This document shows positions 1 to 64,000 of a stretch of DNA of 64,000 nt, piece by piece (within the stretch, counting starts at the first letter, position 1; each line of letters starts with the position of its first letter). This stretch comes from an uncultured Eubacteriales bacterium (GTDB lineage Bacteria; Acidobacteriota; Aminicenantia; Aminicenantales; UBA8522), in contig CAYGXD010000003.1 in NCBI GenBank assembly GCA_964353705.1, forward strand, positions 891-64,890, read 5' to 3'. The translations under genes were made by a program, and so were the position numbers. Below the pieces are notes generated by a model that did not search any database, was not told the DNA's origin, and saw only the letters and a program-made list of their open reading frames with translations.

Positions 1-649
1 TCAGATGCTCCAGTTCATAGCGGAAAAAGAAGCGCATGGGAAATGCCCATTCCCGGTTGTATTGACGTCCACCTTCATCCCAGGTAAAGGCCATGATCAC
101 TGACGTAATCTGATTGACGACGTCAGAAGTCGCGGAGGTCATGCGTCGGAGCCGCTGACCGGGAGCATACTCGCCGTCGAAATCGACAGTGGGAGGGAGC
201 CCATCGAGAAGCAGCTTCAAGTTGGGGACATACAGGTCGAAGACAAAGAGCCCGCCCGGAGTGAGATGATCGTATACGGTGTTGAGCGCCTTGATTTGGT
301 CTTCAATATCGATGATATGAGATAAAACGCGAAATGGGGCGATGATCAGGTCAAAGCGTTTCCCGAGGCCCATATTCACGAGATCGCCTTGCCGGATGCG
401 ATGATGATGGCGGGGCTCCAGTTTAGCGCGCAGCACGGAAAGCATCTCCTCGCTGTTATCCGCGCCGTGGACATCCGCTCCCCTGTCGAGCGCCTCGAGG
501 AAGATCCGGCCGGTCCCAACGCCGACCTCAAGAGACGGTCCACTGCATGAAACCAGCTTGTTCACGTAGTACGACTTGTCGGCGGCATCACGGACCTGCC
601 TATAGACGACGTCATAGAACTGCGCCACGAAGTCCGGATACTCGCTCAT
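1..649 (-). CDS. class I SAM-dependent methyltransferase (3-prime end runs off window start)
   Basis: Minus-strand ATG at 649 begins MSEYPDFVAQFYDVVYRQV... and contains SAM-binding motif I LEVGVGTGR and later a DLxxPF-like region. No stop codon before position 1. Confidence 0.7.
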   Translation of the reverse strand, partial: MSEYPDFVAQFYDVVYRQVRDAADKSYYVNKLVSCSGPSLEVGVGTGRIFLEALDRGADVHGADNSEEMLSVLRAKLEPRHHHRIRQGDLVNMGLGKRFDLIIAPFRVLSHIIDIEDQIKALNTVYDHLTPGGLFVFDLYVPNLKLLLDGLPPTVDFDGEYAPGQRLRRMTSATSDVVNQITSVIMAFTWDEGGRQYNREWAFPMRFFFRYELEHL

Positions 650-658
650 GGAAACTCC

Positions 659-1699
659 TCAATCCTTCGCCGCAAAGGAAAAATGCTGCTGGACCATAAC
701 CCAGCGGCCGTCTCGTTTTTCGAGAACGCCGGTCCAGCGCGTATTCTCCCAGTTCGCGGGCTGTCCCTTCCATTCGTTGATATCGTCAAGGAGACAGAAG
801 AACCAAGCCACGTCGCCGGATTGCGAGACCTTGATTTTAAGATCCCTGATCTCATAGCGGAGGGCCTTGAAGTCGGGGCTCGCCCAGATCTTCTCCGCCT
901 TCCTGAATTCCTCGATTCCCCTGACGACGGCTCCGTCGGGGTGCACTTCGAGGAAGTCCGGGTCATCGGCGATGACTCCGTAGAGGAGGGGGAAATCCTT
1001 GGTTTTAGCCCAGCCGATGCAGTCCCGGATGGATTGTTCAATCCGTCCGAGCTCGGCGGGGCGCAGGACGAAGACATTGTCGGCCTTGAGCCGGTCTTCG
1101 ATGACGGCGTCCAAAGTGAAACCGGCCGTACGCGCCTCTTCACCTACCGACTCCCACGTCAGCACCCTCCCGTTATCTTCGGTAAGCGAAGGTTTCGGCT
1201 CCACAAGGGCCACGATTCCCCACGGTTTCAAACTGGACAACAGGCTCTTGAGGAGGGGCACCGGGTCATCCACATGATGGTAAACCCAGGTCATGACAAC
1301 CAGGTCCAGGCTGTTTTGAGGAAAGCGGGCATCGTCGGGGAGGCTGAGGATGACCTCGACGTTGGCCAGCCCCTGGCGCCGGCATCGCGCCTTCAGATAT
1401 TCGACGGCCGCAGCGTCGATGTCATTGGCATAAACCTTGCCTTTATCGCCGACCCGGGCCGCGATATAGACGGTGACCCGGCCGTGTCCGGCGCCCACCT
1501 CGCCGACGATGAAGCCCGGCCGGATGCCGAGAATGTCCATGACCAGTTCCGGCGGCTGGACGTCGTTGAACCTTTTCTCCTGGGGTTCGGCGAGCTGTCC
1601 AGCGCTTTTGGCAGCTTGGGCCGCCTCCTGGGCGGTCAAGAAAACATTAAAAGCCGTCAGCAGAATACTGATAACGATGATTGTGCTTCCGCGATGTTT
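659..1699 (-). CDS. secreted or membrane-anchored SAM-dependent methyltransferase fused to a C-terminal NTF2/SnoaL-like (DUF4440-like) domain
   Basis: RBS GGAGAAAGG lies 5 nt before ATG at 1699 (MKHRGSTIIVISILLTAF...). Hydrophobic N-terminus, GEVGAGHGRVT motif I, and a C-terminal ~120 aa resembling NTF2-like folds. The longer ORF to 1741 lacks an RBS. Confidence 0.6.
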   Translation of the reverse strand, partial: KHRGSTIIVISILLTAFNVFLTAQEAAQAAKSAGQLAEPQEKRFNDVQPPELVMDILGIRPGFIVGEVGAGHGRVTVYIAARVGDKGKVYANDIDAAAVEYLKARCRRQGLANVEVILSLPDDARFPQNSLDLVVMTWVYHHVDDPVPLLKSLLSSLKPWGIVALVEPKPSLTEDNGRVLTWESVGEEARTAGFTLDAVIEDRLKADNVFVLRPAELGRIEQSIRDCIGWAKTKDFPLLYGVIADDPDFLEVHPDGAVVRGIEEFRKAEKIWASPDFKALRYEIRDLKIKVSQSGDVAWFFCLLDDINEWKGQPANWENTRWTGVLEKRDGRWVMVQQHFSFAAKD

Positions 1700-1850
1700 C
1701 ATGCGTCCTTTCTCCGTATTGTCTGCCATCACGTCCTTCACCCGGATTTCAATCCAGACCTCGAGTTCCAGAGTATCCTCTTTTAGTGTGACGATATCTG
1801 GCTATTCGGGAATGTCGGCTCTTCCCCAAATGTCCTTTCCCGGCCTCGGC

Positions 1851-3647
1851 TTATTGTTTGGGCCGGACCTTGTCGATGACATCGGCACGGGCCCAGTAAG
1901 CGTGGCTCTCGCCGTCGCGCTGGCTCAGGAAAAAAAGATACTTGCCGTCGGCTGTGACCAGCGGGCAGAGCTCGACAGACGGGCTGTTGACCTCGGGCCC
2001 CAACTTGACCGGATCGGACCAGGCGCCGTCCGTCGCCCGGAAGCTCACCCAGAGGTCGTACTGACGCTCGAAGAGGAGATAGCTCCCGTTTGGTGCGATA
2101 AAGGGAGTGTTCTCTCCGTCCGCGGAGTTGATTGGCTTGCCCACGTTCACCGGCTTTTCGTACTTTCCTCCCGAGAAGCGAGCCAGGTAGATATCCTGCA
2201 GGCCGAGGCTGTCTGCGGCCTGCCCGGCGAAATAGACATTTCGCTCCCGGTCCAGGGAGAACTCCCAATGCTTGTCCACAGAGTTGACGTTGGGGTCGAG
2301 AGGCTGGGGCTCGGACCAGCCGGCGGCCGTCCGGTCGGCGAACCAGATCTTCTCGCTTTCTTGCCCCTTTTCGCCGGGAAGCGGCCGGCGGGAGATGAAA
2401 TAGATCCTTTTGCCGTCGGGCGAAAAGAAGGGCACATCATCGTCAACATCCGGGCCCGAAAAGGACGCCCAGGCAGGCGGCGTCCAGCGGCCGTCGACCC
2501 GCTTCATCACGAGCAGGCCTCCCCGGGAATAGAGCTCACCCGGAAAGGACACCATCGGCGCCCAATAGACCTCGTTCCCATCCGGTGAAAAGACGGCCGT
2601 GCTGTGAATGCCCCAAATCGAGGAGATGATCCCCAGGCCGAATAGTTCGGGCTTTTCGCCCGGCGGTTTTTGGCCCAGATAATCTCCTTTGAGGACGGGG
2701 AACCGGATGTCGGATTTATCGGCGCCTTTTTCGGCCAGGAGCGCGGCCACTAGCTCCATTTTCCTCTCCAGAGCGACGTTGTATGCGGTCTGTCCCATGA
2801 TCGTCCGCACGTCGAGTGGAGATCCGTTCTTGATGAGCATCCGGGCGGCGTCCGTCCGGCCGTCGCGGGCGGCGTAATGCAGAGGCGTCCAGCCGAACCG
2901 GTCGGGCGTGGCCGGATTAAATCCTTTCTCCAGGATAAGGCCGACGATCTCGGCTGATCCGCCCGCCGCCGCGGAATGGAGGAGCCATTCGCCCGAGGCA
3001 TCCACGACCTTCAGGTCTTGAGATTTATCGGTCAAACGCCGGAAAAGACCGGCCAAGCCGTTGGAGGCCGCCTGGGAAAGCATCCCCTGCCAATTGCGGC
3101 CGCTCTCAGGTACAACGGCCCCTTTCTCGAGAAGAAGGTCCACAAAGTCGGTTTTTCCGCGCCAGGCGGCGAGCTCGAGCGCCGTGGACCCGAATTTATC
3201 CGCGGCGTTGACGTCCGCGCCGGCCTCGATGAGGACGCGGCCCGTGGCCGCTTGGCCTCGCTCGCGGGCGCAGAGAATAAGGGCCGTCCGCGCGTAATCG
3301 TCACGCGTCTCGAGGGCAGCCCCGCGCTTGAGCAGTGCGGCAACGGCTTCGTTGCGGTCATACATCGCCGCCAGGTGGAGCGGGGTTTTTTGCCGGGCGT
3401 CCTGGGGTTCGAGTTTCGCCCCCTTGTCGATGAAATAGTCTATGAGTTCGACCTTTCCTCCATGTGCGGCGTAATGCAAAGGGGTATCGCCGTCGCCGTC
3501 GCGCATTTCGAGGAGCTGCGGTGACTTCTCGATCAAAGCTTTGACGGCCGGGATATCCCCTTTGCGGAGCAAATCGAAGATCTCCTGCGGTTGCGCCGCG
3601 ACCGCCAGCGTCAAAACAAAAGCGAGAAATGTGGCTAATTTCCTCAT
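1851..3647 (-). CDS. secreted ankyrin-repeat / PD40 (TolB-like) beta-propeller fusion protein
   Basis: Signal peptide MRKLATFLAFVLTLAVAAQPQ. At least six ankyrin repeats (TPLHYAA..., TPLHLAA...). C-terminal half carries repeated FSPDG/SPDGKRIYF PD40 motifs. RBS GGAGAAAC before the ATG. Confidence 0.75.
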   Translation of the reverse strand: MRKLATFLAFVLTLAVAAQPQEIFDLLRKGDIPAVKALIEKSPQLLEMRDGDGDTPLHYAAHGGKVELIDYFIDKGAKLEPQDARQKTPLHLAAMYDRNEAVAALLKRGAALETRDDYARTALILCARERGQAATGRVLIEAGADVNAADKFGSTALELAAWRGKTDFVDLLLEKGAVVPESGRNWQGMLSQAASNGLAGLFRRLTDKSQDLKVVDASGEWLLHSAAAGGSAEIVGLILEKGFNPATPDRFGWTPLHYAARDGRTDAARMLIKNGSPLDVRTIMGQTAYNVALERKMELVAALLAEKGADKSDIRFPVLKGDYLGQKPPGEKPELFGLGIISSIWGIHSTAVFSPDGNEVYWAPMVSFPGELYSRGGLLVMKRVDGRWTPPAWASFSGPDVDDDVPFFSPDGKRIYFISRRPLPGEKGQESEKIWFADRTAAGWSEPQPLDPNVNSVDKHWEFSLDRERNVYFAGQAADSLGLQDIYLARFSGGKYEKPVNVGKPINSADGENTPFIAPNGSYLLFERQYDLWVSFRATDGAWSDPVKLGPEVNSPSVELCPLVTADGKYLFFLSQRDGESHAYWARADVIDKVRPKQ

Positions 3648-3738
3648 GGATGTTTCTCCTTTCTACATTTAATACGAAGGATTACCGGCACACCGGTCCG
3701 TTTGGGCAGGTTCCAGCATCATTTGATCCCTCCGTCGC

Positions 3739-4560
3739 TTAACATGAAAAAGTCGCGTCCCCTTCATCGGCTGCCGTATTGATAACCGGCCCCGTATTCC
3801 TGGCTTCCATCCAGTCGCCCGATGCATCCTTGAAACTGATGTAGAGATCGTAATTTCCGAAACCGCCCGGGTTATTGGAGTGAAATATCAAGCCCGTCTT
3901 ATCGGGAGAAACGCGGGGCGAGCTGATCCTGCCCCGATTGATCTTCTCGCTCAGCTTCACCGGCTCCTGCCATCTCCCGCCGCTCCACGCTGAACAATAG
4001 ACCTCCGCGGGCGGCCGACAGAAGTAGAAGCACGGTTCCGCGCTCAGGTACGGCTGCACCTCAACGCCGTCCGTGTTGATGGGGGCTCCCATATTTCTGG
4101 GCTCGCCCCATTTCCCTTCGGCCTTTTCGACAAACCAGATATCGGGCGTCCGTTCCGGCTCCCCGTCTTTATTCCGGGGTCTGTTCGAGACAAAAAATAG
4201 GGTGTTCCCGTCGGGAGATAGCGAGGGCTCGTTGGTGATAAAATCTCTTGAAAACGGCAGGATCTCCGGAGCTTTCCATTGCTCCCCATCCCGGACGATC
4301 CTCACGATCGTATTGAGATTGTCCGGCGGCTTCCTTTCCCAATAAATGATCTCGCTCCTATCCGGGGAGATATTCAATTTGGCCTGGGCCCCTTCTTTCG
4401 ATACAAGACCTGGCGCGAATATCTCGGGGATCATCCCCGGCGGCCTCTGGCCGAGGTAGGGGCCGGTGAGTTTAGGAAAATCGCCTGGCTGTGAAGACAA
4501 GCGCATGGCCACATAAAAGAGCAGCCCTAAAACGAACGCGGGCCTTTTCATCATGAGCAC
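3739..4560 (-). CDS. secreted PD40 beta-propeller repeat protein (TolB-like)
   Basis: Signal peptide. Motifs LSPDGNTLFF and VSPDKTGLIFHSN. Shares the motif PYLGQRPPGMIPEIF with DYLGQKPPGEKPELF of the 1851..3647 protein, suggesting paralogy. Confidence 0.7.
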   Translation of the reverse strand: MLMMKRPAFVLGLLFYVAMRLSSQPGDFPKLTGPYLGQRPPGMIPEIFAPGLVSKEGAQAKLNISPDRSEIIYWERKPPDNLNTIVRIVRDGEQWKAPEILPFSRDFITNEPSLSPDGNTLFFVSNRPRNKDGEPERTPDIWFVEKAEGKWGEPRNMGAPINTDGVEVQPYLSAEPCFYFCRPPAEVYCSAWSGGRWQEPVKLSEKINRGRISSPRVSPDKTGLIFHSNNPGGFGNYDLYISFKDASGDWMEARNTGPVINTAADEGDATFSC

Positions 4561-4570
4561 CTCGGCGAAA

Positions 4571-4885
4571 CTAATCTTTCGGTCTCAGGTCCTCGATGAA
4601 GCCGGCATCCACCCAGTGGATCTGGCCGCCGACTACGAAGAAAAGATATTTCCCATCCGCTGTCACAAAGGGATTGAGGCCGCCGGGGCTCTGGATGATC
4701 TCGCTGAGATCCCGGCCCGGAGTCCACGTCCCGTCCTTTTTCCTGTAGCTGATACAGAGCTTAGCCGGTTTTTGACTCCTGGTAAAAAGAAGATAGCTTC
4801 CGTCGGGGGAAATAAAGGGGGAATCGTCGCCCTGCTCCGTTTCTCTATAACTATCCTGAAAGACCGAATCCTGCCCGGCCTGCAT
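4571..4885 (-). pseudogene. C-terminal remnant of a PD40 paralog (no signal peptide, no RBS)
   Basis: The 104 aa ORF ends VTADGKYLFFVVGGQIHWVDAGFIEDLRPKD, near-identical in pattern to the C-terminus of the 1851..3647 protein (VTADGKYLFFLSQRDGESHAYWARADVIDKVRPKQ). No N-terminal propeller or signal sequence lies upstream. Confidence 0.45.
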
Positions 4886-4987
4886 CTGTACCTGAATGGC
4901 CAGGAGGGGAAAACTCTATTCGATGATTTTGATAGAAAGCCGGCAGAAGCTATCTACTCTTGAATAAAACAGGCCCCGGCCGCAGCG

Positions 4988-5434
4988 TCACGAGTGCTGG
5001 TGATAGATCTTGCCAACGATTTTCCAGCCGTCGGGGAAACGGTAGAGCGACAGGTAGTCGGTGAAGACGTGTTTGCCTTCCCGGCTGAGCTCGAGCTTGA
5101 CGGCGGCGGCGTTCCCCGTGACGTCGACCTGGACGAATTTGCAGGAGACGAGCGGAGGCTTCTGGCCCTGGGCCTTCCTCTTTTCCGCGGAAGCGATCCA
5201 ATCGGCGATAGGAAAGCGGGTTAGCTTTCCGTCCTGCAGGCCGAGCAGCACGAAGTCCGGATGGAATCCGGCCCGGGTCTTCTCCAGGTCCCCGAGGTTC
5301 ATCAGGCCGTCCACATAGGCGGTCTGGATGAAGGCCTTAATGGCCTCTTCGTCCTGGCCTCCCTGGGCCCGGAGGAAAACGGGTGCGGAAAGCAGGGCGA
5401 CGAGGACCGCGACGATCATGATTCTTTTTATCAT
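4988..5434 (-). CDS. secreted NTF2-like / DUF4440-family small protein
   Basis: RBS GGAAAGGAGAT before ATG at 5434 (MIKRIMIVAVLVALLSAPVFLRAQ signal peptide). The ~125 aa mature part has an NTF2-like pattern (YVDGLMNLGDLEK...FVQVDVTGNAAAV...YRFPDGWKIV). Confidence 0.55.
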   Translation of the reverse strand: MIKRIMIVAVLVALLSAPVFLRAQGGQDEEAIKAFIQTAYVDGLMNLGDLEKTRAGFHPDFVLLGLQDGKLTRFPIADWIASAEKRKAQGQKPPLVSCKFVQVDVTGNAAAVKLELSREGKHVFTDYLSLYRFPDGWKIVGKIYHQHS

Positions 5435-5523
5435 CGGATCTCCTTTCCCGGACAGCTTTTTCATGGCTGTTCTCGCTGCCGGTCAATTATTTTTAATGCA
5501 TCCGACAGAGACATGGGCGCCTT

Positions 5524-7281
5524 TCATCGCGGCAAAATGGTTGCCGGCTCCGCAAATTCTCCGCCATCCAAGCCTGCAGGCTGACTGTGTTCTCTATTAA
5601 TTCGCTCGATCATTTGTGCTGCGTTCTCATTATCAGGATTCAACTCCAGCGATTTCTTGTAGTACTGGAGTGAAAGATCCGTTTTTTTCATGTTGTAGCA
5701 GCATTCGCCCAGGCTGTCCCAGACATTGAAGGAGCTTGGAAAAAGCATGGTATTAAGAAGAAAGACCCGATACGCTCTTTCCAGATCGCCGTTCTGCATT
5801 AAAACATAGCCTTTGTCATTATTGCCGTCCTCAAGGATTCCGGGATCCAGCACTGTCCACCACTCATATTCCTTATATTTCTGCTTCAGCTGTTGATAAT
5901 GAACAACCGCCGCTTCCGCTCCTTCATCGGCCGCGAATTCTGCAACCGATCTCCAATCTCCACTCAAGATCAAATCCACAGCCGGATCAACTCCGTTGAA
6001 GTAATCATGGCTCGAAAACGCCGCCGGAAAATGGGGGATAAAATATTCAGGGTTGCTGAAAGGCCATCTGTTTGTATAGTGCTGACTGGCAATCCAAAGA
6101 GGAAAGCCGCTGTTGGGCAGATTGCCGGCAGGTCGGCTGTTGGAAAACAAGTCGGCGCCGCAGGCATCCGGCTCTCCCACAAATAAAGCCTTCGTATGAA
6201 CCGCGAGCTCATACATGAATATGGAAGCGGCACTGTACGTTTTCTTGCTCGAGATGACATAAAGACCGCCTTCTTTATTGATAAACTCCCTTCTGATGAT
6301 CTGATTAAGAAAGGGAAGTATCAAGGTGCCGTTGCCTCCATTGTTGTAGCGAAGGTCAATAATGAACTTGCTGATGTTCTGGGCATTTTGGTCGATATAA
6401 TCCCACATCCGGGCGGAGAACCGGGCAAAGCTTTCCTCATGATTGGGCTGGTTCATGACTTGATTGAATTGGAAATATATCGTTTTTTCTTTGACGAGGT
6501 GGTCAAACCAGTAGAATTGGATCCCCTGTCCTTGATTCCTAAAATGCAGCGACCCCCTTTCCCCAAGCCTCGCAAGGGGGCTGACATATTCCCCTTTTGT
6601 CGGGCCGACATTAAGAGGGAAGCTCCATCCGTACTCCACAGGGCTGTCCTCAAAGAGGGAAGAGAGGGTGAGTTTCGCCGGTTCTTCAGTACCCAGGACC
6701 AACTCCAGGTCCATATGGTCGGGGTTATCAATGACTTTCAAACCAGACAATACGCGGGCAAAGGAAATTCCATTCAAAGCCCAGTATCTTCTTCCAAACT
6801 TGTTGTCACCGCTGACGGCTTTTTCTATCGCGGCCAAGACATTTTCTATGGGCCGGCCATTTATGGCCCTTAAACGAGCCCCCAGAAACTTCTGCTGTTC
6901 TTTCTTGATTGTCGTGATGTAAACTCCATCTGTGAATTCAGACACCCGGAAGGGGAACCTCAAGTCAAGGAGATGGAAAAGGCCGTCATCCGACAAACCC
7001 GTATGCCCGTCTTCAATAATCGCCACTATTTTTCTTAGGGCCCAGTAGCATTCCAAATCCGCTCTTGATTGAGCGATTTCACGACGGGATTCGGCCACGA
7101 TCGAATCGAATCTTGTTTTGTCTGTTTTATAGAAAAGATGAGGATGCTTTGATTCTAATTTCGTGACGACGAATTCAAGATCTTCCAACCATTGTGCCGT
7201 TGTCAGCCGTTTTTCTTGGGAGGCAACAGGCTGGAAAGCAGCGGCCAAGATCAGGACTAAATAGAGAATCGGCCCTTTCAT
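5524..7281 (-). CDS. S41-family peptidase (C-terminal processing/tricorn-core type) with C-terminal TPR repeats, secreted
   Basis: RBS GAGAAAGGAG before ATG at 7281 (MKGPILYLVLILAAAF signal). IIDLRYNNGGNGTLILPF and SAASIFMYELA...VGEPD match the S41 LIxDLRxNxGG...SASExF...VGE pattern. C-terminus is TPR-like (YYKKSLELNPDNENAAQ). Confidence 0.7.
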   Translation of the reverse strand: MKGPILYLVLILAAAFQPVASQEKRLTTAQWLEDLEFVVTKLESKHPHLFYKTDKTRFDSIVAESRREIAQSRADLECYWALRKIVAIIEDGHTGLSDDGLFHLLDLRFPFRVSEFTDGVYITTIKKEQQKFLGARLRAINGRPIENVLAAIEKAVSGDNKFGRRYWALNGISFARVLSGLKVIDNPDHMDLELVLGTEEPAKLTLSSLFEDSPVEYGWSFPLNVGPTKGEYVSPLARLGERGSLHFRNQGQGIQFYWFDHLVKEKTIYFQFNQVMNQPNHEESFARFSARMWDYIDQNAQNISKFIIDLRYNNGGNGTLILPFLNQIIRREFINKEGGLYVISSKKTYSAASIFMYELAVHTKALFVGEPDACGADLFSNSRPAGNLPNSGFPLWIASQHYTNRWPFSNPEYFIPHFPAAFSSHDYFNGVDPAVDLILSGDWRSVAEFAADEGAEAAVVHYQQLKQKYKEYEWWTVLDPGILEDGNNDKGYVLMQNGDLERAYRVFLLNTMLFPSSFNVWDSLGECCYNMKKTDLSLQYYKKSLELNPDNENAAQMIERINREHSQPAGLDGGEFAEPATILPR

Positions 7282-7393
7282 AACGGCTCCTTTCTCTAGA
7301 GATAGGCACACCCATATGATCCTTTTGCCCCCAGATACGCGGGCTGGTAGTGATCCGATATTCCGTAAAACGGCCCGCAGGTTATGATTTGGG

Positions 7394-9802
7394 CTATGGC
7401 CATGGGGGATATTTTCCTAATCGAGTGAACAGCCTGAACCGGTCGCCCTTGTTCTCGGGACAAATGACCCGCGATGGCAGCTTCTTTGCGGCCGCTTCCC
7501 GAGCGAAGGCGCCGTACATGTATTCCCGGTTATAGGCATGGATCGGGAAGACGACACGAGGCTTGAGCGATTCGGCCTGCGGGAACTTCCCGATGAAGGC
7601 GAGGTCGATCGTTCCCGCCTTTTCGAGGAAATAATCCATATCGGCGCGGAAAGTATCGATCGGGCCCATATAGTCGCCCGAATGATAGATCGCTAGACCA
7701 TCCACTTTGACCAGATAGGCGACCTCGGGAACGTCGTTGTGCTCGCAATTCACGGTGAAGATCTCCATCGCCCCGAGTGTCTTCGTGGCCCTGGGCGCCG
7801 GCATGTCGATCGTGCGTTCCCCTTTCCTCGCATTCCAGCCGAAGGCGTAAGTGATATCTTTGATTATCGGACGCCAGGAGAGGATCACCGGATCGAAGTG
7901 ATCGCCATGGGCATGGGAGATAAAGACGGTGACATCTTGGTCTTTGATTTCATCCGGATTGACGAAGCCATTGGCCAGGGATGGCTTCTCCGGCCGCGGC
8001 CCGCCTCGGCTGAAGTAATCGAAAATGAGGAGACGGGTCCGGGTTTTGACCGCGAAACCGCAATGTCCCAGGGACCAGACGATCGCCTCTCCCTCCTTGA
8101 GGGGCTTGGCCAGTTGTGCGGCGACATCCTGAGGCGGTGGCCCCGGCGTCGGCTCCGCTCCGGCATCCTTAAGCTTTCCCGCGATGGCCGGGTACGAATA
8201 TTCCCCGGCCAGGTCAAGCGGAGTCCTCCCTTGCCCGTCTTTTATCTTTGGATCCGCCCCTTTTTGGAGAAGAAAGCTGACCATATCGGTCCGTCCTTTT
8301 TTTACGGCCAAGTGCAAGGGAGTTGACCCCTCAGGGTCCAGGGCATCGACCATGGCGCCCTTGTCAAGGAGCATCTGGGCGATTTCAAAGCTGCCCCCTT
8401 GAGCGGCCCGCTGGAAAGGCGTCCGGCCGGATTCGTCCTTCAGGTTGACGGGAACCCCTTTCCCCAACACAAACGATGCCGGCTGAGTCATTCCGAGATA
8501 GGCCACCCGATGAAGCGGATATTTGTCGAGTAGATCCCTGTTCTTGAGGGCTTCAGCCCGGGGCCAAAGCTTTTCGACTAGCCCGACAAAACCGTTCCCC
8601 AAAGGAAAGGTCAGAGGCGTTTCATTGAGTTTGTTCCGGACGTCGAGCTTCGCGCCGTGCTCGAGCAGCCATTCGATGACGTCTTCGCGGCCGGCCTGGC
8701 TGACATAGAGGAGGGGAGTCGATCCTTCTTCGTTCAGGGCGTTGACGTCCGCGCCGCGCTTGATCAGGACGTCGAGGAGGTGCAGATTGCCTGAGAACGC
8801 CGCGTCATGAAGGGGGGTGGACTGATAATAATCACGGCTCATGACGTTCGCTCCACGGGAGAGAAGGAAATCCGCGGCCTTATCCGACCCGGCTTCCGCG
8901 GCCTTGAGAAGCGGCGTACGGCCGTAGCGGTCAGGACCGTCAATAGGAAAACCGGCCTTTACGAGGCGGTCCATCAAGTCGATCATGTCGCCGGCCGCGG
9001 CGCAATGTAGGAGGCTCCGGCCGTCGCGACAGACGGCCTTCACGTCGGCGCCCTCAGCGATCAGCATGTCCACCATGTCTTGGCGTCCTCCCGAAGCGGC
9101 AAAGTGGAGGGGAGTTTGGCCGAGGTCATCGGCGGCGTTGACGTTCGTACCGCCGGCGAGCAGTTTTTCGACCAGGGCCTTCAACCCTCCCGCCGCCGCC
9201 GAATGAATCAGGGTTCCGCCGCCGTCATTTTTTGATGCCAAGTCAGCCCCGTGGGCCAGGAGGTAATCAACCAGCGAGAGGAATCCGGCCGAGGCCGCCC
9301 GGTGGAGGAGGGCTCTCCCCGCCTCTCCTGTGGTCTCGACCTTAAGGCCGCCTTCAAGAAGCGTCCCGACCGCCTCCGGATGCCGACCGTAGAAGGCTGA
9401 TTCGAGCGTGGATACGCCGCGTGTGCTCAGGGCATTGGGGTCGGCGCCGGCTTTGATCAGGGCCCGGGCCGCTTCGACCTGCCCGGCCCAGGCCGCCCAG
9501 TGGAGCGGCGTGAATCCGTCGGGATCGGTCGCCTTGATATCGGCGCCGTTGGCGATGAGGAAGGCGACGATTTCCATATTCCCCAAGTCGCAGGCGAAAT
9601 GGAGAGGGGTCCGTCCCCGGTCGTCTTTTTCGTCGACGGCCTTGGGATCTGCGACGACGAGCACCTTGACCTTGGCCAGGTCGCCCGCCCGGACAGCGTC
9701 ATGGATCTCTTGAGCACCGATAGTGATCGCAAGAACGGATATGAAAACTGGGAGGATAGCACTCCTTTTCATGGAAACGAGAATCCTCTTCAAATAGCTC
9801 AT
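7394..9802 (-). CDS. secreted ankyrin-repeat protein fused to a C-terminal metallo-beta-lactamase-fold domain
   Basis: Hydrophobic N-terminus. More than 12 ankyrin repeats (TPLHFAC, TPLHWAA, TLIHSAA...). C-terminal ~230 aa carry HCGFAVKT...ISHAHGDHFDP (MBL HxHxDH motif). RBS GGAGAAAGGGG lies upstream of ATG 9802. Confidence 0.7.
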   Translation of the reverse strand: MSYLKRILVSMKRSAILPVFISVLAITIGAQEIHDAVRAGDLAKVKVLVVADPKAVDEKDDRGRTPLHFACDLGNMEIVAFLIANGADIKATDPDGFTPLHWAAWAGQVEAARALIKAGADPNALSTRGVSTLESAFYGRHPEAVGTLLEGGLKVETTGEAGRALLHRAASAGFLSLVDYLLAHGADLASKNDGGGTLIHSAAAGGLKALVEKLLAGGTNVNAADDLGQTPLHFAASGGRQDMVDMLIAEGADVKAVCRDGRSLLHCAAAGDMIDLMDRLVKAGFPIDGPDRYGRTPLLKAAEAGSDKAADFLLSRGANVMSRDYYQSTPLHDAAFSGNLHLLDVLIKRGADVNALNEEGSTPLLYVSQAGREDVIEWLLEHGAKLDVRNKLNETPLTFPLGNGFVGLVEKLWPRAEALKNRDLLDKYPLHRVAYLGMTQPASFVLGKGVPVNLKDESGRTPFQRAAQGGSFEIAQMLLDKGAMVDALDPEGSTPLHLAVKKGRTDMVSFLLQKGADPKIKDGQGRTPLDLAGEYSYPAIAGKLKDAGAEPTPGPPPQDVAAQLAKPLKEGEAIVWSLGHCGFAVKTRTRLLIFDYFSRGGPRPEKPSLANGFVNPDEIKDQDVTVFISHAHGDHFDPVILSWRPIIKDITYAFGWNARKGERTIDMPAPRATKTLGAMEIFTVNCEHNDVPEVAYLVKVDGLAIYHSGDYMGPIDTFRADMDYFLEKAGTIDLAFIGKFPQAESLKPRVVFPIHAYNREYMYGAFAREAAAKKLPSRVICPENKGDRFRLFTRLGKYPPWP

Positions 9803-9882
9803 TTCTTTAGCCCCTTTCTCCTGACAAGACTAACCGCCTCCGCTTCAGCGAGTCCGCGGGAGCCTAGTCCCTTAGCGACCGC

Positions 9883-11523
9883 TCAATAATTCCAGGCTGA
9901 AGCATCTTCACCGGCCGGTGCGTTTTTCACGATGTGCTCTTTGAACAGCTGGTAGAGTTCGGCGTCGCGGGGGCCCCAGCAATGCGGCTTTCGGTCCCCG
10001 TACTTGACGACACCGGCATAGTAGGGATCTTTCGTGCTTTCCAGGAATTTTTCGAGCAGGACGACGGCATTGTTCAGATAGAACGTGTCCATATCGCCGA
10101 CATAAACATGAAGCTTGCCGGCGAGCTTCGGCCCCAGCCAGGACCAGTTGCTTTCGAGGTAGTGCCGGATGTCATATTTCTTCCACTGCTCCGCGACTTC
10201 ATGGTCGATTTTCCCGGTTTTCCAATCCCAGAGGGGCTTCGGGTACCCATCCTCGCCGATCGGAGTGTAGGCGGCTTCCCAGATGGCCCACTGGTTCCCG
10301 CTTCTGTGTTTGTCCCCGAGAGTCCATTCGTAATAGTAGGAGTCGCGCACCGTGTGCCACACCTGGCCGTCCGGGTCGCGGGCCTCGGGACGTTCGGTCG
10401 GGATGTGGTTGTGGATCCTGTAGTAGGCGTTTTCGTCCTGGTAGATGTTGATGAGCTCATAGTACCGGAAATCCACCGGGTCGGGGCAGAGCGACCAGGT
10501 GCCGCCGAAGAAATCCGGATGGAAAACCTGCATGGCCAGGCAGATCCAGCCTCCGGTCGAGCCGCCGGTAAGCACCCTCGCGTAGGGCTTCCGGATGATC
10601 CGGAAATGCTCCTCGACGTAGGGGATGAGCTCCTGCATGATGGCGTCGTCGTAAGGCCCGACGTTGGGCGAGTTGACGACATAGGAGTCATCGTAATAAG
10701 GGCAGGGGTGCTGGAAGGTAACGGTGATCATCCTCGGGAAATTTTCCGACGTCCAGAGCTTATAAAAGGGATTCCCTTCGGCGAAGCCATGCGGGGCCCT
10801 CAAAGAAAAATGGCCCTGGTTATAGCACACCGGGTAATAAACGTCAGGGTGGGTATCGTATCCTTCCGGAAGAAGAACCGTTGCTCCCAAGTAGATGGGC
10901 TGTCCCCAGAACTTGGTTAAGATTTCACTCTGGAACTTGACGCGCTTGACGTAGGCGGTGTCCGGCGGGATGACAACAGGCGGGATGACCTTATCGCAGA
11001 CCAACTGGATCGTCTTCCCCTCGCCGGGATCGATGAAGACCTTGCTGACGGCGCTGTACAAGTTGCCCGGCGAGATATTCCACCTCTGGCCTTCCCATTG
11101 ATCGTTATGCATCCACAGAGTATGTCCGTCCGACCGCTTGAACTCGGTATAGATGTTGACGAATCCCTGGAGATAGTATTCCCCCGGCGTGATTTTATTA
11201 ATGCTATCCAAGGGAAAGCCGAACACCGTTTCATCGACGACGGCTCCCTTCCCCGGTTTGAGGGCCTGGACGTTTTTTCCCCATATCGGGATCCCGGCCG
11301 GCGTATCATAACCGGTTTGGAGCCGTGGCTCCCGGCCGGCGTGCTTCGAGACGATCACATAGACGCGGCCGGTTATCGGTTCGGGATGGACGGCGGGAGA
11401 AAAAGAAATTTCAAACTGGAAAGACCCCGGCTTATCCTGGGCCGGAAGGTTGAGGCAAAGGACAAGAGAGGCCAAAACAGCCGCCAAGAGAAAGCCAAGC
11501 GGGTTGCGTTTCCTGGGTTTCAT
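9883..11523 (-). CDS. secreted alpha/beta-hydrolase (putative esterase family)
   Basis: RBS AGGATGGAG before ATG 11523 (MKPRKRNPLGFLLAAVLASLVLCL signal). LTGGSTGGWICLAMQVFHPDFFGG resembles the GxSxG nucleophile elbow of PF00756-type esterases. Confidence 0.5.
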   Translation of the reverse strand: MKPRKRNPLGFLLAAVLASLVLCLNLPAQDKPGSFQFEISFSPAVHPEPITGRVYVIVSKHAGREPRLQTGYDTPAGIPIWGKNVQALKPGKGAVVDETVFGFPLDSINKITPGEYYLQGFVNIYTEFKRSDGHTLWMHNDQWEGQRWNISPGNLYSAVSKVFIDPGEGKTIQLVCDKVIPPVVIPPDTAYVKRVKFQSEILTKFWGQPIYLGATVLLPEGYDTHPDVYYPVCYNQGHFSLRAPHGFAEGNPFYKLWTSENFPRMITVTFQHPCPYYDDSYVVNSPNVGPYDDAIMQELIPYVEEHFRIIRKPYARVLTGGSTGGWICLAMQVFHPDFFGGTWSLCPDPVDFRYYELINIYQDENAYYRIHNHIPTERPEARDPDGQVWHTVRDSYYYEWTLGDKHRSGNQWAIWEAAYTPIGEDGYPKPLWDWKTGKIDHEVAEQWKKYDIRHYLESNWSWLGPKLAGKLHVYVGDMDTFYLNNAVVLLEKFLESTKDPYYAGVVKYGDRKPHCWGPRDAELYQLFKEHIVKNAPAGEDASAWNY

Positions 11524-12232
11524 GTCTCCATCCTTTCTTCGATCAGGGAGATGGTAGTTCGAGACGCATCCTGAAGTCAAAACGATCGGGGAAGAGAAAG
11601 CCGCTTCATTTCCGGCGCGATCCGGATTTGGGATGGGCCCCTGTCACGGCTCGTCCCCGCCCATCCAGGCTACCGCCCAAGGGATCCTGCCAAGGGCTGA
11701 AGCTCATTTATTATGCTATCGGGGAGACGGCCATCCCTCCCCGGAAAAGCCATCCCAATTCTTCTTTTTATATTACGTTATTGCTTACATATTAGTAAAA
11801 AGAAAATCTGGCTCCTTTCTTCTTATCGGCATATCCCTTGATTGAATTAGCAATCCGTGTGCCAACTAGTGTCCCGTCTCGTAGATAAGTTGTTAAAGTC
11901 ATCGGGCTGGACGGGACACTCCCAGGGGGGAGTCAAGCTCCCCCCTCGGCGCTTCGCTGACCCCCTGAGGGGAACGACGCCGTCCCCCTCAAACTCCCTC
12001 GCGGTGGCACGTCTTCCGGTGGTTATTGAGTAGCCATGTTATTTGTGAGACGCACCACTAGGAGATCGGAGATCGCCTCTATATAATAGGAGGTCGAACG
12101 GCCGGGTGAAAGCCGGGAAGGACGCGCCGGCCGTAAAGAAACTTAACAAGTCGAGGTCGTAAGATCCAAGCGATCTCTCCCTAAGAAGGGTCGAGCGGAT
12201 GCCGGACCGGCGCCTCGCTGAAGGACGGACAG

Positions 12233-12871
12233 ATGAAAAGCCGGAGCGAACTCATCAAGGGCTATAACCTGATCTCCCACGCTTACTGGGAACGCTATGC
12301 TCACGAACTGGACTATAAGCCGTTCGACCGCGATCTCTTGCTTCGATTTGCCCGAAGCGTTCCGGCTCCTGCAGTCTGTGACCTCGGCTGCGGCTCCGGC
12401 CATATCGGCGCCCACCTGCAGTCGCTCGGCCTCGAGGTCATCGGGATTGACCTGTCGCCGGGAATGGTAGGGGAGGCCAGACGAAGATACCCTAAGGTCC
12501 GTTATGAAGTCGGGGACATGCTGGACCTGAAGCTCGAAGAGAATTCCCTGGGGGGCATCGTTGCTCTCTATTCCATCATCCACCTTCGCCGGGAAGATCT
12601 CGGTAAGGCATTTCTATGTATGGGCCGCATCCTCAAGCCCGGCGGGCTCTTATTAGCCGCGTTTCACCGTGGCCAAGGGGAAATCCACGAGGATGAAGAG
12701 CTGGGCTTTCCAGTTTCCTTCGACTGCACACTGTTTGAACCGGACGAGGTTGCCGGGGCTATGCAAAAAACGGGACTTGAGGTCATTGAGACCACGGTTC
12801 GAAGGCCTTATAAAGAAGAATACCAAACCTGCCGCGTCTACATCCTGGCCGAAAAGCCGCCGCGGCCCTAA
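12233..12871 (+). CDS. class I SAM-dependent methyltransferase
   Basis: Motif I VCDLGCGSGHIGAHL, motif II IGIDLSPGMV, post-II VALYSIIHL. 212 aa. Confidence 0.75.
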   Translation: MKSRSELIKGYNLISHAYWERYAHELDYKPFDRDLLLRFARSVPAPAVCDLGCGSGHIGAHLQSLGLEVIGIDLSPGMVGEARRRYPKVRYEVGDMLDLKLEENSLGGIVALYSIIHLRREDLGKAFLCMGRILKPGGLLLAAFHRGQGEIHEDEELGFPVSFDCTLFEPDEVAGAMQKTGLEVIETTVRRPYKEEYQTCRVYILAEKPPRP

Positions 12872-12909
12872 CGTTCCGCCTTGAAAAAGCGGAGGATCCC
12901 CCTCGGCAC

Positions 12910-14331
12910 TCAGGTGCCAGTTGCCGGGGTATCCTGTTTTTCAGTTTGCTTGAATTGCGCGAGGGCGTCCGCGGCGGCTTTGCCGAAGCCCTCGGAAACC
13001 GTCGGATGGTTGTAGACCATGTCCTTGATGTCCTCCGCCCGGGCGCCCAGTTTGACGGCCAGAGCGGCGAAGTGGATGATCTCCGCCGCGTCCTGCCCGG
13101 CGACATGGGCGCCGATCAGGCGGTGCGTCCCGCGGTCGAAGATGAGCTTGAAGAACCCGGTGACGTTCGCGTCCAGGCAGGAACGGACGAGGTCGTTATA
13201 ACCGCAGCGGCCGATGACGATCTCGGCTCCGCCGGTTCGGGCCCATTCCTCGGTGAGTCCGGCCGAGCCGACCTCGGGGTCGGTATAGATCCCCCAGGGC
13301 GCGCAGCTATAATCCATCTTGACCGGCTGCCCCATGGCATTCTCGGCCGCGATCCGGGCTTCGGCGACAGCCATGGACGAGAGCATGATCCGGGCCAGGA
13401 CATCACCCGCCGCGTAGATTCCGGCCACGGCCGTCTGCATGTGTTCATTGACCTGGAGCTCTCCCCGGGGCCCGGGCATAATGCCGGCCGCCGCCAGGCT
13501 GAGAGCGTCGGTATTCGGCCGGCGCCCGACGCCGATCATGATCCGGTCGGCTTCGACCGTCTCGCCGTTGGAGAGAGTCCCCCGAACGCGGCCGTCGGGA
13601 GCCGGCTCGACCCTTTCGAGGCCGGTCTCGGCCGTGAACCGGATTCCCCTTTTTTTGAATTCCCGAGTGATCAGGGCGGCCACATCATGATCCTGGCCAA
13701 GAAGCGCCCGCTGTGCCTTCTCGACGACGATCACCTCGGAGCCAAGGGAACGAAAGATCAAAGCCATCTCGCAACCGACGACTCCCGCTCCGATGATGAG
13801 CAAACGGCCGGGAACGGCATCCATAACCGTCAGGTCGTCCGGAGAAAGGATGACATTTCCGTCAAAGGGGATCCCGGGCAAGGCGATGGGCCGTGATCCG
13901 GTGGCGATGATCGTCCGGGGAGATACGATCTCGCGGACGGATCCGTCGGGCAGCCCGACATGGAGCGTCCGGGCATCCTTGAATGAGGCCGTTCCCGTCA
14001 ATGTTTCAATGGCGTGCTTGCGTACGAGTGTCGCCAGCACACCAAACTCACAAAGCATCGTCTTATGCCGGCTGTCAAGGATCGTCTTGTAGTCCGCCCG
14101 GGCGCCTTCGACAACGGGGACTCCATAGCGTTTGCCCTTCTTCAAGTTCTCCAGGAAATGGGCCGCATTGCTCAAGATCTTGCTGGGCAGGGTTCCCGTC
14201 CGGACGCAGCCTCCGCCGAGCTCGGCCTCACGGTTGATCATCAAGACCTTGGCGCCCAGCTGGGAAGCTCGCAGGGATGCGGAGATGCCCGCCTCGCCGC
14301 CGCCGATGACAATCAGGTCGTACGCGTTCAT
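12910..14331 (-). CDS. FAD/NAD(P)-binding pyridine nucleotide-disulfide oxidoreductase, single-Cys SthA-like (soluble transhydrogenase/dihydrolipoyl dehydrogenase family)
   Basis: RBS GGGGAGG lies 3 nt before ATG 14331 (MNAYDLIVIGGGEAG...). GGGCVRTGTLPSKIL has one Cys, as in SthA GGGCTHWGTIPSK. C-terminal dimerisation region AAEIIHFAALAV. Confidence 0.65.
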   Translation of the reverse strand: MNAYDLIVIGGGEAGISASLRASQLGAKVLMINREAELGGGCVRTGTLPSKILSNAAHFLENLKKGKRYGVPVVEGARADYKTILDSRHKTMLCEFGVLATLVRKHAIETLTGTASFKDARTLHVGLPDGSVREIVSPRTIIATGSRPIALPGIPFDGNVILSPDDLTVMDAVPGRLLIIGAGVVGCEMALIFRSLGSEVIVVEKAQRALLGQDHDVAALITREFKKRGIRFTAETGLERVEPAPDGRVRGTLSNGETVEADRIMIGVGRRPNTDALSLAAAGIMPGPRGELQVNEHMQTAVAGIYAAGDVLARIMLSSMAVAEARIAAENAMGQPVKMDYSCAPWGIYTDPEVGSAGLTEEWARTGGAEIVIGRCGYNDLVRSCLDANVTGFFKLIFDRGTHRLIGAHVAGQDAAEIIHFAALAVKLGARAEDIKDMVYNHPTVSEGFGKAAADALAQFKQTEKQDTPATGT

Positions 14332-14380
14332 GTCCTCCCCTTTCTCAGACCGCTCTCCGGGAAGGGCGAGCGGGCCGGCC

Positions 14381-15967
14381 TCAGAAGTTCTGGGTGAAAC
14401 TCCCCCAGAGATCTTCCTCAAGCTTCCAGTAGGCGGCGACAGCGTCCTCGGCCATCTTGACGCAGTAGGAGGTCAAGAACTCCCGCGCTTTGGCCGGGTT
14501 CTGCTTGTAAAGGCTCAAGGCTTCCTCTTCGACCTTTGCTTGGTCGGCAAAGGCCTTCTCTTCTATCGGCGACCAGACCTGGGCGATCGACTGGCTCATC
14601 GGCTGCCAATAGAGCAGGGCCAGCTGGCTAACCTTCCGGAATGCCCACCAGGCACACTCCCGACTGTATCCGCCCCGGCCGTCCACCATGTAGGAATCCG
14701 GCATCCGCGTGATGCCGCAGTAGAAGGGCGTGTGGGGTGTCGTCACGGGGTTGTCGTACCCCAGCCAGACGACGCCGCCTATCGGATCGGGAAGCCAGCT
14801 CCGCGACTGGGTGATCTGAAGGTAGGTCGCCCTCTTACAGGCGATCGTCCGTTCGGTCTGGACCTTGAGGAGCTCCATCATCTCCCGGTTCATAAACGGG
14901 TGGGCCACCGGGCTGGTTGAGGCTTTCCCGTCGCGGTTGACCTGGTAGAGAGTCCGGGTCATGTCGTAGGGGGTGCCTTGATAGGTGTCGCGGAAAATGT
15001 CCAGGACATCCTTGACCGTGAGCTTTTTCTCCGGCTTGACCGACAAGGGGAAGTTTTCGCCATTGGGGTCGAGCTTGAGCGAAGGAGCGAGAAGGCTGAG
15101 GGCCCGCCATTCGCGGCGGCGACAGCCCATGCTCTCCCGGGAGGCATAGGCATAGCAGAATTCGAAAGGCTTGCCGCTCGCCGGATCCCACCAACCCATT
15201 TCCTGGGCGAGGGAATGGATGTTGGCCGAAGCCATGAAGTTCTCCGGGTCGTTCAGGTTGAGCTGCCGGATCCGGCTGGCGTTGGCCGATACGCCGACCT
15301 CGTCGTCGGGGATCCGCACCGCCGCCCAGACCGCCCCCTTTTTCCCCGCACCGGGGCCAAGGATCTCGAAATGCCAGGTCTCCTTGGGGTCGGCGAAGGT
15401 GAAGCACTCTCCGTAGTCGTTATAGCCGTAAGTCTTGGTCAGGTCGTCGGCGATCCTGATTGCTTCCCGGGCGGTCTTTGCCCGCTCCAGGATGAGGCGG
15501 TAAAGCTCGGGGCAATCGATGATCCCCTCCTTGCTCCGGAGTTCCATCTTTCCGCCGAAGGTTGTTTCTCCGATCGCCAACTGGCATTCATTCATGACGG
15601 GATAGGCGGTGTTTATGTAAGCGAAAGTCTCGGGGGACTGCGGGATCTGGCCGCTCGGGAGGCGGTTCTTGTCGTCCGGCCGCCTCGTCTCTTTCGAGTG
15701 GTGATAAACGATACACATCTCTCCGGGTTTGTGCTTCAGGCGGGGAACGACGGTGATCCAGGTCCTGTCGGACATACTGTCGCAGGAGTGCGAGGTCATG
15801 GTCGAGCCGTCCGCCGAGGCCAGCTTCCCCACCAGGATGCTGGTGCAGGATTCAAAGGGCTCGTCGCCCGGGGCGAAAACGGCGTTATCGGGCCGATGAC
15901 CGGCCGCGCCCACGGCAAGCCATACCAGGATCAAGGCCGCAAAGATTCCAAAAGACCGTTTTTTCAC
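14381..15967 (-). CDS. C69-family dipeptidase (secreted, N-terminal Cys nucleophile)
   Basis: GTG start at 15967 preceded by AAAGGAG. Signal peptide is followed by FESCTSILVGK, the Cys-nucleophile context typical of peptidase C69. Confidence 0.65.
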   Translation of the reverse strand: MKKRSFGIFAALILVWLAVGAAGHRPDNAVFAPGDEPFESCTSILVGKLASADGSTMTSHSCDSMSDRTWITVVPRLKHKPGEMCIVYHHSKETRRPDDKNRLPSGQIPQSPETFAYINTAYPVMNECQLAIGETTFGGKMELRSKEGIIDCPELYRLILERAKTAREAIRIADDLTKTYGYNDYGECFTFADPKETWHFEILGPGAGKKGAVWAAVRIPDDEVGVSANASRIRQLNLNDPENFMASANIHSLAQEMGWWDPASGKPFEFCYAYASRESMGCRRREWRALSLLAPSLKLDPNGENFPLSVKPEKKLTVKDVLDIFRDTYQGTPYDMTRTLYQVNRDGKASTSPVAHPFMNREMMELLKVQTERTIACKRATYLQITQSRSWLPDPIGGVVWLGYDNPVTTPHTPFYCGITRMPDSYMVDGRGGYSRECAWWAFRKVSQLALLYWQPMSQSIAQVWSPIEEKAFADQAKVEEEALSLYKQNPAKAREFLTSYCVKMAEDAVAAYWKLEEDLWGSFTQNF

Positions 15968-16126
15968 GGAAAAACTCCTTTCTCAGGATCTCAAGGGCTC
16001 GGAGCCAAAATATACACCAGGCGTTTCCAGATTCCAACGAAAATCGGCGCCGGCCGGCGGACGCTCCGGTCATCATGGTCAATGAAAGGAGGAGCCGGAC
16101 GCCAGCTTCCTATTTTCAGCCGGGGT

Positions 16127-17584
16127 TCAATCGTTCGCTGTCTTCCCGTTCCGGGCCGGTCGTTGCTGCGCTTTTTTTATGATCCCTTTGGTGATATCCG
16201 GGAAAATGAGCTTGTGGAGGGGTTTTGTCAGAAACCAGTACAGCCTTCCCCAGAGGCCTTTCGGGTAATAGTGAGCCGTCACGGCCAGTTGACTGCCTTC
16301 GATGGAGAATTCCAGCCACGCCTTGCCCGGAACCTTCATCTGGTTGACGAGGAGAAGCCTTTTGCTTGGCTTCAGGTCGACAACTTTCCAGAAGTCCAGG
16401 CCGTCGCCGACCCGGAGCCTGTCGGGATCACGGCGTCCCCGGCTCAATCCGGGACCGGCGAATAGGATGTCGATGAATCCCCGCAGCCGCCACAGCCAAT
16501 CATATGTGAACCAGCCGTTGTCGCCCCCGATGGATTCCAACTCAGCAAAAACCGCCTGCGCTGGAAGGGCCCCGAAATCAGCCGAGACCGTCTCCCTGTA
16601 AACGGCCGATTCCAAATGGTCCCGCCCCTCGATGTCGCACGTTTTCTGGGCGCTGCTGTCGCACCAGCGGCTGACGACCTGCTTTCTTTCGATCTCGTTG
16701 AGCGCCCTCCGGAAGGATTCCTCATAGGCAAGGGGATGGATCCCCGGGAAATATTTCCGGGCGTTATCGTTTTGGATCGTCGTTTCCGATTTCAATCCTT
16801 GGATCAGGGCTTTGGCGATGGGATAAGGAACAGGCGTCATCAGCTTGAGCCAGTAGGAAGAGAGCCGGGGACTGAGAAGCGGCACGGGAATGATGATCCT
16901 TTTCAGTCCCATGACGCCGGCCGCCCGAAGAAGCATCTCTTTGAAGCTCATTTTGTCGGCGCCGATATCGACCGTGATGCTTCCCTCGACAAGTACGTCT
17001 TTGGCCTGGAAGAGATATTCGAGCACATCCAGGACACCGATGGGCTGGGTCAGCGTCCGGACCCATTTGGGTGTGGTCATGACGGGGAGGTTCTGGACAA
17101 GATGACGGATGATCTCGAAGCTGGCGCTTCCGGAGCCGATGATGACACCGGCCCGGAGCCAGACGGACTGGATCCGGTCGGGCCTTGAGCTCAGGATCTC
17201 TCCCGTTTCGAGCCGGCTTCTCAGGTGTTTGGAGGTTGTATCCTTCTTGCCCAACCCCCCGAGATAGATGATCCTTTTGACCTTGTTATCGATGCAGGCA
17301 TCGAGGAAATTATGGGCGCTCAACCGGTCAAGCTTTTCAAAATCCGCGCCGGCGCCCATCGAGTGAATCAGGTAATAGGCGACGTCCATGCCTTCAAGCC
17401 CTTTGTGGATGGATTTTTGGTCCAGGGTGTTCGCTTCGAAGAGTTCGACTCGATCCCCGATATCCGCCTGGACTTTCCGGGCATTCCGGATCAACAACCG
17501 GAGACGGACGGAGTCTTCGGCGGCCAGTTTTCCCTGGAGTCGTCTTCCTATATAGCCCGTGGCTCCGGTCAACAGGACATTCAT
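16127..17584 (-). CDS. NAD(P)-binding Rossmann (SDR-like) domain protein with C-terminal DUF2867-like domain
   Basis: N-terminus MNVLLTGATGYIGRRL (TGxxGxxG). The ~170 aa C-terminal region resembles DUF2867, which is commonly fused to this domain. Confidence 0.6.
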   Translation of the reverse strand: MNVLLTGATGYIGRRLQGKLAAEDSVRLRLLIRNARKVQADIGDRVELFEANTLDQKSIHKGLEGMDVAYYLIHSMGAGADFEKLDRLSAHNFLDACIDNKVKRIIYLGGLGKKDTTSKHLRSRLETGEILSSRPDRIQSVWLRAGVIIGSGSASFEIIRHLVQNLPVMTTPKWVRTLTQPIGVLDVLEYLFQAKDVLVEGSITVDIGADKMSFKEMLLRAAGVMGLKRIIIPVPLLSPRLSSYWLKLMTPVPYPIAKALIQGLKSETTIQNDNARKYFPGIHPLAYEESFRRALNEIERKQVVSRWCDSSAQKTCDIEGRDHLESAVYRETVSADFGALPAQAVFAELESIGGDNGWFTYDWLWRLRGFIDILFAGPGLSRGRRDPDRLRVGDGLDFWKVVDLKPSKRLLLVNQMKVPGKAWLEFSIEGSQLAVTAHYYPKGLWGRLYWFLTKPLHKLIFPDITKGIIKKAQQRPARNGKTAND

Positions 17585-17671
17585 GGCCGCTGGGACTCGT
17601 ATCCTTCAAAAGGCATTATACCTATTTTACAAAAAAACTCTGCCGGAAGGATAGCGGCGGTGCGTGGAGAT

Positions 17672-18190
17672 TCAATCCGTCTGCCGGAGGTTTTCGGCTT
17701 GGATCCAGGCCCGTACCCATTCAGGCAGAGGGGGCGACCAGCCCTCGCGGCCAAAGGCTTTCAATATGGTTTCCGAGGGGACGAGTTCCTTCTCCGTCCG
17801 GAGTCCGGCCCGGACCACGGCCTGGGCGGCCACCCGGCCGCCGTGAATGAATCCCTGGACGAAATAAAACCACCGCCCGTCGTGTCCGACGAGCGACGTT
17901 CGAAGAAGGAAACGGCTGAAGGGAGGAAGCCGCCGTCTGTACCGGATGCTCCCGCCGGCCACCACGAAAAACCAGCCCTTCCGTCGGGCGAACTGCATCA
18001 AGCCGGTCCGGGCGGCCAGATCGTACCGGCCCAGGTCCATGAGGGTCCAGTACCGGCCGTTATTCATCTCGGGGTAAGTATCGATATCGCCGGGCCAGAC
18101 CCGCAGTTTGAGCTCGCTCACGGCTTCGAGACCGAGCCGGGGCTTGACCAGGGACCCGGCAAGCACGCGGGCCACACGCAGATAGGGATA
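17672..18190 (-). CDS. hotdog-fold acyl-CoA thioesterase (4HBT_2 / YbgC-like)
   Basis: GGAGG lies 6 nt before ATG 18190. DIDTYPEMNNGRYWTLMDLGRYD matches the DxxxHxNNxxY signature of the 4HBT family. The upstream 24 codons of the ORF lack an RBS. Confidence 0.6.
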   Translation of the reverse strand, partial: YPYLRVARVLAGSLVKPRLGLEAVSELKLRVWPGDIDTYPEMNNGRYWTLMDLGRYDLAARTGLMQFARRKGWFFVVAGGSIRYRRRLPPFSRFLLRTSLVGHDGRWFYFVQGFIHGGRVAAQAVVRAGLRTEKELVPSETILKAFGREGWSPPLPEWVRAWIQAENLRQTD

Positions 18191-18429
18191 CATCCATGAC
18201 CTCCAAAATGATCCCCGGGGATCCGGAGGTTCCAGTATATTCCGGGAGCCCTGCGGAGGCAAACGGGAAACCCAGAACGCCAGGCTCCGCGCGGGTTATT
18301 TAGCGCTCGGCCGTTTGACATCCCGGCCGTTGAATCCGTATCATTCATGACGAAGGAGGGAGCTGTTTTTGTGCGGATTGAGAAATCTCAGTAGGAGACG
18401 GAATTTCTTCAGGAGTTGAAATTCAACCC

Positions 18430-18966
18430 ATGAATAAGAAAAAAATCTTCACTTGGGAGATCTTGGGCTTTGTCATAATCTCTCTCTCCGGAAGCTTTCT
18501 CCATTTTGTCTTTGAACTTTTGGGAGAATGGCCGCCTGCTGCCCTTATCGCCGCGGTCAATGAGAGCACTTGGGAACACCTCAAGCTCGCCTTCTGGCCC
18601 GCCCTTTTTTATGCCCTCATCGAGTGGCCGTTTTTTCGCCGGCAAGCAAAAAATTTCTGGACGGCCAAGGCGATCGGGCTTTTGGCCATGCCGCTGGTCA
18701 TCGTCTCGGTTTTTTACGGATACACGGCTTTGGCCGGCCGCAACTTTCTCTGGGCGGACATATCTTTGTTCGTCCTGGCCGTCCTGATCGGTCAGTTGCT
18801 GAGCTCCTGGATTTTGCTCCGTCCGTCCTTCGGCTCCAGGCGCAAAACCCCGACCGTGATACTCTTAATCCTGATGATCGCCGCCTTTTCGCTGTTGACC
18901 TTTTTCCCCCCGAAAAATCCTCTCTTCCGCGATCCGGTGACAGGTCAATACGGCATTTTGAGATGA
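18430..18966 (+). CDS. hypothetical integral membrane protein (4-5 TM helices)
   Basis: 178 aa with 4-5 hydrophobic segments (ILGFVIISLSGSF, LAMPLVIVSVFYGY, ISLFVLAVLIGQLL, ILLILMIAAFSLL). Confidence 0.45.
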   Translation: MNKKKIFTWEILGFVIISLSGSFLHFVFELLGEWPPAALIAAVNESTWEHLKLAFWPALFYALIEWPFFRRQAKNFWTAKAIGLLAMPLVIVSVFYGYTALAGRNFLWADISLFVLAVLIGQLLSSWILLRPSFGSRRKTPTVILLILMIAAFSLLTFFPPKNPLFRDPVTGQYGILR

Positions 18967-18980
18967 CATTCAGAACGGCT

Positions 18981-19490
18981 TCAGGAGGGGGTTTTTTCCC
19001 CGAATGACGCAGGTTTTCTCGCGGTTCTCTTTCTCTCGACGGGATCGTATTTCCTGACCTGCTGGAACTCGGTGACGATGATATAGGTATTGACCCTGAC
19101 TTGAAAAAGCCGGCAGGAAGGCGAATTGACGAAACTGTCCAGGTTGGGGTATTTCCTCAGGTACGAACCGAGGACCTCTTTTTTTGATCCGGCCTTGACC
19201 TCTTCGGCCCGGCCCAGGGCGGTTACGGCTATACCCCGGTAGAAATCGGCCCCGGCGATGCCACGGTTGTCAAAGAGCATGGACACCTGAGGAGACCGGA
19301 TGAGGTTGGCATGCTTTCGAGTATTGATTTCCGTGGCAAAATAGATGTGCTGAAGATCTCTGGTTGCCGTAAAAGCCACGAGGCTCTGATAGGGCGAGCC
19401 GCTTTCCCGGGTGGCCAGAACGCCGAGCTTCTGGCCGGCAAGAAGCCGCCGGATAACCGTCCGAATATCCAAAGGCGTTCTCCCTTTCAT
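18981..19490 (-). CDS. pyridoxamine 5-phosphate oxidase-like FMN-binding split-barrel protein
   Basis: LGVLATRESGSPYQSLVAFTATRD...IYFATEINTRKHANL pattern. Start chosen at the internal ATG (MKGRTPL); the ORF extends to a GTG at 19568, so the start is uncertain. Confidence 0.45.
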   Translation of the reverse strand: MKGRTPLDIRTVIRRLLAGQKLGVLATRESGSPYQSLVAFTATRDLQHIYFATEINTRKHANLIRSPQVSMLFDNRGIAGADFYRGIAVTALGRAEEVKAGSKKEVLGSYLRKYPNLDSFVNSPSCRLFQVRVNTYIIVTEFQQVRKYDPVERKRTARKPASFGEKTPS

Positions 19491-19748
19491 CGCCTCATTT
19501 TCGATGATTCCTCGCCATTTGTAAACAGGGAAACATAGGCAAAGTTTCATTATAATCTTCGCCGCCACCGCTTCGCGCCTGGATGCCTAGACTCTGTTTG
19601 GCTGAACCGAGAATCAAAAAATCCCCATACCGTCGGACCCGGCCCGGAGAGAAAGACAGGGAAAGAAAAGAAGGATTACCCATCGCCGCAGGAATCGACT
19701 ATAATCACTTTCCCGGGAAAATGGATGATGTCTATTGAGGAGAAATCC

Positions 19749-20447
19749 ATGAAAACGATCGGCCTCGTCGGCGGGATGAGCTGGGAGTCGACCCTGGAGT
19801 ATTACCGGGTCATCAACCAATACACAAAAGAAAGGCTAGGCGGGTTCCACTCGGCCAAAATCGTCATGTACTCCGTGGACTTCGCCGAGGTGGAGGTCCG
19901 GCAGCACCAAGGGAAATGGGACGAGCTGACCAAGCTGATGATCGACGCCGCGCAGAGGGTCGAGCGGGCCGGAGCGGACGTGCTCGTCATCTGCGCCAAC
20001 ACCATGCACAAGATGGCCGGGGACATCGGGAAGAATATCCGTATCCCCATACTGCACATCGGAGACATCACCGCCGGAGCGGTCAAGGCGAGCTCCATCC
20101 AAAAGGTCGGACTCCTGGGAACCCGGTTCACCATGGAGCAGGATTTCTACAAGCAGAGGTTGATCCAAAAGCACGGGCTCGAGGTCATCATCCCCGACGA
20201 AAAGGAAAGAGACGAGATCCACGGCATTCTCTACAATGAGCTCTGCCTGGGGGAGATAAGGGAGATTTCGAGAGAAACGTTCCGGAGGATCATCGCCAAC
20301 CTGGAAGCCCGAGGCGCCCAAGGCATCATCCTGGGCTGCACCGAGATCCCTTTGTTGGTGAGTCAGGAAGATTACAAGATCCCGCTCTTCGACACGACAA
20401 CCCTCCATGCCCGGGCGGCCGTGGATTTTGCTTTGAGCGGCTCTTGA
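19749..20447 (+). CDS. aspartate/glutamate/hydantoin racemase family protein (aspartate racemase-like)
   Basis: RBS GAGGAG lies 6 nt before ATG 19749 (MKTIGLVGGMSWESTLEYY). Two-Cys racemase pattern (VICANTMH ... ILGCTEIPLL). Confidence 0.7.
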   Translation: MKTIGLVGGMSWESTLEYYRVINQYTKERLGGFHSAKIVMYSVDFAEVEVRQHQGKWDELTKLMIDAAQRVERAGADVLVICANTMHKMAGDIGKNIRIPILHIGDITAGAVKASSIQKVGLLGTRFTMEQDFYKQRLIQKHGLEVIIPDEKERDEIHGILYNELCLGEIREISRETFRRIIANLEARGAQGIILGCTEIPLLVSQEDYKIPLFDTTTLHARAAVDFALSGS

Positions 20448-20501
20448 AAAATCCCCGGATTGCCTTCACAATAGGATTCCTTTGGAGACGCCGATGGCCG
20501 G

Positions 20502-21698
<1,197 letters not shown>

Positions 21699-21708
21699 GG
21701 ATAAGCCG

Positions 21709-22587
21709 ATGAGAAGGGAGGGGCGCCGGAAGTTCCGGGAAATCCTGGTCTCCTTTCCCTCTCTTTTCTGGCTCTCCCTGTTCTTCATCGTCCCCACGCT
21801 CTTCGTTTTCGCCATAGCTCTGAAGCCGGCCAATCCTTACGGCGGCATCGGTCCGGGCTGGACCTGGGACAACTTCCGTTCGCTGGCCAACCCGAACTAT
21901 CTCACCGTGGCCTGGCGGACAGTCTGGATCAGCGTCGTCTCAGCCGCCGCCTGCATCGTCCTGGCGATACCTATCGGCTATTACCTGGCCAGAGTGTCCG
22001 CCCGCTGGAGAAGTATTTTCCTCATGCTGATCATCGTTCCTTTTTGGACGAATTTCCTCATCCGGATCTTCGCCTGGAAAGTCCTCCTCCATCCGGAGGG
22101 CGTCATTAAGAAGGCCCTCGCTTTCGCAGGCCTCGTCGGGTCCCAGACTTCCCTCCTCTACAACGCCGAGGCCGTTGTTCTCGTCACCGTGTACACGTTT
22201 TTGCCGTTCACTATCCTGCCGATCTATGCCGCCGCGGAGAAGTTCGACTTCCAGCTGCTTGAGGCCGCCCGGGACCTCGGGGCCAGGCGCTTCCAGGCTT
22301 TCATCAAGGTTTTCCTTCCGGGTATCCGCCGCGGGCTTGTCACCGCCCTTTTATTTGTCTTCATCCCGGCCCTGGGATCATATGTCATTCCCGATATCGT
22401 CGGCGGCCCGGGCGGCGAGATGATCGGCAATAAAATCGCCCAGCGGGTCTTTGTCGACCGCAATCTTCCCCGGGCCGGCGCTCTGTCAGTGATCCTGATC
22501 CTGTCCGTCCTGGCCCCGTTGCTGGCCGTCCTGGTCATGCAGCGGAAAAGAGAGAAGCCCGGGTCCCTGCTCTCGGTGAACCGATGA
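21709..22587 (+). CDS. potB: polyamine ABC transporter permease
   Basis: ATG 21709 with GAGGA RBS immediately after the potA stop. Six TM segments and the EAA-like loop EAARDLGARRFQAFIKVFLP. The track ORF from 21496 is an unsupported upstream extension. Confidence 0.75.
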   Translation: MRREGRRKFREILVSFPSLFWLSLFFIVPTLFVFAIALKPANPYGGIGPGWTWDNFRSLANPNYLTVAWRTVWISVVSAAACIVLAIPIGYYLARVSARWRSIFLMLIIVPFWTNFLIRIFAWKVLLHPEGVIKKALAFAGLVGSQTSLLYNAEAVVLVTVYTFLPFTILPIYAAAEKFDFQLLEAARDLGARRFQAFIKVFLPGIRRGLVTALLFVFIPALGSYVIPDIVGGPGGEMIGNKIAQRVFVDRNLPRAGALSVILILSVLAPLLAVLVMQRKREKPGSLLSVNR

Positions 22588-23369
22588 GGCGCAGCCGCTG
22601 GCCCTTTGTCTTGACCCTGGCAGTACTCTTCTTTTTTTATCTCCCCATCATCATCCTGATCGTGAATTCGTTCAATGCTTCCCGGTTCGAGAGCGGCTGG
22701 CAGGGTTTTTCCCTGATGTGGTACAAGCGCCTCTTCCACGAACCGGAGATCTGGCGCGCAGCCAAGAACTCACTCCTCATTGCGGCCGGGGCCACAGCAG
22801 TATCCCTCATCATAGGGACGACCGCGGCTGTCGCCCTCCACCGCTTTGCCCGCAGCCGGCTGCAGCGCTTTCATTTCGGCCTCGTCTACACCCCGCTCGT
22901 CGTCCCGGAGATCCTGACGGGCATCAGCCTGCTCATGCTCTTCGTCGCCGCGGGAGTCGAACTGGGCCTCTTCACGATCTTCCTGGCCCACGTGACTTTT
23001 TGCATCAGTTTTGTCGCCATGACCGTGCTGGCCCGGCTTCAGGACTTCGATGAGTCGATCGTCGAGGCAGCCAGGGACCTGGGGGCGGGCTGGTGGGCGA
23101 CGGCCCGGCGGGTCCTCCTCCCCATGCTGCTTCCCGGTCTCATCGCCGGAGGGCTGCTGGCGTTCACCCTGTCCATTGACGATTTCGTCATCACCTTTTT
23201 TGTCGCCGGACCCGGCTCGACGACCCTGCCCATCCGGGTCTACAGCATGATAAAATTCGGGTCGCCGCCCCTGATCAACGCCCTCTCCACGATCCTCCTC
23301 GTTCTCACCTTTACGGCTGTGGCCGCGAGTCAACGGATATCCGGTTCGCGGCGTGCGGGGGCAAAATGA
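22584..23369 (+). CDS. potC: polyamine ABC transporter permease
   Basis: ATGA overlap with potB. EAARDLGAGWWATARRVLLP permease signature. 261 aa. Confidence 0.75.
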   Translation: MRRSRWPFVLTLAVLFFFYLPIIILIVNSFNASRFESGWQGFSLMWYKRLFHEPEIWRAAKNSLLIAAGATAVSLIIGTTAAVALHRFARSRLQRFHFGLVYTPLVVPEILTGISLLMLFVAAGVELGLFTIFLAHVTFCISFVAMTVLARLQDFDESIVEAARDLGAGWWATARRVLLPMLLPGLIAGGLLAFTLSIDDFVITFFVAGPGSTTLPIRVYSMIKFGSPPLINALSTILLVLTFTAVAASQRISGSRRAGAK

Positions 23370-24430
23370 ACAATCCACGGACTTGGAAATCGACGGCTAT
23401 TCTGGCCGCCGTCATCTGTTGCGGAGTGTTTGCGGCCGCGTTCCTCATCTGCTGCGGCCAAAGCGCCCGGACGCTGCACATTTACACTTGGGCCGATTAC
23501 TTCAAGCCCGCCCTCGTCGCCCGGTTTGAAAAGCAGAACGGCTGCCGTGTCGTCATCGACACCTATGATTCCAACGAGACCATGTACGCCAAGATCAAGG
23601 CTGGGGCCCGGGGGTACGACCTCCTGACACCGACGAGCTATATGGTCAGCCTGATGGATTCCCAGGGCATGGTCCTGAAGCTCGACCGCGGGCTGCTCCC
23701 GAACCTGGTCCATATCGACCCCGAATATCTGGATCTGGCGGTCGATAAGAACATGGACCATTCCGTCCCCTACATGATCGTCAATACGGGCATCGCCTAT
23801 CTCGGAAGCCGGGTCAACGACTTCGAACCGTCCTGGGCCATGTTCGACCGGACAGACTTGAAGGGTCGCATGACCATGCTCAACGACATGAGGGAAACGA
23901 TCGGCGCCGGACTCAAATTTCTCGGCTACAGCATCAACTCGACGAATGAGACGGAACTTGCGGCAGCCAAAGAATTGGTCATCCGCTGGAAGAGGAATAT
24001 CGCCAAGTACGAGAACGAGCAGTACAAGACCGGAGTCGCTTCGGGGGAATTTCTTCTCGTCCAGGGCTACAGCGGAGACATCCTGCAGGTGCAGCAGGAA
24101 AACCCGGATGTCCGGTTTGCCGTGCCCCGGGAGGGGACCACGATTTCCGTCGACGATCTGATCATCCCCGAGGGCGCCAAAGAGATTAGCTTAGCCCATG
24201 CCTTCATCAACTTCCTTCATGACCCGGAGGTGGCGGCGGAAAATATCGCCTTTCTGAGATACCTTTGTCCCAATAAGGACGCCTATGCCCTGCTGGCCGA
24301 GGGCCTGAGGAGAAATCCGGGCATTTTCATGGACCCCGACATCAGGGCCCGGAGCGAGATCATCGCCAACCTGGGGGAGGCGAACGCACTCTACATCAAG
24401 ATCTGGGACGAGATCAAAGCCGCGAAATAG
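23366..24430 (+). CDS. potD: polyamine ABC transporter periplasmic substrate-binding protein
   Basis: ATGA overlap with potC. Signal/anchor AILAAVICCGVFAAAFLICCG. PotD/PotF-like solute-binding fold, 354 aa. Confidence 0.7.
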   Translation: MNNPRTWKSTAILAAVICCGVFAAAFLICCGQSARTLHIYTWADYFKPALVARFEKQNGCRVVIDTYDSNETMYAKIKAGARGYDLLTPTSYMVSLMDSQGMVLKLDRGLLPNLVHIDPEYLDLAVDKNMDHSVPYMIVNTGIAYLGSRVNDFEPSWAMFDRTDLKGRMTMLNDMRETIGAGLKFLGYSINSTNETELAAAKELVIRWKRNIAKYENEQYKTGVASGEFLLVQGYSGDILQVQQENPDVRFAVPREGTTISVDDLIIPEGAKEISLAHAFINFLHDPEVAAENIAFLRYLCPNKDAYALLAEGLRRNPGIFMDPDIRARSEIIANLGEANALYIKIWDEIKAAK

Positions 24431-24445
24431 GCCGAACCCAAAGCC

Positions 24446-27802
<3,357 letters not shown>

Positions 27803-27804
27803 CT

Positions 27805-28821
27805 ATGAATCAGGAGAGAGTTTGGGCGGCCGCCGTTTGCGCGATCCTGGCAGGCGTTGTCGGGATTCACTGTTCGGCGGCCCGTCCCGGCAGGGAAGCC
27901 GGAGGCGACAACGGCTTGTTGAAAAAGGAGACGGAGATGACCAGGAAGATTCAGAAGACCGACAAAGAGTGGAAGGAAACCCTGACCCCGGAGCAATACC
28001 GGGTCTTGCGCCAGGCCGGGACCGAAAGGCCGTTCTCCGGAAAATATGATGATCATCAGGAAGAGGGCAGCTACGCCTGCGGCGCCTGCGGGTCCCGGCT
28101 GTTCACTTCAGAGACGAAATATGATCACGGCTTGGGCTGGCCCAGCTTCAAGGCCCCCATCGAAAAGGACCGCTTGGAGTTCCGGGAGGATCGTTCTCAC
28201 GGCATGGTCCGGACTGAGGTCCGCTGCGCCGCCTGTGGTTCCCATCTCGGTCATGTCTTTAATGACGGCCCGGCCCCGACAGGTGAGCACTACTGCATCA
28301 ACTCGATCGCCCTGGATTTCCTCCCGGCCGAAAGGCCCGAGGAGACGAAAAAAGCGGGGACGGAATCAGCCGTCTTCGCCGCCGGATGCTTCTGGGGGGT
28401 GGAGGACAAGTTCCTCCGGGTCAAGGGTGTTCTTTCCACCCGCGTCGGCTACAGCGGCGGTCATACCAAGGACCCGACCTACCAGAAGGTCTGCTCGGAC
28501 ACCACCGGTCACGCCGAATCCGTCGAAGTCGTCTTCGACCCAGAGGCGGTCAGCTACAAGGAGCTCCTGGAGGCCTTCTTCAGGTTCCATGACCCGACAC
28601 AAGTCAACCGGCAGGGGCCTGATGAGGGGACCCAATACAGATCGGCGATTTTCTATCTGGACGAGACCCAAAAAGAAGCCGCCCTCAAGGCGATAGAAGC
28701 CCTGAACAAATCCGGCCGGTTTGAACAGCCCATAGCCACTCATGTCCTTCCCGCATCCGAGTTCTACCAGGCTGAGGATTACCACCAGAAGTACTACGAA
28801 AAACTGCGCACCAGGAAGTAG
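27805..28821 (+). CDS. msrBA: fused peptide-methionine sulfoxide reductase MsrB-MsrA, secreted/periplasmic
   Basis: GAGGAG lies 5 nt before ATG 27805, then a signal-like N-terminus. MsrB zinc and catalytic motifs CGACGSRLF...CAACGSHLGHVFNDGP, followed by MsrA AVFAAGCFWGVE...YHQKYY. Confidence 0.8.
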   Translation: MNQERVWAAAVCAILAGVVGIHCSAARPGREAGGDNGLLKKETEMTRKIQKTDKEWKETLTPEQYRVLRQAGTERPFSGKYDDHQEEGSYACGACGSRLFTSETKYDHGLGWPSFKAPIEKDRLEFREDRSHGMVRTEVRCAACGSHLGHVFNDGPAPTGEHYCINSIALDFLPAERPEETKKAGTESAVFAAGCFWGVEDKFLRVKGVLSTRVGYSGGHTKDPTYQKVCSDTTGHAESVEVVFDPEAVSYKELLEAFFRFHDPTQVNRQGPDEGTQYRSAIFYLDETQKEAALKAIEALNKSGRFEQPIATHVLPASEFYQAEDYHQKYYEKLRTRK

Positions 28822-28889
28822 CAGTCCGGCCGGCCGGAGGCCGCATCTTGTCCCCCCGGCCGATAGGGTGTAAAATTGGGGAGAGTTCC

Positions 28890-30068
28890 ATGCGCATCAT
28901 CCTATTCACCGGAAAGGGAGGCGTGGGGAAGACGACCCTCGCCGCCTCGACCGCCCTCCTCTCGGCCCGCCAGGGCTACAAGACCCTGGTCATCTCCACG
29001 GACGCCGCCCACAGCCTCTCGGACTCCTTCGAGGTTCCGCTCGGCAACACTCCTCAGAGGATCACCTCCCGCCTCTTCGGGCAGGAGGTCAACGCCCTGG
29101 AGCAGATGGAGGCCAAGTGGGGCGACATCAAGTCCTATCTCACGGCTCTTTTCTCCTCCCAGGGAGTCAATTCGATCGAGGCCGAAGAGCTGAGCGTTTT
29201 CCCGGGTATGGAGGAGCTTTTCAGCCTGATGGAGATCCGCCGTTACCACAAGACCGCCGACTATGAGGTCGTCATAGTCGACTGCGCGCCGACCGGAGAC
29301 ACCCTCCGTCTCCTCAGCGCGCCGGAGATAACCAACTGGTATCTGAAGCATATCTTCCCCGTCCAGCGGACGGCGGCCAAAGCCGTCCGGCCCGTGGCCA
29401 GCCGGCTCCTCCCCTTCCCTTTTCCCGAGGACAGGGTTTTCGAGGCGATGAAGAAGCTGACCGGTGAGCTCGCCGAGATGAAGGAGATCCTCGAGGACGG
29501 CCGGACGACTTCGATCCGCCTCGTCGTCAACCCGGAAAAGATGGTCATCAAGGAGGCCCAGCGGGCCTATACGTTCTTCAGCCTCTTCGGCTACGCCGTC
29601 GATATGATTATCGTCAACCGGCTCCTTCCGGCGGCGGTGGAAGATCCCCATTTCCTCAAATGGAAAGCCATCCAGGAAAGCTACCTGCGGCTCATCGAGG
29701 AGAGTTTTTCGCCCATCCCCATATTCGCGGCCGAGCTGGCCGACCAGGAGGTCGTCGGGCGGGCTTCCCTCGAAAAAATGGGCGACGTAGTCTATCGGGG
29801 CAAGGACCCGGCCGGGCTCTTCTTCGCGCAGAAACCCCTTCAAATCGAGAAGGAAGACGGCTGTTTCGTCCTTTCCCTGCATCTGCCCTTTGTTGAAAAG
29901 GGCGACCTTGATCTCTTCCAAAAAGGAGAAGAGCTCTTTATCAAGGTGGGTCCTTTAAAAAGGAATATCCTGCTTCCCCGGGTTATCCTGAATCACTCGA
30001 TCCGGGGGGCCAAGTTCGTCGAGGAAAGGCTGAAGATCACATTCGATCCTGACCGCAAGGAGGCGTGA
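28890..30068 (+). CDS. ArsA/GET3-family P-loop ATPase with C-terminal HSP20-like domain
   Basis: GGGGAG RBS before ATG 28890. FTGKGGVGKTTLAASTAL deviant Walker A, DTAPTGDTLRLL switch region, and a C-terminal ~90 aa beta-rich tail (FVLSLHLPFVEKGDLDLFQKGEELFIKVG). Confidence 0.75.
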   Translation: MRIILFTGKGGVGKTTLAASTALLSARQGYKTLVISTDAAHSLSDSFEVPLGNTPQRITSRLFGQEVNALEQMEAKWGDIKSYLTALFSSQGVNSIEAEELSVFPGMEELFSLMEIRRYHKTADYEVVIVDCAPTGDTLRLLSAPEITNWYLKHIFPVQRTAAKAVRPVASRLLPFPFPEDRVFEAMKKLTGELAEMKEILEDGRTTSIRLVVNPEKMVIKEAQRAYTFFSLFGYAVDMIIVNRLLPAAVEDPHFLKWKAIQESYLRLIEESFSPIPIFAAELADQEVVGRASLEKMGDVVYRGKDPAGLFFAQKPLQIEKEDGCFVLSLHLPFVEKGDLDLFQKGEELFIKVGPLKRNILLPRVILNHSIRGAKFVEERLKITFDPDRKEA

Positions 30069-30070
30069 GC

Positions 30071-30280
30071 ATGGCGGCCGATAAAACGCGGGAAATCAAG
30101 ATCTCCCTGCCGGAAGAGCTGTTCACCCTGTTCCTCCCTCTCCAGGCTCAGGAACACCTGTTCAAGGCAAGGAAGGAAGTGCTCCTGGCTATCCGCTCGG
30201 TCATCGATGCCCGGCTTGAAGCGCTCGAAAAGCGAAGCTCCGGGAAGGCCGAGACAAAGCGGAAGATCAAGGTCGAGTAG
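30071..30280 (+). CDS. small hypothetical protein (69 aa, helical, Lys/Glu-rich) translationally coupled to the ArsA-like ATPase
   Basis: AAGGAGG lies 8 nt before ATG 30071, 3 nt after the ATPase stop. No recognisable domain. Confidence 0.4.
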   Translation: MAADKTREIKISLPEELFTLFLPLQAQEHLFKARKEVLLAIRSVIDARLEALEKRSSGKAETKRKIKVE

Positions 30281-30343
30281 CAGATTCCGCTTGATTCCCG
30301 GCCGGTCTTTAGGGCATTATTATACTCTGATTTTCTTACGACA

Positions 30344-31009
30344 ATGACTGAAACCGCCGCATCAACTCGCCCCCCGAACGCCCGGCTCCTGAGAGTCATC
30401 CCCAAAAGGTGGGAGGACGGCTTTGTCAACTCCCTGGCTAGGCTGTCCGATGTCCTTGTCCGCCTCGACATCAATCCCAACCTCATCACTTTTCTGGCCT
30501 TGTTGGCCGGCCTGGCCGCCGGCGTTCTCTTCGCCTTCCATCACCCGGGCTGGGCGGTTGTCCTGATCTTTGTCTGCGGCGCCTTGGATGTCATCGACGG
30601 GAAAGTCGCGGTCAAGTCCAAGAAACAAACCCTGTACGGCGCCATCTTCGACTCGACGCTCGACCGCTACTCGGAATTTTTTATTTATTTGGGCCTGGCC
30701 TATTATTTTCGGGGCCGCTGGCCGATGTGGATCCCCTATTTCACCTTTCTGGGCTCGACCATGGTCAGCTACACGCGGGCCCGGGCCGAGGGCCTGGGCA
30801 TCGAATGCAAGGTCGGGTTCATGCAGCGGGCCGAGCGGATGATCCTTCTCGTCCTGGGCACCCTCATCGGGACGATCTTCAAAGTCTTCGACCCGGCGAT
30901 GATCGCGGTCCTGACCGCGATCGCCGTCATCTCCAATTTCACCGCCATTGAAAGAACTCTCCTCGTGAAAAAGATCGAAAAGCAAAGGAATAAAGACAAG
31001 GAGGTCTGA
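30344..31009 (+). CDS. CDP-alcohol phosphatidyltransferase (phosphatidylinositol-phosphate synthase-like)
   Basis: Signature D-G-x2-A-R-x8-G-x3-D-x3-D present as [27 protein letters not shown]. 221 aa with about 6 TM helices, size and topology like PgsA1-type PIP synthases. Confidence 0.75.
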
Positions 31010-31013
31010 ACTC

Positions 31014-32147
31014 ATGGACAAAATCAGAGTGGCCATCATCGGGGTAGGCAATTGCGCCTGTTCGCTCGTCCAGGGGATCGAATATTACAAAAACGCCAAG
31101 GAAGGGGATTTCATCCCCGGTATCATGCACGTCAACCTGGGCGGCTATCATATCCGGGACGTCGAGTTCGTGGCCGCCTTCGACATCGACAAGAACAAGG
31201 TCGGCAAGGACCTGAGCGAGGCGGCTTTCACGTCGCCCAACAACACCAAGAAATTCGCGGAAGTCCCCTTCAAGAACGTCAGGGTCAAACGGGGCATGAC
31301 CCATGACGGCCTGGGCAAGTACCTCTCCCAGATCATCCAGAAAGCGCCGGGCGCCACGGCCGACATCATCTCCATCCTCAGGGAGACAAAAACCGACGTC
31401 GTGGTGAGCTATCTCCCGGTCGGGAGCGAAGAGGCCACCAAGTGGTACGTGGAGCAGGTCCTCGAGGCCGGCTGCGCCTTCATCAACTGCATCCCGGTGT
31501 TCATCGCCAGCGAGAGATACTGGCAGAAACGGTTTGAGGACCGCGGCCTTCCGATCATCGGCGACGACATCAAATCGCAGGTCGGGGCCACCATCCTCCA
31601 CCGCACCCTGGTCAACCTCTACCTGGACCGCGGCATGCCCATCGACCGGACCTATCAGCTGAACACGGGGGGAAATACCGACTTTCTCAACATGCTGGAG
31701 CGGGAAAGGCTGCAATCCAAGAAGATCTCCAAGACGAACGCCGTGACTTCCCAGATCAGGGCCCGCGGCCAGAGCATAGACGCCGACAACATCCACGTCG
31801 GCCCGAGCGACTATGTCCCCTGGCAGAAGGACAACAAGCTCTGCTTCCTGCGCATCGAGAGCCGCCATTTCGGCGATGTCCCGACGTATCTCGACTGCCG
31901 TTTGTCGGTCGAGGACTCGCCGAACTCCGCTGGGGTCGTCATCGACGCCATCCGCTGCGCGAAGCTGGCCCTGAACAGCGGGGTTTCGGGAGCGCTCTAT
32001 GCACCCTCGTCCTACTTCATGAAATCGCCGCCGCAGCAGTACACCGACACCGAAGCCAGAGACCTGACCGGGAAATTCATTGCCCGGTACGCTAAAAAAG
32101 AAGCGAAGCGTCCGGCCCGGAAAAAGGCCGCGCCGAAAAAGAAATAG
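31014..32147 (+). CDS. ino1: myo-inositol-1-phosphate synthase (archaeal/bacterial short form)
   Basis: N-terminus [26 protein letters not shown] (NAD-binding). Further MIPS-like blocks [20 protein letters not shown] and [12 protein letters not shown]. An unusual Lys-rich C-terminal tail [14 protein letters not shown]. Confidence 0.75.
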
Positions 32148-32211
32148 CCTTTCTTTGCTCTCAGCTTTGAACTCCTTGGGCAAGTCCGGTATAATCCGCG
32201 TCCCTTTCCTC

Positions 32212-33531
32212 ATGCGAAGTACCCGCTTTCTTCTTGTGTTGTTTTCCCTGGCCGGGGTCACCCGGGCTCAAGACCCCGCCGCTTCACCCTCGACCTATCG
32301 GGCATCCGCCAGCCTGGAAGGCGGCGTGGAGTCCGCCCAAAGGCGCTATATCCGGCCGCAGCTCGGGTTCGAATTCCCTTTGCGTTTCGGCCGGATCTTT
32401 ACCGATCTGGACTACTACCACCGCACGAACGGCGACCTCGAAGGAGAGATCGATTTTTGGGTGGACGTCGGGCTCAGAAGCCCGCTTTCTCCCCATTCCG
32501 AAATGGAAGTGCTCCTCCAGCACTTCTGCCGTCACAAGACATCCCTTGACTATCCCGTAGTCCTGGATATCAACGAGCTCTTGGCCCGCTACTGGTATCT
32601 GGCTGGAAGCCTCAAGCTCGGGTTCGGCGGCGGCACCTACCTCGGAACAAGCAATCATTATGATAATCTGCTTGTCCTGAACGTGGCCTGGTCCCGGATC
32701 TTCCGCTCTGAGCTTTCCGTCACGGCGGAAGTCAAGTGGGTCGATTTCCAGGAGCTTCTCTATGACTTCGAGCTCGCCATCGGGCTGGACTCGAGCGTCG
32801 ACCTCGTCGCCCGCCTCACCCGGCATTATGTCTATCCGCCGACCACCTATTTCGGCCTGCGCTTCAATTCTCATGACGCGGCGGAGGAGTGGATTGATCA
32901 ATTCCGGTTTCGGGGCGGGCTCCTTCCCGACGATGAGACCCGGAAAGTCTTTGCGGCGCTCGAGTTCAGCCTGCATTTTTTTGAGAAACCCCTCAGTCAG
33001 CTTCTTCTGACCCTGACCGGGGACATTCCGATTGAAAGGGGGAAGGCGTTCCTGGCCACCTTCCATCCGGAGGAGATCAAGTACCGGGCCGATGCCGTCT
33101 ACGAAAGGCGGCTCCGCCCGGACGTGTACGTATTTGGATACGGCCGCTATGATCTGCACATGCCGGTTGACGTGGCCCAACGGTTCGACTCGAGCTTCGG
33201 CCTCGGGCTGGGGCTTAAGAATCAGACGTACTTCAAGAAATTGGAGCGGAGCTTCAGGTATATCGTTTTCGCGGGCCGGAACTACAGCCACAGCTATGAT
33301 ATCGGAATGGCCGTCGGTCTCAATACGACCGGGAAGCCGGTCAATATCGGAGGGGACCTCCAGATGGACTTCAAGTCCGGCGAATTCCACGTGCTTTACG
33401 AGATCTTCGTTGAAGCCGGGAGAACGCCCAAGGTCAGGCCGTTTTTGGCATTCGAGCAGATAGCCGCGGAGACCAGAAACAAATCATTCCCCCGGTTCCT
33501 GTTCGGCGTCGAGCTCTATGCCTGGCATTGA
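32212..33531 (+). CDS. secreted hypothetical protein, possible outer-membrane beta-barrel
   Basis: Signal peptide MRSTRFLLVLFSLAGVTRAQ. Alternating hydrophobic/aromatic beta-strand-like periodicity, C-terminal ...FGVELYAWH. TATAAT lies ~17 nt upstream of the ATG with no SD. Confidence 0.4.
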   Translation: MRSTRFLLVLFSLAGVTRAQDPAASPSTYRASASLEGGVESAQRRYIRPQLGFEFPLRFGRIFTDLDYYHRTNGDLEGEIDFWVDVGLRSPLSPHSEMEVLLQHFCRHKTSLDYPVVLDINELLARYWYLAGSLKLGFGGGTYLGTSNHYDNLLVLNVAWSRIFRSELSVTAEVKWVDFQELLYDFELAIGLDSSVDLVARLTRHYVYPPTTYFGLRFNSHDAAEEWIDQFRFRGGLLPDDETRKVFAALEFSLHFFEKPLSQLLLTLTGDIPIERGKAFLATFHPEEIKYRADAVYERRLRPDVYVFGYGRYDLHMPVDVAQRFDSSFGLGLGLKNQTYFKKLERSFRYIVFAGRNYSHSYDIGMAVGLNTTGKPVNIGGDLQMDFKSGEFHVLYEIFVEAGRTPKVRPFLAFEQIAAETRNKSFPRFLFGVELYAWH

Positions 33532-33564
33532 GGGGACAATTATTCAACCGCCCCCGAACAGCGC

Positions 33565-35394
33565 CTACTCGACGGTCACGCTCTTGGCCAGGTTCCGGGG
33601 CTGGTCGACGTCGGCGCCGCGTTTGGCGGCGATGTGGTAAGCAAAAAGCTGGAGAGGAAGGACGGTCAGGAAGGGGCTCCAGAGGGGGGAGCAGGCAGGG
33701 ACACGAATCACCTCGTCCGCATGGCTTGAGATCTCTTCGTCACCCTCAAAGGCCAGCGCCAGGACATAGCCCGACCGCGCTTTGATCTCGGAGATATTGC
33801 CGAGCATCTTTTCATAGGCTCGATCCTTGGGAACCACGGCCAGTGTCGGCATATCCTCGTCTATCAGGGCGATGGGGCCGTGCTTCATCTCTCCGCCCGC
33901 ATAGCCCTCGGCGTGGAGATAGGAGATCTCTTTGAGCTTGAGGGCACCTTCCAAGGCGACCGGAAAGCTGACCCAGCGGCCGAGATAGAGAAAATGGGTG
34001 AAGGCCAGAAACCTCTGGGCGAGGTCCTCGAGACGCTTGGCATCGGCCAGGGTCCTCTCCAGCTTGTGCGGAACCCGCAGCAGGTCCTGGATAAGGGGAG
34101 TGCAGGTCGCTTCGTCACTCTTTCCATTGGCTTGGGCCAGATAGAGCGCCAGAAGGGCCAGGGCCGCCAGCTGGGCAGAAAATGTCTTGGTTGCGGCGAC
34201 ACCGATCTCAGGCCCGGCGTGGGTGTAGAGGGCCCTCCCGGCTTCCCGGGCGATGGTCGAATTGACCACATTGGAGATGGCCAGGGTGAGCCCGCCCGCC
34301 TTCTTGATCTCCCTCAGGGCGGCGAGAGTATCCGCCGTCTCGCCGGACTGGGAGATGACGACGACCAGGGTTCTTGGGTCCAGAAGAAGGTCATGGTAAC
34401 GGTACTCAGAGGCATATTCAACCGAGACGGGAACTTGGGCCAAAGATTCGATGAAATACTTACCAGCCAGCCCGGCATGATAGGATGTCCCACAGGCAAT
34501 GATCAGGACCCGCTCGATCGTCTTTGTCATCCGGAGAGATAGCCCGGCTTCATCGAGATAAACCCTCCCCGAACCCTGGGAGATGCGGCCCTCGAGCGTG
34601 TCCCGGATGACCTGGGGCTGTTCGAATATTTCCTTGAGCATGAAGTGCTTGAAGCCCTTTTTCTCGATCATCAGGGGGTTCCAGGAAAGATGGTCCACCT
34701 TCTTGCTCAAGGGATTGCCCTGAAAATCGAGGAACCGGACCCCCTGCCGTTCCAGCACGGCGATTTCTTTGTCCTCGAGGAAGACGACGCGGGAGGTATG
34801 TCCGAGGATGGCGTTGATATCGGAGGAGATAAGGAATTCATTATCTCCCAGGCCGACCACTGCCGGAGGGCCTGTCTTGGCGGCGACTATCTTGCCGGGA
34901 TCCCGCGTCGACATGGCGGCAACGGCGTAGGCGCCTTCGAGCTCCCGTATGGCCATTATCACAGCCTCCTCGAGAGAGCCCTTGAGATGCTTTTCTATGA
35001 GGTGAGCGATGACCTCGGTATCCGTCTCCGTTCGGAAGACGTGGCCCTCGCTGATGAGTTCTTCTTTGAGCAGGCTGTAGTTTTCGATGATGCCGTTGTG
35101 GACGACCACCACCGTTCCCGAGCAGTCCCGGTGCGGATGGGCGTTCTCCTCGCTCGGCCGGCCATGGGTGGCCCAGCGGGTGTGCCCCAGACCGCAGCTC
35201 CCCTCCAGGGGAGATGCCTTCAGGCTCTCGACAAGGTCGCGGATCTTCCCTTTAACCCGCCTGACCTGGATTTTGTTATCGCGGACGACAGCGACACCCG
35301 CGCTGTCATAGCCCCTGTATTCGAGCTTCTTGAGGCCGTCCAGTAAAATGGGGACCGCGTTGCCGGGTCCCAGGTAACCGATGATCCCGCACAC
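33565..35394 (-). CDS. glmS: glutamine--fructose-6-phosphate aminotransferase
   Basis: GTG start followed by CGIIGY (N-terminal Cys nucleophile), two SIS domains, C-terminal ...SVTVE. 609 aa. Confidence 0.9.
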   Translation of the reverse strand: MCGIIGYLGPGNAVPILLDGLKKLEYRGYDSAGVAVVRDNKIQVRRVKGKIRDLVESLKASPLEGSCGLGHTRWATHGRPSEENAHPHRDCSGTVVVVHNGIIENYSLLKEELISEGHVFRTETDTEVIAHLIEKHLKGSLEEAVIMAIRELEGAYAVAAMSTRDPGKIVAAKTGPPAVVGLGDNEFLISSDINAILGHTSRVVFLEDKEIAVLERQGVRFLDFQGNPLSKKVDHLSWNPLMIEKKGFKHFMLKEIFEQPQVIRDTLEGRISQGSGRVYLDEAGLSLRMTKTIERVLIIACGTSYHAGLAGKYFIESLAQVPVSVEYASEYRYHDLLLDPRTLVVVISQSGETADTLAALREIKKAGGLTLAISNVVNSTIAREAGRALYTHAGPEIGVAATKTFSAQLAALALLALYLAQANGKSDEATCTPLIQDLLRVPHKLERTLADAKRLEDLAQRFLAFTHFLYLGRWVSFPVALEGALKLKEISYLHAEGYAGGEMKHGPIALIDEDMPTLAVVPKDRAYEKMLGNISEIKARSGYVLALAFEGDEEISSHADEVIRVPACSPLWSPFLTVLPLQLFAYHIAAKRGADVDQPRNLAKSVTVE

Positions 35395-36665
35395 TATTTC
35401 CTCTTCTTCCGCCGGACCCAGCCCGGCCTCTCGACCTGCCGGCCGCGGGCCACGGCTAGGGCCTCGGGGGAGACATCCCTGGTGATGACGGAACCGGCGC
35501 CGACATAAGCCCGCCGTCCGATTTTTACCGGCGCGACAAGCTCGGTGCCCGAGCCGATAAAAGCTCCCTCCTCGATCACCGTCCGGGATTTCCTGACCCC
35601 GTCATAGTTGCATGTGATGGTGCCCGCCCCGATGTTGACGTCTTTCCCGACGATCGTATCCCCGAGGTAGGAAAGGTGTCCGGCCTTGGATCGCTCGCCG
35701 AAGACCGTGTTCTTCATCTCGACAAAATTCCCCACCTTGGCTTTCGACCGGACCACTGTATTCGGCCGCAAATGGGTGAAGGGGCCGACCTGAGCGTCGT
35801 CCTCGACACGGCTCCGTTCGAGCATCGTCGAACTGAGCACCTTAACCCTGTCGCCGAGATGCACATCGACCAGATGGACAAAGGGATAGATCCGGCATTG
35901 CGCGCCGATCCTGGTCTGTCCCTCGATTACGGCAGAAGGATAAATGACGGTTCCCCGGCCGATGCGGACGTCCAAGTCCACCCAGGTCGTCGCCGGGTCA
36001 AGCACGATGACTCCCCGCGATTCAAGCTGACTGATTTTTCTCCGCCGCAGATAGGCGACCGCTTGGGATATGACTTCGGCAGTGCTCACGGCCAAGGATT
36101 CCTCGGGACGCCGGATCCGGTAAATTCCGGTCTTCTTGCCCGATCCCGCCATGACCCGGATGAGGCCGTCTGTCCCGCTCCGTGTTTTTTTAGATCGGCG
36201 GAGCTGGCCGGCGGCCTCGACTATGTCCCGGACCTTGGCTACAAACAAGAGAGTTCCTGCGGCCCCTTCGGCCACGGTCAGGCTGTTCTTTTCTCTGCTG
36301 TGGACCCGGAGAAAGGCCCGGAGCGTTCGCGGGCTGAGCAGCGCGAGGCGGGCGTCCAGGACGAGAAGATCTTTAGATGGGTGTCTGCGCAGCCAATCCC
36401 CGGCGGAATCGACGGCGGAAAGGAAGCCCGCTGTCTCCCCGCCCCCCAACCACTGCAGGCCGGACGGAAGAAAGGAACCGTCGCTCTTCTCCTTCCCTGC
36501 GGCCCCGAAAGCCAGGATCTTCTCCGGCCTCAAGCTATGGACCGCCTCGACTGTAAGCTGGAGGATGGATCTTCCCAGCAGTCTCTGGTCCAAAGGTACG
36601 GCGGGGGTTCTGGTTCCTGTTCCTTTGCCTGTCAGCAAGACAAGCGCCAGCCGGTTCGGCCTCAT
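35394..36665 (-). CDS. glmU: GlmU-like bifunctional protein: divergent N-terminal nucleotidyltransferase domain plus left-handed beta-helix acetyltransferase
   Basis: C-terminal hexapeptide repeats and the acetyltransferase region (GKDVNIGAGTITCNYDG) are clear. The N-terminal LLTGKGTGTRTP deviates from the canonical LAAGKGTRM. Stop overlaps the glmS GTG by 1 nt. Confidence 0.65.
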   Translation of the reverse strand: MRPNRLALVLLTGKGTGTRTPAVPLDQRLLGRSILQLTVEAVHSLRPEKILAFGAAGKEKSDGSFLPSGLQWLGGGETAGFLSAVDSAGDWLRRHPSKDLLVLDARLALLSPRTLRAFLRVHSREKNSLTVAEGAAGTLLFVAKVRDIVEAAGQLRRSKKTRSGTDGLIRVMAGSGKKTGIYRIRRPEESLAVSTAEVISQAVAYLRRRKISQLESRGVIVLDPATTWVDLDVRIGRGTVIYPSAVIEGQTRIGAQCRIYPFVHLVDVHLGDRVKVLSSTMLERSRVEDDAQVGPFTHLRPNTVVRSKAKVGNFVEMKNTVFGERSKAGHLSYLGDTIVGKDVNIGAGTITCNYDGVRKSRTVIEEGAFIGSGTELVAPVKIGRRAYVGAGSVITRDVSPEALAVARGRQVERPGWVRRKKRK

Positions 36666-37171
36666 GTCATACGGGTGATCAGCTTGAACTTCTTATCGTC
36701 CCAGAGGGATTCAAAATCGATCTCGTTTTGCGCCAGGATGCGGTAGACCTTGTCTCTCTGGAAGGCCTTCTTCAGGCATTCCATGGCTTCATCCGCTTTC
36801 CCCATCAGGATATGGGCGTCGGCCATGAGATAATAGACCTTGCCCTCTTCTGCTTTTATCTCCATGGCCTTTTCCAGAAGCGTCAGGGCTTCCTCGTGGG
36901 CTCCGGAATTAATCTTGTAGATGCTTTGATAAATGTAATCGTCGCCGGTTTTCAGGGAAACCGTCTCCTTTTTGCCCCGTTCCTGGGTCATCCGAAGATA
37001 GATCTTGGCCCGGTCCAAGAGTTCCTTCTCCGTATCGTACTTTTCGGGAAAAGCCTTAAGAAGCTCCTGAGCTCTGTCGAACCTTCCCTTGTGGAATTCC
37101 TTCATGGCTTCGCTAAAAGCGGCCAGGGCCTTTTCATAAGCGTCTTTCTTGGTCTTTTCTTCCTTCACCAT
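36662..37171 (-). CDS. TPR-repeat protein
   Basis: 169 aa with three TPR-like units (AYEKALAAFSEAM..., ALTLLEKAMEI..., AMECLKKAFQRD). ATGA overlap with the glmU start. Confidence 0.55.
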   Translation of the reverse strand: MVKEEKTKKDAYEKALAAFSEAMKEFHKGRFDRAQELLKAFPEKYDTEKELLDRAKIYLRMTQERGKKETVSLKTGDDYIYQSIYKINSGAHEEALTLLEKAMEIKAEEGKVYYLMADAHILMGKADEAMECLKKAFQRDKVYRILAQNEIDFESLWDDKKFKLITRMT

Positions 37172-37244
37172 GGTCTCCTGAGTCGGGCGATTGTCGGCCG
37201 CCCCATTTTAACCCAGCGCGCGCCTTTTGACAAGGAAGGACTCC

Positions 37245-38111
37245 TCACCCCTGAAGGAACCGGGGGGCGGAGTCCTTTTCGTAGGCCCAGAAATCGGGAT
37301 GGTCGAGGAGGAAAAGGACGGCCTGATGATGGAGGCGATGGCCCGCCCGCTCTGCCCGGAAATGGCCGAACAAGGGATGCCCGAAGAGCGCCAGGTCACC
37401 GATTAGATCCAGGACTTTGTGGCGGACGAATTCGTCCCTGAAGCGGAGCTGTCCGCTGATGAGTCTCTCTTCATCCAGGACCACAGCGTTGTCCAGGCTT
37501 CCCCCCAGGGCCAAACCGCGCTTCCGGAGCTCGGCGGCTTCCTTGAGGAACCCGAACGTCCGGGCGGGAGCGATCTCTTCGCGAAAACGATCTTGAGTCA
37601 GGGACATAGATATGTCCTGTCGGCCGATGAGCGGATGGGAAAAATCAATAGCATAGGATACTCGGAAATCAGGGTCCGGAGAGAAGGAGAGGCTGGCCCC
37701 CTTCTCTTCCAGTGTATGCGGCTTAAGAATCCTGACAGCCACGACTGCCTGGGGAAGCGGCTGCAAGCCCGCTTGCAGGATGGCCTCCATCAGGGGAGCC
37801 GCGCTCCCGTCCAGGATAGGGATTTCCTCGCCCTCGAGTTCGATCTCCACGCTGACAAGGCCGAGGATATAAAGCACCGCCAGAAGGTGCTCCAGCGTCC
37901 GGATCCGGCCCGACTCGAAGACCAGGCAGGTACAATTCAGGGATTCGGTCTTACGGGGATCAATCTCAACCTCCAGGCTATCCAGGTCCATCCTCCGGAA
38001 TAGGATTTTTCCCTTTGAGGAAGGCTTGATGGTTAAGCTGACCTGCTTTCCCGAATGGATCCCGACGCCCGAGACCGAAACCGGGCGCTTGACCGTCCGC
38101 ATCTGGAACAT
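37245..38111 (-). CDS. lpxC: UDP-3-O-acyl-N-acetylglucosamine deacetylase
   Basis: MFQMRTVKRPVSVSGVGIHSGKQVSLTIKP, with HxxxD-type zinc ligands later in the sequence. 288 aa. Confidence 0.8.
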   Translation of the reverse strand: MFQMRTVKRPVSVSGVGIHSGKQVSLTIKPSSKGKILFRRMDLDSLEVEIDPRKTESLNCTCLVFESGRIRTLEHLLAVLYILGLVSVEIELEGEEIPILDGSAAPLMEAILQAGLQPLPQAVVAVRILKPHTLEEKGASLSFSPDPDFRVSYAIDFSHPLIGRQDISMSLTQDRFREEIAPARTFGFLKEAAELRKRGLALGGSLDNAVVLDEERLISGQLRFRDEFVRHKVLDLIGDLALFGHPLFGHFRAERAGHRLHHQAVLFLLDHPDFWAYEKDSAPRFLQG

Positions 38112-38196
38112 AGCGGGAGCTAGTATATCCTAAATGGGGACGTTCCCAAAGGCCCGGCTCTTGGTGAGTGGGAATCCGTATGGTAATATATCTCCC

Positions 38197-38940
38197 ATGA
38201 AGACGGAGCTCGAAGAGGTCCTGGAAAAGGTCTCCAGCGGGCAGATGTCCTCCGGCGAGGCCTTCCGGAGGCTCCAGGATTACCCTTACCAGGACCTCGG
38301 GTTTGCCAAGGTGGACCACCACCGGGAAGTCAGAAAAGGTTTCCCGGAGATCATATACGGCCAGGGAAAGACGGACTCCCAGATCATCGAGATCGCCCGG
38401 CAGATCTCGAAAAGAGGAAACAGCCTGCTCATCACCAGGGCTGCCCCACAGGTTTATCAGAAGGTCAAACGGAAGATCCCCGGCTGCCTCTACAATCCGC
38501 TGGGCAGGACGATCTGCCTGAAAAAGAAGCGGCCGGCGCCCGGAAAGGGCCGGATCGTTATCATCACGGCCGGGACCTCAGATATCCCCGTAGCTGAGGA
38601 GGCATTCGTAACCTGCGAGATGCTCGGCAATGAGACCGATCGGATTTACGACGTCGGGGTGGCGGGCATTCATCGGCTGTTCGGAGAGATGGACAGAATC
38701 CGGAAGGCGCGCTTGATCATCGTTGTGGCAGGCATGGAAGGCGCCCTGCCGAGCGTCGTGGCCGGGCTGGTCAAGGTGCCCGTCATCGCCGTCCCCACCA
38801 GTATCGGCTACGGAGCGAGTTTCCAGGGCCTTGCGGCTCTCCTCGCCATGCTCAACTCCTGCCCCGGCGGAGTGGCTGTCATGAACATCGATAACGGGTT
38901 CGGAGCCGGCTACCTGGCCAGCCTGATCAATCACCTCTGA
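38197..38940 (+). CDS. larB: LarB-like nickel-pincer cofactor biosynthesis protein (PurE-fold carboxylase/hydrolase)
   Basis: N-terminal helical extension MKTELEEVLEKVSSGQMSSGEAFRRLQ. PurE-like core IVIITAGTSDIPVAEEA...IIVVAGMEGALPSVVAGL. Start set at the internal ATG; the ORF begins at 38134 and neither ATG has an SD. Confidence 0.6.
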   Translation: MKTELEEVLEKVSSGQMSSGEAFRRLQDYPYQDLGFAKVDHHREVRKGFPEIIYGQGKTDSQIIEIARQISKRGNSLLITRAAPQVYQKVKRKIPGCLYNPLGRTICLKKKRPAPGKGRIVIITAGTSDIPVAEEAFVTCEMLGNETDRIYDVGVAGIHRLFGEMDRIRKARLIIVVAGMEGALPSVVAGLVKVPVIAVPTSIGYGASFQGLAALLAMLNSCPGGVAVMNIDNGFGAGYLASLINHL

Positions 38941-38950
38941 TAATAGCCTT

Positions 38951-40684
38951 ATGGAAATCATCGACCAGCTTCGGCAGGCCGCAGATATCGTTGATATCGC
39001 CTCGCAGTATACCACGCTGAAAAGGCGCGGGCGGAAACATGTCGGCCTCTGCCCCTTTCATTCGGAAAAGGGCCCTTCCTTTACGGTGGACTCCGAGAAG
39101 CAGCTTTTCCACTGCTTCGGCTGCGGAGTGGGCGGGGACGTCTTCACCCTGGTCATGGAGAAGGAGAACCTCACGTTCCCGGAAGCGTTGAGTCACCTGG
39201 CTGAGAAATACCACATTCCCCTGCCTCAAAAAAACAAACTCTCCCCCGAGCTCCAGAAGCTCGAGGAGAAAGTTTATAAGGTGAACGAGGCGGCTCTCGC
39301 GTTTTTCCGGCGGAGCCTCTTTCAGAAAGGAGAGGGGGAAACCGCGCTGGCTTACCTGAAAAAAAGGGACCTGTCCGACGACACCATGGAAGCCCTCAAG
39401 GTCGGTTATGCCCCGAATTCCTGGAACGCGCTCCTGACCTATTTTCAAGGGAGGCGCACGGAGCCCGCTCTCCTGGAAAAGGCCGGGCTCGTCGTCCCCG
39501 GTCAGAGAAAGCCTGAATACTATGACCGCTTCCGCGGCCGCGTCATCTTCCCCATCTTCAGCCTGAGCGGGAAAGTCGTCGCTTTCGGAGGCAGGACGAT
39601 CACCGACGCCGACCCCAAGTACCTCAATTCGCCCGATACGCCCGTCTATTCCAAAGGCAAGCTCCTCTATGGTCTGAACTGGACCAAGGAGGCCGTCCGG
39701 GAGGCCGGCGAGATCATCCTGGTCGAGGGCTATACCGACTTCGCTTCTCTCTACCAGGCCGGGATCCGGAACGCCGCCGCCTCGCTGGGGACGGCGCTCA
39801 CGCCCTTCCAGGTGGACATCGCCAGACGAGCCACAGGCCATGATTCCGCCAGGATCATCATCAACTACGACGGGGATTCGGCCGGAAAGAACGCCGCTTT
39901 CCGGGCCGTCCCTCTCTGTTTCGAGAAAGCCGTCCAAACCCAGGTCCTCGTCCTCCCGCAGAACCTTGACCCGGACGCGTTCATCCGGAAATTCGGGCCC
40001 CAGTCTTATCTCGACCTGGCCAGGAAGAGCGTCTCCGGACTCAAGTTCCTGGTCGATATGAACCTCCGGACAGGGAGGATGAGCGTTCCCGAGGAGAAGT
40101 CGAGGGTCATCAAGACGATCGTCGCCGAGCTCGACAAGATCCCGGACTCGATCGTCCGGAGCGAATACCTGCGACAGACAGGTGAGTATCTGGGTGTCGA
40201 CGAATCGATCCTGCGCCAGATTATAGAAAGGCGGCCGGCCGGACAGGCTAAGGAGGAAAAGGCCGGATTATTCCCCGCCGAAAGAAGGCTTCTGGAAATC
40301 CTCCTCCAAAATCCCCAGGTCGCGGTCCAAATCCTGGCTCAGACTGAAGAGGACGAGTTCTCGGGACTGGCCAGTGAAACCGCCCTCCGGTTTATGCGGG
40401 ATTGTGTCAGGACGAGAAAAAAAATCGTCCTGGCCGAACTCGGCAAGGCCATCTCCCCTCAACTTTCGCGATGGATATCCGAGGCGATGCTGGAAAGGCT
40501 GGGCCAGGGGACGATGGAAGAAGCCATGCAGAACCTCATATCCCTGCGCCGGACCCAGCTCGAAAGTCTCTCTCGCGCCCTGCAAAAGGAGATTGACCGC
40601 TGCCAGCGGAACGGAGAGAAGGAAAAGCTGGCCGCGCTTCTCACCCAGAGACAGGCTTTGACCAGGAAAATCATGTCGATGTGA
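38951..40684 (+). CDS. dnaG: DNA primase
   Basis: CHC2 zinc finger CPFHSEKGPSFTVDSEKQLFHCFGCGVGGD, Toprim ILVEGYTDFASL, C-terminal helicase-interaction region. Confidence 0.9.
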   Translation: MEIIDQLRQAADIVDIASQYTTLKRRGRKHVGLCPFHSEKGPSFTVDSEKQLFHCFGCGVGGDVFTLVMEKENLTFPEALSHLAEKYHIPLPQKNKLSPELQKLEEKVYKVNEAALAFFRRSLFQKGEGETALAYLKKRDLSDDTMEALKVGYAPNSWNALLTYFQGRRTEPALLEKAGLVVPGQRKPEYYDRFRGRVIFPIFSLSGKVVAFGGRTITDADPKYLNSPDTPVYSKGKLLYGLNWTKEAVREAGEIILVEGYTDFASLYQAGIRNAAASLGTALTPFQVDIARRATGHDSARIIINYDGDSAGKNAAFRAVPLCFEKAVQTQVLVLPQNLDPDAFIRKFGPQSYLDLARKSVSGLKFLVDMNLRTGRMSVPEEKSRVIKTIVAELDKIPDSIVRSEYLRQTGEYLGVDESILRQIIERRPAGQAKEEKAGLFPAERRLLEILLQNPQVAVQILAQTEEDEFSGLASETALRFMRDCVRTRKKIVLAELGKAISPQLSRWISEAMLERLGQGTMEEAMQNLISLRRTQLESLSRALQKEIDRCQRNGEKEKLAALLTQRQALTRKIMSM

Positions 40685-40713
40685 TATAATGTCCGGGATG
40701 CGAGGTATCCGTT

Positions 40714-42336
40714 TTGTCTTCTGAACATAAATACCAAAAAGACGAGATAAGCCAACTCCTCTCCAAGGGAAGAAAGCAGGGCTACCTGCTTTTTGATGAG
40801 GTCGACAAGACCTTCCACGAAGAGCTGGATTCAGAGGGAAATTTCGACGAATTCCTCAGCTCCATGGACGATTATGGGATCAAGATCCTCGGCGCCAAGA
40901 GGACCCAGCTCGTGTCGCAAAAAAGGAAGGGAGATCCGGTTTCCGTCCACGTGCTGGATCGGACAACCGACCCGGTCAAGCTGTACCTGCGCGAAATGGG
41001 CAACATCTCGCTCCTCACCCGAGAGGGGGAGATCGCGATCGCCCGCGAGATAGAGCGGGGCGAGAAGACCATAATCAAGGCCCTCTCCAAAACCCGGCTT
41101 GTGCTCAACCAGGTCCTCGCCCTGGAGGAACAGATAAAGACCAATCTCCTCATCTTTCTGGAGATGTTCGACCTGAGCGACGAGGAGATCACCGAGTACA
41201 AGCTGGAGGAAAAAAAGAAGGATGTCCTGGCCAAGATCAAGAGGATCCGGGATCTCTGCCGCCGTCTGGACAAGATTCCCAGTGCCAGGAAATATTATTT
41301 CGCCCGAGGCCGTTTCATCGTCCTGATGAGCCGGCTGGTCCGGGAGCTCAACATCCGGCCGGGCGAGCGGGAGAAGATCATTGACTCACTCCGGGGGCAT
41401 CTCAGGCAGATCAGCGATCTCGAGGATACCAAGGAAGAGCTCACCCTGGCCTCAACCCGCGTCCGGGGCAAGAAGAACGCCGAGCTCCTCAGGCAAAAGC
41501 TCCAGGAAGTCAACAAGCAATCCCGGGCTTACCATAAGGAGATCGGCCTGGACTCCCAGGGCCTGCGGAAAACCCTCCGGGCCATTACCACGGGCAAGAA
41601 GGTCAGCGACCAGGCCAAGAAAGAGCTGGTCGCAGCCAACCTGAGGCTCGTTGTCTCGATAGCCAAAAAATACAGCAACCGGGGGCTTCAATTCCTCGAT
41701 CTCATCCAGGAAGGGAACATGGGGCTGATGAAGGCGGTCGACAAGTTCGAATACCGCCGGGGGTATAAGTTCTCGACCTACGCCACCTGGTGGATCCGGC
41801 AGGCCATCACCCGGGCCATCGCCGACCAGGCCCGGACCATTCGCATTCCCGTCCATATGATCGAGACTATCAACAAGTTCATCCGGATTTCGCGCGGCCT
41901 TGTCCAGGAAGTCGGCCGGGAGCCATCGAACGAAGAGATCGCCAAGAAAATGGATATGCCGGTGGTCAAGGTCCGCAAAATCATCAAGATCGCCCAGGAA
42001 CCAATCTCCCTCGAAACGCCCATCGGCGAAGAAGAGGATAGCCATCTGGGAGATTTCATCGAAGACAAGCTCATGCCGTCGCCTCCCGACACGGTTATCC
42101 ATATCAACCTGCGCGAACAGATCGAGGAGGCCCTCAAGTCCTTGACCGAGAGAGAGGCTAAGGTCCTGAAGATGCGCTTTGGACTGGGGGACGGGAACGA
42201 GCACACCCTGGAAGAGGTCGGCCAGCAGTTCAAGGTCACCCGGGAGAGGATCCGCCAGATCGAGGCCAAAGCCCTCCGCAAGCTAAAACACCCCAGCCGC
42301 AGCCGAAAGCTGCGGTCATTCACCAACAACCACTAG
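40714..42336 (+). CDS. rpoD: RNA polymerase primary sigma factor
   Basis: TTG start with GAGG upstream. Region 2 [33 protein letters not shown] and the region 4.2 HTH. The usual dnaG-rpoD arrangement. Confidence 0.9.
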
Positions 42337-42383
42337 TCTTGCCGGTTTGACTATCCGGAACGGATTTGATATAAGAAGGCGGA

Positions 42384-42455
42384 GGGCCTATAGCTCAGCG
42401 GTAGAGCTACCGGCTCATAACCGGCAGGTCCCAGGTTCGAATCCTGGTAGGCCCA
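42384..42455 (+). tRNA. tRNA with CAT anticodon (tRNA-Met elongator type, or tRNA-Ile2 if lysidinylated)
   Basis: Cloverleaf with acceptor GGGCCTA/TAGGCCC, D-arm GCTC-AGCGGTA-GAGC, anticodon loop CTCATAA, T-arm CCAGG-TTCGAAT-CCTGG. The 1-72 pair is G-C, so it is not an initiator type. CCA is not encoded. Confidence 0.85.
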
Positions 42456-42476
42456 TATTGTTCCCGAGGAAGAGAT

Positions 42477-43238
42477 GTGGAAATCGATTTCGAGAGGCTG
42501 ATCCAGCTGCAGCAACTGGATATGGAGATCCGGGAACTTAGTCTCTTCCTTGAAAACATCCCCCCCCAGATAGAAGAAATCGACAAGAAGATAGAGGAGA
42601 GCGCCCTCCTGTCCGCCGCCGCCAAAGACAAGATGACCGGGAGCCAGAAAATAAGACGGGAGCTCGAGTCCGAGGTCAAGGACATCAAGTCCCAGATAGG
42701 CAAGTACAAGCGCCAGCTCAACGAAGTCAAGACGAACAAGGAATATACCGCCCTTCTTAAGGAGATCGAGGAATCCGAGAAAAAAGTGGACCGGCTGGAG
42801 GAGGCATTCATCTCCGAGATGCTGCTGGAGGACGATATCCAGAAAGAGATCAAGACGGCCGGCCAGAGGCACACCGAGACCCAGACCACGCTGACGCGGG
42901 AAAAGGAGTTGCTCTTCCAGAAGAAGAGCGAGACGGAAGAAAAGCTCCGGGTGCTCGGTCAACGAAGGGAAGAGCTTCTGCCCTCGATACCCCCCGAGCA
43001 GGTCAACCTTTATCTCAGGATCTCCCATAAAAAGGGAGGCACCGCCCTCTCCCCCGTCACAGACGATTTTTGTTCCTTATGCCACGTGCGCGTCCGGCCC
43101 CAGGTCCTAAACGAACTGCTCTCCGCCGGAAAGCTCATTCTCTGTGAGAATTGCGGCCGCATCCTCTACTGGCGGGAACAAAAGTCCGAAACCGAACCCG
43201 GGGCCGAGGCCGAAGGGACCGAAGCCAAGGTCGAATAA
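42477..43238 (+). CDS. zinc-ribbon domain protein (DUF164/COG1579-like coiled coil plus C4 zinc ribbon)
   Basis: GTG start after GAGGAAG. Long coiled coil, then CSLCHVRV...CENCGRILY. Confidence 0.6.
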   Translation: MEIDFERLIQLQQLDMEIRELSLFLENIPPQIEEIDKKIEESALLSAAAKDKMTGSQKIRRELESEVKDIKSQIGKYKRQLNEVKTNKEYTALLKEIEESEKKVDRLEEAFISEMLLEDDIQKEIKTAGQRHTETQTTLTREKELLFQKKSETEEKLRVLGQRREELLPSIPPEQVNLYLRISHKKGGTALSPVTDDFCSLCHVRVRPQVLNELLSAGKLILCENCGRILYWREQKSETEPGAEAEGTEAKVE

Positions 43239-43240
43239 AA

Positions 43241-45034
43241 CTACCCGCTGTTTTTCTCTTCCTCGTAAAGGGCGTCGATCAAGGTTTTGTATTTCTGTTC
43301 GATGATGTTCCGCTTGACCTTGAGGCTGGGGGTCATCTCTCCCTTCTCGATCTCGAAATCCCGGTCGAGAAGGGCGATCTTTTTGACCCTCTCGTACTGG
43401 GCCAGGTTGGGGGTGGCCCGGTCGACTTCGGCTTTAAGGAAACTGACCACCAGCCCGTTACGGACGAGCTCGGCGCGGCCGGCGAAGGGGACATTGCTCG
43501 ACCGGGCGTATTTTTCCAGCTTCTCGAAATTGGGCACGATCAGGGCGCAGACGAACCTGCGGCGGTCGCCGATGACAACGGCGTTGGAGATGTAGGGGTT
43601 GGTCTTGAGGAGGTTCTCGATCGGTTGAGGCGCGATATTCTTTCCGCCGGCCGTAACGATGATGTCTTTTTTGCGGTCGGTGATGACGACAAACCCGTCT
43701 TTGTCGATATGCCCGATATCTCCGGTGTGGAACCAGCCTCCTTCAAACGCTTCCCGGGTTTCGGCCTCCTTCTTGTAGTAGCCTTTCATCACGTGCGGCC
43801 CGCGGGTCAGGATCTCCCCGTCCGGAGCGATCTTGACATCCACTCCGGGGATGGGCTTGCCGACCGTCCCCAGCCTGATGTTCTCAAACGTGTTGACCGA
43901 GATCACGGGGGAAGTCTCCGTCAAGCCGTATCCCTCCAGGATGACGAGCCCCAGGGCGTAGAAAAACTCGGCGATGTCCTTGGACAGGGGCGCTCCTCCG
44001 GAGACGAAAAAGCGCACCCGGCCGCCGGTTTTTTCAATGATCTTGGAGTAGACCAGCTTGTGGGCCAGGTTTCTTTTTCTCTGGAGCCCGCCGGGGATCG
44101 TCTCCTTGTTCAGCTTGCGGCGGCCGTATTCCTTTCCCACCTTGAGCGCCCAATAGAAAATCCTTTTCTTCAGGGTCGAGCTGGAGAGGACGTTGTCCAT
44201 GACCTTGGCATAGATCTTCTCAAAAACGCGGGGAACACTGACCATGATGTTCGGCCGGATCTCGAGCAGATTCTCGCCCACCGTCTCGACGCTTTCGGCA
44301 TAACCGATCCGACAGCCCTTGAAAATATAAGTGAAGGTGACCATCCTTTCCAGGATGTGGGACAGCGGCAGGAAAGAAAGCACAGTATCTTTATCGGAAA
44401 ACTCAACGATGGTGGAAATGGTCTGGACGTTGCTCAGGAAATTGCTGTGGGTGAGGATGACTCCCTTGGGAAGACCGGTCGTGCCGGACGTATAGATGAG
44501 GGAAGCTTCGTCCTCGGGTTTGACCACGTTGACGAGCGACTCAAACAGCGCCGGGTCCTTCTCCTCGAGCTTGCGGCCCCGGCCCATGACCTGATCGACT
44601 GTGAGAACGCCCTCCGGCGCCTGTCCCAGGAAGGTGATGTAATGGCGGACTTTGCTCAGGCTGGACTTTACGGCCTCGACCTTCTTCCAGAGATCCTCGG
44701 AGGAAACGAAGACGGCCTTGGCGTCGGAATCATCGATGATGTACTTGATCTGCTCGGGGACCAGGGAGGTATAAATGGGGACGGTGATGGCCCCCAGGCA
44801 GAGGTTGGCGTGATCGGCGATGACCCATTCGGGCCGGTTCTCGGAAAGGAGGACGACCTTATCCCCTCTCTGGAGGCCAAGATCCCTGAGCCCCAGGCAC
44901 AGGTGCCTGACCCGCCGGCCGAACTCCTCGGTCGAGAGCGGCTGATAACGGCCTTCCGACTTGTAGAGCATGAAGTCCGGCTTGGGATAGTTCCTGACGG
45001 TATCCAGAAGAACATGGGCGAGCGTACCGGCCAT
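43241..45034 (-). CDS. long-chain fatty acid--CoA ligase (AMP-binding)
   Basis: AMP-binding motif YTSGTTGLPKGV, plus TGDIG and GKNIAPQPIE. 597 aa. Confidence 0.8.
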   Translation of the reverse strand: MAGTLAHVLLDTVRNYPKPDFMLYKSEGRYQPLSTEEFGRRVRHLCLGLRDLGLQRGDKVVLLSENRPEWVIADHANLCLGAITVPIYTSLVPEQIKYIIDDSDAKAVFVSSEDLWKKVEAVKSSLSKVRHYITFLGQAPEGVLTVDQVMGRGRKLEEKDPALFESLVNVVKPEDEASLIYTSGTTGLPKGVILTHSNFLSNVQTISTIVEFSDKDTVLSFLPLSHILERMVTFTYIFKGCRIGYAESVETVGENLLEIRPNIMVSVPRVFEKIYAKVMDNVLSSSTLKKRIFYWALKVGKEYGRRKLNKETIPGGLQRKRNLAHKLVYSKIIEKTGGRVRFFVSGGAPLSKDIAEFFYALGLVILEGYGLTETSPVISVNTFENIRLGTVGKPIPGVDVKIAPDGEILTRGPHVMKGYYKKEAETREAFEGGWFHTGDIGHIDKDGFVVITDRKKDIIVTAGGKNIAPQPIENLLKTNPYISNAVVIGDRRRFVCALIVPNFEKLEKYARSSNVPFAGRAELVRNGLVVSFLKAEVDRATPNLAQYERVKKIALLDRDFEIEKGEMTPSLKVKRNIIEQKYKTLIDALYEEEKNSG

Positions 45035-45147
45035 TTCTCCCTCCTGAGTTAAGGTGGGCTCATTGTAGATTCAGGCCGGGCGACTGTCAAGGAAAAGTTG
45101 AGAACCGGCCCGCCGGGGCGAGGGGATCCGGTTCCGCGCAGCAGGTT

Positions 45148-46176
45148 CTACTTGCTGACGTCCGAATCCTCGTCGGGCCAATTGTCGTCGGTGCGCTTCC
45201 AGGTCTTGTCCGGGTTGTAGCGTTCCATCGCTTTGACAATCTCGAGCGAGTCCGGCCCCAGGTCTTTTTCGTAGACGATCCCGTCATAGCTGACCATAAA
45301 GGTCTTGACTCCCGTAACTTGGTATTCGATTGGAACAGCGACGAGGGCGAATCCTCCGATCATCAGCCCCTTGATCACATAGTCGAGCTCCCCCAGAGGC
45401 GCCGCCGGCCCCTGCCCTTTTAAGACTTTGAAATAGTAGCCGTGGTAACCGGATCCCTTGACGGAGTAACCTTCCTCGATCGCGCGCGCAATCGCTTCGC
45501 TGATGGGGCCGCCCGGGGTGCCATCCGCATTCTTCCAAACCAAGCCATCCTTTTTCCCGGGAGTGCTGAAGATCTTCTGGGCGTACTGGTTGATCCCGGT
45601 GAGCTCGCGGGCCATCAACGCGTATTCGTATTGAGCTTCGACGAAGCCCCGGCAGATCTGGATGGCGTCCAGCTCATTGGCTCCAATGCGCCGGAAGACG
45701 ACCTCGTCGAGGCCCGCCGGGGAGTCAAAATACCACTTGCCCTCCTTTTTAACGAGCGGAACCGGAAATGGCCAATCCAGCTCGCCGACGATCAGGACCG
45801 CACGTTCCGGTGTCTTCGGATCCAGGTACACGGTGTGCTTCTCTCGAGCCTTTGCGGCGAAAGCTTCCACGGTGTTCCTATCCTGCACAGGGTCAGCCGC
45901 AGGCAGGAGATCCTTGCCCTCGGGACCGAAAATCTCCAAAAGAGCCGGCCCATCATAGCGCTCCGCTGCCTCAATCAAGGCAGCGGCCGCTTGCTGCGGT
46001 GTATCAAAAGCTTTTTGAGCGGAAGGGGCAGACGCTGAGGCTTTCTGCGCGGACTGCGGCTCCGCGGCTGAAATGACGCTCAGGGCGCCGGATAGGGCGG
46101 CCACGCCAATGGAGAGAAGAGCGCGCCGTACGACTTTCACGCCTGTTATTGAACTCATAGCCTTATCCTTGTTCAT
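45148..46176 (-). CDS. secreted DUF2950-like protein
   Basis: AAGGAGG lies 9 nt before ATG 46176. Signal peptide. Consistently adjacent to the DUF3300-like gene, as this pair usually is. Confidence 0.5.
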   Translation of the reverse strand: MNKDKAMSSITGVKVVRRALLSIGVAALSGALSVISAAEPQSAQKASASAPSAQKAFDTPQQAAAALIEAAERYDGPALLEIFGPEGKDLLPAADPVQDRNTVEAFAAKAREKHTVYLDPKTPERAVLIVGELDWPFPVPLVKKEGKWYFDSPAGLDEVVFRRIGANELDAIQICRGFVEAQYEYALMARELTGINQYAQKIFSTPGKKDGLVWKNADGTPGGPISEAIARAIEEGYSVKGSGYHGYYFKVLKGQGPAAPLGELDYVIKGLMIGGFALVAVPIEYQVTGVKTFMVSYDGIVYEKDLGPDSLEIVKAMERYNPDKTWKRTDDNWPDEDSDVSK

Positions 46177-46184
46177 GGTCTGGT

Positions 46185-47420
46185 TTACCTCCTTCTCCCG
46201 CCGCCGCCACGCGAGCCTCCAAAGCTCGAAGATCCCCGGGAACTGCTGGCTCGTGCGGAGCGGCCGCTTGTGCCGCTGGAAGCCCCGCCGAAGGCACCGG
46301 AGCTGCGCGATTTTCCGCCGTTGGAAACGCTCCGGCTGCCTACGCGGTCCCCGCCTCCACCGCCGCTGCGGTCCATCGTGCTGCCCTGTCGACTGCTTCC
46401 CGTTCTTGCCTGCTGCTGGCGCGCGCTGGACTGCCGCGCCGACATGGAATCGCCGCGCGCCGTCCCGCCGAATTTGTTGGCTGTCGCCCTGTCCGAGTAG
46501 GGAGCGCCGCCGCGATGCTGCGGGTTGTGCTGCCAGTTGTTGCCGCCGCCGCGGTTGATATTGGTGTTCCTATTGAAATCGTTGTGCACATTGATGTTGA
46601 CATCATTGTGCCCCCAGCCGCAGCCCCAGCCCCAGCCGCCGCCGAACGCGGCTCCCATGAACACTCCGATCCCGAACGAAATCGCCACGCCTGCGGCATA
46701 ATACCCCGGCGGGGGATAATAGATCGGCGGATAGGGATAGACAGGCGGGCCATAGATGACTGTCGGGTTATAGCTGGGAACATAGATCACCTGCGGATCA
46801 GACTGCTCGATGACGATCACCTCCTTGGTATCGACCACCTTGGTTTCCACCTTCTGCTGCTCGGAGGGTTTCAAGTTCCCCTTATCCTGGGCCTTTTTCC
46901 TCATGCGTTGGACCGCGTCCATGACATCAGCCTGCTGCGCCAGAAAAGCATTCCCCAGATCCGTAGCCCACTTGATGTCATCCGCCAGCCGCTTGACGAC
47001 ATCCGGAAGCGACGCCATGGCCTGGATGCTCGGATCCCAATCCTGCTTCTTCACCGCATCCGCCAGCGCCTGGTCTTTCAGGTCCTTGTTCTTCTCCAGC
47101 CACTGTTGAAGCTGGACGATCTCCAGGGGATATGTCGAGGCGACGAGGACCTGGCTGAGAAGCGGGTCGGGATAGAGGGCGATGGGAGCCACCAGCGAAT
47201 CCAGTTGATCAGTGGACAGTTTCACGGCGGCCTCGGGTGCGGCCGCTGTCTGCTCAGTGGCCGTCTGCGCCGCAATTGCCGAGATCATCCACTCTCCCGG
47301 CGCCAGGAGTGCGGCACAGAGAACGGCTAAAAAGACCTGAAAAGTCCGCCTCTCACGCCGGATTTTGGACAATAGTCTTAAGGTTATCGGAGGGGAGAAA
47401 AGCCTTGCTCTGACTGCCAT
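46185..47420 (-). CDS. secreted DUF3300-like protein with a Gly/Ser/Arg-rich low-complexity C-terminus
   Basis: AAGGAG lies 8 nt before ATG 47420. VAPIALYPDPLLSQVLVASTYPLEIVQLQQWL matches the DUF3300 core. The last ~150 aa are GGG/SS/RR repeats. Confidence 0.5.
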   Translation of the reverse strand: MAVRARLFSPPITLRLLSKIRRERRTFQVFLAVLCAALLAPGEWMISAIAAQTATEQTAAAPEAAVKLSTDQLDSLVAPIALYPDPLLSQVLVASTYPLEIVQLQQWLEKNKDLKDQALADAVKKQDWDPSIQAMASLPDVVKRLADDIKWATDLGNAFLAQQADVMDAVQRMRKKAQDKGNLKPSEQQKVETKVVDTKEVIVIEQSDPQVIYVPSYNPTVIYGPPVYPYPPIYYPPPGYYAAGVAISFGIGVFMGAAFGGGWGWGCGWGHNDVNINVHNDFNRNTNINRGGGNNWQHNPQHRGGAPYSDRATANKFGGTARGDSMSARQSSARQQQARTGSSRQGSTMDRSGGGGGDRVGSRSVSNGGKSRSSGAFGGASSGTSGRSARASSSRGSSSFGGSRGGGGRRR

Positions 47421-47590
47421 AAAGGTGCTCCTTTTATTTCAAGAGATTCCGGAATAGCCTTTTTCCCAAGGAAAAAGCGGCCCCAACTAAGAACGGCATC
47501 GGAAGATGCGAAAGCGGCTGTAACTATGAATGTTCACTCATAGATGATATTGAGGGAACCCGCCGTTGTCAATGGACGGCGAAGCCTGCT

Positions 47591-48715
47591 CTATTTCGCG
47601 CCGAAGTATTTGACGTCCTTTTTTTCTTCCTTTTCTGGTGCGGCGTTCGGATCCCATTTTCCAGCCATCCAATCCTCGTATTTTTTGAACATATAGCTGC
47701 GGAACTCTTTTCTGAGTTGAGGACCTTGTTCCGATTGGGCCAGATACTCCTGCATCAGTTTAAGCCGTCCGAGACCGGCCACCTGGATCAATTTCACTAT
47801 GCCGTCATAGGCCTCCCTGTAGGTTTTAGCGGGAAAGGTGACCGTGCGGTCTTTGTAATCGATCCCGGGAACCCCCTCCAGGATGCTGTGGTCGGCCGGA
47901 AATTGCGTCCGAAGCGCTGCCGTAAGCGGTTCGGTGAAGGCCAGATATTTCGCCCGGGAGAGGTTCTCGACAGCCTTTTTCGCTTTTTCCTGTATTTCGG
48001 CATGGACGACATCCAGGGGATAGAGCTCGGCATCGAACCAGTTGATCGCCTTTTTAACGGTGACATACTCCAGCCAGTCCAGGTACTCGAGCTGCACTTT
48101 CAAAACGTCATCCCCCGAGGCAAAGATGACCGGGACGCCGAACCGGCCCCATGAATAAGCGATGATCTCGGTTTCGTTTATGGATTTGCCGTTGATGATC
48201 CAGTCACAACCCCCGTTGTAGGTGTGAGCGATGAAGCCGCTTGAGCCTGTCTTCGCGTGCATGCAGACGACGGCGACGGCATCGTATTTTTCGGTTTCGG
48301 GCAGGTCGCTATAGGGGTCGAAGGGAGTATCTTTGTAGATCACCTGGGCCCGTGGATCGAGTTTGCCAAGATCGACATCGGGTTCCGGATTCCCGCTGCC
48401 GTGGGCATCAGTGACATCGACGACGTCGGCTCCGCCGGCAAACAATCCGGCGATGACGGCGTTGACATCCTGAGTCAGATTGTCCCTGCCTGTTTGATAG
48501 TCCGGATTTCCAAACCCGGTTTGCTCCATGCGGTTGACACCTGAAATTCCCTCCATGTCGTAATAGAGAAGGATTTTGGTCGTCCCGTCCGCATCCGGAC
48601 GAACGGCGTTTACAGTATAGGCGGGAATATCCGTTGCCGCTTTTTGTTCACGGCAGCAAAAAAACAGACCCGCAATCCACATAGCCAGCACGCCTGTCAA
48701 CAACACTTTTCTCAT
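47591..48715 (-). CDS. M55-family D-aminopeptidase (DppA-like) with a C-terminal extension, secreted
   Basis: KILLYYDMEGISGV, TDAHGSGNP and VCMHAKTGS align with the DppA pattern SVDMEGISG / NDSH / GYHA. About 100 extra C-terminal residues. Confidence 0.5.
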   Translation of the reverse strand: MRKVLLTGVLAMWIAGLFFCCREQKAATDIPAYTVNAVRPDADGTTKILLYYDMEGISGVNRMEQTGFGNPDYQTGRDNLTQDVNAVIAGLFAGGADVVDVTDAHGSGNPEPDVDLGKLDPRAQVIYKDTPFDPYSDLPETEKYDAVAVVCMHAKTGSSGFIAHTYNGGCDWIINGKSINETEIIAYSWGRFGVPVIFASGDDVLKVQLEYLDWLEYVTVKKAINWFDAELYPLDVVHAEIQEKAKKAVENLSRAKYLAFTEPLTAALRTQFPADHSILEGVPGIDYKDRTVTFPAKTYREAYDGIVKLIQVAGLGRLKLMQEYLAQSEQGPQLRKEFRSYMFKKYEDWMAGKWDPNAAPEKEEKKDVKYFGAK

Positions 48716-48841
48716 CCCCTGGACTCCTTTCCATCAATATGCTGCTGTCACCATAAGAGCTGAATTATTATAAAAAAATGACACAACAACTTCACTATAT
48801 AAAACAAATCGGCGGTTTTTCGTTATTCGCGGGCGTCCCGT

Positions 48842-49462
48842 TCAAAACAACGCCTGGGAATATTCCCGGAGTCGAGCCCGGCGGCGCCGCGCATCCGGCA
48901 TGCGGCTATCCAGTTCGGCCCAAAAGGCCCGGCCATGGCCTCGGACGCGGGTATGGACGAGTTCGTGAAGGATGACGTAATCGGCCAGGTCCGGCGGCAC
49001 GACGGCCAGGAGCGCGTTGAGTTGGATGCGGCCGGAGGGCGAGGCGCTGCCCCAGACGGTCCCCTGGCGGCGGACACTCAGGCGGCCGGGGCTATAGCCG
49101 TGCTCGCGGGCCAGAGCGTCCAGGCGCTTGGAGAGATACGCCCGGGCGGAGCGGCGGTCCAGACGCTCAGCGGCTTGGACCGTCTCACGGCAGCGGCTGC
49201 GGGCGCGCTCAATATGGGCGAGCGCGCGCCTGATCCAGCCAATCTTGGCGAGGGCGACTCTTCGCGCTTCCTGGAACGGCACGCGCCAGGGGACAGCAAC
49301 CCGGACCCTCCGGGAGGCCCGTACGGTCAGCGAGATGCGGCGGGCCCGCCGGGTCTTTTCGAACAGAACGGGGCCGACACCGTCGAGGCTGAACGTCCGA
49401 GATCTTCTTGGCGTCGCGCGGGGCTCACTGCCTTCAAGCATGGAATCGGCGCCCGTCCTCAC
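48842..49462 (-). CDS. YgjP-like (DUF45 / M48-related) zinc metallohydrolase
   Basis: HELVHTRVRGHGRAFWAEL (HExxH plus downstream) near the C-terminus. Size typical of DUF45. Confidence 0.6.
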   Translation of the reverse strand: MRTGADSMLEGSEPRATPRRSRTFSLDGVGPVLFEKTRRARRISLTVRASRRVRVAVPWRVPFQEARRVALAKIGWIRRALAHIERARSRCRETVQAAERLDRRSARAYLSKRLDALAREHGYSPGRLSVRRQGTVWGSASPSGRIQLNALLAVVPPDLADYVILHELVHTRVRGHGRAFWAELDSRMPDARRRRARLREYSQALF

Positions 49463-49518
49463 GACGCGATGATATTACCGGCCAAAGACAGGAGTCAAGG
49501 ACTCAGCATCCGGAGGGC

Positions 49519-49600
49519 GCGCTCTCAGCTCTCTTCGGCCTTGGGCACCGAGCAGATCTTGTCCCTGTTCGCCAGGTTGATCAGGCGCACGCTGGGCGGG
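49519..49600 (-). repeat. copy A of a GyrA-C-terminal-tail-like segment (3-prime gene-end fragment with stop codon)
   Basis: Minus-strand translation gives ...SVRLINLANRDKICSVPKAEES-stop (stop = revcomp of 49525-49527). About 80% identical over ~75 nt to copy C, with no upstream ORF attached. Confidence 0.6.
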
Positions 49601-49618
49601 CCGGACGGCCTCCGGACA

Positions 49619-49924
49619 TCAGGTCTTCTCCAGGAATTCCTTGAAGCGGGCCCGATAGGCCTTGAAGGCTGCAGCGCCCGCGTCGGTCAGACGGACGAGG
49701 GTTAGGGGGATGCGCCCGCGGTAGGTCTTTTCGATGGTGATGTAGCGGGCCTCCTCGAGCTTGGCCAGGTGCGAAGAGAGGTTCCCTTTAGTCAATCCGG
49801 TCTCGCGCTGAAGGTAGAGGAAATCGGCACTCTCGACGACCGAGAGGATGGCCGTCAGGGCGAGGCGGGCCGGCTCGTGGATGAGACGGTCGAGGCCGGC
49901 CAGGTCGCGAAGGTCAGTGGGCAT
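49619..49924 (-). CDS. winged-helix transcriptional regulator (HTH_34/PadR-like small regulator)
   Basis: 101 aa. ETGLTKGNLSSHLAKLEEARYITIEK is a wHTH recognition-helix plus wing pattern. Confidence 0.55.
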   Translation of the reverse strand: MPTDLRDLAGLDRLIHEPARLALTAILSVVESADFLYLQRETGLTKGNLSSHLAKLEEARYITIEKTYRGRIPLTLVRLTDAGAAAFKAYRARFKEFLEKT

Positions 49925-50561
49925 CGGTACCCTCCGTGCCTCCGGCGTCGGGGCGGGGCGAGCGCCTGAAGTAGACTATGAGGGCGGCCAGGCCGGAGAC
50001 GACCATGGCGGCGCCGAAGAGGCCATAGTAGAGGCTGACCCCCTTGATGTCGCCGAACCCGGACGCGGTGACAGCGACTCCGATTGCGGCCGAGGCCGCG
50101 GCGAGGACGTAGAAGCGGACAAGGCCGACCCTGTTGGCGATGAAGAAAACGGCGACGGCGAACAGAAGGCCGTTCAGAGCGGGAAAGAAGGCCTTGAGCG
50201 ACGGCGAGAGCGTGTAGAGCGCGGCGAGAGAAGCGCCTATGAGACCGGCGGTGATCGCGACGGCGGCGCGACGCTTCGGATTCGGCTCTTTTTTCTTGAA
50301 CGCCACGTAGCCGGTTCTGGGGTAGGTGATGCGGCGCTTGAAGTAGCGCATAAAGCGGCTGACGAGGAATCCGGATGAGAAGATGACGAAGACGAACAGG
50401 ACGCTGAGCACCGCGTTGAGCGGGGAGCCCTCGGGGATGGCCGCCTGGGCGAAGAAATAGCCCCCGAGCAGAAGGAAGATGAGGCCGAGCGCGATCTCGT
50501 TCAGGCCGTCGTCGTAGAAGCTCTGGACGGTCCGTTTCTCGATCCTTTTGATGTCGATCAT
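49914..50561 (-). CDS. integral membrane protein (4 TM) paired with the upstream wHTH regulator
   Basis: GGAG lies 9 nt before ATG 50561 (MIDIKRIEKRT...). Four long hydrophobic helices. Its 3-prime end overlaps the regulator start by 11 nt. Confidence 0.5.
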   Translation of the reverse strand: MIDIKRIEKRTVQSFYDDGLNEIALGLIFLLLGGYFFAQAAIPEGSPLNAVLSVLFVFVIFSSGFLVSRFMRYFKRRITYPRTGYVAFKKKEPNPKRRAAVAITAGLIGASLAALYTLSPSLKAFFPALNGLLFAVAVFFIANRVGLVRFYVLAAASAAIGVAVTASGFGDIKGVSLYYGLFGAAMVVSGLAALIVYFRRSPRPDAGGTEGTDAH

Positions 50562-50748
50562 GTTTTTTCTCCACTGTGGTTTGTAATACAAACTAGTTTG
50601 TATAATAACATGGATTTGGGGATTGTCAAGCGAAATCGTATTGGATTATGCTAAGCGCATATCAAGAAACCGCAGAACGTACCAAGGCCATCGAACGGAG
50701 GATCCATAAACGAAAGGCGAAGCGCCAGGGGAAAAAAAGGGATGGCCC

Positions 50749-50800
50749 TCATCTCTCCTCGGCCTTGGCCACTGAGCAGATCTTACTCCGGTCTTGCCTC
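50749..50800 (-). repeat. copy B of the GyrA-tail-like segment
   Basis: Minus-strand translation gives ...RSKICSVAKAEER-stop. A short (~50 nt) copy directly abutting an IS91-transposase C-terminal remnant on the other strand. Confidence 0.55.
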
Positions 50801-50888
50801 TTCTCGCCTTTTTCCTTTTTTCCGTATGCCCTGCTCCTTTTGCGGCGCCACGATGAAGATCATCGCTTTCCTCACCGCCTATAAAGCT

Positions 50889-51269
50889 ATGTCGCAATTC
50901 GGGAGAGACTACGCACCAACATTAAGAACGGAATATTCATTTGAAATCCCTATCAGTGATACCAATGTTCTGCTGGCCGCCTTTCTGACGGATGGAATCT
51001 GTGCCAAGCTTCTCACCCGCACACGCAAGCGCCGCTTTGATCTCTTCTTCTGCCCCCGCATCCTGAATGAATTTAAACGCATCATAAGCAAGAAGTTCAA
51101 GGCCGGCAGGGAAGAAACCGCCGCCGCAGTCGCCATCCTCCATGAGGCCGTCCAAACCATGGTGAAGCCGGTTACAGCGGATGAAAAGCGGTCCGAAGGT
51201 CACCCCGTTTTTCGCGCGGCATGGGATCGCAAAACCAAGATATCCCGGCCCGCGGACAGGTGTCAATAA
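50889..51269 (+). CDS. PIN_3-type PIN-domain protein (putative TA toxin), inside a mosaic ORF
   Basis: ISDTNVLLAAFLTDGICAKLL...FDLFFCPRILNEFKRIISKKF matches the PIN_3 pattern DTNVLxxA...ILxEYxxVL. The containing ORF (from 50742) reads through the repeat copy and a CSFCGATMKIIAFLTAY transposase-tail remnant. Start is uncertain and no SD is present. Confidence 0.4.
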   Translation: MSQFGRDYAPTLRTEYSFEIPISDTNVLLAAFLTDGICAKLLTRTRKRRFDLFFCPRILNEFKRIISKKFKAGREETAAAVAILHEAVQTMVKPVTADEKRSEGHPVFRAAWDRKTKISRPADRCQ

Positions 51270-51327
51270 CTCGAAATCCGGGGGGCGGGAGCTCCGGGGG
51301 GGATTGTCGGTCCGGACGGCTGAACAC

Positions 51328-51516
51328 TCAGTACTTTGGTTTTACGCCGGCCTGCTTGCACAGCTCGTTGGCTGTTATCCTATCTAAGGATTTATGCCTT
51401 TTCACGGGGATCGTCTTTTTGTCGTTCGTATAAATGGAATGGCTCTTGCCTTCGCGAAAAAGAAAGAACCCGTTTTCTTCGAGGTAACGGATGAGATCCC
51501 GGCGCTTGACGGACAT
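51328..51516 (-). CDS. hicA: HicA-family mRNA interferase toxin
   Basis: 62 aa: MSVKRRDLIRYLEENGFFLFREGKSHSIYTNDKKTIPVKRHKSLDRITANELCKQAGVKPKY. YcfA/HicA fold pattern (...GxxxxRxxGSHxxxx...P.H...L..G.L..I.KQAG). Confidence 0.8.
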   Translation of the reverse strand: MSVKRRDLIRYLEENGFFLFREGKSHSIYTNDKKTIPVKRHKSLDRITANELCKQAGVKPKY

Positions 51517-51735
51517 CTAAATCTGAGCAGGAATCTGCTCCAGCAGCGCGCCGCCCACGGGAATCTCTTTTTTTTGCCGGCGATAGGCCAAGATCATCTC
51601 ATGAAGAGCATCTTGGAGCATGGCTCGGCATTCTTCGAGGGTTTTCCCCTCCGTCACGACCTCCGGCCACTCGACGAGTTGGCCCATGTAACCGGATTTA
51701 ACCTTGATGTATTTAGCTATATAAGTGGAGAACAT
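51517..51735 (-). CDS. hicB: HicB-family antitoxin
   Basis: 72 aa immediately upstream of hicA (stop/start adjacent). GKTLEECRAMLQDALHEMILAY is the HicB N-domain pattern. TATAAT and AAAGGAGAG lie upstream of ATG 51735. Confidence 0.7.
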   Translation of the reverse strand: MFSTYIAKYIKVKSGYMGQLVEWPEVVTEGKTLEECRAMLQDALHEMILAYRRQKKEIPVGGALLEQIPAQI

Positions 51736-52079
51736 GATTTCTCTCCTTTATAAATCCATTATAACGGTTTTTAAAGGGAAAAAGGAGGAAACCCCTACAG
51801 AAAATAAAAAAAGGGCAGACTACCCTGAGAATAAGAATGAGAATAAGAATTTCGTTTTCGGCTGTGGTGGCCGAACGAGCCCTGGGGTGTCGATTTTCCC
51901 CTCCAAACATCGTGGGGAAGTATAAAGGACGACTCAAAAAGATGTCAAGGACAGCTTGGGGGTGTAGGTTATATCCGCAAGGCCTTCCGAGGCGCCTAAA
52001 GCACGGGAAATCACCCAGACCTCTCCTCCCGGTAGAGAGAAGATCATGAAAAATATCCGCTACTGGTCTCGGCGGCCCT

Positions 52080-52677
52080 CAGAACTTCCTGATAGGCTAG
52101 GTGCGTCGGAGGAGGTCTATCGGCGACAAAGCTTAGCTTGAGGTGGCCGATGATGCGATCCACCAAGGCATAATCGGTGAGGAAAGCGATGATCTTCATC
52201 GGGCCGCCGCATTGAGGGCAGACCAGCGGATCAACTTCTTAGACTTTACGGATCATCTCAGCCCCGCCCTTGGAGGGGATGGGCCGGAGCTCCTCCCTCC
52301 ACAACCCGGAGAGGAGAAGACCTCAGGTTTGCCTTCCTGACCTTCCCTCGATGGGCATTGGCATAGAGCCCGTAGTAGCGGACCATGACCTGGCCCCTGT
52401 CAGGAATGGGCGAGGTCACCCGGGCGATGAACTCCAGATAATCCATCGTCTCCAGTTCGGCCGCCTCCCGGCCCCAGCGGTAGCCGACCTTGCCCTCCCG
52501 CTCATCCAGGGAGAGGCGCTCCAGGGAAAGGACTGGCCGGACCATGTATTTCCCGACCCGTTCGGCTTCGATCTTTGTCCGGGCGCGGACCCGGCCGTGG
52601 ACGTTGAAACCACTATGCCGCCACGAAAGGATCCGCTCGACCCACTCCGGGCTAAGCAATCCTCTGCTCACCAGCAA
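52080..52677 (-). pseudogene. IS91-family (Y2) transposase C-terminal remnant, frameshifted
   Basis: ORF 52258..52677 ends ...RYYGLYANAHRGKVRKANL. In another frame just downstream (52143..52232, minus) comes CPQCGGPMKIIAFLTDYALVDRIIGHLKL, the characteristic IS91 TnpA C-terminal tail. No N-terminal HUH/Y2 domain is present. Confidence 0.55.
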
Positions 52678-52925
52678 TTTGACTTTTCAGGTCCGCTGGC
52701 TGAAGCAGCGTTTTCGTCCTTATTGCTCCCTCCAACTATCCCGAGGAAGAATAAAAACTGGCAATAAGAGACGTCAAGCACAACGACGGCGCGCGGGTGA
52801 TGTCGACAAGCCGGACCCGCCAGCGACAGAGTCGGCAGCCGCCCCGGGTTGCAACTTTTTACCAGCGCCTATAAAATTGCCAAGAAGACCAAGTTTCTAT
52901 CGATTTATAGAGGAGGAATCTGGGG

Positions 52926-54125
52926 ATGAATCAGAGAAAGAAAAACGCACCAATTTCTCGCTGTGTTTTGACCGCTTTGCTTTCGCTCTTTCTGGTTTTG
53001 CTTTCGTCGGCCTGTGCAAATAAGGAAGTATCCAAAAACCGGCAGCTTTCACAAATTACCCTGAAATTTAGGGAAAAGCTTCAGGTCTTCAAGAACCAGG
53101 TCGGATTTCCTGGAGCCACAGCGGCATTTGCTTTGCCGGAGGGGCCCTTTTCGTCAGTCGCCGTAGGAAATTCTGACGAGGAGAACAAGATCGAGATGAA
53201 GCCCCTGGATCGTATGCCAGCGGGGAGCGTTGGAAAGGCATTTGTGGCCGCATTGGCCATCCTCCTGGCCCAAGAGGGCAGGTTCAATCTGGACGACAAG
53301 ATCGAGAAGTGGCTGGGCGATGAAGACTGGTTTCCGAGGTTACCCAACCACGAAGATATAACCATCCGGACCCTCTTGAACCACAGGAGCGGCCTTAAGG
53401 ACCACGCCTTTGAGTCTGAAGAATTCGCCCGGGATCTGGGAAAAATGATGGCCACAAACCAGGACGCGGTCATCACGCCCGAACAATTGGTATCTTATGT
53501 TTTGGACATCCCTCCGCTTTTCAAAGTGGGGACGGATTTTCATTATTCAGATACAAATTATATCCTCGTTGGGATCATCATCGAGAAGGCCACACGATCG
53601 TCCTATTATGAGGAGCTAACGAACCGCACCTTGGCCAAGTTTAGCTTAAACAATACTCTCCCCGCGGATAAAAGGGAGCTCCCCGGAATTGTTCCCGGTT
53701 ATCTGGATCCCAACGGTCCATTCGGATTGTCAATAAAGAAAACCATCCAAGATGGACGGTTGATTTTTAATCCTCAGACAGAATGGACAGGCGGGGGGTT
53801 GATCTCGACTTCCGAGGATCTTGCACGATGGGCAAAGCTTTTGTACGGAGGGAAGCTCTCAGCAAAGCCTTATCTGGAGGAGATGTTGGACTTCGGCGGA
53901 TTCCAATATGGGTTGGGGGCAGGATTGAGAGAAACCGAGCTGGGGAGAGCGTACGGACACAGCGGTTATTTTCCCGGGTACAACACGGCTATGGGCTACT
54001 TTCCGGACCATAAAATAGCTGTGGCCATCCAAATCAACAGGGATTACGATGTGGGAGATCCCTCATCCCAGTTGGTTGAATTAGCCAAAGTCGTTATCGA
54101 AGAGCTTAAACCTCGAACCAAATAA
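52926..54125 (+). CDS. serine hydrolase of the beta-lactamase/PBP class C family, lipoprotein
   Basis: GAGGAGG RBS. Lipobox LLSSAC. SxxK motif AGSVGKAF and a YxN-like YSDTNY region. 399 aa. Confidence 0.7.
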   Translation: MNQRKKNAPISRCVLTALLSLFLVLLSSACANKEVSKNRQLSQITLKFREKLQVFKNQVGFPGATAAFALPEGPFSSVAVGNSDEENKIEMKPLDRMPAGSVGKAFVAALAILLAQEGRFNLDDKIEKWLGDEDWFPRLPNHEDITIRTLLNHRSGLKDHAFESEEFARDLGKMMATNQDAVITPEQLVSYVLDIPPLFKVGTDFHYSDTNYILVGIIIEKATRSSYYEELTNRTLAKFSLNNTLPADKRELPGIVPGYLDPNGPFGLSIKKTIQDGRLIFNPQTEWTGGGLISTSEDLARWAKLLYGGKLSAKPYLEEMLDFGGFQYGLGAGLRETELGRAYGHSGYFPGYNTAMGYFPDHKIAVAIQINRDYDVGDPSSQLVELAKVVIEELKPRTK

Positions 54126-54133
54126 TAGGAGAA

Positions 54134-56206
54134 TTAGCCGCCGCCGCCTGTCTTGGCTTTGGAAATCCTGTGCTTGTCGAACCAGCCGATCACATGCTGG
54201 ATTTTGGAGAGGTGATGGCTTGGACGGCTGAAGATCCCGTGGCTTTCTTCCGGGAACCGGACTAGGACAGATTCCACCCCTTTGAGTTTGAGACCCATAT
54301 AATACTGTTCGGATTCAGACATCGGCGTCCTAAAGTCTTGTTCCCCCGTAATCAAAATCGTGGGTGTCTTGACGTTTCCCACCAGAGATATGGGCGAGTA
54401 TTTCATATAGTGCTCTGAATGATCCCACGGAAATCCCGGGAAATTGTTTTTGATCCCCGCGTTCCCAATATCCGAAGTCAGGGTCAGGCTGTACCAATTG
54501 ACGACCGGATAAAGAGCGGCAGCCCCGCGAAACCGGTCGGTTTTCCCAATACACCAGCAGGTCAGAGTTCCCCCCGCGCTTCCACCGGTAATGAAGATGT
54601 TGTCCTCATCTATGGACCCTTTTTTTATGACCTCATCCACGCCCGAGATGAGATCGTAGTAGTCGTCGGAGGGAAACGTGTGGCTCGTTAAGTTGCTGAA
54701 TTCCTCGCCGTAGCTCGTGCTCCCCCTGTAATTGGGATAAAAGACGACATATCCGGCTGACGCCAAGAGCTGATGCTCGATGCTGAACCGGTCCCCATAA
54801 TTATTCCATGGTCCCCCATGTATCTCCAGGATCAAAGGATATTTCCGGGAAGAGCTAAAGTCCGGCGGCTTCACGATCCACCCCTGGATCTGGCGGCCGT
54901 CCTTTGAGCACGAGTACCAAATCTCTTCCACGGCGCCAAGCTTCTTCGACGCCAGAATATCCTCATTGATGGAGGTGATGAGCTTCACCTCTGGAGTTTG
55001 AGGTGTCCCGACCGCCAAATCACTGGGATGGTCAGGCCTCGAATAGGTGAAGGCAAAATGGCCATTGGGAGCCATGGTGTATGAGGCGCCCAGTATAATG
55101 CCGTAGGCCGTTCGGCCGTCTCCGATATTGCCGGCGAGTTTTTTCACCTGGCCAGCCAAAGAAACAGAGGCCAACGAGGTATGTCCTTTATCGTCGTAAA
55201 GAAAATAAAGTTCTTGACTGTCGGAGGTCCACTTTATCAGGTTGACGCTTCGATCGAGGTTTCCGGTCAATGAGCGAGCAGCACTGCCGTCTCTGTTCAT
55301 CACATAAAGCTCCGCGACATGATCCGCTTGGTATTTCTCATCAAATCCGGTGGAGGCGATATATTTCCCATTCGGGGAAGCGGTGGGAGAACTATCTTCT
55401 CCTCTTCGATTGGTTAAGGCCCTGATCTTTCCATCCGAGATTTCTAGCTCGAAGACCTCGGTATCTGATGTTGTGATTTCCCAGTTGTCACGGCGATCTG
55501 CAGACAAAATAATATGTTTCCCATCCGGTGTCCATTCTCCTCCAGGATGATTGAACTTCCCCTCGGTAATCTTTCGCGGAGTTCCGCCCGCTGAGGAAAT
55601 GATGTACAGATGGAGATATCCGGGAACATAGCCGACACCATCGAAGCGGTAAAGCGCTCTGTCTATGATTATAGGAGGCGGAGCCCAATTGGCATCTGGA
55701 GGAGGCGGAGGCAGGGTGGCAATAGCCGGAGGCATGGATAAGTCAACGGTAGCAAAGGTCACCTGTTTTCCGTCCGGAGACCAGGAGGCATTCATGGGAG
55801 GTACGGGCAGATCGGTAAGTTGAATGACCTGGTCGGTGTCTATCCCGCGCTTATAGAGTTGGGCCGCTCCTCCCTTGTCGGAGATGTAAATCATCTGGCT
55901 CCCATCAGGGGACCAACGGGGAGACTTGTCAGCCGAGAGGCCGGCCGTGAGAGGACGGTTCCCGGAGCCATCGAAATCAATTATCCACAGGTTGGAATAG
56001 AACTTATCGGACTTGATATCCGCAAAATTGCGAACATAGATTATTCTTTTGCCGTCGGGGGAAATCTGCGGATCTGATATCCATTCGAAATTGTAGTAAT
56101 CCTGAGCCGTAAAATACGTGGATTGGTCTTGAGCGGCAAGAGAAATGGACCTGGGAATTATGAAAATGAGAAACAAAACAGACATCTTTTTAAAATCTTC
56201 TAGCAT
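54134..56206 (-). CDS. S9-family serine peptidase (prolyl oligopeptidase/acylaminoacyl-peptidase type) with N-terminal PD40 propeller
   Basis: Signal peptide. WSPDGSQMIY/WSPDGKQVTF propeller blades. Catalytic GGSAGG (ITGGSAGGTLTC) plus downstream D and H regions. 690 aa. Confidence 0.8.
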   Translation of the reverse strand: MLEDFKKMSVLFLIFIIPRSISLAAQDQSTYFTAQDYYNFEWISDPQISPDGKRIIYVRNFADIKSDKFYSNLWIIDFDGSGNRPLTAGLSADKSPRWSPDGSQMIYISDKGGAAQLYKRGIDTDQVIQLTDLPVPPMNASWSPDGKQVTFATVDLSMPPAIATLPPPPPDANWAPPPIIIDRALYRFDGVGYVPGYLHLYIISSAGGTPRKITEGKFNHPGGEWTPDGKHIILSADRRDNWEITTSDTEVFELEISDGKIRALTNRRGEDSSPTASPNGKYIASTGFDEKYQADHVAELYVMNRDGSAARSLTGNLDRSVNLIKWTSDSQELYFLYDDKGHTSLASVSLAGQVKKLAGNIGDGRTAYGIILGASYTMAPNGHFAFTYSRPDHPSDLAVGTPQTPEVKLITSINEDILASKKLGAVEEIWYSCSKDGRQIQGWIVKPPDFSSSRKYPLILEIHGGPWNNYGDRFSIEHQLLASAGYVVFYPNYRGSTSYGEEFSNLTSHTFPSDDYYDLISGVDEVIKKGSIDEDNIFITGGSAGGTLTCWCIGKTDRFRGAAALYPVVNWYSLTLTSDIGNAGIKNNFPGFPWDHSEHYMKYSPISLVGNVKTPTILITGEQDFRTPMSESEQYYMGLKLKGVESVLVRFPEESHGIFSRPSHHLSKIQHVIGWFDKHRISKAKTGGGG

Positions 56207-56373
56207 TGAACTCTCCCGTCTTTATCGCCAGGCACTTTCTGATTCGCGGGCTGGTTTCCTGAGCTACGGATTCGGTCCGTATAATAGTTTACTTTGATAG
56301 GAAATGACTGACACGTTCATGGCAATGTCCTTTCTTTAGAAGACGGGGCTCTGTCTCGCGACAACCCGCTCCG

Positions 56374-57042
56374 TCAATCCTGCTGGGCCGCTTTCATCAG
56401 ACTCTGCACCCCGGCTTCCGGACCGCCGGAATAGCCAAACACGGCCGTACCGGCCACAAACACCCGCGCGCCGGCGGCGTAGGCCGCCCGGATCGTGGGG
56501 AGTTCGACGCCGCCGTCTATTTCCAATTCGCAGTGGGGATTGCGGGCGTCCAGTATCTCGCGCACTTGCCGGATTTTCCGCAGGGTGTAGTCGATGAACG
56601 ATTGCCCTCCAAAGCCGGGATTGACCGTCATCACCAATACCAGATCCAGTTTTTCGATGACTTCGTCGAGCGTGGGCACGGGTGTCGCCGGGCAGAGAGC
56701 GACTCCCGCTTTTTTGCCCAGACGCTTGATGTGCTGGATCGAACGGTCGAGGTGGACGACGGCTTCCTGGTGCACGATGATCAAATCCGCCCCCGCCTTC
56801 GCAAAGTCTTCCAGATAACGGTCGGGGTTAACGATCATCAAATGCGCTTCGAGCAAGCGTGTTGTGGCGCGGCGCATCGCTTTGAGCAGCGGCATCCCGA
56901 AGCTGATGTTGGGTACGAAAACACCATCCATCACATCCACCTGAAAGCGCTTCGCGCCGCCTCGTTCCGCGGCTTGCACTTGTTCCTGAAGCTTCAATAA
57001 ATCGGCCGCCAGGATCGATGGGCAGATTTGAGCGGTGGACAT
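56374..57042 (-). CDS. rpe: ribulose-phosphate 3-epimerase
   Basis: MSTAQICPSILAADLLKLQEQV...HLMIVNP...MTVNPGFGGQ...GGV. Canonical Rpe. Confidence 0.9.
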   Translation of the reverse strand: MSTAQICPSILAADLLKLQEQVQAAERGGAKRFQVDVMDGVFVPNISFGMPLLKAMRRATTRLLEAHLMIVNPDRYLEDFAKAGADLIIVHQEAVVHLDRSIQHIKRLGKKAGVALCPATPVPTLDEVIEKLDLVLVMTVNPGFGGQSFIDYTLRKIRQVREILDARNPHCELEIDGGVELPTIRAAYAAGARVFVAGTAVFGYSGGPEAGVQSLMKAAQQD

Positions 57043-57045
57043 TTT

Positions 57046-57762
57046 TCAGATCTTCCGCATCCGGTATTGAATCCCGCTCGCTCCCGCGACGATCAAATCG
57101 GTGGCGAGCCCGATGAACAAACCATGCTCGACGATGCCCGCGCGTGAAGTCAAAGCCAGCGCCAGTTGTCGCGGCTCGGCGATGGGCCCAAAATGACAAT
57201 CCAAGATCATGTTGCCCGAATCAGTGACGAACGGGGTTCCGTCCCGATTTTTGCGGATCGTGTATTTGGCGCCAAGAGATTCGAGATAGCGCGCCTGCGA
57301 CTTCCAACCGAAGGGGATCACTTCGACGGGCACAGGCCAATGTGTTCCCAGGCGGGGCGACGGTTTGGTTTCATCCACAACGATAATCTCGCGTTGGCTC
57401 ACCTGCGCCACGATCTTCTCTCGCAGCAACGCGCCGCCGCCGCCTTTGATCAAGTTCATTTCCGGGTCGACTTCATCGGCGCCGTCGATCGTCACGTCGA
57501 GATCTTCGGGCAAGTCGTCGGGCAGCATGGGAATGCCGAGCCGGACGGCTTCTTCGGCCGTGGCCTTCGAGGTCGCAAAGGCGACGATGTCTCTCAGTTC
57601 GCCCGTTTTCAGCAGTTCCGCGATACGGCGCGTGGCAAAGATGGCCGTGCTGCCGGTGCCCAGTCCAACCTTCATCCCTGAGCGCACGAATTGCACCGCG
57701 CGCTTGGCGGCCGCTTCTTTGAAATGCGCTTCCGGATCCGCTGAAGTCGAGCCTCTACTCAT
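57046..57762 (-). CDS. rpiA: ribose-5-phosphate isomerase A
   Basis: KVGLGTGSTAIFATRRIAEL, DGADEVD and KGGGGAL blocks. 238 aa. Confidence 0.85.
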   Translation of the reverse strand: MSRGSTSADPEAHFKEAAAKRAVQFVRSGMKVGLGTGSTAIFATRRIAELLKTGELRDIVAFATSKATAEEAVRLGIPMLPDDLPEDLDVTIDGADEVDPEMNLIKGGGGALLREKIVAQVSQREIIVVDETKPSPRLGTHWPVPVEVIPFGWKSQARYLESLGAKYTIRKNRDGTPFVTDSGNMILDCHFGPIAEPRQLALALTSRAGIVEHGLFIGLATDLIVAGASGIQYRMRKI

Positions 57763-57764
57763 GT

Positions 57765-57944
57765 TTACTCCGTATAGTCCGCTGCCGCCAGCCGCGCATA
57801 AATCGCTTTGGGCGTTCCCCCGCCGGACACCGCGAGGATAAATCGGCCGCGCTCGGCGATGGCGGCGGCGGCAACAGCCGTGATGAAATCGGCCGCGCCG
57901 GCGATAAAACCCGGTTTATCGGGAAAGACATGCAACTGAGTCAT
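57765..57944 (-). pseudogene. pgl: N-terminal 59-codon fragment of a 6-phosphogluconolactonase (Pgl/DevB, NagB-fold) gene
   Basis: Minus-strand ATG 57944 gives MTQLHVFPDKPGFIAGAADFITAVAAAAIAERGRFILAVSGGGTPKAIYARLAAADYTE, then TAA 3 nt before the rpiA ATG. FxLALSGGSTP...Y..LA is the Pgl N-terminal signature. No continuation exists in any frame. Confidence 0.5.
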
Positions 57945-58041
57945 ATTGGTCTCACCATTTCTTGAACATTAACATAAAAGGCCGCGCGGAACAATTCCCC
58001 AGGCTTGACGGGCGCCGCCGGGCTTAGTCCGAGCCATCTTC

Positions 58042-58308
58042 TCAAATCGCGAAGTCCTTTCCCAACCGATAGGCCTGTTCGAGCCAGGCGCGCCGCGCCA
58101 TCTTCGCGCCCCAGGGGTCGAGCTTCACCTTGATGATCAGCTTGCCGTCCGATGTGCTGACCCACGGCTCATCGAAGACATAAGCGCGAGCGGGGTCGAG
58201 GCCGAGCTCCGCCAGACGGATGCCCCCTTCAATCGTCCGTGTCCGGTCGTCGAGGTTGAAGGCGTTGACGGCGACCCGGCGTCCGAGCGCTTCGAGGGCC
58301 CCTGCCAA
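58042..58308 (-). CDS. small conserved hypothetical protein (about 88 aa), paralog of a gene ending at the window edge
   Basis: Coding sense ...NAFNLDDRTRTIEGGIRLAELGLDPARAYVFDEPWVSTSDGKLIIKVKLDPWGAKMARRAWLEQAYRLGKDFAI. Must start after the kinase stop (58322), so a TTG start at 58308 is proposed. The ORF track's 183 aa version overlaps the kinase and is rejected. Confidence 0.35.
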   Translation of the reverse strand: MAGALEALGRRVAVNAFNLDDRTRTIEGGIRLAELGLDPARAYVFDEPWVSTSDGKLIIKVKLDPWGAKMARRAWLEQAYRLGKDFAI

Positions 58309-58321
58309 TAGCGGTGGCCGG

Positions 58322-61300
58322 CTATCGAGCCCGGAGGGCGGCCAGCCTCTTTCGGGCCTCCTCCACCTGGGCGAGCCCCTGGTCCGCCTCTTTCCAGACC
58401 TCGAGGACTTTCTCATACTGCTTGACGGCTGCCCGGAGCTGGCCCTTTTTCTCGTAAAGCCGGGCCAGTCTAAGGCGGCTGAATGAATGGACCAGGCTGA
58501 ATTCTGTTTTTTCCGGGTCGAGGAGTCGCTCGTATTCGGCAACAGCCTTGTCCAGGTCACCTTGGCTCTCGAAAGCCCTGGCGACAAAATCATCAGTGTA
58601 GGGCATACTCCTCTGAATGATGGTGATCGGGACTGAGAGATTCAGGGCCGGCAGGGAGCGTTTCCGGAATTCCGAGGCGGCCTCGTCCGCCAGGCCACGA
58701 GCCAGAAGAGTCTCCGCGGATAGGAGCAGGTAAACATCCCGTACCTCCCCGATTCCCTCGGAGCCGGCGGATTCGTCGAGGAACGACTTGACCTCGGCCA
58801 GCTTTGACCCGGCTTCGTCCAGGCGGTTTTCCTTGAGGTCCAGAAGACCGAGATAAACTCGGGTCAACGCCTTATTCAAGGGTTCCGGCCGGATCCGGTA
58901 CTGATTGCGGTTGTCATAAAAGGCCTGGACATACTTACGGAAAAGGTCGCTTTTGCCCCATTCATAGGAGATCCATTCCAGTTGTTTGAACTTGCTGCAG
59001 AAATAGGAATAGTTCTGGATGTTCCTGTAGAGATCCCCCGCGCGCTCGAACGCGCTCAGGGCGAGTTCAACCTTTCCCTGGAGAGAGTAGTACAGACCCT
59101 TGAACTCAAGGGCATAAGCCCGCATTCCATCGGACTGGGCCGCGGGGATGAAGTCGTCGATCCAGCGCAGGGCTTCGGCATAATTTTCTCTCAAGGCATA
59201 ACAGTAGGCGATCCGGAACTGGGCGCTGAAATCCGGCTTGATCCGGACAACCTCCTTGAATTTTTCGATGGCCTTGTCCAGCTTTCCCATTTTGAAGTAG
59301 AGTTCGCCCATGGAGTCATGGGGATTGGCGTCTCCGGGCGAAACCGAGGCGTATTTTTTAAAATAGGCAAGAGCTCCGCCAAAGTCGTTCTTGGACGCGT
59401 AAGAATAGGCCAGCCAGTTCATGGCCGCGCCGAACTTGGGGTCGAGCGCTAGGGCTTTTTTAAATTCCGGGATGGCCCGGTCGAACGCTCCTTGACCATA
59501 GTAATACTCTCCCAGGCTGACCAAAGCCCTTTTCTCTTGGGGGTATTCGGCGGCGATCCGCTCGAGCAGGTTAAGAGAACTTTCCGCCTTGCCCTCGAGA
59601 TATCGGGCCGTGAGGGCTTCGGCATAGAGGCCCTCCTTCCCCGCCAGTCTTTTGCCGAATTCCCGCGCCTTTTTAAAGGCGTCCCGCGCCCCCGCAAGGT
59701 CGCTCTGCGCCAGGTTCGCCTGTCCCAAGTAGAAGTAGGCCATGGCGAACTCAGGGTCGAGAGCGACCGCCATTTCCAGAAACCTGCGGGCGTCGGGATA
59801 ATACCATTTCTCAAAAGCCTCCCTTCCCTGGAGAAAGAGGTTGTACGCCTCCATGGATCCGGTCGTGACCTCCATAATGGGTGTGGCGGCGGCCTGTGTC
59901 ACACCCTCCGCCTGGATTCCTCTGGCGATCGCCCGACTCAGCTCATCGATCTGCGTTTTGAGGATGCTGTCCACGCCTTCGCCCCGGGAGCCGGCTGTCT
60001 TGATGAGCTGCTTGGACCTCACATCCAGAACCTTGGCGTCGGTGGCAAATGTATTGCCTCCCTTGGTGAAAGTGCCCAGGATAATCGCCTCAATGCCGTC
60101 CAGCCGGCAGAGCTCGAATCCGAGGTCACTGTCGATGACCTTGACGTTCTCGCGGTTCGACCTTTTGAGAAGGTCATAAAGCCTTTCCCATGTCGTGACA
60201 CGAAAGAACTTTGACTGCTCCAGGCTGGTGATCAGCAGGTTGGGGATCGCGTCCTGGAGATAGTCATAGCTTGGATCACCGGTCTGGTTGCTGAAACTGA
60301 CGACGGCAACGGCCAGTTTCTCCCCGGGAACGGCCGGAGGGTTTCTCCGGAAGGACTTCCAGGCAAAAAACGCGGCCGCCAGGACGGCCAGGAAGGCAAA
60401 AGCGAAAGCCCCCCTCTTTCGCAGCGCTCGGGCCCTGCTACCGGGGGGGAACGGACTCGGCCTTTCCCGGACAGGGCACGTGGAGCCGGTCACGATCGAT
60501 GTCGGGGCTTCCTCCAGGTCCCGGAGGAGTTCCTCGGCGCTCTGATACCGGCTCTCCCGTTTCTTCTCCAGGCACCTGAGAATAATCCGGTCCAGCGAGC
60601 CCGGGAGCTCAGGGTTTATCGACCGCGGCGGCCTGGGGAGCTCAGTGATCTGTTGAGCAAGGATTTCCGGGCGAGAATCGCCTATGAAGGGGACTCCTCC
60701 CGTGACCATCTCATAAAGAATGACACCCAGGGAATAGATGTCGGAGCGTTCGTCGGCTTCCTGTCCTGCGGCCTGCTCCGGACTCAGGTACTCGGGAGTG
60801 CCGGGAATCGCCGCGGCCCCGGTCCCCAAATCCATGATCCGCGCGTTTCCCTCCTGGTCGACCGTGATGTTCGTAGGCTCGAGGTTGCCGTGGATAACTC
60901 CCTGCCGGTGGGCCTCCGCGAGCCCCGCGCAAACCTGTTGGGCCAGCCGGACGCTCGCGCCCAAGCTCAGCCGCTTCGTCATCTGGATCATGCTCTTCAG
61001 GTTCTCTCCCTGGACGTACTCCATGGTGATGTAGTAAGTTTCTTTTTCTTGACCCAGGGGGTAGACACGGCAAATATTCCGGTGGGAAATCTTTCCGGTG
61101 ATCTTCAAGGCGTTCTGAAGCCGGGCGATAGTTCTGCTGTCCGCGGCGATCTCGGGCAGAATGATCTTCAGGACGACCGTTTCGTTGATTTTCGCGTCGA
61201 AAGCCTTGAAGACTTTGCCCATTCGCCCCGACCCCAGGTCTTCGATGATCTTGTACCGGCCGGCAAAAATCGAACCGGGACCGAGCTGGTCACGCGGCTC

Positions 61301-61417
61301 GGCGAGGGACCAGGTCTCGGCTTCAGGGATAGCCTGATCCCGTCCGAAGCGGAAGCCGCACCGGGAACAAAAGCGGGCGCCCTCCGCGTTCTCTGCTTGG
61401 CATAGAGGACACTTCAT
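58322..61417 (-). CDS. Ser/Thr protein kinase with N-terminal zinc ribbon, a TM segment and C-terminal TPR repeats
   Basis: MKCPLCQAENAEGARFCSRCGF, then Hanks kinase motifs (GRMGKVFKA ATP-binding loop, HRNICRV, DLGTG), a hydrophobic stretch FAFAFLAVLAAAFFAW, and about 10 TPR units. Confidence 0.8.
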   Translation of the reverse strand: MKCPLCQAENAEGARFCSRCGFRFGRDQAIPEAETWSLAEPRDQLGPGSIFAGRYKIIEDLGSGRMGKVFKAFDAKINETVVLKIILPEIAADSRTIARLQNALKITGKISHRNICRVYPLGQEKETYYITMEYVQGENLKSMIQMTKRLSLGASVRLAQQVCAGLAEAHRQGVIHGNLEPTNITVDQEGNARIMDLGTGAAAIPGTPEYLSPEQAAGQEADERSDIYSLGVILYEMVTGGVPFIGDSRPEILAQQITELPRPPRSINPELPGSLDRIILRCLEKKRESRYQSAEELLRDLEEAPTSIVTGSTCPVRERPSPFPPGSRARALRKRGAFAFAFLAVLAAAFFAWKSFRRNPPAVPGEKLAVAVVSFSNQTGDPSYDYLQDAIPNLLITSLEQSKFFRVTTWERLYDLLKRSNRENVKVIDSDLGFELCRLDGIEAIILGTFTKGGNTFATDAKVLDVRSKQLIKTAGSRGEGVDSILKTQIDELSRAIARGIQAEGVTQAAATPIMEVTTGSMEAYNLFLQGREAFEKWYYPDARRFLEMAVALDPEFAMAYFYLGQANLAQSDLAGARDAFKKAREFGKRLAGKEGLYAEALTARYLEGKAESSLNLLERIAAEYPQEKRALVSLGEYYYGQGAFDRAIPEFKKALALDPKFGAAMNWLAYSYASKNDFGGALAYFKKYASVSPGDANPHDSMGELYFKMGKLDKAIEKFKEVVRIKPDFSAQFRIAYCYALRENYAEALRWIDDFIPAAQSDGMRAYALEFKGLYYSLQGKVELALSAFERAGDLYRNIQNYSYFCSKFKQLEWISYEWGKSDLFRKYVQAFYDNRNQYRIRPEPLNKALTRVYLGLLDLKENRLDEAGSKLAEVKSFLDESAGSEGIGEVRDVYLLLSAETLLARGLADEAASEFRKRSLPALNLSVPITIIQRSMPYTDDFVARAFESQGDLDKAVAEYERLLDPEKTEFSLVHSFSRLRLARLYEKKGQLRAAVKQYEKVLEVWKEADQGLAQVEEARKRLAALRAR

Positions 61418-61485
61418 CGCTGGCTCGCCTCAGCGCTCAGGTGGCTTCAACCGATACTAAGATAGCATAAAACCTGGGGACGCGC

Positions 61486-61690
61486 TCAGCTTTCTTCGGC
61501 CTTGGCCACCGAGCAGATCTTGTCCCCGTTCTCCAGGTTGATCAGACGGACGCCCTGAGTGGCGCGGCCGACCGCCCTGACCTGTTTGGTCTGGATGCGG
61601 ATGACTTTGCCGCTCAAGGTGACAATCAGCAGGTCGTCTTCCGCGACGCCCAGCACGGCCACGGCCGGCCCGATCTTGGGCGTAGACGAC
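61486..61690 (-). repeat. copy C (longest) of the GyrA-C-terminal-tail-like segment; about 68 codons of a GyrA beta-pinwheel-blade-like 3-prime fragment
   Basis: Minus translation gives PKIGPAVAVLGVAEDDLLIVTLSGKVIRIQTKQVRAVGRATQGVRLINLENGDKICSVAKAEES-stop. GRATQGVxLIxL plus the acidic tail are typical of a GyrA/ParC C-terminal domain. No upstream start and no long ORF in that frame. Confidence 0.55.
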
Positions 61691-61791
61691 GAGGGGTAAG
61701 GAGGTCAGGGCGGAAGTGGAGAGAGATTTGACATGCTGATCCCGGTCGGATAGTCTTTCCTAAAACAAGATCCCTAGAGAAAGGAGGAAAC

Positions 61792-63741
61792 ATGATAAGG
61801 AAGATGTTTTGCCTGCTTGTGATTTTCGGGTTCATAGCCTGCGGAATCGCAGATGCGAAGATTGGGGCAGGAGACCAATCAAAATCTCAGCCAGGGCCCC
61901 GGCCCATAACGACGAACAAGGACAGAGTTCTCATGGCGGCCGTCCAGGCAAGGATCGCCGCGCCACAGCCCTCTCGAGGCTACATAACAACCTGGGACGG
62001 AAGGCCGAAGTTCGCGATAGGAATCGGAGGGATCAACTATAACCTCAAGCTTGGGGATCGAGTCTTCGGTTGGGCGGCCGCCGACCGGGCGACGGTCGGA
62101 GTCGCGGCGGAGGCCGTCGAGGAAGGCCGGTCCGGCAGGTCCTGGAACACGCTCACCTCGATCGGGAACGAAGTCAAAATCCTGACTGGCCAAGCGAGCG
62201 GCGAGAAGGGAGTCGTCATCGGCAAGTTCCTGGATATCGTCAGCTTCGGGAACTTCGACCTGATCCATTTCGACGACTCGGCCCTGGAGAAACTTGCGAT
62301 CGGAGACCTCGTCCAGGTGAAAGCCAGCGGGGCCGGGCTTGAGATCGAAGGTTTCAAGGACGTCTTCATCCACGGCCTGGCGCCCGATGTCCTTGAAAAA
62401 TTCGGCCTCCAGGATGTCGGCGGAAGGCTCGAGGTTCCCGTCGTTAAGGCGATCCCGGCCGAGATCATGGGACAGGGAGCTGGCATGGGCAGCCTCACCG
62501 GCGTCTGGCATATCCAGACCTGCTACTCTCCCGATATCAAAAAATACGGCCTGGACGAGCTTCGGTTCGGGGACCTTGTCCTGCTTCAAGACGTCCAGAC
62601 CGACTACGGCAAAGGCTATTACAAGGGGGGCGCCACGGTCGGAGTCGTGAGCAGCGGGCCGAGCGACATGTCGGGCCTGGGGATCGGAGTAACGCCGGTG
62701 CTCTCGACCAGGTTCGGCAAGCTCGTGCCGCGGATTGATCCGGGCTCGAATATCGGTCGTTATCTTGGCATAGAAATGGCGGCCGCGCGAATCGAAGCCG
62801 GCCGAATCTCTTCTTCCGAGGCGGCCGCTCCCCTCGCCCAAAAAGCCAAGAGCTCGCCATCCGGCCTCCTGAGGACCAACAAGGACGAGCTGATCATGAC
62901 GGCTGTCCAGGGAGTTGTTTCGCCCACGGAAGGCGCGGAGTATTCGACGAGCTACGACGGCCGACCGGTCCAGACACTCGGCATGGGTTCCATCAACTAT
63001 ACGGTTTCGATCGGAGATTCCACATACGGCTGGGCCGCCTCGGACCATGTGGAGCCCGACGTCACCATCCAGGGGCAGGAGAAGCCGTCCCCCTGGGAAG
63101 CAGCGGTGGCGTCACTCGCCTGTATCGGGAACGAGGCGCTTGTCATTTCGGGCGAGGCGACCGGATCCAAAGGGATCTATCTCGGAAGACACGCCGGTTC
63201 GGATGACAAAGTCTGGTTTCCCAAGGAAGTCAAGGAGAAACTCGCCCTGAACGACAAGGTCCAGGTCAGGGCCAAAGGAGTCGGGCTCAAGATCCTGGGC
63301 TTCGAGGATGTGAGGGTGAACAAGGTTTCTCCGGAGCTGCTCGAGAACATGGGGATCACGATCGAAGGCGGACAGCTGGTCGTCCCCGTGGTGATGGAAA
63401 TTCCCGCCCACATCATGGGCTCGGGGCTCGGGTTTCCGTTTATCGAGGCGCTGGATTACGATATTCAAACGACCTGCCCGGAAATCGTCGAGACGTACAA
63501 TCTCAAGAAACTCAGGCTGGGGGACGTGGTGGCGATCAGGGACGCCTATGATGTTTACGGCCCCGGCAGGTATGAAGGCGCGGTGACGATCGCCACCATC
63601 ATCCATGGTTTCAGCAATCTCTCCGGACACGGACCGGGCGTCAACGTGGTGCTGAGCGCGCTGCCTGGAAAGATCAAAACGCGCCTCGACCCGGAGGCCA
63701 ATACGGCCTATTATCTGGGGATTAGGGCCAGGCCCAGATAA
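61792..63741 (+). CDS. secreted protein of unknown function built from two homologous ~300 aa halves
   Basis: AAAGGAGGAAAC RBS. Signal peptide MIRKMFCLLVIFGFIACG. Half 1 (TNKDRVLMAAVQ...WDGRPKFAIGIGGINYNLKLGDRVFGWAAAD) is repeated as half 2 (TNKDELIMTAVQ...YDGRPVQTLGMGSINYTVSIGDSTYGWAASD), with further collinear matches (GEKGVVIGKF / GSKGIYLGRH; VPVVKAIPAEIMG / VPVVMEIPAHIMG). Confidence 0.6.
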   Translation: MIRKMFCLLVIFGFIACGIADAKIGAGDQSKSQPGPRPITTNKDRVLMAAVQARIAAPQPSRGYITTWDGRPKFAIGIGGINYNLKLGDRVFGWAAADRATVGVAAEAVEEGRSGRSWNTLTSIGNEVKILTGQASGEKGVVIGKFLDIVSFGNFDLIHFDDSALEKLAIGDLVQVKASGAGLEIEGFKDVFIHGLAPDVLEKFGLQDVGGRLEVPVVKAIPAEIMGQGAGMGSLTGVWHIQTCYSPDIKKYGLDELRFGDLVLLQDVQTDYGKGYYKGGATVGVVSSGPSDMSGLGIGVTPVLSTRFGKLVPRIDPGSNIGRYLGIEMAAARIEAGRISSSEAAAPLAQKAKSSPSGLLRTNKDELIMTAVQGVVSPTEGAEYSTSYDGRPVQTLGMGSINYTVSIGDSTYGWAASDHVEPDVTIQGQEKPSPWEAAVASLACIGNEALVISGEATGSKGIYLGRHAGSDDKVWFPKEVKEKLALNDKVQVRAKGVGLKILGFEDVRVNKVSPELLENMGITIEGGQLVVPVVMEIPAHIMGSGLGFPFIEALDYDIQTTCPEIVETYNLKKLRLGDVVAIRDAYDVYGPGRYEGAVTIATIIHGFSNLSGHGPGVNVVLSALPGKIKTRLDPEANTAYYLGIRARPR

Positions 63742-63932
63742 GGATATCGGCCTGCCGGGTGATATCCCCATGGCCATCACCCGGAGGCAATACCTGGGCT
63801 CAGTCGTGCAGCATGTCAAATTGAACTGGGAAGGCGACCCGCTGTGCCTCAGTTTTAGGGCGCGGCGCGGCTGGACCGGCTAATCTTCCTCGAAGAAATG
63901 AGCGCGGAGATCCTCTTCGGGCATTTCAATTC

Positions 63933-64000
63933 GCGAAGTCCTTTCCCAACCGATAGGCTTGCTCGAGCCAAGCGCGCCGCATCTCCGGGCTCGAAACGTC
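63933..64000 (-). CDS. 3-prime end of a paralog of the 58042..58308 gene (gene body lies beyond the window end)
   Basis: Minus translation ends ...EMRRAWLEQAYRLGKDFAN-stop. About 87% nt identity over ~60 nt with 58045..58105 and an identical C-terminal peptide RRAWLEQAYRLGKDFA. Confidence 0.4.

Follow-up and report, generated by a model that had tools for sequence, protein, structure and literature searches.

How does a bacterial protein come to consist of two diverged copies of one domain, each about 300 residues long, and what might such a protein do? The question is raised by an open reading frame in the window (the whole stretch of 64,000 nucleotides that was analyzed), which encodes 649 amino acids at exactly the place that a preliminary description had assigned to it. 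That description took the product to be secreted and attributed its two halves to an ancient duplication within the gene. It recognized no known family and proposed an undescribed domain, perhaps that of a pseudo-dimeric binding protein. All six of the peptide motifs it quoted for the internal homology were confirmed, at residues 41/362, 77/397, and 215/531. The features of the gene are collected in Table 1. A scan of the locus for promoters and terminators gave nothing beyond what is expected from shuffled sequence. The identical protein is present in public collections, and its cluster (90%) includes a member from a Candidatus Aminicenantes MAG.

Table 1. Features of the tandem DUF4438 gene, in window coordinates
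Feature	Position	Strand	Basis
Shine-Dalgarno sequence AGGAGG	61782..61787	+	4 nt 5' of ATG; read from sequence
Complete CDS, 649 codons plus stop, tandem DUF4438 protein, probably exported	61792..63741	+	ORF list
Predicted Sec signal peptide, residues 1-22 (n-region MIRK; h-region MFCLLVIFGFIACGI; c-region ADA, followed by K)	61792..61857	+	rule-based
Disordered variable spacer, residues 23-37	61858..61902	+	pLDDT <50 at 17-32; mean pairwise identity 0.22
N-half, A-type DUF4438 unit (PF14505 + PF20999), residues 38-330	61903..62781	+	Pfam, two stretches per domain
Inter-half linker, residues 331-357, disordered, Ala/Ser-rich	62782..62862	+	pLDDT <50 at 333-356
C-half, canonical B-type DUF4438 unit, residues 358-649	62863..63738	+	Pfam: PF14505 at 384-518, PF20999 at 520-642
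Span with the codons for the conserved polar residues of the C-half (putative site, active or for a ligand or metal)	63046..63630	+	residue conservation

Identity and distribution of the domain

The homology of the two halves is as the preliminary description had it. BLASTP of one against the other gave 120 identities in 304 positions (39%, E = 8e-69) and, with a second cut of the sequence, 116 in 291 (40%, E = 2e-69), a match that is collinear across the full unit and well above chance. The claim of an undescribed domain, however, has to be given up. Both Pfam domains of DUF4438 match the protein in two stretches, one per half: PF14505, the N-terminal domain, with 227.7 bits against a cut-off of 24.9, and PF20999 (DUF4438_C), with 226.4 bits against a cut-off of 27. 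Both halves are whole DUF4438 units made of small beta-barrels. The C-half, over residues 358-642, also matches TM1086 of Thermotoga maritima (phmmer, E = 4e-62), for which there are structures (PDB 3DCL and 3N99), and the DUF4438 fold has thus been solved. The window protein has the three-dimensional fold of TM1086, and HMM and fold alike make it a genuine member of DUF4438. Individual barrels were compared by structural superposition with small folds of the KOW and RIFT type, namely the N-terminal barrel of F1-ATPase, domain II of EF-Tu, Gar1, L35Ae, and the KOW domain of Spt5.

Public annotation already calls the window protein a "DUF4438 domain-containing protein", and the gene itself is no novelty, the family being known though uncharacterized. 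What is new here is the reading of its architecture: a fused pair of paralogues, an asymmetric loss of a site, and a move out of the cytoplasm. A literature search found no paper on DUF4438 and, for TM1086, only work on crystallization methods (PMC2661377); it turned up no assigned function, no functional literature, and no biochemical datum for any member of the family. The preliminary description had named a strong match to a WELL-CHARACTERISED family as the result that would speak against it. DUF4438, with neither a function assigned to it nor papers on one, is not such a family. Some other leads were set aside. Strain names of C. elegans that resemble TM1086 are unrelated, and a mention of "PF14505" in the literature concerns a different family and is apparently a typing error in the accession. 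The NCBIfam match to VioC is meaningless (E = 0.22, 10.5 bits against a cut-off of 760). Membership of the M42 peptidases was rejected. For an older repeat inside a single unit there was little sign, as an hhalign comparison of the N-domain with the C-domain gave a probability of 22% and covered a GD-box-like motif alone.

The best 120 homologues are all tandem, about 586-665 amino acids in length and at least 64% identical, and those with a named source come from Candidatus Aminicenantes or Acidobacteria. When 1.84 billion representatives at 50% identity were scanned exhaustively with HMMER, 580 DUF4438 clusters were found at E <= 0.001 and 90 at E <= 1e-30. Among the best 150 listed of these 580, one (P0121) is a full-length tandem cluster, and the others are single units of about 285-300 amino acids or fragments. 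TM1086 and nearly all of its relatives have one unit of about 285-300 amino acids, which starts directly at a TNKD motif, and no signal peptide. The window protein departs from this typical architecture in having two units in one chain, one of them without the conserved polar residues described below, as well as a predicted signal peptide.

GTDB species genomes, scanned with an alignment of 14 closer sequences, yielded 80 loci, which were pooled with earlier metagenome loci. The loci sort into four architectures. Fused genes with a predicted signal peptide occur in Aminicenantes, Saccharicenans, Acidobacteriota, and KSB1. Pairs of adjacent genes, here called A and B, are found at L040, L042, L043, L046, L047, L049, and L050, and the stop codon of the first gene often overlaps the start codon of the second; most of these are from Bathyarchaeia, and L046 is labelled Patescibacteria. 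A fused gene without a signal peptide was met at a single locus, L019. Solo genes are present in Bathyarchaeia, Clostridia, Tissierellia, Peptostreptococcaceae, Fusobacterium, Sporomusaceae, and others.

Origin of the tandem gene from an adjacent pair

A duplication within a single gene, giving rise to a pseudo-dimeric secreted binding protein of an undescribed domain, would account for the collinear homology of the halves, and it suits the observation that all 120 of the closest homologues are tandem. Besides the fact that the domain is already in Pfam and its structure solved, this origin faces the existence of unfused orthologues of the two halves as neighboring genes. Of two single-unit proteins, P0128 shows 51% identity to the N-half but only 39% to the C-half, and P0122 shows 59% to the C-half as against 42% to the N-half. 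Moreover, the genes of P0128 and its relative P0272 each have another DUF4438 gene behind them, on the same strand and after a gap of 16-19 nt; its product shares 62-63% identity with the C-half and 39-42% with the N-half. The upstream gene of such split pairs is 51-52% identical to the N-half. Each half is therefore closer to its unfused orthologue (51-63% identity) than the halves are to one another (39-40%). Adjacent A and B genes occur at L009, L010, and L011.

A bootstrapped neighbor joining tree of 126 DUF4438 units leads to the same view. It groups the downstream genes with the C-halves in a B-type clade (bootstrap 97%) and recovers the fused N-halves (99%) and the fused C-halves (91%) as clades of their own. 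Each of these two fused clades has as its sister the matching gene from one and the same set of split pairs, with the deeper pairs lying outside. Since the trees of both halves show the split pairs as paraphyletic with respect to the fused clade, the split state is ancestral, and since the two trees are also congruent, the most parsimonious history is one in which a duplication produced an adjacent pair, A and B, that was later joined by a single fusion. The halves of the window protein are thus orthologous to two distinct paralogues, and it was from such a pair that the fused gene arose. Of the earlier proposal, the duplication stands, but its occurrence in place, within one gene, does not; the history of a single gene and undescribed domain outlined above must be considered very improbable.

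Elsewhere the A and B genes are adjacent, often translationally coupled, and cytoplasmic, and they lie in the order A then B, which is also the order of the halves. Examples, mostly from Bathyarchaeia, are L047 (5132-6010 and 6007-6885), L040, L043, and L009 (6001-6891 and 6911-7786). They differ from the window protein in specifying two separate proteins without signal peptides. The linker between the halves occupies the position of the former intergenic gap, where split pairs have 16-19 nt or overlapping stop and start codons.

The gene at L019 (5122-6891, 589 amino acids), from a Bathyarchaeota MAG, shares the fused A-B architecture of the window protein, is nested in the fused clade, and is 75% identical to the Aminicenantes proteins. 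It differs in that its product begins MIRTNKEKLL, with no signal peptide, and hence is cytoplasmic. The surrounding DNA is AT-rich, the neighbors are of Bathyarchaeia type, and upstream of the gene there are stop codons in every frame. The nesting of this gene in the fused clade together with its archaeal context indicates a transfer between bacteria and archaea, in which the signal peptide was lost or never gained.

Asymmetry of the halves and the N-terminus

A residue table of 126 sequences was used to compare the halves with the rest of the family. Its canonical set of 88 sequences comprises 50 solo proteins, 9 split B proteins, and 29 fused C-halves, and in this set H419, E421, P422, C444, H467, D555, D557, H605, H613, and P615 are each at least 88% conserved. 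The polar members of this constellation (H419, E421, with P422 beside it, C444, H467, D555, D557, H605, and H613, with P615) are present in 29 of the 29 fused C-halves and invariant in 40 tandem proteins. They are invariant as well in 14 diverse relatives, except H605 and also C444 and D555, the latter two of which are at least 90% conserved. The fused N-half replaces every one of the ten positions, with R99, T101, V102, S123, F152, V238, H240, S288, L296, and I298; position 238, a valine in the window protein, is N or H in most relatives. Judged by the alignment, then, the C-half retains each of the near-invariant polar residues of the family (four His, two Asp, one Glu, and one Cys), and the N-half retains none.

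The A genes of split pairs, like the N-half, already lack H419, H605, and H613: the first is replaced by R, K, or N, the second by S, C, or T, and the third mostly by Q or K, with histidine in 1 of 9. They retain E421 and P422, however, and most of them H467 and D557, all four of which are gone from the fused N-half.

One might suppose that a half without these residues was merely decaying. Over 40 tandem proteins, however, the mean pairwise identity is 0.72 in the N-half (68 invariant columns) and 0.75 in the C-half (96 invariant columns), as compared with 0.25 in the signal, 0.22 in the spacer, and 0.17 in the linker, which has no invariant column. The N-half even has invariant residues specific to its clade (W68, T101, H194, and D248 among them). 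By these measures it appears about as strongly conserved as the C-half, which rules out decay. The pattern looks more like that of a putative active subunit with a conserved, non-catalytic paralogue.

At the N-terminus of the chain, MIRKMFCLLVIFGFIACGIADA followed by K, there are a basic n-region, a hydrophobic stretch of 16 uncharged residues, and an A-x-A site. There are two K/R in the first 10 residues, the uncharged stretch runs from residue 5 to 20 with a mean hydropathy of 2.7, and the putative cleavage site is A20-D-A22, before K. By a rule of thumb that asks for K/R in the first 10 residues and an uncharged hydrophobic stretch of at least 10, starting by residue 16, signal-like N-termini were found in 108 of 118 full-length tandem proteins but in only 1 of 150 single-unit relatives. 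Crude as the rule is, it makes the secretion proposed in the preliminary description probable. The sequence of the signal drifts among tandem orthologues (the identity of 0.25 given above) while its character is kept. AlphaFold places a helix of low pLDDT at residues 3-23, followed by the disordered spacer. As far as can be told from N-terminal sequences, the fused clade of Aminicenantes gained a Sec-type signal peptide, unlike almost all other members of the family. Since neighboring genes in related loci encode Omp85/TamB, OmpA, and TonB-dependent receptors, which fit a diderm host, the window protein would be at least periplasmic.

Perhaps the N-terminal segment is instead the signal of a lipoprotein, lipidated at Cys17, or an uncleaved anchor, so that the protein is tethered to the membrane. 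It does fit a PS51257-type lipobox (G-F-I-A-C17, FIAC being residues 14-17, with K/R among the first 7), and the 15-residue spacer that follows, disordered in the AlphaFold model, resembles those of many lipoproteins. But the window protein is the lone case of a lipobox among 118 tandem homologues, and even its closest relatives (86-88% identical) lack Cys17. A small-x-small motif closes the h-region in 105 of 114 tandem proteins, and the ADA-K site is common to the window protein, P0002, and P0003. Lipidation is rejected as a trait of the family, and a tether in the window protein itself seems quite unlikely.

Function of the pair

The reading that we favor, with about equal measures of confidence and doubt, is that the window protein is an exported A-B pair in a single chain, with a probably catalytic site in the C-half, an obligatory partner in the N-half, and, as a guess, peptides or amino-acid derivatives as substrates. 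The protein would be exported across the inner membrane and cleaved near the A22/K23 bond, after which the N- and C-halves would pack together in the manner of the formerly separate A and B subunits. The single functional site would belong to the C-half and would most likely be catalytic, possibly with a dependence on metal, while the N-half, without catalytic activity, would serve in structure, in the positioning of the substrate, or in assembly. The AlphaFold model of the full chain has a pTM of 0.77 despite the disordered linkers, which suggests that the halves pack against each other; the pseudo-dimeric build that had been proposed gains by this prediction.

Bacterial luciferase, LuxA/LuxB, is a heteromer of an enzyme and its pseudo-enzyme paralogue, encoded by adjacent genes. 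DUF4438 may offer a parallel, in that a duplicated neighboring gene would have lost active-site residues and yet stayed conserved as an obligatory partner. The analogy extends neither to fold nor to chemistry, which are unrelated.

It is also conceivable, if somewhat doubtful, that DUF4438 is not an enzyme but a module that binds a ligand or metal or assembles with itself into a ring or cage. The exported fusion would then be a binding or scaffold protein of the periplasm or the extracellular space, in which the conserved His, Asp, Glu, and Cys bind metal or secure an oligomer interface. The fold lends itself to this, consisting of small KOW/RIFT-like beta-barrels alone, which are typical binding modules, and neither Pfam nor NCBIfam recognized a catalytic fold or motif. 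Crystals of TM1086 contain 5 and 30 chains, and a note on its crystallization describes more than 1 MDa per asymmetric unit and a structure solved after in-situ proteolysis (PMC2661377); this suggests large assemblies, and the chain counts hint at ones based on pentamers. On the other hand, eight near-invariant ionizable residues, along with glycine-rich loops (MGSGxG and GHGPG), shared from archaea to Firmicutes, look more like an active site, and a paralogue that keeps the fold but loses exactly those residues follows the classic pattern of enzyme and pseudo-enzyme. A solute-binding protein in particular was rejected: Pfam shows no signature or HMM match of any SBP family, and the fold is not that of an SBP.

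The catalytic reading can be carried further. DUF4438 might constitute a new class of enzyme made entirely of small beta-barrels, with a His4/Asp2/Glu/Cys center and an obligate pair of catalytic and pseudo-catalytic members, A and B, which in Aminicenantes was fused and exported as a periplasmic or extracellular hydrolase for detrital peptides or those containing D-amino acids. We consider this unlikely when taken as a whole, but if it were true, a DUF4438 hydrolase would be a hitherto unrecognized player in the turnover of protein in sediments.

Nothing is overturned by these results. They do provide testable constraints for an orphan family of structural genomics, one that is small and highly conserved (the 580 clusters cited above) and has had a structure since 2008. 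The unit works in pairs, by the Rosetta-stone argument that adjacent paralogous genes were later fused; one member of the pair suffices to carry the conserved His/Asp/Glu/Cys; and the activity would be useful both in the cytoplasm (Firmicutes, Thermotoga, and Bathyarchaeia) and outside it (Aminicenantes). Experiments have handles in residues to mutate, a partner to co-express, and a compartment to assay. In addition, a single family would document the fusion of a gene pair, the gain of an export signal, and transfer between archaea and bacteria.

The weakest step of the favored model is the substrate. Peptides or compounds derived from amino acids, in the periplasm or outside the cell, are the best guess because the named hosts belong to groups of fermenters and because the gene is occasionally found in operons for dipeptide transport or peptidases; the link to catabolism is weak. 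Named hosts of DUF4438 are mostly anaerobic fermenters of peptides and amino acids, which fits a peptide theme but is not specific to it. When 795 ORFs from 90 loci were clustered, no conserved operon was found, the top neighbor family occurring in 9 of 85 loci, and the DUF4438 gene mostly stands alone. The 90 tight partners on the same strand, scanned against Pfam, are a heterogeneous set. Many are of an unrelated kind (thermosome, PfkB kinase, seryl-tRNA synthetase, GHMP kinase, sulfatase, and two-component systems), and a minority have a dipeptide or peptidase theme. Near fused genes are found S15/PepX, S10, and M28 peptidases, an amidohydrolase, PTR2, and an amino-acid permease, and the window has genes for S9 and M55 peptidases no more than 15 kb from the DUF4438 gene. 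Since there is a peptidase gene near almost every Aminicenantes locus examined, such proximity may be background. The split pair at L010 and L011 adjoins genes for an M42 peptidase and an Opp transporter. At L079 the DUF4438 gene lies between genes for SBP_bac_5 and an M24 prolidase-like peptidase, and at L070 it is part of a dpp-like operon, with an M55 D-aminopeptidase, two permeases, two ATPases, and SBP_bac_5.

Pairing and fusion of DUF4438 genes and predicted export of their products

In three Bathyarchaeia loci (L040, L043 and L047), the two DUF4438 paralogues, A and B, are encoded by adjacent unfused genes, with the start of B overlapped by 1-4 nt by the stop codon of A. Because of this overlap, translational coupling is suggested, and with it an equimolar output of the two paralogues.

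At L019, an AT-rich contig from a Bathyarchaeota MAG encodes a fused A-B protein that shares 75% identity with Aminicenantes proteins and falls within the fused clade. A transfer between bacterium and archaeon is implied, the export signal having been lost or absent beforehand. Two fused-gene copies, L037 and L041, are present in Acidobacteriota MAG MFD03804.bin.2.150, and the break in L041 may reflect either a pseudogene or assembly frameshifts.

One protein from the representative search, P0157 (334 aa), has a signal-peptide-like N-terminus, beginning MYSSRFKSRQSLLFALASAMFICSLSLHTAAEAQ, and among the matches listed it is the only full-length single-unit DUF4438 representative that does. It may be a second, independent case of export in the family.

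Coordinates of DUF4438 genes at other loci and of neighbors of the DUF4438 gene in the window
Feature	Location	Strand	Details
Split pair, A / B	L040 5066-6001 / 6001-6879
Split pair, A / B	L043 179-1057 / 1054-1935
Split pair, A / B	L047 5132-6010 / 6007-6885
Fused A-B gene	L019 5122-6891		589 aa; no signal peptide
Fused-gene copy	L037 4888-6894		intact
Fused-gene copy	L041 4967-6849		split into three ORFs
DUF2950 gene	window 45148-46176	-	Pfam E = 7.6e-105
DUF3300 gene	window 46185-47420	-	Pfam E = 9.8e-78
M55 D-aminopeptidase	window 47591-48715	-
Beta-lactamase-fold protein	window 52926-54125	+
S9 prolyl-oligopeptidase-family peptidase	window 54134-56206	-
Ser/Thr protein kinase-TPR protein	window 58322-61417	-	1031 aa
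gyrA C-terminal relic	window 61489-61683	-	65 aa; PF03989 DNA_gyraseA_C, E = 3.5e-13

Surroundings of the gene in the window

The M55, beta-lactamase-fold and S9 genes all lie within 15 kb upstream of the DUF4438 gene. Solo DUF4438 genes elsewhere are found in operons with the same peptidase families (e.g., with M55 in the dpp-like operon of L070). The peptidase genes in the window could be Aminicenantes background. The adjacent DUF2950 and DUF3300 genes are possibly a conserved pair.

The kinase and DUF4438 genes are divergently transcribed. Besides its Ser/Thr protein kinase domain, the product of the former has a zinc ribbon at the N-terminus, a long TPR array and a predicted membrane segment. 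Between these two genes lies the gyrA relic, with a stop codon in frame immediately upstream, and no ORF covers the remainder of gyrA. This stretch, which matches the C-terminal end of DNA gyrase subunit A, resembles a pseudogene fragment.

The name of PF14505

Section 2.3 of PMC11836899 gives PF14505 the name 'CAP_assoc_N', while in the Pfam copy used for this analysis the accession is DUF4438. The label is apparently an accession typo, with no bearing on DUF4438.
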